A stretch of DNA of 49,971 nt, filler included, from Bipalium vagum (lineage: Eukaryota): assembly GCA_037834085.1 (NCBI GenBank). It is 3 parts of 3 records of this genome, joined end to end, with 100 filler letters (N's around TTAATTAATTAA, not from the genome) between each part and the next. Parts side by side here need not be neighbours in the genome. Positions count along the whole stretch, not along the records: positions 1 to 17,398 come from JBBMKC010067811.1; 2 more parts are not named here. One strand, written 5' to 3'. Shown here one piece after another: positions 1 through 49,971 of this stretch. The first letter of the stretch is position 1, and each line of letters starts with the position of its first letter. A program made the translations under genes and the position numbers. Below the pieces are notes generated by a model that was given only the letters and a program-made list of their open reading frames with translations, made no database searches and was not told the origin of the DNA.

Positions 1-69
<69 letters not shown>
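1..69. repeat. (TAA)n microsatellite at contig start
   Basis: Perfect TAA tandem run seen directly. Confidence 0.98.
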
Positions 70-71
<2 letters not shown>

Positions 72-1742
72 TAACTTGTCTTTAAGTTTTTTGGTTCTTT
101 TGACTAATGTAAAAAATAATTATTAGTTATTATCATATGGAACATAATAAAACCGGTAAATAAATAAATAATTTTTTTGAAATGAAGTATAAAAAATATG
201 AATTAACTTAAAAATCAATATTCCTGAATATAAATTACTTTCAAAATGACAATTTTGTTGTGTACTTTTGTTCTATTAAAGCATTATCAGTTTTTTATTA
301 ATATTTTTGCTTCATTTATTGAATGAATGAATAAAATCAAATCTAAAAATATTAAGGATTAATAACACTAAGAATAATTTGTTTAATTTTTTTGTTTTTT
401 AATGTAAAATAATTTTTACAGGAAATAACTTTTTATGTCATTTCCTTTCTTTTTTTATAAGACGAATGGGTCACGAGTTTTTTCAGGATTCTGTATCAAG
501 AAGTATATAAAATTGTCCAAAACTGCTACCTTAAATAAAGTTTATATTAAATGAAAATGGTTTTTTAATCACATTTGTCCAACGATTTTATGAGAGATTA
601 AAGTTTATGATACTTCATATGTCGGTTCGCAGGCCTTTACTTATTTCGGTCATTAGATTTTATTTTATGGTTTCGTTATAAAGTTTTATATGGTTTTTTT
701 TAACCAATTTCTACTTATTTTAACATTAAAAAGGTTTCGATACAAGGTTTGATAATATTAGATTTGCTTGTGATATTTGAAGTGAAATTTTGATAGTGTC
801 GATATTGTTAATTAAAATATTTTAAAATAAAATAAAATTGTTATAATAAAGTATGAAAAACTACGACCCAAAATCATTTTCGTCTATAATAACTTAATCG
901 GTTTAAAATGGCGTATTTTTCGAGGGATGAATTTTAAAAACGTTTTTTATAATATTAAATAAATGAAATAAGATAAATGAAAATGTTAAGTAAGTTATAA
1001 TTTGTTAAATATTCAATAAGTTTTTAAAAAATTATTATTGAAATTAAAACAAAGGAAAAGAAATACATTTTGATAAACAATTTAACCTTTAAAATTTAAA
1101 TTGTGATATGAATATGAACTGGCTTAGTATAAAAACAATATAGATTATGATATATAAAAACCATAACAAAAAACAAGTTGCCTATAAATCAAATCAGCTA
1201 ATTTATGGTTTTTGTCACATTTAGTAGGCTTTAATCATTAGTGGCACGATTTTATACTTTATTTTGGATTTTCTAGAAACTTAAAAGACTTTTAACGCCA
1301 GTCAAGGAAACAATTACCTATGAAGTGTGAATTCAAAATTTATTAGTTATTATATATTTATATTGATTTTGAAATTTTAAAAAATGGACACCCGTTATCA
1401 AGACAAAAATTCTGTTGCATTTTTTATTAAGAATATATTAGGTTATTCGGAAAATAATTAGTGTTTATACGAACGAAAATGAAAATAAAATAATATTAAT
1501 TTAAAGACATGATCTTATGATATCCTAATTCTCGTTGGACATCACTAAAGTGTTATCAATATCTTTTTGTAAACTTGGTTTTGGATAAGGATTTGGAATG
1601 GACCCATTATCTTACGGTTATAAGAAATGCTATTTTCCTTCACAGGTTTATATATGATTAAATTAGATTGATTAAACAAGACTCAATAATTCCGGTACAA
1701 TTCATTAAAATAATAAGTGGTTCGTTTTTATTGAAAATGAGT

Positions 1743-2226
1743 ATATAAAGTTTGTCTCAAAAAATGTATACACACTTTAAAAATAAATTGTTAAGTAATT
1801 ATAAGCCTTTATCACTTGTTTTATAGTTCGTTTAAATACTCCAATAACTGGGAAGAAATTAGCGCTATTTTAAACCTATAAATTTATCCTTAAAGGTTGA
1901 ATCATGAAATGTACATTGAACTTTGAACAGTGAAAATTTATTATAAAAAATTTAAAAGTTTTGAAAAGATAAGTTTGAAAACATAAAAGACATACAAACC
2001 CTGTTCAAGAAATAATTTCAGAAAGATCTTCAAAAGACTGACAATCAGTTGAATAAAGGATAAATTCGAAAAAGATGAAACTATTTATAATGTCAACAAG
2101 GACCGTTCTGGAAGGACCGAGGATATCGACAAGTACCACAAAGAAAAAAAGAATACTGGAATTGTTTAATCGAAGCCCGCAAACATCTGAGTGACAAGCA
2201 AGTATTGAGCAGGAATCTCAAAAGAT
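1743..2226 (+). mobile_element. 5' fragment of a decayed Tc1/mariner-superfamily transposon (DUF4817-type HTH N-terminus; rosa/maT-like)
   Basis: Frameshifted translation KFEKDETIYNVNKDRSG(R)PRISTSTTK..RILELFNRSPQTS has the GRPR motif and SP..S helix of these transposases. TIR-like start TATAAAGTTTGTCTCAAAAAATGTATACACAC. Confidence 0.6.
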
Positions 2227-2309
2227 TTTGTTCACCGAACTTCTTTCTTTTAATGAATTAATTAAGTTTAAGAATTTATTGAATTCTTATATACTTTTCA
2301 AAATCTTTG

Positions 2310-2720
2310 TTTGTTTTGGAATTGCGAATAAAGTCTTCCAGGAAGAGATTAGAATTCTTAACAATAATAATTGTTATAAATTAATTATAATTCACAAGGA
2401 CTTGACATAATATGAAAGATTAAATTTGATATAATTATAAATATTGTCTCGAATTTCTGGACTCGTTATACTTATGTGAGATTTCTGAATATTTTCTCAC
2501 CAACTCAATAACGAATAGGTTTATCTTAGTTAAACTTCAGACGACGTCAGCTCGGATGGGACACGTTATTATTAGTATAAAAAAGTAAGGATTCTAGTGA
2601 TGATGTGGTTTTCAATGAGAGAAATATTTGAGGTCTTAATTTTTCAACATTGCAAGAAATCCCTACACGTACTTGTTAGGTGATGGAGTCAGGAAGTGAA
2701 ATAGAGACACGCACTCTGTG
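2310..2720 (+). mobile_element. Possible degenerate RTE-type LINE 3' fragment
   Basis: GIANKVFQE..RILNN and RRRQL.W / MGHVI resemble post-RT RTE motifs (RIGIAK.AF; QLRW.GHV.R). Heavily decayed. Confidence 0.35.
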
Positions 2721-2947
2721 GACTTTTAATTCACAAAAACGTATTTATGACTTCTTTTGAATTTTTATATTTTGACATTTAAACTTATTAAATCTAAACT
2801 TTGAGCATGTCAAAAAAATTTTTCTTACCATTTTAAAAAATCTTTTCCTACCTCATTATTTTCTATTTTTCGTGTTTTAATTTATAATTAGTAAATATAT
2901 TTTTAACAAGATTTTTTGAAAATTACATTTAATTTGAAAAATATCAG

Positions 2948-3275
2948 GATGTCTCTGACAGATTTCATCAACAATTTCGATACTCTTGATATCTGCCATT
3001 TGCCAATTAATCTGAATGTCAAAGGAATTCAGATGAAAAACTTTTGGACTCTATTGTCTTTCCCTGGTGAGTGGAAAGTCGGTTTGAGCGCAGGAGGTCG
3101 TCCAAAATTGGTAAATTTCCATTTTATGAACCCACAATTTCTTTTGGATCTCAAAGATCCCACAGATAATTCTAATTGCTCATTGCTTATTGGTTTGCTT
3201 CAAGAAGATCCAAGAGGTGCTGAACCAAGTGTTGCTGGTCGCGGAAACCTAAGCATCGGATTTGTTATTTACCAG
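2948..3275 (+). CDS. Calpain internal exon (end of protease core and first half of domain III/C2-like); upstream exons lie outside the contig
   Basis: AG acceptor 2946-2947, phase-0 GT donor 3276. Translation (W)MSLTDFINNFDTLDICHL...GEWKVGLSAGG...NPQFLL...LLIGLLQ...IGFVIYQ matches calpain motifs. Confidence 0.93.
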
Positions 3276-5592
3276 GTAACTTATTTAAAATTACAGCTTC
3301 CCACATTTAATTTCTATCTTATATCAAGACTCAAAATTAAACTGATCAAAATATGTAAAATGCTGGTTTGGCTTTTTAAAAATTTTATTATTTATTTTCA
3401 CTATTTTGTTTTTACTATTTAAGTAATATACTGATTTTAAGGAGTCAATTTTTGATCTATAAATTCCAATTAAATCAAAAAATTTAAGGAATTAAAGAAT
3501 ATAAACTTTTGATTGACAATTTAGTTTTCTTTATTATCTTTTTTGGTGTTTCAGGAATAACATTGAATTTCTTATCTTTAATGTTAATATTGTGATCAAG
3601 AAACACCTCGTTTTTTATTTTCTTCCATTTTAATTGTTTAATCTTGAAGCCTGTGTCAAGGATTTATTTATTCAAAATCCCATCTAATCATTTTATATAA
3701 AATAAATTCTCTGGAATTTTTAATTTTCTATTTAAAATCAATATTATTAAATGTATATTAATAATATATAATTAATTGATTATTTTTATAAAATTATTGA
3801 AATTAGAATTTTTCAGTAAAGCTGATTTGACACTCTTTAATTAACTTAATTAATCAATCACTTTGTTAATATTATATATTTAAATTGATTTGAATTACTG
3901 AAAAAGGTAAATGACTTATTTAATATAATTTATTTTTTATATCTATTTATTATATATTTAATCTTTATTCTATTTCTTTTTATTTTTCATCAGCATTCTT
4001 AATGTATTGTTTACAGCTGATAGAATACATTCATGAATATTTTAAATAAATCAGTGCAAATACTTTTTTATTCTCAATTGAATAATTCTGTAAATATTTA
4101 AATAAGATAAATTCAGTGGAAAATTATTTAATTATATCAGAAAATTTTATCAATAATAAAATAATATAAAATAAATGAACTGAAACAATTTTTTATTTAA
4201 ATAAAAAAACAAAAGAATTCCTTTTTAATATATAACCATTTCAGTTTTTTAATAATCAGATATTAGATTTAAAAATCAAGTCTTAGATACCTTTAAAGGA
4301 ATCTTGAGGAATACTTTAATTTATATTTTCTCATTTATTCTATAGAAATAGAATTATTCTCATTCTCTTTAAATACTAAAATTTTAGATCTTCTCATTTT
4401 CTCATATAAGAATCGATTAAATAAGATCTCCGAGAAATGTATTCTAAAATATAAAATATGATTCTAAAACTTTAAACATTAATAACATGAAATACTTTTT
4501 CCGTATTATTAATTTTTCTAACATTTAATATGATTAATAAACATAAAATAATATTAATGATATAAAAAATAATAATAATAATAAACATTTACAAGCTTAT
4601 TTGTATTTTAAAATTTAATTTGAAAGAGTAAAATTGTTAATTATTTATTAACTAAAACAGTTTTAAATTTTCTAATTTATTATTATGCTCTATGAGATTT
4701 TTTTATGATTTTATTAATGAATTTTTAAGTATTTTTATGATTTAAAGTTTTTGTTAAATTTTAATTATTTATATCTCTTCTAATGCATTTTTTCATTCTG
4801 AAAAGTTTCTAACCATCTCTTGTTTTTTCAGGACTCTAAAGATTTATAATATTTTATGCTGCTTTCATCATAAATAGATCAATAAAAACTCTTTATCCTG
4901 AGAAATATTTTAAAGAAATTTTATGGAAATACTGTAAAGACCTGTGAGTATTACTTTAGTATATGGAATTCGAAAGAAAACTTAATTAAGGTTTACTTTT
5001 TATCTAAAGATATTTTCTTGTTCAAGAAAAATTCATTTGAACACAAAAGAAAAATAAATATAAAGCCAGATCTTTTCTGTGCTTTCATGTGTTTCCTTCC
5101 TGTTCTATTACTTATGTCTTGGCATTATAAATATCTATATAATTTATCAGTTTGAAAACTTTTATTATCGAAGTATCTTATATGATCAATAAATATTAAA
5201 ACTTCCTTTTTCTATTTTCATAAACTGACATATTAGTTAAATAAATGAAAAAATTAAATATAATCCTTAAAAACGCCTTTTTGATTGATTTGATCTATTA
5301 TTTATTAGATTCATTTTTCATAATTTTTATTCTCAATAATTAATTTTTATGTTTATTTAATAAATTTTAATCAACTTTTAATAATTAAAAAATATTTTTA
5401 TAATGTATTATTAATAGTAATATTTTTTTACCTCAAAATATTTTGGAGTTCCTAAAATTATGTTAAATATATATATATATAATATATAATGGTTTTTATT
5501 TTAACATGAAAAGTTTTAATAATTAATAAAAATAAGAATGGATTGAAGAAAGATTTTGTATTGTTAATATTCTTCAATTTCAATTACTATCA

Positions 5593-5684
5593 ATTTTCTT
5601 GATACATGTTTAAATGTAAATTGTCAAAAACATTGACTGATGAAGAACTGAAAAATAAAAGTTCGAAACATGTATCAAGAAAAT
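5593..5684 (+). ncRNA. Hammerhead ribozyme in calpain intron (probably Penelope-like pLTR derived)
   Basis: CTGATGA at 5637-5643, extra A, stem II GAACT/AGTTC, GAAA at 5665-5668, palindromic ACATGT and GTA site. Perfect 19-bp inverted repeat 5593-5611/5666-5684. Confidence 0.75.
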
Positions 5685-8038
5685 ATATATTTGAAAAATT
5701 TCTGTATTCATTTATTAAAAGGCGAACATTCGAAAAATAACTAGGATTGTGTTTTATATCTGATGTATATTATTTTACTGGTAAAATAACTGTCCAAAAA
5801 CAATTATTTGTTTATAAGTTCTTTTTTTTAATTTTTAAAAAATTTGCCTCTTTTAATAACTTTGATTCATTAATTAAATTTATAGATTTAAAAAATTCTA
5901 GTTCTATTAGAATTAATTTCCAGAAAACAATTTTTATATTTGACTGGTTTTTTAGTATTTTTAAAAATCAAAAATATATAATTAATGAACTGGTTTCAAA
6001 ATCTTATTTATAATTTTAAATTAATTTTAGAAATGGAAAGTTTTTATTCTGATAAAATCTTTTGTACGAAAAAATGCGTTTTTCAAAATATATTACTGTT
6101 TTATATTTTTGAAAAATTTAAATAATAATTTTAATTCATTATTTAGTTTTTTTTTAATGTAGATTTCTATTTTATCTTATATAATTATATTTTATTTAGT
6201 TAGTTGTTATTTATTATTGAAATCCAATTTAATTCTGTTATTCCTTTAAAGTAACATCAATCAGAAGAAAAAAACCATAACTAATTGATATCATTTTCTA
6301 ATATATAGTTTTCATAAATAAATAAAATGCCACCAGTATTTTTTCTTCTTTCTGGGTTTTAATGGCACAAGATAACTTAATAAATAAAAACTGTTGCTAA
6401 ATTATGGAAATTTTCTTCAAAAATCGATAAAGAAAGTATGATTTATTAATACATGAAAATAAAAATGTTATTAGGTAATAATTTTTCATACATTCTATAC
6501 ATTGTATAAGACATATCAATATGAACGGATTTAGAGAATTATTACATATATCAAGTTGCTAAATGTAATTAAAGGAATTTTATCAAATTCCGTTGAGACT
6601 AGAGAAAGATAGAATACAAATATGAAATTAATCAATGAAGAAAAGCTTGGGAATAATTTCTGTGCAAAACATTGGATCTCGCATTAGATATTACTAAGAA
6701 AATCAAATATCTATTAATTATTTTCTGATATAGCTGAGACATCAGTGTTTTTTTATTCATTAATATATATACTTAAAATAATAAATATATATAAACTAAA
6801 CGTTACACGGGCAAATTTGACAATAAGTAGATATTAATGCATTTTTAAATGATTAGCTTAATAACTTCTAAGGTGATATAAATAATTCTCAATAATTTCA
6901 TTTAAAAATAAGACGATTTCCCTTAAACAAATAAGTAATTAAAGAAAATATAGATATCCTTTTTGTTTTTCTTTTACAACTAGTAAATTTTGTTCCAATA
7001 CGTTCTCTGATTTATTCAAAACTATGTTAACAGATTCCTGTGAACCTTTAACCGTGAAACCTGTTTAAAACTTTACTCGTAAAATAGTGAGTTAAGTTAC
7101 CCTTCCCTGTAAATCATTTGATTATGCACATTCAGTTAATCTCAGCTTCTTTTCTGCGATTTAGGTACTAGATATTTGAGATTATTGAGATATTTAGAGA
7201 TTCAGCTTCTTTTACATTTGTGGTAATGTTTTTAACTTGAATATGCGTCCTTCCATTCATCGAGTAACGTATATATTGATTATTTCTTATAGCTTGAACT
7301 AAAATTTATCTCTATTGCTGATAATTTATTAATTTTTCTCAAATATTTTCAACATTTTTCATTGTTCTTTATCCATAGACAGAAAATAGGTCTGTTAAAA
7401 ATTTAAAATTACAGGAATATTGATACTTCCTCAATTTATTCCTTTTAATTATCATTTCTACAATTCAAAATATTATTGTCAGCATAAAAATCGTGAATTG
7501 AAGTAAATGGCACTAGAGCGCAGCATTCAGCATTTTAAAAATTCTATTTTCACACCATTCGAAAGGTTTTGAGTCAAAACTTGTTACAAGGCTTTTTTCC
7601 AGATTTTGCTTATTTTGAAACATTATTTTTCAATTTTTTTGAATGTTATACTTAAATAATAATTAAAGGAATTTATGAAAACTTTATTTTATTATTTTAT
7701 AATATAATGTGGGTCAATTATGATACTATACAAATACTATATAAATACTTTATTATTTCGAATAAAATAATTATATTTATTATCAGTTTATGTGAGAAAA
7801 ATAGAAATCTCTTTATTGATTCTTAATATTTCCTAGATTCCGATTAAAAAAATAAAAATATTACACTCGGGATATTCTGTGTGTCACTTATATTGATCTA
7901 AAACGCAAGTGTTTTGACTTCATATGGTATGTTCGTAACCATTTAAAATAAATTTTAAAATTAGTAGGTTTTGATATATCTCAGTCATTTAATTGTGTAA
8001 GCGAAACTTTAAGCTACAATTGGTTCTTGTTGTTTCAG

Positions 8039-8738
8039 TTAAAATCAAAGGATATCCAAATTCCTTTGAGACGTGAATTTTTCACAACAAATACATTCGT
8101 TGCAAGCGTAGACTCTTTCATCAACTCTAGAGAGGTTGTCAAGCGCTTTCAGTTGCCTGTTGGAACGTATTTAGTGGTCCCGTGTACTTACGATTCCAAC
8201 CAAGAAGGTCGATTTCTGTTGAGAATTTTCATAGAGTCTGTGAGTAATGGAGTTTTCTCTACCGATAATATTCCAATGACCAGTCAGTCCGAAATAAAAA
8301 TCGAACCTCAAAAGGAAATTATTGTTCGTCAAATGTTTTATCGAGAATCAAATGTCGAAATGGCGCTCACATCTTTCCAGTTTCAACGACTGATAAATTG
8401 GTTTTTAAAAGATTCCGGTTTTAAATATGAATTGAACATTGAGGCCTGTAAAGCAATTGTGGTTCTATTCGATCAATCAATTGGCAAAATAGAACCAACT
8501 TTTAAATTTATAGAAGCACATTTCATCCCAATGTGGACTTGGCTTTTGCGTTGTCTGAAGCAAATACAATCGGCTGATTTAATCGGACCTGTTGCTCTTC
8601 AAAAATCTATGGAAAATCTTCAATTATCAGTCAGCAATCAAACTATACAGAACTTGATTCATAGATTCGCAAATGAATCTGGCTCCATTTCTGTTTCTGG
8701 ATTCATTACCATAGTGGCCATTATTTCGAAAACAAACG
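8039..8738 (+). CDS. Calpain exon (rest of domain III plus degenerate penta-EF-hand domain)
   Basis: TTTCAG acceptor ending 8038 is in phase with the previous exon. SFINSREVVKRFQLPVGTYLVVPCTYDSNQEGRFLLRIF is canonical domain III. GTAAT donor at 8739. Confidence 0.92.
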
Positions 8739-8798
8739 GTAATAATTATAATTATTACGTAAATATGTTGACATTTTCTTTTAACAAATTATATTCAG

Positions 8799-8821
8799 GA
8801 TCGATCATGATGCACAATATT
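8799..8821 (+). CDS. Putative 23-nt calpain micro-exon ((G)SIMMHNI)
   Basis: 60-bp GT..AG intron 8739-8798, then a possible GTTTAT donor at 8822 that puts the 14438 exon in phase. Inferred from phase only. Confidence 0.4.
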
Positions 8822-9394
8822 GTTTATTTATTTTATTATGTTAATTATTATTATATTATTATTATTATTATTAAAACAAGTAGTATAAGTAAATATTCTT
8901 TTAAAATTCATTTTTAATATAATATGTTTTGCGCTAAAATTATCCCTCTCTTAGAAAAATGATTTAAAAACAATAATATTGAAATTTACAATTCCTATTA
9001 AGTTAACCTTGTTAAGAGCAATCACACAGATGTCAACAAAACATTTATTGATAAAATTTCCATCAGTAGTTGTAACCCCTTATAACAGCAACAGTTTTTA
9101 AAAATTCAGGTAAAGCGAAGTTTTACCGGGTAATTTTACTATAATATTATCATTATTAATGTTTTTTTTATTTTCATTATATAATGAATAAATTTTTATC
9201 ATTAATATTAATATATTATTTTATTTATTTCATATATTTTCGATGTTATTGCATCATTATTTTTGAAGAAAAATAATATATTATTATTTTATAAAATGTA
9301 TTTATTAAGTTTATACATTGAAAGTGAGCCTTTTTCTACATTTTTTATTTAATAAGTAATATAAATATTAAATAAACATAAAACGAAAAAAATA

Positions 9395-10506
9395 GTTTAT
9401 TCAAAATATTCCATCGTTAATAATAACTTTCTTTCATTTTTCAGGATTGGAAGCGCTTCTGCAAAAGTGCCATCGATCGAAACAGATGTTAGTCAGAAGG
9501 GGCGTAGTCTGTTGAATGGGTAGCATTGGTAGCACTTCCCATTGAAGCAACTCTAATATTTTCTGGACTCGTTTGTTGGCGTGTGGCTGGGCGTTGTCAT
9601 GCAGCAAAATTAGTTTATGCTGCCTTTTCTCATATTCTGGTTTTTTTTGCAAAAAGACTTATAAATTATTTATTTATTAACCGTTTTACATTACTTTTGC
9701 AACTCATGATGGATCACACCTTTTTAGTTCCACCAGATGCTTAGGAGAGCCTTTTCCCATGGATGTTTCTCTGGGGTATTGCTTTGGAAGGCTGTCCGGG
9801 ATCGCAAATTGGTTTTCTGCGTTTAGGATTTTTGAAAGAAATCCACTTTTCGTCGACCATAATAATTCGGTGCAAAAAATTTTTCTTTTTTGTCGAGCAA
9901 CCAAAATTTCAAACTTAACTTTACATCTTTCCATGCCTATCACATTTACCTCGAGTGGTACCCATCTTCCTACATTGTATACCTTTCCCGTGGCTTTTAG
10001 ACGTCGGCTTATTGAAGATTGAGAAACATTTAATGATTTAGCGAGATCAGTTTGAGTTTGGCACCGATTTTCAACCATCAATGCTTCTAGGTCTTGACCT
10101 CCAAATGCTTTCTTTTATTCTGGGCGCTCTTTATAATCCACCATAAATTTGCCCTTTCGGAAACCTACAAACCATCTTTTGTAAGCGGCTTTTGATAGAG
10201 CGATGTCTCCTTAAGCCGCCACAAGGATTCTGTGAGTTTCTGCTGCAGATTCTTTAATACCAAAATGAAATAAAATCTCTTTGTGCAAATGTTGCTTATT
10301 TGGTATTACCGTCATTGGTAAACCGTCATCTAAAAAGGATAAAATAAGATATATACTTAAGGAAATCAGATATCAGAATATTTTTTACAGATTATTTTTG
10401 ATAAATTCGGAAAAAATATATATTCAAATAGTTTATTATCTTTATAGTTTATTTTCTTTATTACAATTATTTAAAAAGGGTTCAATTTCAATGCATATAC
10501 CTAATA
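9395..10506 (-). mobile_element. Decayed mariner, Mos1/mauritiana-like
   Basis: Minus strand MTVIPNKQHLHKEILFHF..KESAAETHRIL, GRWVPLEV (WVPHEL), LLHDNAQPH. TIR-like TATTAGGTATATGCATTGAAATTG at the right end. Several frameshifts and stops. Confidence 0.92.
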
Positions 10507-12221
10507 TTTTTATTTCACTAAGACAATCTATTATTAATCTATTATATGTATTATATTTTTATTTATAATAATTTATTTATTTATTAGTAGCAAAAATTAC
10601 ATTAAAAAAATTTTTTATTACTTTAAAATTTATTTTCCATCAATTTTTATTTTGTTTATTATGGATTATTTATTTTAAAATTTTAAAAACAATAACTCAT
10701 GTTTTTGACCTTAAATTAAAATTATTCAATATTTACTTTTTAAAGTGTTTCTGAGTGAAACAAAGTGATGTTTTATTTTAGATTGGAATTAAAATATTAT
10801 ATTTTTTCATACTAATTGTTTTAATTGACTTGCTTTTTTTCAGGAGAATTAAATTATGAAATTAATCCTGTTATAGCTAAAATAAATTACTTGCATCACA
10901 TTTCCATGGAAACTGTATAAGGATTTTGAAAATATTTCTATTAAACTTAATAATACTGTTATATTCATAATATATTTCAGACTGAATAAAATCAATATAA
11001 ATTTGAATGAAATATGTGAAAAGTAATTTTTTCTAACAATCTCATGTTCTGTTGATTTATAATCAATTTCAATGTAAAATTGAAATAGAAATTTTATGAG
11101 TTTTACTCTGTTAGTTTTTGTTCTCATAGATATTATTTTCACAATACTCTTTTGCAAGTGAAAAATTAATTAATTTGATTAATTATTAATAATTGGTTTA
11201 AAAATATTTTCAATTTAAATTAGTAAGATTTTTGTTATGTCCAGAAAAATTTAATGAATATTTTAAATATACACATTTTCGGTATATTATGAGTGTTCTT
11301 AATCATAGTCTATTATTTTAAAAATCGATTTTTAATAAAATAATATAATTTTTTACAATATTTCTAATTAAATTTTAGATTTATATTTCTACAGACTACT
11401 TTAAATTTTAAGCGATTTATTTTCAAAATTAATATCCATTATAATTTGTGTTAATTTCATTGGACAAATATTAATTGAAATTTCTTATTAATGTAATTAT
11501 ATTTGGTGAAATTAATTGTATTGAAGTTAATTGTATCAATTATTGTTTTTTATAACTGGGGTTAGAACTTAATAAGTTTTACTGGAATTAGTGATAATGT
11601 TCGAAATCTAATTGATTTAAATTATGTATTATGATTAATGTATTATTTAAATTAATTATTAAAAATATTATTATTATCAGATTTTAAATATTTATTATAA
11701 ATCTGTACTAATTATATAAAATTATTTATTAATATTTGTTTAAATAATTACTTAGAACATTTAAAGTGAATTAATCACAAATATATTTAAGGCGCGTGTT
11801 GCTTTATAAACTTAGAAAAAGTATGACACAGGTTCAATAATTGAATTTATTTTTCTTAATAATAATAATATTATTATATTATTATTATTATTTAATTTTC
11901 TTTTAAATTCTTTTTTCTTTTATCGTCTAATTAATAAACATCTTAAAATAAAGCGTAAATAATATTCTATTCAAAGGAAAGAAAATATTAAGAATGTTTA
12001 ATTTATTGGTATTTTTTCTCACATTCTATATCGACTGCACTGAAATATTCTTATTAGGGAATTTTATTTGATTCCACTGATAGATGATTTTTGGCGTTGT
12101 TAAATTTTTAAAGGAATTTCAAGTTTAAAAAAATTCTTATTAAGAAATTCCTATTTAAGTTTTAAAAAATAGTTTTTTATCTGGTCTTGTCTATTATCTC
12201 TAAATCTGTCAATTTATCTAT

Positions 12222-12630
12222 TATTAGGGTGGCTCATAAGTTTCCAAAAAAATTTATATAATATTGGTACTGAACATAAATATTATGAAAATGAATTTTA
12301 TGCATCGAAATTCAATTCCTCATGTTTTGAACCTTCTTTAGTAAGAGACAAATTTGATACCAGACCGTATCCTTGGATACAAAGAATTCGCAACATGATT
12401 TTTCAATATCATTGACATCCGGAAATGTCCTTTCTTTTAAGAAAGTTGATCGCACAGGTTGAAATTTGATGGCGCTAGATCTGTGCTATGATAGGATTTA
12501 ATATATAGACCACGCATGTCTAGCAGTTTTCATTCCCTGGCCATATTTTGGGAAAATATTTTAGCATATTCGTACTGTACATTTCTGTACATATTCGTAC
12601 AGAAAAATATGACGAATGTGGTCCTTTTGC
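12222..12630 (-). mobile_element. Mariner 3' fragment
   Basis: Minus strand SYHSTDLAPSNF (YSPDLAPSD)...RTFPDVNDIEKSCCEFFVSK. TIR-like TATTAGGGTGGCTCATAAGTTTCC. Confidence 0.7.
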
Positions 12631-13606
12631 ATTTTCATTTCAAATAATAAAAAAGGCAAAATTACAAATATAAAATTTTTAAATTATTATATTGAAAGCT
12701 TGATCGATAAAAATCTATTTTATTAAAACAATAAATATTAGTAATATATAACTAATATTATTATGTATATTAATAGATAATAATTTAACTAATATAAAAC
12801 AATATATATATTATTGTAATTTTAGTATTCTTTTGCAAGATTATAAAAAACCACATTACTTATGAATTAACCTAATACTATTCAAAAAACAATTGTTAAG
12901 AAATTGACATCTTATGATCGAGAAAAACATAATCATTTAATATTTATTTTTATATCTGGGTATATTAATAAAAATACTAGGGCTGAATAAATTATATTTT
13001 AATTAAATAATAATTAAATAAAATAATAATTAATTGAGTAATAAATAAATTGAGTAACTTGTTGTGCCATTTTATTTATCATTAAAATTAAATTATTTTA
13101 TCTCAGGTAATGATCAAAATTATAATGGGATTATGTTGGATGATTTCTTTTAATTATCTTTTCATTGAGTCTTTTAATGAATATCTTTAAAAACCATTAA
13201 AAATTGTAAACCAAAAAAAATCTAAGAAATTGGAAATAAAAATGGGAAAACATTAAAGACTCCTTAAAACTTGTTTTTTCTGAATAAAGTTGACTTGAAA
13301 TAATTTGTTTAACCTAAATAAATAATAATAACCACTTTACCAGTAATATTGACAAATTAAGTTATAAAAGTGGAATTTTTCCTAAAGAATTTTGTTGATT
13401 TTTTAGGTTATGTGATTAAAAAATATTTATTTAACTCTTCTTAATTTAATTTAAATACTTTTCTGAGTTAGTTATGACGATTTTTTAAAGTTATTTATTT
13501 ATTATAAATGTAAAGATTTACAAATTTTTAGGTGTTTAGTTTTTTATGAAATAGTTTTTTAAAACCTTTAAAAATTCCAATAGAGAAAAGTTTAAATTGA
13601 ATTATT

Positions 13607-13620
13607 TAATAATAATAATA

Positions 13621-13675
<55 letters not shown>

Positions 13676-13706
13676 TTTAAAAAAATAATAATAAATAATA
13701 GTAATA
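13607..13706. repeat. (AAT)n microsatellite
   Basis: Tandem AAT run seen directly. Confidence 0.95.
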
Positions 13707-14437
13707 AATTTTAATCTTGAAGTTAATCACAACTCTCAATTCTTATTCGTTATTAATCTTTGTAGAAAAAACTCGAGAATATAAAAATAAAATAAAGATA
13801 TTAAAAAAATTTTACATATTAAAATAATTATTAAATTTTTGCAAATTAATTCTGACTTTATTTCAATTTTTTTCATGTAAAAAAGTATTTTCTTTTATAT
13901 TACTTGGGGTATTTTACTTAAACTAGTAAAATTCTCTGATTGATTATTAAAATAAATTTTAATGAAATTTTTTTCAATATGTTTTAAGAATAATTCAGCC
14001 AATATTCCAAGATTAAAACTCATAAAACTTAATTTTGTAGCAATGTAAAACTTATTTTCATCAAGAAATAGATAATAGTAATAGTAATAAGTTTTTTTTC
14101 TTTGATAAACATAATTATTCTGAATTTTTAAGAATGTTCTATGAAAAATTTTTCAAATCGATTTTTAGGACATGTTAATTTTGAGAATTCAAGAGTCCTT
14201 CTGCAAAAAAATAATTAAATTCTCGAAATAGGTTAAAGGATTGTAAATTTCCTTAATTTTTATGATTATTTTATTATAAATTGCTAGAAAAATTATTTAT
14301 TATGTTTAAGTATAGTTCCGCCGTTTGATAATTATCTATTTAATTTTGTGTTATCTATTTATATGTTAAAATTTTAAAACAAGTTTTAAAGAATTTTATA
14401 TTTTAAATATAATTTATACCCAAAAAAGCTTTTTCAG

Positions 14438-14503
14438 GGAAATTTACTTTTCATATTCACTTTGGAAAATTTTCTATCAGTGCTCAAAATGGGCTTATAC
14501 TGA
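14438..14503 (+). CDS. Putative terminal calpain exon GNLLFIFTLENFLSVLKMGLY*
   Basis: TTTTTCAG acceptor. The peptide resembles the EF5 helix that ends classical calpains (G...F.L.EFL...MY). Stop at 14501-14503. Confidence 0.55.
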   Translation, partial: GNLLFIFTLENFLSVLKMGLY

Positions 14504-17398
14504 AAACCAGTGATTTTTGTGAGAACAGTCTGAAGCATGGAAAACCATTAAAATACTGCAAACTGGACGAGAACAATAAGAACAATTGGCTTCTTCAATA
14601 AATGGAACTCAACAAACTACTTTATGCCTCATATGTGATATGAAATAGATTTGGAAAGGAAAGTGGAATCTTCATGAATTAACTGAAAAAAACAATCTAC
14701 TACACAAAAAAGAAAGGAAAAAATACAAATAAATAATAAATAAAAATAATCTAATATAATATAATTAATAAAAGGAATAAAAAAACATGAAAGGAATAGA
14801 AGAGAGTCATTTTGGTATAATTACTGAAGATTAGGTGATATTTTTGCAATTTTAATCATCATATTATTATTGGTTGATCGAGACCGATCGAAAAATTCAA
14901 ACATAGAAACTAAAATATCATTGGAAAACTTGTTACTTGTTATAATACGAACAAAAAGTCATTTTGCACTATGAACTACTGAAACCAGAAGAGAAAGTTA
15001 CTGACGATTCCAATGAACATCAAATAATGGGAGTAATTCTTGATCTCAGATCGAAACAATCATATTGAGTTAATAAACGTAGAAAATGGTATTTTGTATC
15101 ATAACACATGGTTTCATGTTGCAAAACCTGTCACAGACAATCTCATAAAGTTAATGGTAATCCTGTCCACCGTACTCATCATACATTGTTCTTTCTGATT
15201 ATCATTTGTTTCGGTCGATGACCCTGATCTGTTTGAGCAAAAATTCAAGAGTTATGAATGTATCAAAACATTTCTAGATTATTGAATTCAATTTTTTCTG
15301 ATGAAATTTTTAAATTGTCCAAAATATCTGGATATTTGTTATTAATGATAGAAATTTTCTTTTTACTAAAAACATTTATCTTGAATGTTTTGAATTGTTA
15401 AAAACTAAGCACTTTCATACTTGTATTCATAATATTATCTCAAAATATCAATAATCTCAATGTTAATTCTCTTAATTGTATTCATCTTCAGAATCTTTCG
15501 ACTTTCTCCAAAGAAGCAATTCAGTGACTTTGACCAGAGAGGAAGTACCTTTTTATCCATTAAGATTTTTTAATGAAAGTTTCTTTTTATTTTCAGTATT
15601 TAAATATCGCGACGAAAATCTGACTCGAACCACTCATTTGCTCAATAATTTGTTTTTCTAAAGCTCAATCAATTGTTATTGATTTTATTTGACAGTATTC
15701 GCGGTAAATGGTTGAGATCACGTGTATTGATTTTGTACTATTATTATCCATTTTTTTCCATTTTCATCTGTTTTGCAATGGTTCGCACAATTTGCAACGA
15801 ATAATTTTTGAGCTGCAAAACAACTGTACGATATTGATTTTCAGATTTTCAAAAAATCATTCATGCTTCCTTTTCCTAAGATATACTCCAATCAATAATT
15901 CTATTTTCTTTTCAAGAGTGATCAAAAATATTGATGATTTTGTTGTTGTTGTTGTCGTTATGTTTCATTGCCATGTCATCGTCGACGGTACTGATGATGG
16001 TGTTGATGTTTCTACTGTTGTCAACGCTGATTGAAGATACATTTAAATAAATAAAGAGGAGAGATACGAAGAGAGGGGACTGTCATTTCTTTTTAGTAAA
16101 TTATTGATTTTCAGAATAATATCTTCTAGTAGCTGCATTGTGTTTTAGAATGTCCATAGAATGATTGCTTATGTTTTTTATAAAGAAAAAGTTGTGAATT
16201 TTTCTATTATATTCTCTGGAAAGATTGATCACTGTATATTGATTATGAGTTATTATTACTATTATCAAAATATGATTATTATTTTTCAAATTATTTTTTC
16301 AAAATTTCTTAAAGGTTTATTTTTTAGTAGACTGAGCGCATAATTCTATTACAAACAGTCTCTATTAAAATAATTCTAGACATTTAATATCTCACTTGAT
16401 AGTTTTAATAAAGTTCTTTATTTACCCAAAGTTTTAAATAAGACATCTACTAATATTAATCTATTAATACATTGGTGAACAACTCAAAATGTTATGAGAA
16501 CCATATTCGCTTGAAAAAATTTCGCGTGGCTGCACGAATTATGTTTTGGAGTTGTTATGCAATCACCATGTTATTGTGCGATATTTTTAAACATATTTAT
16601 TAAAATTATAATTAATTAATTACTTTCGTTTATATCACAATTTAATTTTGAAAAGAATCTTATAGTTTTTAATAAGATATATTACATCTTTTTCGGCAAA
16701 AAGTTTATGTTGAGGAGTCATATTTGAAGTTTCTGTTATTAATATATCCTTCAAATATTGTTCAGTCAAGTACGATTGCTGCATGCTTTTATTATTCAAA
16801 ATGGTCAATGTTTCTTAACATACCTATGTGGTTCCAAACAGCAAGAAAATTTTCATTGTAAGTTCAATTTGATTTTTTAAGGTTCAGAGTTTTGTAAAAA
16901 TCTTCCAAGGAGCTTGTTTTTGTAAACTGTCAAAGACTGTAAATCAATAACTTTCATTTGCAGATTAATTTATATTGAGTAGTCTAAAAAGTTTCCGATT
17001 TTGTTAATAGACGGTGAAAATGTTCTTTATGTATTTTGATTGAAATTTATTTGGTTTTAATATATCATTTTATAATTTATTATAAACCTAGTGTAAATGT
17101 TTGGGTTCGACGCTTACTGCGAGATCTAATCTCGAAAATATAAAACTGTTTACTCTATTAATATAGGTTAGAACTGGGCTCACCAACTACGTCAAAGGTA
17201 GTGTAACCAATAGGTGTTCTAAGATACGACTAAGCTCAATTAAAATAACTAAGATGACACGTATTTTTTTTACAAAAATATCTTTTGTATAACAATTAAA
17301 AATCTTTCTATCACAGTTATTATAATATCAATTAATTAATTAATGTCTTCTTGGTTTTATGATAACCGAAGAAGCCCTGATGACAAAAATACGTATTC

Positions 17399-17498
17399 NN
17401 NNNNNNNNNNNNNNNNNNNNNNNNNNNNNNNNNNNNNNNNNNTTAATTAATTAANNNNNNNNNNNNNNNNNNNNNNNNNNNNNNNNNNNNNNNNNNNN
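17399..17498. other. Artificial contig spacer N44-TTAATTAATTAA-N44
   Basis: Exactly 100 nt. The palindromic 12-mer gives stops in all six frames, and it is identical to the spacer at 33041. Confidence 0.97.

Positions 17499-17565
<67 letters not shown>
17499..17565. repeat. (TTA)n microsatellite at contig start
   Basis: Seen directly. Confidence 0.95.
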
Positions 17566-17566
<1 letters not shown>

Positions 17567-17592
17567 TATATTTATGGAAATAATCGTTCTAG

Positions 17593-17750
17593 TCTATTAC
17601 AATAAAAGAATTGTCTGAAACTATTCCGAAGGATGTATCCTATAAATTAGAGGATGATTCGACAATTGCAAATTATGACCAAAGACTTTCTCTTTTTGGA
17701 TACACAAATGAACATATTTATATGCTTATAATTCCAATGATAAAAGATCG
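17593..17750 (+). CDS. Glutamate synthase (NADH-GOGAT, GLT1-like) internal exon A
   Basis: TTCTAG acceptor. Encodes SITIKEL...DQRLSLFGYTNEHIYMLIIPMIKDR. Phase-2 GTGAGT donor matches the next exon. Confidence 0.85.
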
Positions 17751-18865
17751 GTGAGTGTATTTTATTTATTTATTTTTAAAATTTTTTTACTAAAACAGTT
17801 TAACTTGTAAAACCAAATTAAAAAAAACTTTAATCTATTAAATAAAGTGAGATTTTCCTCAAACTGATTTGATACATTCACATTCACATTTCGCATTTAA
17901 TAAAGTTGCTTTTTGATAAAATATTATTTATATTTTCGAAAGTCATTCGAACATCTTTCATTTTGGTTTGGGAGTTACCTTATTTTGATTATTATTATCC
18001 TTTATATTTTATTTAGTTGGTTGTCATTTTAGTTTTCGAAAAACACGGTTCTTGGTCAATTATTGTATTTTTTTAAAAATTTTTTGTTTCACTAAATGAC
18101 CAGTCTACAATTAATTAAAAAATATATATTAATTGTTGGCGGAAATCACATCGTCGTCGGCTGAAGCGGGAGTTTTAGTATGGCTCTGTGTGTATAGGAA
18201 TAATATATAATAAATCTTTTTCAGGATTTGAGCTTGCCTCGTCTGTGACATATTATCTTAAATTATTAATTATTTCATTCACTAACTTTTACTAACGAAT
18301 CTAGTATAAATAAATTTTCTATAGCAGATGCTAGTATTTGTACTATAATAACTTTTCATTGAAAATGATAGCCACAGAACCAGATGTTATTTATTTAATC
18401 TGTGTGAATTCAGTTTATGGTGTTGTGTTAGGTTGAAATCAAAACTAATCTTGTGAAGTACAATTCTTTTGTAATCTCTGCATTAATCTTAATAAACTTT
18501 CATTTTATTCATTATTTGTGCCTTTGCTTTCGTATTTTGTTGCAGACATAATCAAAACTATGAAAATGGAGTTCGTGTACAGATATTGGCACGGGGTTTG
18601 AAGAATGGCTGTAAAAGTAATGATAATGAATCAAAAGCAACAAAGTATCTAAATCTAATTTGGATGGAACAGTCTTCTAACCCTTCGCTGGAATGGTGTT
18701 ACTTATGTATTTTAATCGAAATTTTTATGAAAATCGAAGTATTAATATCCATTCGAACTGCTTATAGCGGCGAATTCAGTATTAATGTTTATTTTAAATT
18801 ATTGTTTTATTTTTATAAAAATCAATGAATATTTTATAGTGATTGAAATTTAACCTTAAAAATTG

Positions 18866-19913
18866 TAGGTTGCGTGAAAAGTCTTTCAGCCTTTTACATT
18901 AGTGACATTATTATCTGAAATAATTAAAAAAAATTGTCCATCTTTTAAATTTATATCTGTTAAATTTCAAATAAATCCATAAATCGAATATCTGTTTACA
19001 TGAATTCTAACTTGTTTACAATTTTAAATTGCAATATTTGAAAAAATCAAGTCGTTATTGAGTACTTATTAAAAAACAATAAATCAGGAAAAATGGTATG
19101 AATGGGGTTTTTCAAATGCCATTGTTGCTGCATTTAAATCAAGGTCGTACGTCAATTTAGAATGATATGCACATTACATGTTTAAAAATTTTGTCAACAA
19201 CAAATAGTATTGGTGAGATTCATGATACTGCTTGTGGAACAACAGGTATACCTACTCGTGAAATACCTCGTGTAGAGAGAATATCGGATAAATATTGAAT
19301 TTATATTTTGAAAAATATATTGCATATAACAGAGATTTTTGGAAAAGTAGTGCTTCCGAAAAGAGTGCTTGAAAGGTTTTAATCTGAATAAAACTGATTC
19401 TATGTGCCGTTTTATATTTGTCACTGAAACATGGATCTATTATCACAATCTTAAATGAAAACTGGAACGGTTGCAGCGAACAGGAGGTAAAATTTTGGGA
19501 AATTTTATAGCAACCGTTTCCTGCAATGTGAAACTTATCTTGATCATTGATTATCTTGGATTGATTATCTAGTAACCTATCTGATGAGTTGAAAAAATAT
19601 ATAAAACGCACCATTTCACAAAAGAACATTTACACCCGGTAAGAGGAGCGAATAAAAATATTAATCAGCTAAACGTCTATCATATTCTCCCAATGATTTT
19701 AAAACTTTCGAAGCCTTTAACAATTCTTTGGATACATGTGTTTTGTATCAACACAATACTTTGGAGACTTTGAGAATACACTTTAAATATGAAATTGAAT
19801 TAGTGTAGAAGCATTGGGTTAAGTGTGTTACATTGTCAGGAAATTATTTTGATGTTTTTGATATATTTTCACATTCTTTCATTTTTAAGCTAACGACTTT
19901 TCACGCAACCCAT
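18866..19913 (+). mobile_element. Decayed mariner with both TIRs
   Basis: GGTTGCGTGAAAAGTC at 18868-18883 is perfectly inverted at 19895-19910. Remnants VVIEYL, PYSP-like and HWVKCVTLSGNYF. Confidence 0.85.
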
Positions 19914-21563
19914 ATATATATAGATTATTATTTGTCTTATTTCAATTGATAATTCTATAGATGAAAAATTATTTAAATAAAAATATTAAAGATGATTAAA
20001 ATAAATGTTGAACAATTTCTTATTTAGTTGTAATAAAAATTACTTTTACAAAAATTTTCTTAATAATTTGATAATAATATTATGATTATTTTTTATAATT
20101 ATTATCATTATTTTACAGTTGGTCTGTCAATCCTTTGATTTAGTAAATAAATATTAGGTTGTTGTAATATAAAATTGAGAATTTAAAGTAGTAGAGGATA
20201 AAATTAAACAACATGTTTTAAATAAATGTTATTAATCAAATGATTAGTGGGACTTTGAGCCGAAACAACTTATTGACAGAAATTGTAAACATAATTAAAC
20301 ATAAACACTTATAAGAATCTATCCCTCTTTCGTAGGGAGATCAAGTGAGATCAACTCAGTTAACAAAAAAATCAAGTTTTAATCTTTTGGTTGTGAATGA
20401 AAAATATCTTAAGTTTATATATGTTTTTAAAAATAATTTGCATAGAAATGTAAATAAAGTAGAATAAGTCTATTATGTTGTCCAGCATAAAATGTATTTT
20501 TTATTTAAGTTTTCAAAATGAAATTATTCAATAAGTAATAATTGAACATCTTGTTTAAATATACCAAATTACAGCAGGAATTTAAAAGTTAATCATCTGT
20601 TTAAGTACATGGATTCTTTACTTATAAATAAAAATTGACACTACTAAGGTACCATTCAAAAGGACGTACCTCAGCTCTTTTGAATTCATAAGTAGGAATT
20701 TGTTGAAATTTGAATCATTAAACCTTTATCTCGTTAGTGAGTGTTTTAACAGTAATGGAAAATATTTTAATTAATAATTTTTCCTTTTATGACTTATTTC
20801 ATTTACCACTTCAAAACGACATTTCATACTGGTCCATTTAATAAAATTCAGATTAAAATCCGAATTGAACATATTATATCTGACGTCACTATATATAAAA
20901 ATCGTATTCTATTATTTTTATATCTTAAAATATTAAGTTGATAATATTATAAATATTTTTTAAGGTCCTTAGACGTAGTGTTTCAGTAATTATGAATTGC
21001 TATTTGAGAGAAATTAGTGTAATTTATGCTATTCAATTTTATAGTATTTTGATAACCTTAATATGAGACTTATCATTTTACAGTGCTATAATTCCAAACT
21101 AAACATAATTTGGAAAAACACGAAAACTTTCATTTGAATCACTTTATCTGTTATTTTTAATTAAACTATCTGAGTTAATTGGAATTTCGGATTTTTCTGA
21201 CAATCTTTCCTCATGCTAATATAGTTTTATAGAATTCTTTTCAATATTTTATGGTTGCATCAAATTCAACGAAATCTTATTACTTTAACATTTTATTACA
21301 TTCTGGTTCCAGATTATTTTATCAAGAATTTCGTATTATTAAACCTAGAAAAAATTTAATTTGTGATAAATTAATGAAATCGATATAATACAGGGTTTGA
21401 TAGTTGGTCAATTTTTTTTGTCACAAAATGCAGTTTTTTTTAGTTTTATAAGATTTTCGAAGAACGAGAGAAGTTTCAAACTCCTGCGATTGAATTGTTA
21501 AAAATTGATTTTTGTAATGTTTTTAATAAATTTATAATTTTTTGTAAATAAATTATAATTCTA

Positions 21564-22220
21564 CAGATTTATACAGAAATATATAGAAAAATATTCAAAA
21601 TATGTAGAAAATTATTCAGAAATATATAGGAAAAATCGATTTTTTCTATTTAAATTTGATCACATTTTAGTCAGCCAAAAATATCAGCTGCACTGTTGTT
21701 ATTAAAATGTCAGGTTTCATTGTTTTTTCATGTTTTTTATTAAATCAAATTTACAGGCATTTTATGCTTCGAAATCAAAGATGGATCTTTCAATGGACTT
21801 TTTTAGTGACAAGCTATGCAATCATTTCGATCGAAATTCTGGGGATGTATTGGTGATGGACAATTGCAGGTTGCATCACCGCAAAGATGTTATTAAGTTG
21901 CTGACAGAACGAGGTATTGCTTACAGATTTCTGTCACCATACTCGCCTCAGCTACAATTCGCAAATACTGTATCATTCTTTATAAAAACCATTATAAATC
22001 GGGACGATTAATTACTCAAGTACTCATTCATAACGATATAGATTTTAGTGATTATTTTCGCAACATTTAGAAAAACCTTGGCGAGACAACAATTTATTTA
22101 GTGTACATTTCCATTATATATTTCTGAAAATTTTTCTATATATTTGAATAATTTTCTATATATTTTGAATATTTTTCTATATATTTTGAATATTTTTCTA
22201 TATATTTCTGCATAACCCTG
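21564..22220 (+). mobile_element. Internally deleted Tc1/IS630-like (DDE_3) element with long subrepeat-containing TIRs
   Basis: TA-flanked CAG...CTG ends with inverted AAATATATAGAAAAATATTCAAA subrepeats. ORF 21730-22011 has VLVMDNCRLH...FLSPYSPQL. Confidence 0.85.
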
Positions 22221-22732
22221 TAATATATAAAATTAATTTGTAAGCGTGATTAAAAATTGCTTGAATCATTGTAATTAGTACTAATGTTTAAAAATGTCTA
22301 ACATCCCAGCCTAACCAAAATTAATAAATACTGTTTTAAATTTCCAAAAAAATTAAAAAGAGCCTGTCACTTGTACCTTATTGCTTATTTTGTTCCATCT
22401 CAATAATGTATGAGCAGTGATCAAGCATATAGAATCTACGAAAGGGCTTACCAACAATGCTATTGCCTAGTCATTCATATCCGACTTCCTAATGATTATT
22501 AAATTGTAAGAATTAAATTAGAATTCTAAACATTATTAAATTCTTGTAAGTTAATTCTTTAAATAATTTTAAATAAAAATATCGGCAAAGTTGAGATTTT
22601 TAAAAGTTTGTTTAAATATTTTGTTGGAAGACATTAATAAAAAAAGATTGAACATTAATTCTTATTGTTCAACAATATTTATAATTTGATTGTTTTTTAT
22701 AATTATTTAATATTTCACTTTGTTAATTGAAA

Positions 22733-23300
22733 TATTAGGTCATTAAGTATGAAATGCGTGGATTTAAGACAAAATATTTATAAATGAAATCTTTCAGAAG
22801 GAACAAAAGAATCAATCGAAGTATGCACCATTAGAAAGAATAAACTTCTGACATCTCACTTGTAAGTCGGAAATGTCTTTATCGAAAAACTATGGTTTGA
22901 GGGAATCAATAAATTGAGTGAAGGCACTTTGCACAGCCTCTGCGGAATTGAAATTTTTTCCTTGTAGGAAGTTGTCCAAATTCTGGAAAAAACAATAATC
23001 TGTAGCTGATAGGTCTGAAGAATAAAGAAAATAATCGATTGTTTCCAAATTCATCTCCAAAATTTTTAATTGAGTCAGATTTGCAACATGCGGAAGAGCA
23101 TTGTTATGGAGCAGAATTAATTTATCTATATTGGCCAATTTCGGCTGTTTTTTGCCAGATTCTTCATCATTTCTTCCAATTGAATGCAGATTGACTGACC
23201 TGGTTTCAAGAAACTATGTTATATCACTCCATGACTTGTCCACCAAACAGTAACCATCAGCTTCTTTTGATGAATTTTCGGCCTTGGACATATTTTAGGA
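22733..23300 (-). mobile_element. Mariner 3' half
   Basis: Minus strand PKIHQKKLMVTVWW, LLHNNALPH, YSSDLSATDY.FFQNLDNFLQGK. TIR TATTAGGTCATTAAGTATGAAATGCG. Confidence 0.9.
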
Positions 23301-25169
23301 GGATTAAATTCTCACACGGTTTTTGTTTTATGTAAGAACCAATACATTGCTAAAGTTTTGGATGAGGTTTTATTAATAAAAAAATAAATGGAGAATTTAA
23401 AAAATTACTGATAGAAATTGTAATTATTAAATTTGTTTTAATGACTATCCAGTGTATAAATTAACCTATCAATTAAAATTAAAATAAAACCATAAAAATA
23501 TTTCTGAAAATGTATCCTATCTGGATGGATGAAGTGATAAAATTTGTTTCCAATCCTTAATCAACTGATAAAATAAATTTTTTAATCAAATAAAATTGAA
23601 TTAATTAAAATATCTCAAATAATAAATTTTTTTACAAAAATAATTCGATTTATATTAATATAAAATTTGATAAATTCGATTTTCACATTAATTAATCTTT
23701 TTATGACTGAATTATATTATTTCTAAAACTAAAACTCAGAATTAATTAGATTAAAATATTGAGACAGAGCAAATAATAATATTAATATGAGACAAAATAT
23801 TTCGTGAGAATTGTATAATTAAGAAATAAAATCTAATTTTGTTTTGATAATATAAATTTTAACCAATACATTTCTTTTTTATAATTTTAATGTTATACAA
23901 TTCCCTTTGGAAAAACCAGTCACATGCCTCTTTTATCTCTCCGGATTATTTTTAAAGGAAGTGTCAAGTATGATTTAATAAAATATTATAGGAGATATAA
24001 TGGATTTTTAATATGTATATTATTGTTAAAAAATCAAATTCACCAAAGGGTTCAGCCATTAGGTAAACTTCGTTTTGAAACAGACAAAAATTAAACATCA
24101 AGACAATCCATAATAAAGTTATACTAGGAATATTGAAGTGCTTTTTAAGTTGTTTTTTTTTGGCATAAAAGACACTTTCTCGCAGCTTACATTTTAACAA
24201 TAAACTCCTTCAAACTACACAGAAAGAAGTAAAAAGACATTAGATTAGAAAATATTACAAATCGTATTTATGAACTTGACTTTTTAAAAATTTCTATATA
24301 TGTAAAGTATCAGTTTTTTGATGGTCATCAAATCCTTTTTTCGAGAAAAACGAAGAGTTTGTACAATTTCTACGTCTCAGCAAGCCATGGAAAACTTTCT
24401 CCGAACCTGAGATAAAGAAGAAACGGCCAAACTATTTTTTGAACCAAGCGATATTTTGATATGCAGAATGGAAGTACGCAAGGCTTAAAAAAGCTATTTT
24501 AACTTTCAGTTCTAAGCTAATTGTTTTCATTTCAAGGTATCCGCTATCAAAAAGCATACTCTCCTTGGTAGATTTACGAAGAACCAAATTGGAATTGGTT
24601 CATTCTGGTGAAAAATGTTTGTATAATAAAGTGACAGGTGTAGCAGTTAAAATACGTAATTAATGTCATCTTTACCGTGAAAATATTAGTTCATATAATA
24701 CAATCAAAACCAATTAGAAGATACAAAAATGATTGAGAAGTACTTAATCAATTTCTATCTTAATCTGACCTTGCTACATCGTTATAACTATCTGTTTTCT
24801 TCTTTGATAAAACAAGTTGATTACGCTCGTTGATTCAAATGATATAAAATTGACTTTAGTTCTCTTATTTGACCTCTGAATAATGTTCCATATATTTATA
24901 AATTGTTTAACCGGAAAATGAAGACAAGTTATAGAAAATAACAGAAATTAAATTTTAGATAGAACTAAGATCTTTTGAATATCTATCCTTTTTCATTTTT
25001 GCATAAAATTTCCAAAAACTTTCAACTTAACTTGATCAAATATAATAACTTAATATATATTATATTTTATGATGGTATTTACACTTGCAGAACCAATATA
25101 ACATAATAATTCATATATTTTATTTCAAATCTGTAAAAAGAGTATCGCTTATTTTCGTAATATTTTCAG

Positions 25170-25320
25170 AAAGGAAGCATTGGGATCAATGGGAAATGAT
25201 GCTCCTTTAGCTTGCCTGTCGATGTACAATCCATTGTTATTTGAATATTTTAAGCAATTATTTGCTCAGGTAACAAATCCCCCAATCGATCCATTCAGAG
25301 AAAAGATTGTTATGACCTTG
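25170..25320 (+). CDS. Glutamate synthase exon B
   Basis: [17 protein letters not shown]...[25 protein letters not shown] is a GOGAT signature. AG/GT boundaries in phase. Confidence 0.97.
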
Positions 25321-25391
25321 GTATGAATGAAATGATTTTAACACGAGAAATATTTTCTGGATAGAAAAATATATAACTTTCCCCTGTCTAG

Positions 25392-25780
25392 GCATGTCCA
25401 ATTGGTCCCGAGGCAAATATCCTTGAACCTAGCGCGGAGCAGTGTGATCGTCTGTGGCTCAAGCAACCAATTCTATCTCTGAGAGACTTAGACGTATTAC
25501 TTTTAGTTAATCATCGAGGCTGGAAAAGCAAGAGAATATCCATCACATACCCCTTTGCCAATGACAAAACACTTTTTGTACAAGCCATCGACGATGTATG
25601 TCAGGAGGCAGAGCAGGCTGTCAATGATGGCTGCAGAATTATTGTTTTGTCTGATAGAGATGTTGGTGTTTCTAAGATCAGCTTGCCTAGCTTAGTTGCT
25701 GTGGGAGCCGTCCATCATCATTTGATTAACAAAAAACTGAGACTGAAATGCGCAATAATAATCGATACTGGAGAAGCAAG
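25392..25780 (+). CDS. Glutamate synthase exon C
   Basis: Follows a 71-bp intron. ACPIGPEANILEP...IIVLSDR...AVGAVHHHLI...IIDTGEAR. Confidence 0.97.
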
Positions 25781-26065
25781 GTATCATTATATGGATTATT
25801 AATTTTGATTTTTCTTGTATATGTTTTCCTGTGTAATGCAAATTTATTATTGAATTTATGTAACGTTTTTTTTCCAATTTACGATAAGGTTTTATAATTT
25901 ATATTTATTAAAAAATTGCGTTTGTTACATATATATGAAATCCTGTTTAAAGAAGATTTTTTATATATGATTCTTTAAATCAAATATTAGGTTATTTCAA
26001 AAGTTTTCGTGATTTGATAGTTTAATTTTCTTTTATCAAAATAAATATTTTTAGTAAAAATTATT

Positions 26066-27261
26066 AAAATTTTTGGACTCGGTCAAAAAACATACTTAAT
26101 ACGATTGAAACGAATCACAAAAAATAACAAAAGTAAATAATTTTCTTTTTACAAATTTATTAAATAAAAAATTGATTCGCAGTTTCTCGATTGAATATTT
26201 TAGCGCCACATTCATTCATTTAGATATAATTTCAAGAGATCACTATAGTTTTCCCCCAAATCGATTCGTTTTATGTGTGAACACCAGTCTTTCTGCCAAT
26301 AAAATTCATCTTGTGGTTGATAGTTCGATGAACATAAATTTCATCTTTAGAATGGGTTCTCCAATTTTTAATGGATTTTCAAGAAAAAATTTTACATTTC
26401 CGCACAGAAATTAATAACGACAGATTTTGAAACGCCCGTGTCTTCAAGACTTGACTTTTATGATCTGCCCAGAACCCCTCGCTTCTAGCTTCACAGCTAT
26501 GACCCAGAACGTAAAAATTATCTTTATTTTTATCCTTTATTTATTTATCTATATTTTTTAAAAATGGTAAGAACAATAAATGGTCAATAAGTAACTCTCA
26601 ATGAATAAATGAGGGAATTGTATCCTGACTCATTCGCTGATCTACACAGCAATATCCCTGAGGTCATAAATGGATATAGCAGTGGGGTTTTTTTGTACAT
26701 ATGGTATTTTCGGAATAATTAGGATTTGTGAATTCTTCATTCTAGACTCAGATAAGTCTTGGTTTTCCTTTTATGTATCATGAGTACGTTTTATATTCTG
26801 TGCTGCCCAAGATTGGTGAAAAAGAGAGAAATAAACTAAGTGAAGATAAAAAAGAAATATGAAAAAAATAGTACAAAAGTGTTACTTTTTTTAATGGACA
26901 CATTTATTTAGAGGTACTTTGAATTTCTCAAAAATGATTTTCTTCTAATAGAAAAATATCTATTGTAATTTATGCAATTTTTTCGTGCAGCAGCGTCATA
27001 AAACACAATCAGTAATAATTATAGTAATAACAGATTGGTTTTCTTTAAAACATAATTGCATAGGATGGAATACCCATCACCATGCTGCTTATTGATTTAA
27101 TATTCATTTCTTTAATATCAACATGAAAAAATTGAGATCGGTCAAAAAGGAGACTTGATGTCAGAGACCGGTCAAAAATAGAATTGGTGTCAGAGACCGG
27201 TCAAAAATAGAATTGGTGTCAGAGACCGGTCAAAAAAAAATGATCCAAATTTTTTTACTAA
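26066..27261 (-). mobile_element. Nested ~1.2-kb decayed element (Tc1-like, tentative) with a subterminal 30-bp tandem array
   Basis: Interrupts the mariner 5' UTR. CGGTCAAAAA motifs occur near both ends. Coding remnants are weak and boundaries approximate. Confidence 0.5.
27135..27240. repeat. 30-bp tandem repeat, ~3.5 copies
   Basis: GAGACCGGTCAAAAATAGAATTGGTGTCA-type units head to tail. Confidence 0.9.
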
Positions 27262-28733
27262 AACTATATTTGTAGGTTTCGTTTAAATAATAATATCAGT
27301 TCATTCATTTGAATTAATAATTATACTAAAATGAATACGAAAAAATAGAAATTCAAGATTTGATCCCTAAATTAATGGAATATGGTATTTACCAATGAGC
27401 CACCATAAGGATTATTTGTGGTATTGAAGCAGGTATCGTTGCCTATAACACAGTCTTAGATTGGTTCAAAAAGTTCAAGCGGACATACTGGTCTCGAAGA
27501 TAAGCTCCACCAAGGAAGACATTCTGTGATAAATGAAAGAGTTCTACTCGAAGCATTAATTAATCACCCACATGCCTGCACACACGATGATTGAACCATC
27601 AAGACACCACTAATCTACATCTCAGATAACTTGGATTCAGCTAAAAGGGACCTAGATTACATCCGTATAATTATAAGAACGTCAGACTCAAAGGCGCCTG
27701 AAAATCTATTTAAAAAATCTTGCAAAATCCTACAGATCACCGCTTTGGTATTGTATTGTTACTAAATATATATATATATATATTGGACCTATTTTATTAC
27801 TAAAGGGAAAATTAAATATCGGATATTGCATGACAAATCTACAGCGAGCGCAGAAAAATCGATTAGGAAAAATTATTATCAGTGTTCGGTTGAATTATGA
27901 AGTTGTAATGCTGAGCTTTACTGTGAACAGCTTGACAGAATCAATGAAATTTTGAAATGAAAATATCAGTGTTAGATAAATACATAACAACCGCTTTAAC
28001 AACATTACAATGCGCCAGCTTACCGGTCACGTTTCGCACAAGATAAATTAACTATACTTGATGGAACTGAACTCTTACCTCATTCTCATTATAGTTCAAA
28101 CATGTTGCTCTAGGATTTTAAAATTTTTAGGTTGATGAAACAATTTTAGAAGACAGTGGTTTGATAATTTTGTAAAAATAAATAAATAAATAATTTTGCT
28201 TCAAACTCAAAAGGATGGTACAGTGAAAAAATAAAATAACTTACCGAAATAAAACAAAATGTTGTACAAAATAACGGTTCTTATTTTTTTAAATAATAAA
28301 TTATGTTTTGTTGTCTTCAGATAATTGCATTATGGCTTGTGTTAATTTTAAATTCACGGGAATTTTAGATTAATTAAACAAATATAAAAATACAGCATGT
28401 AATATAATTTATTTCTGCAGCATTATTAAAAAAAAACCTTTGCAAAAATTAAATATTGAAATCGGACAATTCATATGAGATCATCTGTAACAGTAATGCT
28501 ATGTTCAGATTGATATTAATATAATTTAACATATTTATTCTCTAGATTAAATATTACATTGCCATAATTAATTTTAAAATACATAAAAAAATATAAGCTT
28601 TAATAAGAATTATATATTAATTTATTATTATTAATTTTAATTTTCAATCTTAACTTATGCAACTATTAATGATTTTTCCTAAAAAATATTGAATTTGCAT
28701 TTATCAAACTTATTTCGCAATATTCCTCTCTAG

Positions 28734-28905
28734 GGAGGTCCATCATTTTTGCACACTTCTTGGATATGGTGCAGATGCAATCTGTCCCTATTTGGTATTC
28801 CAGATCACCAGAGAATTACGAAATGAAAAAGTTTTGGATGATCACTTTACAGATGAAGAAATATTCGAAAATTTTGTTGCTGCAGTAGAAACGGGCATAT
28901 ATAAG
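28734..28905 (+). CDS. Glutamate synthase exon D
   Basis: (R)EVHHFCTLLGYGADAICPYL...AVETGIYK. Phase-2 acceptor matches exon C. Donor at 28906, just before the expected VMxKMG. Confidence 0.97.
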
Positions 28906-30012
28906 GTTTTAATTTAAATTCTATTTTCTGTAATCCTAATTTTTTAACTGTTATTAAAAATAGATTTTATACAACTGCCGCAATCACCTATATAATTTCA
29001 CATGAGCCATTTTATAAATGTATCTTATTAACATCTAAATTTTCAAGTTTATTTTAATAATTTTATTTCTATGGTACAGTATAAATTTAGAAAAAAAAAG
29101 ATGTTTTTCCATTTTTTTATGAAAAATAATTTTAGAAATAAAATATTTTCAAGAAGGAAATAAAGTTGTGCCAATTTCTAGACATTTAATTTAATTTTTT
29201 GATTTTAGCTCATTAAAACAAAATATATCAAATGACTAAATTCTAAGCTTTTTATATTAGAGACTTTCCATAAAACATTTAAATTTCATAATAAAATAAT
29301 AATTTTATAAAACAAGCCAGTTCTTTTTACTTAGATTTTAAAATTCATTGATGTGTTCAGCTGTTCAGATTTTTTTATTTTACAATATTTTCTCTTAACT
29401 GCTGTTGGTGCTTTAATATATAATCTTATTAAAATTAAAGTATTTTTTCAGTTGACATTTTAAAACGAATTTCTCTTTTAAATGTCCACATCTATCCTGT
29501 ATTAGTCTGTAACCTTAAAAGTGTAGACAGGCAAATTATCAATGAAAAGTAAATATCATTTCAGAAATTATTAATATTTACAGTCAAAGGACACAAGGTT
29601 GTACAGATTTTATTAAAACATGAATAATCAATTATATTTCTAAAAGATAAAATTAGAGAATGTCGCCATCTATGTGTAAAGTAAACATTAGGGAAAAATT
29701 TACAAAAACATAAAATATCTGAAAAAATTTTCCAAAGAAATATTATAAATGATAACAGATTTTTTATATTTAATATTTATTCTCCCTCGACGTTTTTCTG
29801 TTTTCTTTTTACTGAAAATAATCATTAGCACATTTAATGAAAGATAATCTCATTGAGAGATATGCTCTTATACAGTTGAATGAAATATTTTAATTATCTC
29901 ACCGATTTATAAATTATATTTTGCATAATAATTAAATAATTGATTAATAAAGACATTTAGGATCGCATTAATGTTCAAATAATAAAAAATCTTACTAAAT
30001 GATAAAAATTTA

Positions 30013-31082
30013 TATTGGGTGACCAAAAAGTTGCCGCTGTTTTCGCCATGGACTGTTTTGTGTTGAATTGCAACCTATCTGTAAGTTATAAATTCAATAA
30101 TATTAATTCTAATATAAAATCAATAACCTGATTTTAATTATTCGAAAAACGATCCTTTATATCATTTGTTTTAATAAACTAATTAATGTCGGAAAAAATT
30201 CAAAACAAGGAAGAAATTCGGTATATTTTAAAATTTTATTTCCTGGAAGGAAAAAATGCCACCCAAGCCACCAAAAAGATATGTAATGTGTAGCCCATGA
30301 AAGGTTTGGTCGATTTCGCGGTGGCAGCTTCGATGTCACAGATGCACCTCTTTCTGGAACATCAATAGCAGAAAATAATCGAAAAAGATCTTCATATAAG
30401 CAGTTAATACATTGCAGAATCTCATGACATTTGTCAATAAACTGTATTAAAACATTTTGAAAAACTCCGATACAAAAAGATGCTCGATATTCGGGTGCTT
30501 AAAACTTGAGTAGCCGAGTTTCCGTCTGTCAAAAATTATGGAAACGTCATTAAATTGAACCATTTGTTATATGGTTGATAACCAGTGATAAAAAATAAAT
30601 AAGATGTGACAATAATGTGAGGAAAATATCCTAGTCAAAAATCTGTGAAACTCCACAAAGGACTACAAAGCCAGGGTTAACTCCAAGAAAAGGCGCTGTG
30701 TTCCATCAGGCCAACGCAAAAGCACATACATCTCTCATGAGTCAGTAAAAATTGGGAGAACTTGGTTGAGAAGTTATGTTACACGCACCCAATCGTCCCA
30801 ACCTGACCTCATCGGAAAACCATTTGTTTCGCTCTCTACAGAACTTTCTTAATTGCGTTACGCTGGCTTCAAAAGAAGACTGCGAAAAGTACATTGTGCA
30901 GTTTTTCGATGAGAAATTTTCGAAATTTTAAAGTGATGGAATTATGGTTTTTCTTAGATAAATGGAGAAATGTTATAGAGCAAAAAGGAACATATTTGAT
31001 TTAACAAAGTTTATTTGTTTTGTGAAAAAATTTGTTTTTTATTTTATAAAAACGGCGAAAACTTTTTAGGTCACTCATTATA
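30013..31082 (+). mobile_element. Mariner, mellifera-subfamily-like, internally deleted, both TIRs
   Basis: TIRs TTGGGTGACCAAAAAGTT / AACTTTTTAGGTCACTCAT. Remnants MSEKIQNKEEIRYILKFYFLEGKNATQA, KPGLTPRK and HAPNRPNLTSSENHLFRSLQN. Confidence 0.92.
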
Positions 31083-32359
31083 CATTATATATGAGTAAAT
31101 ATATTTAATAATTTTCTTTCTTTTATTTTAGTATCTACTTTTGTTTGCTAAATTTTCGATTTTTAAGATTTGTTGAACTGTCTGAAAAATTGATTTTAAA
31201 ACAATTAAATAATAAAAATTATTATTAATCCTAGTTTTATTATTTATAAAAGAAAATATATGAAAAATATGTTATAAATTAATAAGTAACAGAATTGAGA
31301 TTTTATTTTTATTAGTAGATCTAATTAATTATTTAATTTTATTTTCTAAGACAGTTCTGAGATATCTTTAAGACAGAATGTCCAGAAAATCCTAAAAGGC
31401 ATTTTTTTTCAAATTCTCATACTGCAGAAAGAATTAGAATTTCGCTGTAGATCGCAAGCTATGTCCAAATATTCATTAATTATTATGATCATCAGAAGTA
31501 ATTTACCCTCGATTTTGAGAGAGTATTTTCTATTTTCTGTTTCAATTGTTTGCTACATTACTTTAAATTTCGTTTGAGGTGTAGAATCGTAATGTCATTT
31601 CTTCTCTCTACTTCTCTACCACAGTACTCTCTATTCCACTCCTTATAAATTATTCATATTTTTGTTTAAAAAACATATATACCCTTATTAGTCGCTTATA
31701 TTAATTAATGTTATTTTTTGTTTTTATAAGTAAAAATGTTCGGAAGTTAAATCATTCTTAAAAAGTCATGAATTCTCTGTTTATGAAAGTTAATTAAGAT
31801 CTTTTTTTTAACTAAAGGTTTTATAGAGATATAATTATATGATTAAAACAACAGCGTTGAATATTGATTAAAAAATATTTTTCTTTGTAACTCAGAGTTC
31901 CGAGACGCAATTAAAATTTATTCTATATTAAAATTCACCGTTTAGCACAACCACCCGTAGAATATTTTAATACTTGATCATTTGAATCAGTGATCAGAAA
32001 TAATTACAATCTAAATTAGTGACACTAGATCAAGTAGTAAAAAGTCTAAAAATCAACGAGAAAATTAATTCTGTAGTGTCACTCTTTGTGTTAGGTTCTT
32101 GGAAAGAAATAAAATTTCAGCCCAGATTTTCTCTAGCCTCAATGAAATGTAGTCACAAAATTATGGTATAAATTTTACATGAAGAGTGGAAATTACCGCA
32201 ATCCTGGAACAATTTTCCACTTCATTATGCAAAACATAATTGAACAACAAATGGGCATCATTAAAAGATTATCATTTTCAAAAAAAATTCATAAAAACAA
32301 GTTTTAACTAAAATAAAACATCAAATATATATATTTGCTTTTTTTTATTAATGAATTTG

Positions 32360-32562
32360 TGAAGTCAGTTTTCCTACGATGTTTCTGAATAGCTTCAAAA
32401 CAGGAGAAGTTCTTTGGTAGCGGTATCCATAAATTAACTGAAAGATGGGAGAATGTGTGCATACCAATATTCATTTCTTGGATAAGATTATTTTTTTATG
32501 AATTGTTTAAAGTTATCGGGTTTTTTTCATTAAAATATCTACATCATTTATCCTGAACCCCT
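32360..32562 (+). mobile_element. Mariner 3'-end fragment
   Basis: EKFFGSGIHKLTERWENV is a typical mariner C-terminus. Confidence 0.6.
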
Positions 32563-33040
32563 AAGGGTATATATATACATTCTGATACATTAAATTGTCC
32601 AGTACAAAAAATTCAATACTTTTTCAATTAAATAAACTTGTTTATATATATATCAGATTTTTTATAGTTGTCAATTCTAATTTAAAATTTTGTAATTCAT
32701 TTTGTTAAACCATGTAAGTGTTTTTGCTTTACAATTCAGCAAGAATATTAGTTTAGTTTAATTTCCAGTATATTCGTCAAATTATGAGTGGTTTCGATTT
32801 AACGCCTTTTGACAAATGGCAGATTTATCCATTACGTAAACGTGCGGAATGGACATAGTTGGTCATTACTACAGTAAACTCATTTTCATTGGAATATTTA
32901 TTTCCTTCTCTTTCTTTGCAGCTAAAAGTATGATCCAAAACTTTGCTTGTTCTACTTTTTCGGGAATGCTCACTAATTTGTGTCTTTAGGTGACGTTGTG
33001 TCTCCCCTATGTATAGATGACCACATCCATGACATTGGAA

Positions 33041-33140
33041 NNNNNNNNNNNNNNNNNNNNNNNNNNNNNNNNNNNNNNNNNNNNTTAATTAATTAANNNN
33101 NNNNNNNNNNNNNNNNNNNNNNNNNNNNNNNNNNNNNNNN
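33041..33140. other. Artificial contig spacer N44-TTAATTAATTAA-N44
   Basis: Same structure as the 17399 spacer. Confidence 0.97.
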
Positions 33141-33639
33141 TAATTATTTTGCTAAGTTTCTATTTTTAGAAACTTAGTAATTTCTATTTTTAATTTTTTG
33201 ATGTTTTCTTTATTTAACTATTTATCTTAATAATACTAATAATAATAATAACGATAATAATATTAGGAAAAATGACTTTTTGTTAGGCCTCGATTTATTT
33301 ATTTTTAGAATTTCTCTTTTTTTACAATAATAAAAGTTTTTGAATATTTATTAAAATCAATAAAATTCACACATTCACATTCATAACAAAAATATCAATA
33401 ATCAATGAAAGGTCAATAATCAATGTCTTAATTCACTAATATCCTAATTTCTCTTGAGTCTCCACAGAGAAATAAAGTTATAAATGGTAATATAAAATTA
33501 TAATTAGTAATTTGAAATTACTAATTATAAAATGAAACAAAAATTTTTGCTATAAATTAGCATAAATGTAATTACACAACACAAAAAAAAGGATTAGAGA
33601 AATCAGAGCTAATTTAAACTGGTCTACGATTGATAAATA

Positions 33640-33960
33640 GTCTGAACAGATTAATATTTTAAGGAGTTGGAATCTGCAGTGAATTGCCAGAAAGAGAGAT
33701 TAAGGATCAAATGCTATTTAGTATTTTCATCAGAAGAATCAGAAAGGATTATTTTTGTCGGAAGATTAAAAAATTGTTATTTTTGTTAGATATTCAAAGA
33801 TTTTCAAGTTGGTACCATTTATGCCCTTAATTATGCATCAGGAACTTACGGTGGGTTCTGTGATATTAGGGGGTTTCTGAGTGAACCGGATCGGACTCAG
33901 TAAACACTTCTTTATACCCGTTGTCGACAGGATCCGTGAAAGTATTCTTCTGAGTAGTTT
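33640..33960 (+). mobile_element. Possible LINE (L1/Tx1-type) APE endonuclease remnant
   Basis: Ordered motif remnants GVGI, VGTIYALN (IYAPN) and VILGG, interrupted by stops. Confidence 0.35.
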
Positions 33961-34137
33961 TTCTTTTTAATTTTCTATTTAAAATTAACCTATAATTTTA
34001 TAAACATTGTGATTAAATTGATATTATTTGATCATTGATTGATTTTAATTATTCTTTATTTTGTAGCATTTGCTGAGACATTTGACTTTAATGATTGTGT
34101 GATTGCGGCTGCTGTAAGATAAATTGAAAATTAGTAG

Positions 34138-34210
34138 GGGGATGTAGCCCAGCGGTCAGAGCAGTCCATGCGCATGTGATGGTCCCAGTATTTGAATCCA
34201 GGTATCTCCG
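34138..34210 (+). pseudogene. tRNA-Ala(CGC)-like pseudogene / tRNA-derived repeat, copy 1
   Basis: GGGGATGTAGCCCAGCGG start, acceptor stem GGGGATG/TATCTCC, CGCATGTG anticodon region. T-loop is TTTGAAT and the anticodon arm is non-canonical. Confidence 0.75.
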
Positions 34211-34289
34211 AATAATTTTAAGCTAACAGTTGCAATTATGATAATTAAAATAGTGTTATTTGTAGTTGTTTTGATTCATTTATTTGAGA

Positions 34290-34465
34290 ACACGTTTTGT
34301 CAAAAGTGAAGGAGGTAGTTCGAGATTTGATCAAAGAAAGACCATGGATATATTTAGATAAAATGTTAGAAATACTGAAAATTTTGAGAGAAAGAACTCA
34401 CAATATTCCCCATAATCATCTTGTCGCTAGACATCTTTTGGCTCAATTGGTGACTTGTAAAAAAT
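34290..34465 (+). mobile_element. Mariner internal fragment
   Basis: VRDLIKERP...ERTHNIPHNHLVARHL resembles the second HTH and pre-WVP region. Confidence 0.45.
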
Positions 34466-35146
34466 AAATTATCACTTATTAAATAACATTATTATTATTA
34501 TAATAATTATAATTAGTCAAACCTTACTGCTGTTTTTAAACTTGAGTATATCAAGGATGTGGTTTTTGTGAACCCAACAATTTATTTGAAGGGTTGGAAG
34601 TCTAGACAACTATATCATTTTTACCATAAAATAAGAGTTTAGTTTTTAACATTAAATGAAAATTATATAATAAATTATTATTATATCATGATAAAATAAC
34701 TTCTTGAATAATATAATTATAATTCGATATAATTAAATTAATAACCAAAATTAGAAAAATAACCTTATCACTTCAAATGGTTATTAACATTTATAGTTAA
34801 TGTTAATAGATATAGCTATATGTAGTCTTACATATAGTCTTAACATTTTGAACTAAAGTTTAAGATATAATAAGTTACAATTGTTAAAACATATCACAAA
34901 TAGAACGCAAAAATTTTTAAACAGGTAAAATCTTTAAAAATATCTTTTTTATTTTTTAAATAAAAATTTTGCATTTTAATATCTTTTTCATAATTTCTTA
35001 TAGAAGTATGATATTCTTTAAAATTACATTAATTAAAATTTTTATTTTTATCAAAATTAAAATATCTCTCTTAACAATATTTTGAAATAACGTTGTTTAA
35101 ATAATAGTAATTTCACATTTAAAATAATGAAATAATCCTTGTAAAA

Positions 35147-36151
35147 ATGACTCCACCTGATTCTATAGCAAATTATAAAATAGTTAGAAAAATCGGCTCC
35201 GGCTCTTTTGGAGAAGTTTATTTAGGCGAAGATAAATTAAATCGATCTGTAAAATTATTTTATGTTTCTTTTTAATTTGACCCATTTATAGAGAGTAGCG
35301 GTGAAAGTAGAACTTAAGAAAACCACACAACCATTTCTTAATTTTGAATCTAAAGTATTACAATGTCTTAGTAATTTTCCTGGTGTACCAAAACATCGGT
35401 GGTATGGCACATGTGGAAATTATAACGTTTTGATCATGGATCTTTTGGGTCCAAGCATTGAGCAATTGTTTGAGTTTTGTAGTCGTAAATTCTCCCTAAA
35501 AACTATCCTCCTGATAGCAGATCAATTGATTACTATCATTGAGAATGTGCATGACAACAATTTTATTCACCGAGACATGAAACCTGAAAACATTCTGTTC
35601 GGACTCGAAAAAAATAGAAACAATCTACATCTGATCGATTTCGGACTATCGAAAAGGTATCGAGTTTCTAAGACGGGCAGTCATATTCCATATCGGTGAG
35701 TGTTTGGATTATAATTATCTATTAATGAAATATAATTGATTTGTCCTTCTACCACAGAACTGGAATAAATATGCTCGGTACAGCCCGTTATTGCAGCATT
35801 AACACGCATTTGACCGCAGAACAGTCACGCAGGGATGACATGGAAGCTATTGGCTATATTCTCATGTACCTGCAGCGAGGTATGTTGCCATGGCAAAACA
35901 TCAAGCTGGCCAAGGCGGCACGTGACAAAATGATCGGGGACAGAAAGCAAAAGACAACCGAGGAAGAATTGTGCTTTGGGTATCCCAACGAGTTCGCTGT
36001 CTACCTCAAGGCTGTAAAAGCGCTCTCTTTCGAAGAGAGGCCTGACTATGAGGGTTATCGATCTTTATTCAGATCGCTCTTCGAAAGACGTCAATTTCAA
36101 GATGACAGTCGGTACGATTGGAACATTGTAAAGGAGCGTCTACGCAGCTGA
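35147..36151 (+). CDS. Casein kinase 1 family kinase, 299 aa, 3 exons (35147-35248, 35292-35695, 35758-36151)
   Basis: GSGSFG, VAVK, HRDMKPEN, LIDFGLSK, GTARYCSIN, EQSRRDDME. Introns of 43 and 62 bp are GT-AG and give a 900-nt ORF. AATAAA lies downstream. Confidence 0.96.
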
Positions 36152-36308
36152 GAATGACAACAAGGAAGATAATAGTGATGGACTTTTTTATCTTTATATT
36201 GAGATTTATTTTGTTATTTTGAAAATAAATGTTTTCCGATTTGTTTCGTTTTTATGGAATACAGTTGTCATTGACAACAAGAAAGTTTATTAACTTTTCG
36301 ATTAATGT

Positions 36309-36436
36309 GTTACCATTGGTGAATGATATATTTTTATAAAAAAATTATTTTGAACATTCTATATTAAAATCGTTACCATTGGTGAATGATATATTCTTAT
36401 AAAAAAATTATTTTGAACATATTCTATATTAAAATC
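36309..36436. repeat. Tandem duplication, 63+65 bp
   Basis: GTTACCATTGGTGAATGATATA...TATTAAAATC occurs twice. Confidence 0.95.
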
Positions 36437-37131
36437 AATATTATTGGTTAGAAAAAATAAAATCAAATTTCAGTTTCTAGTGATTTTTCATTTTGTATCT
36501 TAGGTAATTTAAAGTTCTCTTCTATTGAGTGTTATTATTATAATGAGTTAATAATGGTTTGGAATTATGGATAAAAAGAAATGAATAAATAACAGTTTTT
36601 TCTTTTCACCAGATGGAATTAATTCATTTGTACCTTTCTTATTTCAGCTATTCAAGATTCATTAAGTTGAGTATACAATATCTTAAATATCAATGAATAG
36701 GTTGGTCGCTTAATAAAATTGAAAATTATAAACCATTTTAGCTTACATTTAGTATAACTTGTAGAATTAATTTATTACTGTTTTAAAGTTTTAGTTTAAA
36801 ATGAAAACTAAGCAATGTCTGATAAAAAAAACATTGCATAAAGAAATAATCGAATAAATCAAAATGTGGATTAATTAAATTGTAAAATTCATAAAATTTT
36901 GAATTTTACTTTCTGCTTTTAGATATTTTAGAAAACTAAATAAAAGTCTAACATTTTAAGAAATTAAAGATATATAATTTTCTACATGTAATAATGAAAT
37001 TTATTAATAGTTTTCTTTCTAACTTTTAAAAGATAAATACTTGCCGCCTAGAAATTTTTGAAAAACATTAATTTTTTAAAAAGTGAATACAAGTTTATTT
37101 TTGTTATACTTAACTAATTATATTATTGATT

Positions 37132-37454
37132 ATGAGTCCAATAATCAAATTAATATCCATAATCGGTATATTTGTGACAGTAGCCACACAAGCAAATGGT
37201 GGACTAATAGGTGCTTTAGCATATGGATTTTGCCAAAGTGGCTGCAATGTGGCTTTCGTAGCCTGCTTAGCTCCTACTGGTTTCGTTGCTGGTTATAAAA
37301 AAATTTTCATTAAAAAACTACATTGATCTTCATTATTTTTTAAGGAACCTTTACGCTTGGAGCTGGAATACCTGCTGCAGTTGTAGCATGCTGTGCAACA
37401 CAAGGTGCATGTATGGCTGCTTGTGCTGCATTAGCATTGAATCCCGTAGTTTAA
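37132..37454 (+). CDS. Small secreted Cys/Gly/Ala-rich protein, 89 aa, 2 exons (37132-37291, 37345-37454)
   Basis: A 53-bp GT-AG intron yields MSPIIKLISIIGIFVTVATQANGGLIGALAYGFCQSGCNVAFVACLAPTGFVAGTFTLGAGIPAAVVACCATQGACMAACAALALNPVV*. Signal-peptide-like N-terminus and downstream AATAAA. Confidence 0.88.
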
Positions 37455-38352
37455 AATTTTCGACTTTTACGTTTCTGCCAAAAAATAGTTTTTAATTTTT
37501 TCGTTAGGACTAAGATTCATATTTAAAATATTGTTAAAAATTATTTTGAACTTTGTCATTTCATTAAAATTTATATTTACACTTTTTGTTATATTTCAAT
37601 AAATGGAAATGTTTTTTTAATTTTATTTTTCAAGTACACGCTTTTTATTAATTGACAACAAAATTTGTATGAACAATTATTGTTATGATACATACAGTGC
37701 TCCAATTTATTTTTGCCGCACCTTGTAAGTATAAATAAACCTTAACGAATTTAAATTGAAATAAATTTTTGTGATTATTGTATTATTCATGAAATATTTG
37801 TAAGATTTTAAAATAACTTTCGCCTAGGTAAATTTTTTCCCATAAAAAATGGAATGGGTATGTGAATGGATCAATGAAATTTCATTAGGAAATTTTTCGC
37901 ACTGTTTCCTTATTGGGTTCAGATATTTTTGTGATATCGTTGCTGTGATAATGTCATTTTTCTATATTCCTTTAATTCTCATTCAAATATATAAAATATT
38001 GGCATTTTTGAAGATTAAATATCAACAAATCGGTTATTTATGCACAGAAAATTAATTTTCACAAAATCCTTTAATTCTAAACTTAATTCTTCATCATTAT
38101 TATTATGTTTTTCAAAAATATTGTTTTAAATTTCGCTAATTTTTCTCTCAGAGTAAATGTGACATTTATGAGATGAATGTCCACAATACTGATATAAATA
38201 AATAAAATTTAGGAAGAAAAGATTAAACTCTATTGGCTGTTTCGTTAGCCTCCTTTCAAAGTTATTAATTTTTAAGAAAGATAAGGAAAATATGAAAAAT
38301 TATATAATGAAATGTTATTGCTCCTTTTCATTATCAAAACTTTTTTGAGACT

Positions 38353-38997
38353 ATGACAAAATCGAAAATTTCTGATATTCGATATTATTCCTATGAAACA
38401 CCAAATGTTGAGTACAGTTCCAATGATAATCTTCTTGGAACTTGCTGTTCAGAAATTGTGATCTTTTTCGTCTGTTTCGTACTAATCGGTCCTTTGATGA
38501 TTGTTATTGGCATTCTTTGGTTTGCTTCTAGATTGTCTTGCTTAATATATCACAAATCCAAAGATATTTGTATTAAAAACCGACAGTATTCAAATGTTAT
38601 TGGCGAGTCTCTAACTTTTGAAGAGTCAAGATGGATTAATGATATCAATGCATCAATTATTGGAGTTTTTATCATGGAAAACCCGGTACAAATATCAGAA
38701 TTAAAGAATACCATTAATGAAAGAATTTGCAATTCTGATATGAATGTAAAAAGTGCCTCTATCAGTAGGAGATTTCGTCAGATGGCTTTGAAAAAGAACT
38801 GCATTTGGAAATGGGTAGAGGATTGTAACTTCAGCTTGGACAATCATATAGCATTATTAAGACCATCAACAGTTAACATTTCCGAAGTCCTAGAAAATAT
38901 AGCAAATACCACATTTGACATGTTGCACCCTCTGTGGAATTTATTTTTGTTAGATTCTTCAATTTCCATTCAGAATTTGCACTCAAACGAGAGTCAG
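38353..38997 (+). CDS. WS/DGAT (wax ester synthase-like O-acyltransferase) family gene, exon 1
   Basis: N-terminal TM segment, then RFRQ...WKWVEDCNFSLDNHI...FDMLHPLWNLFLL. Phase-0 donor at 38998. Confidence 0.88.
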
Positions 38998-39319
38998 GTA
39001 CACATTTTCTTTTGTTTCACAGTAAAAACTTATTTTTATTTATTATCAAACAAGTATGAAAAATTAAATTTCATTTTGTCATTTAATCATTACAGGGCTA
39101 TTCATTAATATATAAAGTTATATTCATTAATATATAAAGTTATATTCTTTAATATATATAATTATAATCATTAATTTAACTAAATTATAAATTCTATATC
39201 TTTTATTTTGATAAAGTTTTTTGTTTTGTCATAACAATTGTAATAAACATCTTATCGTGGAAAATGTCTATCATTAAAAGTATGAAATTGTAAAATTTAA
39301 TTTTGTCAATATAAAACAT

Positions 39320-39775
39320 ATATTGCCAGCGAATGAAAAAGGAACTACGAGGAAAGAAAGACATCTTGAGGATTTAGAAAAAATAAAACGTCTATATGAA
39401 AAAAAAATATAGTGTTGGTGCCATTTTAATGGATGTTGGTGTTGTCAAAAGCAGCAATTTAGAAGATTACTTGCAAATTACAAATTGTAGAAGAATTCAA
39501 TGCAGGTTATATTTCCATTATTAATTCTAAGGGTCCATGTCCAAAAAAAGACATTTCAGATCTTCAGACTATTACTGAAATTGTGCAACTTAATAATTGT
39601 CTAACTCAATTAAAATGAAATAATTCATTGAGACAAAGGGTAAAACATGGTCATTATCAAATATTTTAAAGAATTTAAAGAACGATAAATAAAAATATAG
39701 CTTTACGACCACATTTCTTTGCGGAAATTAGTATTTAGGATTTGGAAAGACACTTAAACGGTATAAAATTGAGAC
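39320..39775 (+). mobile_element. Possible Tc1/IS630-like N-terminal remnant
   Basis: RGKKRHL..LEKIKRLYEKK and ITEIVQLNNCLTQ resemble HTH regions. Decayed. Confidence 0.4.
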
Positions 39776-39779
39776 TCTG

Positions 39780-40280
39780 GTAATGAAGACTAGTTAAATT
39801 TCACAAGTTTTTCATCCATGATAATGCATTGCTGATTTTTGGTTAAGTCAGTTTTATAATCCGAAGTTTCACAGATTTTGCCTGCTTTGGACTTCGTTTT
39901 GGCGCTTTCTACTTCTTCTTAGTCTTGAATTCATTTCGTTTCTTAACATGCTGAACACTATCAACACTTGTTTTATACTTTCTCGAAATGAGGAACCAGG
40001 CATCTTTGTCACTGATGAACAGATGAAAGAATCCAACTTAACGTTGCTTGAATCTCAAGAAAAGCGGTTTTTTGCTTTTCTTTATATGAGAAATTATTAT
40101 ATTTCCTTATTTTATTGGAAACTGATTTCAGGATAACATTTTCGCGTTTCGGAATGCTATTACAGATATTCTATTTTCATTACTCCAAATGTCCACAATA
40201 CTTTTTCTCTGATCAGAATTAAGTCCTCAAATTTTAGTCAATAATAAATTTTTGGAAGAGGCTAGACTTGCTTCAAGTAA
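39780..40280 (-). mobile_element. DD37E (ITmD37E-like) Tc1-superfamily remnant
   Basis: Minus strand KAPKRSPKQAKSVKLR...QCIIMDEKLVK resembles K.PNR..KQ...AK.R...C.VMDDETYVK. Confidence 0.55.
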
Positions 40281-41029
40281 TATGTATTAACTTATATTTC
40301 AGTGTTACAATGCGAATGCTAACAGAAATTTAGTGCACAGGTTATTTCCATACCTTTCGATAGTATTTACTTTACTCAAAAAAATGGATCATAATTGTGA
40401 TTTCTTTTATCAAAATTCAAAAAGGGTAAAAGATCTGATTAATATTTAATTTAAAAATGGATTAAAGATTAAAGAAATGAAAAATTAAAATTATTGTGGT
40501 GGAAAAGGTTTTCAGAGATCACGCAAACGCCAGTAAGGGTTGAATGAAGTCAAATTAAATTCCATAGTAATCTAATTAGAGATTTCTGAATTATATAATA
40601 TACACAGATAAGATCACCAATTTCTTCACAGGAAAAAAGTTAAAGATCAATAAGAAAAAGTACAAAAAAGTATAGGGTGACAATTATAGGTAAACAGTTA
40701 AAGTAATAAAACCGATGTTCATAACCAAAGACTTAAGATTTATCAAGACCGATAAGCTGGTTCAAAGTCATTTTGGTATAATTATTAGATAATTTATAAA
40801 GATGTCATAATATCGACTTAGAAGCACCGTTTAAGGAAGAAGTAAAAGAATTTAAAAATTTTTATATTTATAATTCAGAAAAAACGGATGAAAATAATCT
40901 TATTTTTTAATTGTTTTTATTAAATAAAACCACCACTATCTAATTTTGTACATAAAGTTCATCATTAATAGATTGGTTAAGGTCTAGAACTCGAACCACA
41001 AAATTTTTAGGAAACAATTATATGAAAAT

Positions 41030-41520
41030 CACGTTCTTCTGATAATTGTGAACCAGTCACCATCTGTCGACACCCAGCTTATCCTGTTGAGAAGATAAAT
41101 GACCACTTTACGTCCATTTTTCGTCCACCATCACAATATCAATTTTCAGACTTCTAAGCAATTTTTTTGCTAGTTTTACTCTCTGAACCTTGTGATTCTC
41201 TGTCAATTGATTAGGAACCAACCTTGCATAGTGGTACTTGAATAACAGTTTTCCATAAATAATGCTGAGATTATTGACAGCAAAGATTCCTCTAATGGAC
41301 ATCGTGCAATTATCGCAGTTATTTAACCTTCTGAAATTTTAAAATCTTTAGAAAATTTTCAAAAGTGTTTTTTTGAAAAACCCTATTTATCACATGGCTT
41401 TCTATTATTTCTCTCGGTTAATATTTATGTGACTTTCACATGTCTATTAAAATTTCAAAGAGGAAATTGCTTTTTAATTAATTTGATTTATCTCTGCCTT
41501 TGAATGAGTTTGCAAGTTTG
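41030..41520 (-). mobile_element. Mariner 5' fragment
   Basis: ARLVPNQLTENHKVQRVKLAKKLL...IVMVDEKW. Confidence 0.75.
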
Positions 41521-41589
41521 AAATGCTCTATTATAAATTCGTATTTTGATATCAACTAATCATAAGGAAAATAAATACAAAAAAATCAG

Positions 41590-42455
41590 AAATTTTTAAT
41601 TTTCTTTTATTAAAATAAATTCTTTTAATAAAAATTTTTAGAAAATTGATTTAATCATTAATATTTTACTGTCAAACAATATTTGTAAGTTTTGTTTAAA
41701 TAAACATATCAATGTATTTTTTTGAATCTATAATTATAGTAAAATGTATACAGACAAAATTGCAAGTCGAGGTTTGATCTGTCATTATTGGAAAGAGGAT
41801 TTACTATTTCAGCCACCACAATGACTATTTATGATATTGAAGTTGTTTCCTATAGCACAGTATCAGATTGGTTCAAAACTGATATACTAGTCTCAATGAA
41901 AAGCCTCACCAATGATAATTGAAAGGGTTCTACACGAAGCATTAATTAATCAGCCACATGCCTTTTCACGTGATTTATCTACGTTGATAGAATCATCGAA
42001 AGACATCATTAATCGACACCTCAGAAAACTTTTATACAACTATAAGCGAACTAGATTAGATCCACAGGAGTTATCGGAATGTCAGGATCAAAGGCGCTTG
42101 GAAATATGTAAAATTCTTTTTCAAAATTTTACAGATGTCAGCTTTTGTTGTCACATTGATATTACAGATTAAAAAATTTATTTTATTAAACATAGGAAAA
42201 GTAAATATTGGATGTTAAATAAAAACCTTCTTCAATAAGTTGTTCAAAACATTCAATATGGGTAAAAGATAATGATCTGTGTTTGGTGGAATTATGAAGG
42301 TGTAATTCATTTTGACTTTGTGGTAAAATGTTGTTCATAATAAGGATTCTTATATTTAAAAATAATAAACTGTTTTATTTTTTTTTATATATGCATTATA
42401 CTTGTAGTTTGTATGAATTTTGAATTTACGGAAACTTTTGATACAACCTATTAAT
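41590..42455 (+). mobile_element. Internally deleted mariner (same family as the 25985 element)
   Basis: MYTDKIASRGLICHYWK, VLHEALINQPHA, RLDPQELSECQDQRRLEIC, CVWWNYEGVIHF. Right TIR ACGGAAACTTTTGATACAACCTATTA. Confidence 0.88.
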
Positions 42456-42465
42456 ATAATATATA

Positions 42466-42728
42466 CAGTTGACTCTCGATATAACGAACTCCGATATAAC
42501 GAAGATCTCGATATAATATCCTGTGTGAAAAAAATGGTTGGCCGCACATCATATATATACAAATTAAACTTTGATACAGCAAATTTTGATATAACGAAAT
42601 TTTCGATGTAACGAAATTTTATGAAACATTTAAATTTACATAATATGTATACTTCGATTTAACGAAACTTTGATATAACGAAGTAATTTGATCGGTCCCT
42701 TGAAATTCGTAATACCGAGACTGAACTG
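42466..42728. mobile_element. pogo/Tigger-like MITE
   Basis: TA-flanked. TIRs CAGTTGACTCTCGATATAACGAA / TTCGTAATACCGAGACTGAACTG with repeated GATATAACGAA subterminal motifs. Non-coding. Confidence 0.88.
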
Positions 42729-42841
42729 TATATATGTAATAAAAATTTATAAAAAATTAATTAGTTAAATGATAATTTATTATTTACATTATTTATTTTA
42801 TGATTTTTGATTAATTTTATAAAACAGTTTTTGATTTTTAG

Positions 42842-43777
42842 AAACCTGAAGACCAAATTATCAATCCAAATTCAGTAGTGGTCCTGAAGATACACCCAAG
42901 CCTTTCAGACGGCATGAGCCTAATGAAGGTCTTAACAGAAATACTTAATGATAAATCGGAAATTGTAAATATAAAACCAAACGGTTATCGACGAAATTTT
43001 GCCTGTAAAATGACGAATGCCATTTTTTATTCCATCTATCTATTTGTGAAACTGTGGGGTTTCCAAAAACCCAAAACAGACATCTTTCATCAATCCAGCC
43101 ATGATTCACAAAATGAAGAGGATGATAAGAAGACCCCAAAAACCCAGTTTGTGTTTGGTAATTTCTCGTTGAAAGAAATTACCAGAATCAAACTAATCAC
43201 TAGGTCATCATTTAAGGAAGTGATTTTGTCTCTGTTGACCAGTGGAATCAAACATCATCATCATGTTCTTACAAAAACTGTTCACAACAAAGATGTGCCA
43301 TGTTTCTTAACAATTGATATGAGCCAAAATTCCCATCGATTAAAAAGCATTGAAAAAATCAGAAATGATATTTCATTTTATGACCTTGAACTTCCTTTAT
43401 CGTCAGAAGGCATTCTTCCTATAATGTGGTCGATCAAGGAACGTATGCAAGTCTTAAAAGCTTCTTCAAATTATGTATTTTTATACCTTTTGCCAAAAGT
43501 TTTATCTGCTATAACGTCCTCGGATAATATCAACAGATTCATGAAATATTATTATCAAAAATCAAAGATTATCATTTCATCATTGAGCGGTATATGGGAA
43601 CCGCTAAGAGTTAATGGAAACAAAGCGAATGTTCTTTTACTCTGGTTTCCAATATCTCAACTTGTTTCCATTTCCATAACAAGTTTCTCCTATAATGACC
43701 AAGTAACGATCTGCTTGAGAGGACACAATTCCAACTTGGTTGATCTTCAGGTTTTAATCAATTCCATTAGAATACAG
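42842..43777 (+). CDS. WS/DGAT-family gene, exon 2 (catalytic-motif region and C-terminal domain)
   Basis: In-phase acceptor. VVLKIHPSLSDGMSL at the HHxxxDG position, VILSLLTSGIK, NDISF..LELP, ISITSFSYNDQV. Donor at 43778. Confidence 0.9.
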
Positions 43778-43852
43778 GTTTCTTTTATCAAATCTTTTGA
43801 ATGTTAATATACTTTATTAAAGTTCCTCTGTTTTATTATACTGATTCTATTA

Positions 43853-44250
43853 TATTACATGCCCCGAAAAGAAATCGGCAATTTAATTAATTGCTTATGA
43901 ATAAGACTAGATTTAATTATTAGATCGTTATATAATCGATTATTTGCTTAAATAATATCGGTGGTAGATACATTTTTAAATATCAGAAAAACATGGATGC
44001 AAATAAGATACATATTAGACAGTTTCCTATATTAATTTTACCAGAGCTCTAGTGCAAGAGATAAAAGAAATCTATGGAAAAATCAATTGAGTAAGACCCA
44101 AAATATGGTTTATCGATTCAGGAATGGTGATAGAAGCCTGACAGATTCTTCGAAAACTGGTATAATCAATATCACTTATAACATAATAAATTATCAATAC
44201 AAATATAGTAACCCTTAACAATGGAAAACGCGTTGGTACTTAAAATTTTC
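43853..44250 (+). mobile_element. Mariner 5' fragment
   Basis: MDANKIHIRQ...AREIKEIYG...WF.RFRNGDRSLTD. Confidence 0.7.
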
Positions 44251-44259
44251 TTGGACTCA

Positions 44260-44800
44260 TAAAGTTTAACAGCTTTGATTATATCTTCCGTCATAGAATT
44301 TATGAAAAATATAGTGTACATGAAGTCAGACCTGAAGGATATTTTCATGTCTGGATTCTGAATTCAAGTCGAAGCATCTCTTGGGAAAATATATTGCGTA
44401 AATAAATCTTTGTAAAATATAATTTCAAGCTCTTCTCTGTTAGAACAAATTTCTAGGCTGAAAATACTTCGAATTTTAGGGTTTCTATACTACCGGAATA
44501 AACAAACTTGTTTCTCATTGATAAAAATGTATCCAATCAAAATCTTTTTACATCGATTAATAATTGTTTTGTTTTAATCGATTTCTAATATGTTAAACTT
44601 GACATTTTTAAAGGATCTTTGCAATTATTTTGAGATCAGTTATAAAATTTATGGAAAAAGCCGGCATTTCATATGGCAAGTCTAGTAACAGATTAAATGC
44701 TTGATCAAAAACAACATATTTTATTGATTTTCTGACAATTTTAAGGTGAAAATAATACATTTTATAAAAAAATATTGAAAATAATAGAAAAGTAAACAAA
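44260..44800 (-). mobile_element. Possible LINE reverse transcriptase remnant
   Basis: YVVFDQAFN resembles (F)VDFEKAFD. Very decayed. Confidence 0.3.
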
Positions 44801-44974
44801 AATGTATATTGTCCAGACTTACCAATATTTAATTGTCATCAAACTCAATGCATTGGAAATCTTATGAAATAATATATCTAATCATTCATCATTTGTATGA
44901 GATATTCTCTCACAAAAATGAAAGTTGACTTTAAATACATCAAGATATCATGATAATAGTGATCTTTTCTCTAG

Positions 44975-45094
44975 CTCAAACACTTAGTGAAACTGTTAGA
45001 AAACCGCCATATCCCGGGAGAAAAGTCGGACAGTATCAATTACCTTTTTGGTCTCAGTCAAAAGCTCGACGTTTCCTCTTTGACAACTGATCAG
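44975..45094 (+). CDS. WS/DGAT-family gene, probable exon 3
   Basis: Polypyrimidine-CTAG acceptor, 40 open codons LKHLVKLLENRHIPGE...LTTDQ, phase-0 GT donor. Confidence 0.7.
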
Positions 45095-45143
45095 GTTACT
45101 TGCTAGTCAACAGGAAATCGGAAAACTAATGGGCAATAATTAG

Positions 45144-45299
45144 ATTTTAGACATGTTAAATGATATTCAAATAAAAATCCGCAATCAAACCCATCATTCA
45201 GAGGAGGAAGTGGAGGAGATGAAGCTGAACTTTTCAATTCTCTTTTCCGTCCTTAAAGGCAAGCGGAAAGCAACAGAGAGCATCGTTGAGTTTGACGAA
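45144..45299 (+). CDS. WS/DGAT-family gene, probable exon 4 (coiled-coil-like tail); final exon unresolved
   Basis: 49-bp intron, then 52 open codons ILDMLNDIQIKI...EEEVEEMK...KGKRKATESIVEFDE and a GTAAAT donor. Confidence 0.6.
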
Positions 45300-45563
45300 G
45301 TAAATGTTTTTTTTGCATCATATTGATTTCATGAATGGAAAATCGCTATTGACCGTTTTAGTCAGTTCAAGCAAACATAATTTCAACAATTTTCTTTCTC
45401 TTTTTGTTTTAATTTTCAAAGAATTTTGGTATTTTAAGCTCGCTTTTCTCTCCTACAATTATTTTGAAGAAATGTTGCAAATTGTCCAACGTTTTCAAAG
45501 ACGATTTCTTTCTCGTTCCACTGACAGTACGAGGAGAGAATGTTGGTCACGTTTTCACATTAA

Positions 45564-46548
45564 TAATATGAAAACTGATTAAAAAAGAATAATATTTGTT
45601 TTTGTTTATATCAAACGTTTTAATTACACAGATTTAGCGATTTTTTTTCTTACTACCACTTTGTTTATATTTTTAAGATTGTTATTTTTTTTTATTTAGG
45701 CTTTTTTTATTTTTTGAAAAAATAATAGTTTTTGAAGTGATAACAATGATAATTTTCCACATAAGTAATTTGTTTTACTGAATTCATTATTTCCAACAAA
45801 ACTCGAATTTTATTCAATTAGTTCACTATTTAAATTACAATATTTTTCAGAAATTCTTTCGGAAATATTTATTTATTTATATTTCTCATAATAAATTCAC
45901 TTGATAAATTTTAATTAATACTTTCAATTTTATAGTTTTAATTAAATTATTTTTTTTAAGAAATATTAAGAAATTGAAAAATATAATTATATAATAATAA
46001 ATATGAAAATTTTTTAAAATAAAATTATATTATCTTTCTTTTTAACATATTTGAAACACTTTTATAATATAAAAACTGATTAAAAAAGAATAATATTTTT
46101 TTGTTTATATCAAACGATTTAATTATTACATTTAATTATTACGATTTAAATTAATTAATACATAGATTTAGCGATTTTTATTACCAGTTTGTTTATATTT
46201 TTAAGATTGTTAATTTTTTATTGTTTTGAAAAAATATTAGTTTTTGAAGTCATAACAATGATTATTTTCCATATAAATAATTTGTTTTACTGAACTCATT
46301 ATTTCGAACAAAACTCGAATTTTATTTAATTAATTTACCATTTTAATTATAATATTTTCACAGATATCATATTTATATATTTATATTTTTCTTAATATAT
46401 TGACTTAGTAAATTTTAATTAATATTTTCGATATTAAATTTTTAATTAAATTTTTTTTTAAGAAACATTAAGAAATTGAAATTTATAATTACATAATAAT
46501 AAATATTTTAAAAAATTAATTTTTCTTTTAATCATATTTCAACAAACA
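45564..46548. repeat. Diverged ~500-bp tandem duplication
   Basis: AAAACTGATTAAAAAAGAATAATAT, CAAAACTCGAATTTTAT and other blocks recur about 500 bp apart. Confidence 0.9.
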
Positions 46549-47536
46549 CAGATTTAATAATACCTAAGATACTCATTTTTTATTTTACTTTTGTTTAATA
46601 ATTTTAATTAAATTCAATATTTTTCAATAAAAACACAATTGTTTTAATGCATTTCTTAATTTTAAATTACAATAATTTATTTAAACAATAAAATAATATT
46701 TTATAGCATAAGTGTATTTCAATGTTATATTCTCCTTATAAAATATAGACCAGTTGAAATATTTATAGTGGTCTAAAGATTAATTTGTTCACTAACTTAA
46801 ACAAAAATATATAAATAATCAATAATGTCAAAGTTGATATTTCAGACGTGTTCTATATTTCAGTTAATAATTTTGATTTTATACTGACTTAAGAAATAAA
46901 TAACACTGAAAACGTTTTTTTGCAAAAAGAAAAATTAAATAAATAAATTAATCTTAATACTTTTTTAAATTAAAAGACAGCCTCCACATATTCGAGGCTC
47001 AACTAAAATAAATGGAACCCATCCCCATGTGGAAAGGCAGTTGCGATATTAGGTTTTGTATATATATTTCTGTCAGTTATCAGCAGTCTACCTTTGAAAA
47101 ATGTTCACAAATGTTTGTTTAATGAAGGGGCATATTCTGCCTTGTTAAGAGCAGAGCAAATTTCATTCAAAGAGAAATCCGATATCCATTGTAGCATTCT
47201 CTAATTTTCCCTTGTCTGAAATCTGAGAGAGCATCCCATTAAAATTAGAAAGTCTTTTCATCTGCAATGTATTCTCACACTTTAAGTACTTTTCATCAAA
47301 TCATTAAACTTTTCCCTTTTCAGTTTTACTTTTACTTTTTGGATTATTCAGCGATTTTTCTTTCTAGACTCACTTTTGCGACTTTTCTCCCTGAATTGAT
47401 TATGTTCAAACCAAGGAGAAAAATCACATTTATATCAATGAAAAGTGAACTTTTAGTGATATTTATATAATAAAAATTTTATTATTTATAATTTTCCACA
47501 AGATTTTAATTATGTATATATATTATATATATTATT

Positions 47537-48100
47537 CAGGTTGTTCCAAAACCAAGGAAAAAAGTAAATGATGAATAAAACAGACAAAAAATTATATTAT
47601 TAATGACAAATAATGTATTTAATAAGTCGAATACACTAATTCGTCCTATAACATGTTCTCAAAATGCTGTCCTTCAGCAGATAGCATCACATCAATTCTT
47701 CGTGAGAGGGACAATGTTGCAGTTTGTAGCTCTTTGGGAGTAAACCGGTAGCATTCTTTTTGTATTTGGTTTTCCAGTTCATAATATGTTTTGCTTCTTT
47801 GTAATGAAAAGCCGTTACCTTCAGTAAATATTAAAACAAATAACTGGTGTCAGGTTTGGTGAACAAGAAGGCCAATTTTTGGCACATCTTCTGGATATGA
47901 TCTTGTGCGGACCAAATGTCATTAAAAATTTTGGGACATCATTAGTATAATGTGGGATGCCCCATCCTGCATGGAGTACTTTGATTTCATTATTTTTTTT
48001 ATAAGTTCAGGCTGAACTACATTTTTCAACATGCCAAGATAAATATTTTTCTTTATTTCTATGTGACCTTGTGACATTTTGGGCTCTAAAATGATGATGA
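47537..48100 (-). mobile_element. 3' half of a maT/rosa-like (DDxD) transposon
   Basis: Minus strand YSMQDGAS(PH) and LTPV.CF. TIR-like CAGGTTGTTCCAAAACC. Confidence 0.65.
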
Positions 48101-48780
48101 GATTAAGAAGGTGAAGATTTGAAGATCATTTGTAATCAGATCTTATCATTATTATTTTTTATTTGATATTTCAGTGAAATATTAAAATTACTTTTCATAA
48201 TAATAATAATATGTATAAAAATTAACTATCCCCACAGCAGGATATTCGGTTATTTAGTAAATATTGAATATGGACAGTCATTTTAGATTGTCATTAGAAA
48301 TTTAATACTTTATTTTTAAATGTAAACAATGAAATATAAATAAAATTATGCTCTAAATGTTACAACAAATAAGTAAGAATTATTATATTTTATTGTTGTT
48401 TTCGTTGCTCGTTCCTCGTAAAAGTTTAATTACTTTTAATTAAATATATTTTCTTCTCCGTTATATTTGCGTAGGACTAAAAGTTGTTAATTATATTTTA
48501 GTTTGTACTGTGATGTCAATAAAAATAATTATGCGAATATTACTTAATTCAGGTCTTTGAGTATGACTTTTAGGGTTACTTTACATTAATAATAAATAAA
48601 AGTTAATTAATTAATTCTTCGGAAAATTAGATTGAAGATTATTCACTAACAAAATGATTTGTTAATAATTTGATATTAATTGGTTAAAATGATCGAAACC
48701 CTTTAATAATCATATAGAACGCTATTTATTTTGTTTCGGTACCCAGTTAGAAATATTATTTTTATTAGTTGAGAATTAAT

Positions 48781-48852
48781 CTGAGATATCGGGATTCGAA
48801 CAGGGATCTTTCACATGCGTATGTACTGCTCTGATCGCTCAACTGCATCCCA
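48781..48852 (-). pseudogene. tRNA-Ala(CGC)-like pseudogene / tRNA-derived repeat, copy 2
   Basis: Reverse complement TGGGATGCAGTTGAGCGATCAGAGCAGTACATACGCATGTGAAAGATCCCTGTTCGAATCCCGATATCTCAG has an intact B-box and aligns with copy 1. Confidence 0.75.
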
Positions 48853-49900
48853 CACTAACTTTCAATTAATCTCACAATATTAATAACAATATTAATAGAT
48901 AGATCAAAACGTGCTATATTTAAGAGATCCTCAGATCGTTCAGGTTTTCTGCTTGAAGGATTTGAGTATCTTGGAATAAATGTTTTTTTTTTGTGAGTTG
49001 GTGCCTTTTTTGTACTCAAATATGTTCACTTTTTAAAAGGATATTTGAATCCACGAGTCCCAAAATCAATGTATTAGGGGTTCTGTGATTCTGGCTTGGG
49101 AGAATGTTTGATTTTTATTTCCTTCTAATTGAACTTTTATATTATTTTATTATTAATAACGTTTCATAAATATTTTTAAAATAGAAAAAAAGTTTTGTTC
49201 TGCTAATGCAGAAAAGGACAAAAAGTGATTTCCTTCTATTTTTCGTTGAGTTTTCCTTGAATTTTAAGACAAAAGTTTTAATTTTATTTAAGCTAAATGT
49301 TATGTTCTCCAAAAATTGTGTTTCCATGGTTTTTGTAATGCTTGGGATAACAAATATTGCTTATTTTACTTTTTATTCTGACATTTTAATTGATTTGATA
49401 AGAATGTAAATACCGGTTGTATCAAAACCGAGGAAATAAACTTTTCGCCATTTTTGTATGTTAATACATTTGATTTAAATTCTTGTATACTTTTATAAAT
49501 TACATAAAAGTACGTTTTGTTTAAATGGATAAACGATGAGAAATATTTTAAATTTAGGTGTAAATATAGATTTGAAAATTGATTTAACTCGATGTTATCA
49601 TGGCAATGAATTTTCCCCTAAATTGCAATGGGCATATTGTTACTATTATACTAAAATGTAGAAATGTCCGATTGCCTGCTCGTGACTCACTTTTTGTAAC
49701 TCGTTGTGTTCGAAATCCCTCTCAACTCCTTTGAATGTAAAACACCTTACACTATACAGTATCCGCTCCCTTAATAACCAATTCAAAATATTTAAAATAA
49801 AACCTTATTTGTACTAACAATTAAAAATGTTAAATTGATCACAAAAGAACTGTTATTAAGGATAACTGAAATCCCGCTAATACTGAATTTAAATTTAAAT

Positions 49901-49901
<1 letters not shown>

Positions 49902-49971
<70 letters not shown>
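49902..49971. repeat. (TAA)n microsatellite at contig end
   Basis: Seen directly. Confidence 0.98.

Follow-up and report, generated by a model that had tools for sequence, protein, structure and literature searches.

The window analysed here is the whole stretch of DNA under study, 49,971 nucleotides (filler included) from the assembly GCA_037834085.1 of Bipalium vagum. It contains two exon segments of a calpain gene, both on the + strand. The upstream segment (3065-3285, ORF 2916-3422) matches the first half of domain III (PF01067, E 5.4e-12, residues 50-123) and the downstream segment (8033-8230, ORF 8027-8917) matches the second half (PF01067, E 1.9e-17, residues 3-68); these coordinates are the limits of the Pfam matches, from which the splice sites may differ. 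A hammerhead motif lies between the two segments. Since both Calpain_III halves are on the + strand and flank the motif, the latter is intronic and on the sense strand of the calpain gene, which agrees with the original prediction made from the sequence of this locus. Further downstream, beyond the second calpain exon, two ORFs on the - strand (9434-10081) resemble remnants of mariner/Tc1-type transposases. The first corresponds to the N-terminal helix-turn-helix part, with weak Pfam HTH matches. The second, for which Pfam gave no match at E<=0.01, is presumably a C-terminal piece with an HDNA.PH-type motif.

The direct reading of the sequence reveals that all the parts of a minimal type I hammerhead are present on the + strand between 5633 and 5678. 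The 5' strand of helix I (UUGA, 5633-5636, positions 2.4-2.1) pairs with the 3' strand UCAA (5675-5678, positions 1.1-1.4). It is followed by the catalytic box CUGAUGA (C3 to A9, 5637-5643), in which only the position N7 varies across families, and by an extra unpaired A (5644) located between A9 and G10.1. Helix II is a hairpin of 5 bp (GAACU/AGUUC, 5645-5664, with the arms 5645-5649 and 5660-5664 and a loop of 10 nt). Its closing pair G10.1-C11.1 corresponds to G5645-C5664 and is G-C in 10 of the 10 aligned sequences. The second catalytic box, GAAA (G12 to A15.1, 5665-5668), is invariant in the alignment A1 and overlaps the palindrome ACAUGU (15.1-16.1, 5668-5673). This palindrome has no loop, and helix III therefore needs a second copy of the motif. 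According to the hammerhead numbering, the predicted type I cleavage site is placed after A17 (A5674, the last residue of the triplet GUA), at 5674/5675.

We have used a descriptor of the minimal hammerhead in which CUGANGA, with up to one extra nucleotide, leads into helix II (4 bp or more, with a closing G-C pair), followed by GAAA, a palindrome of 2-6 nt and UH, and in which helix I must also have 4 bp or more. The window contains one match to it (5637), and 1500 windows simulated from it with a first-order Markov model contain none; the elements of the motif occupy the positions on the + strand that had been assigned to them beforehand. The hammerhead models of Rfam, which had been proposed as a check of the motif, did not recognize it: neither Hammerhead_1 (RF00163, gathering score of 34 bits) nor Hammerhead_3 (RF00008) gave a match at the gathering score, or even at E<=10 on 5500-5800 (301 nt). 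We explain this result by three features of the motif: A9 is followed by an additional nucleotide, loop 3 is missing, and helix I is AU-rich and has 4 bp. It was not counted against the motif because the published minimal hammerheads have also been found only with relaxed descriptors; the membership therefore rests on the descriptor and the literature, in place of a curated model. The exact motif strings retrieved only unrelated primers from the literature.

The repeat carrying the motif and its genomic family

The region 5560-5720 was used as query against the assembly of the same genome (440 Mb, 272,664 contigs). This search has recovered 836 first-look candidates, of which at least 40 display 90-100% identity. 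All of the forty copies scored cover only the positions 50/53 to 161 of the query, that is, the window from 5609/5612 on. From the BLAST comparison with fetched loci, the window is 89-95% identical to 29 other loci across 5612-5740/5743, and the alignment of the flanks reveals that the other copies run on upstream into a common element sequence which is missing from the window copy. Judging from these alignments, the segment from 5612 to ~5742 (+ strand, ~130 nt) is a 5'-truncated copy of a high-copy Penelope-like element (PLE), of which it represents the 3' untranslated/pLTR region. The point of 5' truncation varies among the copies.

The abundance of the family was estimated in several ways. 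At least 150 matches to a covariance model were obtained genome-wide at 69 bits or more; this search recovered the main family only and no diverged relatives. The string composed of the core, helix II and GAAACAUGU is present in 202 exact copies in the assembly, against 0 for the reversed control. Word depth, summed over the contigs of the sole public run (whose kind is unrecorded), is ~16 in the unique flanks and from ~5,800 to ~86,000 in the repeat (5562-5709, with the peak at 5636-5709). It is therefore probable that the copy number of the 3' region of the element far exceeds what this fragmented assembly shows.

The assignment to the PLEs comes from the longer copies. These share more than 1.5 kb of upstream sequence encoding fragments with reverse-transcriptase motifs; the reverse-transcriptase piece has 711 candidates in the genome, most of them containing stops. 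In the longer copies, a match to RVT_1 (E 1.3e-11, 45.1 bits for a cut-off of 29.6) is followed downstream, on the same strand, by a GIY-YIG match (E 3.4e-4) whose score of 21.3 bits is 1.3 under the Pfam cut-off of 22.6 bits; the motif YIG..R..EH is visible in this region despite the score. The neighbours of the reverse transcriptase in the Atlas are animal (invertebrate) RVT_1/HTH_animal clusters. The hammerhead motif is located ~200 nt past the stop of the endonuclease ORF and ~95 nt ahead of the common 3' end, and the family sequence that precedes it starts ~130 nt past this stop; the position of the motif within the PLE was thus defined on the 3' region of the longer copies. It is because these copies carry a reverse transcriptase and then a GIY-YIG domain upstream of the ribozyme that we identify the repeat as a PLE, and the two neighbouring ORFs are those that had been expected if the motif belonged to such an element.

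Features reported for the PLEs include 5' truncation, an optional tail of 30-40 bp and tandem or inverted copies (PMC8557442). In this genome, a block of ~29 nt (TTTATATTGTTCACAAGATTAAGATTAA) occurs after the common 3' end in L002, L006, L007, L011, L023 and other loci and is absent from some copies (L010, L008 and L005); it resembles the optional tail. L010 is bordered on each side by a duplicate of ~13 nt of flank (TTATAGTTACCA). In the window copy, the tail is absent and a target-site duplication could not be recognised. One locus (L098) contains two 3' regions of the element head to head, at 414-515 (- strand) and 1148-1354 (+ strand), ~630 nt apart. Inverted arrangements of this type have been reported for PLE insertions (PMC8557442), and dual minimal hammerheads on opposite strands have been reported in such an arrangement.

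Sister families and conservation of the hammerhead

Sister PLE families, with a reverse transcriptase 60-65% identical, retain the minimal hammerhead motif. The extra nucleotide after A9 is U instead of A (seen in two sister families), and the loops of helix II are shorter or different. In helix I, a sister family has AUGA/UCAU for UUGA/UCAA, which is a compensatory change, and in helix II GAUCU/AGAUC is found in a sister family for GAACU/AGUUC, where the third pair A-U is replaced by U-A. The pattern of the U variant has 240 exact matches genome-wide against 0 in the control. Motifs of the sister families were located on the - strand in L069:1462-1521, L070:1402-1461 and L033:4036-4095. Among 20 loci picked by diverged reverse-transcriptase matches, two contain a hammerhead; the others are cut by contig ends or decayed.

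An alignment of 10 sequences was used to measure the conservation of the helices. The covariation score is 0.099, whereas shuffles give 0.023, and 7 of 500 shuffles reach it. Double changes are observed at two pairs, one in helix I and one in helix II, and 91% of the paired cells can pair, against 28-55% for slid partners. As only two pairs contribute, and the three or four families compared are related and belong to a single genome, the covariation gives modest but consistent backing to the predicted hammerhead helices.

Other hammerheads exist in the genome. Canonical type I loci are found on very short contigs (L034:371-415, - strand; L035:269-313, + strand; L036-L040), and have a GUCC/GGAC helix II, a helix I of 6 bp and a palindromic helix III, for instance AUCAUGAU or ACUGCAGU. 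Two of them are recognized by Rfam Hammerhead_1 with 39 and 35 bits, over the cut-off of 34 bits. These loci may be other PLE families or retrozyme-like tandem repeats. Moreover, in the string matched at G000:C242608:204-260 (- strand), the end of a hammerhead (GAAACAUGUUUCAU) can be read and, ~30 nt further on and in the same orientation, the beginning of a second one (UUGACUGAAGA), which may be a close tandem of hammerhead motifs.

The minimal hammerheads of the PLEs have been described by Cervera and de la Pena (2014, PMC4209133). They have an unpaired nucleotide between A9 and G10.1, a G10.1-C11.1 pair and a palindromic 15.2-16.2 without real helix III, and are sited in the flanking repeats of PLEs, mostly as dispersed single motifs in truncated elements. 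No in vitro self-cleavage was detectable for single motifs and that of dimers was low (PMC4209133). A PLE hammerhead has been reported as protein-assisted (PMC11167929); in a lizard PLE, the hammerhead depended on the protein of the element, and insertion in vitro did not require the hammerhead. The window motif has all four of the hallmarks listed in PMC4209133 in addition to those of the descriptor. The cofold of two copies contains an intermolecular palindrome helix, with -18.2 kcal/mol versus 2 x -6.9 (-13.8) kcal/mol for the monomers.

The first of the two folds of the original prediction was a minimal type I hammerhead of the PLE kind. The truncated PLE context and the four hallmarks speak for it: because the architecture is that of the published minimal hammerheads and the sister families keep the motif with compensatory changes, the sequence data support this fold as a predicted minimal type I hammerhead of the known PLE kind, outside RF00163. 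A chance match in AT-rich DNA would be in keeping with the short, AU-rich helices and with the blindness of the Rfam models. The probability of such a coincidence is nevertheless negligible, given that the descriptor had no match in the 1500 simulated windows, that the motif is found in hundreds of copies at a fixed position of the PLE with no match for the reversed patterns, that the sister families contain compensatory changes and that four independent hallmarks agree with the published minimal hammerhead. The comparison within the family can be said to have effectively refuted it already. This finding adds one more family, specific to this genome, to the minimal hammerheads that are already well described in PLEs, and its importance lies mainly in annotation: several hundred hammerhead motifs of this genome, contained in the 130-nt repeat and in the sister families, escape the Rfam models owing to the additional nucleotide that follows A9 and to the lack of loop 3.

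The inverted left arm and the predicted folds

A left arm, identified with an inverted-repeat finder (5588-5611, + strand), is a locus-specific inverted copy of 5666-5689 (24 nt at 92%). Within it, 5593-5611 is the perfect reverse complement of 5666-5684 over 19 nt, exactly as had been described from the sequence, and a gapped alignment stretches the inverted repeat to about 5578/5697. The original prediction proposed to look for this arm in other genomic copies. The arm is missing from every other copy in the alignment of the flanks and is present in one of the 50 distinct copies examined, that of the window. A relaxed pattern (arm, 10-40 nt, core) has recovered four places in the whole assembly, and the arrangement itself exists only in the window. 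The original prediction also considered an inverted duplication as typical of PLE insertion. Inverted 5'-truncated pieces adjoining PLE insertions are indeed documented (Craig et al. 2021, PMC8557442). The arm itself is foreign to the element family. Another weak inverted match, to the region of the element upstream of the hammerhead, was observed at 5379-5429 (76-82% over 50-67 nt). This AT-rich, low-complexity sequence does not have the order that a contiguous inverted copy would require, and was rejected as a piece of the element, the match being probably due to chance.

The reality of the arm depends on the junction 5611/5612. An artefact of short-read assembly, the real locus being simply a truncated PLE copy, would agree with the difficulties that tandem and inverted PLE structures cause in short-read assemblies (PMC8557442) and with the fragmentation of this genome into 272,664 contigs; the contigs of the public run break inside the repeat and none of those listed crosses 5611/5612. 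Such an artefact appears very improbable, as unique sequence, collinear with the calpain gene, borders the locus to the left and to the right, and as no long word at the junction is shared with the element in one orientation or the other. The common sequence is limited to TTT, and a mis-join of the assembly graph is therefore not expected at this place.

The minimum free energy (MFE) structure of 5585-5692 has -29.5 kcal/mol (z-score -7.3), and none of 200 shuffles folds as well. In this structure the arm forms a 19-bp stem and the core is paired. The stem covers A14 and A13 of the second catalytic box, with pair probabilities of 0.96 for U5610-A5667 and 0.86 for U5611-A5666. C3 is paired with G5623 (probability of 0.95) in a hairpin specific to the window (GUCAA-AAACA-UUGAC, 5623-5637, where 5623-5627 pair with 5633-5637); the residue 5623 is A in the other aligned copies, and the G creates this 5-bp hairpin and strengthens the pairing of C3. 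The 3' strand of helix I (5675-5678) is buried in the stem with 5599-5602. Since this strand and the cleavage site are both inside the stem, the type I fold (-4.3 kcal/mol) is excluded at this locus according to the model, its helix I having a pair probability of 0.0. No second copy of the motif was found within the window.

The second fold of the original prediction was a type III hammerhead in which the arm supplies a helix III of 17 bp in cis, which would make the ribozyme self-sufficient and able to cut the calpain intron after U5610. As a drawing, this fold is formally correct. The triplet GUU is present at 5608-5610, helix I (5611-5617/5630-5636) has 6 of 7 pairs, and G16.2-C15.2, U16.1-A15.1, U at position H17 and helix II can all be drawn. 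An extra A after A9 is, moreover, reportedly tolerated in a viroid hammerhead. Cleavage of a single minimal hammerhead provided with an artificial helix III in imitation of the dimer has been obtained, mostly at non-physiological Mg2+ (PMC4209133). The folding does not uphold a monomer-active type III ribozyme, nor do Rfam and the distribution of the arm. The active-like type III fold, at -22.3 to -24.6 kcal/mol, is 5-7 kcal/mol above the MFE, and the states where the core is free represent ~4e-4 of the ensemble, A13, A14 and C3 being paired as indicated above. The only mismatch of helix I, A5612/G5635, corresponds to the positions 1.2/2.2, adjacent to the bond to be cut. Among the cleavage triplets that hammerheads allow, GUU is the weakest. 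Furthermore, it arises here by symmetry, because the reverse complement of GAAA and the palindrome always gives the palindrome followed by UUUC, and its presence is no evidence of design. Hammerhead_3 has no match at E<=10, and the arrangement is unique among the 50 copies and assembly-wide, so that nothing points to a selection for the type III fold. Cleavage as type III is, on these models, very unlikely.

If it took place, the locus would be a natural switch from type I to type III topology through an accident of retrotransposition (the inverted 24-nt piece at the junction), and it would illustrate how new topologies of ribozymes arise within host genes when transposons are rearranged; the computations speak against such an event. 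The original prediction had mentioned the opposite outcome, where the two additional U-A pairs invade the GAAA core. With their probabilities of 0.96 and 0.86 these pairs fit the predicted structure better than an activation does, and the silencing of the ribozyme core by the arm is the better-supported outcome of the modelling. The type III arrangement is thus most likely, as modelled, a by-product of the insertion at this locus, which would inactivate the motif instead of activating it. In any case, the locus is a natural construct for an existing question, namely whether minimal hammerheads cleave when a stable helix III is provided.

The hairpin, with its perfect 19-bp stem and its loop of 54 nt, could also act as such: the intron RNA would be diced into small RNAs directed against the PLE family. 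The high stability of the fold relative to the shuffles goes in this direction, as does the fact that one of the arms belongs to the element and recurs in hundreds of copies. A stem of 19 bp is nonetheless short for a source of siRNA from long hairpins, a structured loop of 54 nt is atypical among animal miRNA precursors, and the hairpin concerns a single locus without evidence of conservation. A weak match to a miRNA-precursor model (15 bits, E 2.1) reflects the hairpin shape only. We give very little credit to this explanation.

Proposed origin of the locus and comparison with known systems

From these data, a history of the locus can be proposed. A PLE would have been inserted in sense orientation into the calpain intron with a 5' truncation that left its last ~130 nt (5612 to ~5742), a 3' part in which every copy of the family appears to carry the minimal type I hammerhead motif. 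During the life cycle of the element, as the literature suggests, two motifs on a tandem or read-through transcript would pair through the palindrome to give a double hammerhead, which would cut the precursor RNA, possibly with the help of the element protein. The locus of the window would have retained one motif only, and the inverted 24-nt piece of the element would have been added at the truncation junction. This arm may have arisen if the reverse transcriptase, at the point of truncation, switched templates to the nascent cDNA, or may be the remnant of a head-to-head inverted insertion, which is common for PLEs (PMC8557442). Its perfect pairing with the right half of the ribozyme would bury the cleavage site, the 3' strand of helix I, A13 and A14 in the 19-bp stem, and the locus is therefore most likely a silent relic. 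The energies on which this is based concern secondary structure, tertiary contacts, co-transcriptional folding and proteins being outside the model, and 'silent' is therefore to be read as a prediction. As a whole, we consider it highly probable that the locus is a truncated PLE copy with a minimal hammerhead motif, locked by its arm into a catalytically silent hairpin relic in the intron.

Concerning the known systems, the canonical metazoan hammerheads of the Hammerhead_1 type (RF00163; Schistosoma Sm-alpha, newt satellite 2) share with the window motif the core and the logic of dimers formed by a palindromic helix III. Contrary to them, the window motif has an extra nucleotide after A9, a helix I of 4 bp and no loop 3. 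The type III hammerheads of viroids, satellites and plant retrozymes (RF00008) have an open helix III and closed helices I and II, as in the second fold. This fold differs from them by a helix III that invades the core, by the mismatch 1.2/2.2 in helix I, by the lack of conservation and by a cleavage-site strand that is an accidental inverted copy. The intronic hammerheads of protein-coding genes are located, like the window motif, on the sense strand within an intron. They are monomer-competent, with a stable helix III, and conserved at orthologous sites of different species, whereas the window motif belongs to a recent transposon copy without sign of conservation.

In the PLE insertions described by Craig et al. 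(2021, PMC8557442), as in the window, an inverted element sequence abuts head to head the 5' end of a truncated copy. The difference is that the inverted piece of the window is only 24-34 nt long and comes from an internal segment (5666 to ~5697), not from the 3' end of the element; it therefore overlaps the direct copy and makes a hairpin instead of flanking repeats.

The closest system is represented by the minimal hammerheads of the PLEs (PMC4209133). The window motif differs from them in its helix II of 5 bp with an A-rich loop of 10 nt (7-8 bp in the minimal hammerheads of Schistosoma), in the homogeneity of its family (~90-95% identity, whereas the minimal hammerheads of most genomes are highly variable) and in the inverted arm, found only in the window copy. 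It shares with them the type I topology, the boxes CUGANGA and GAAA, the unpaired nucleotide between 9 and 10.1, the G10.1-C11.1 pair, the short helix I of 4 bp and the palindromic 15.2-16.2 without loop 3. The location in the flanking or 3' region of PLEs is also common to both, together with the organization in large consensus families within one genome, mostly as dispersed single motifs.
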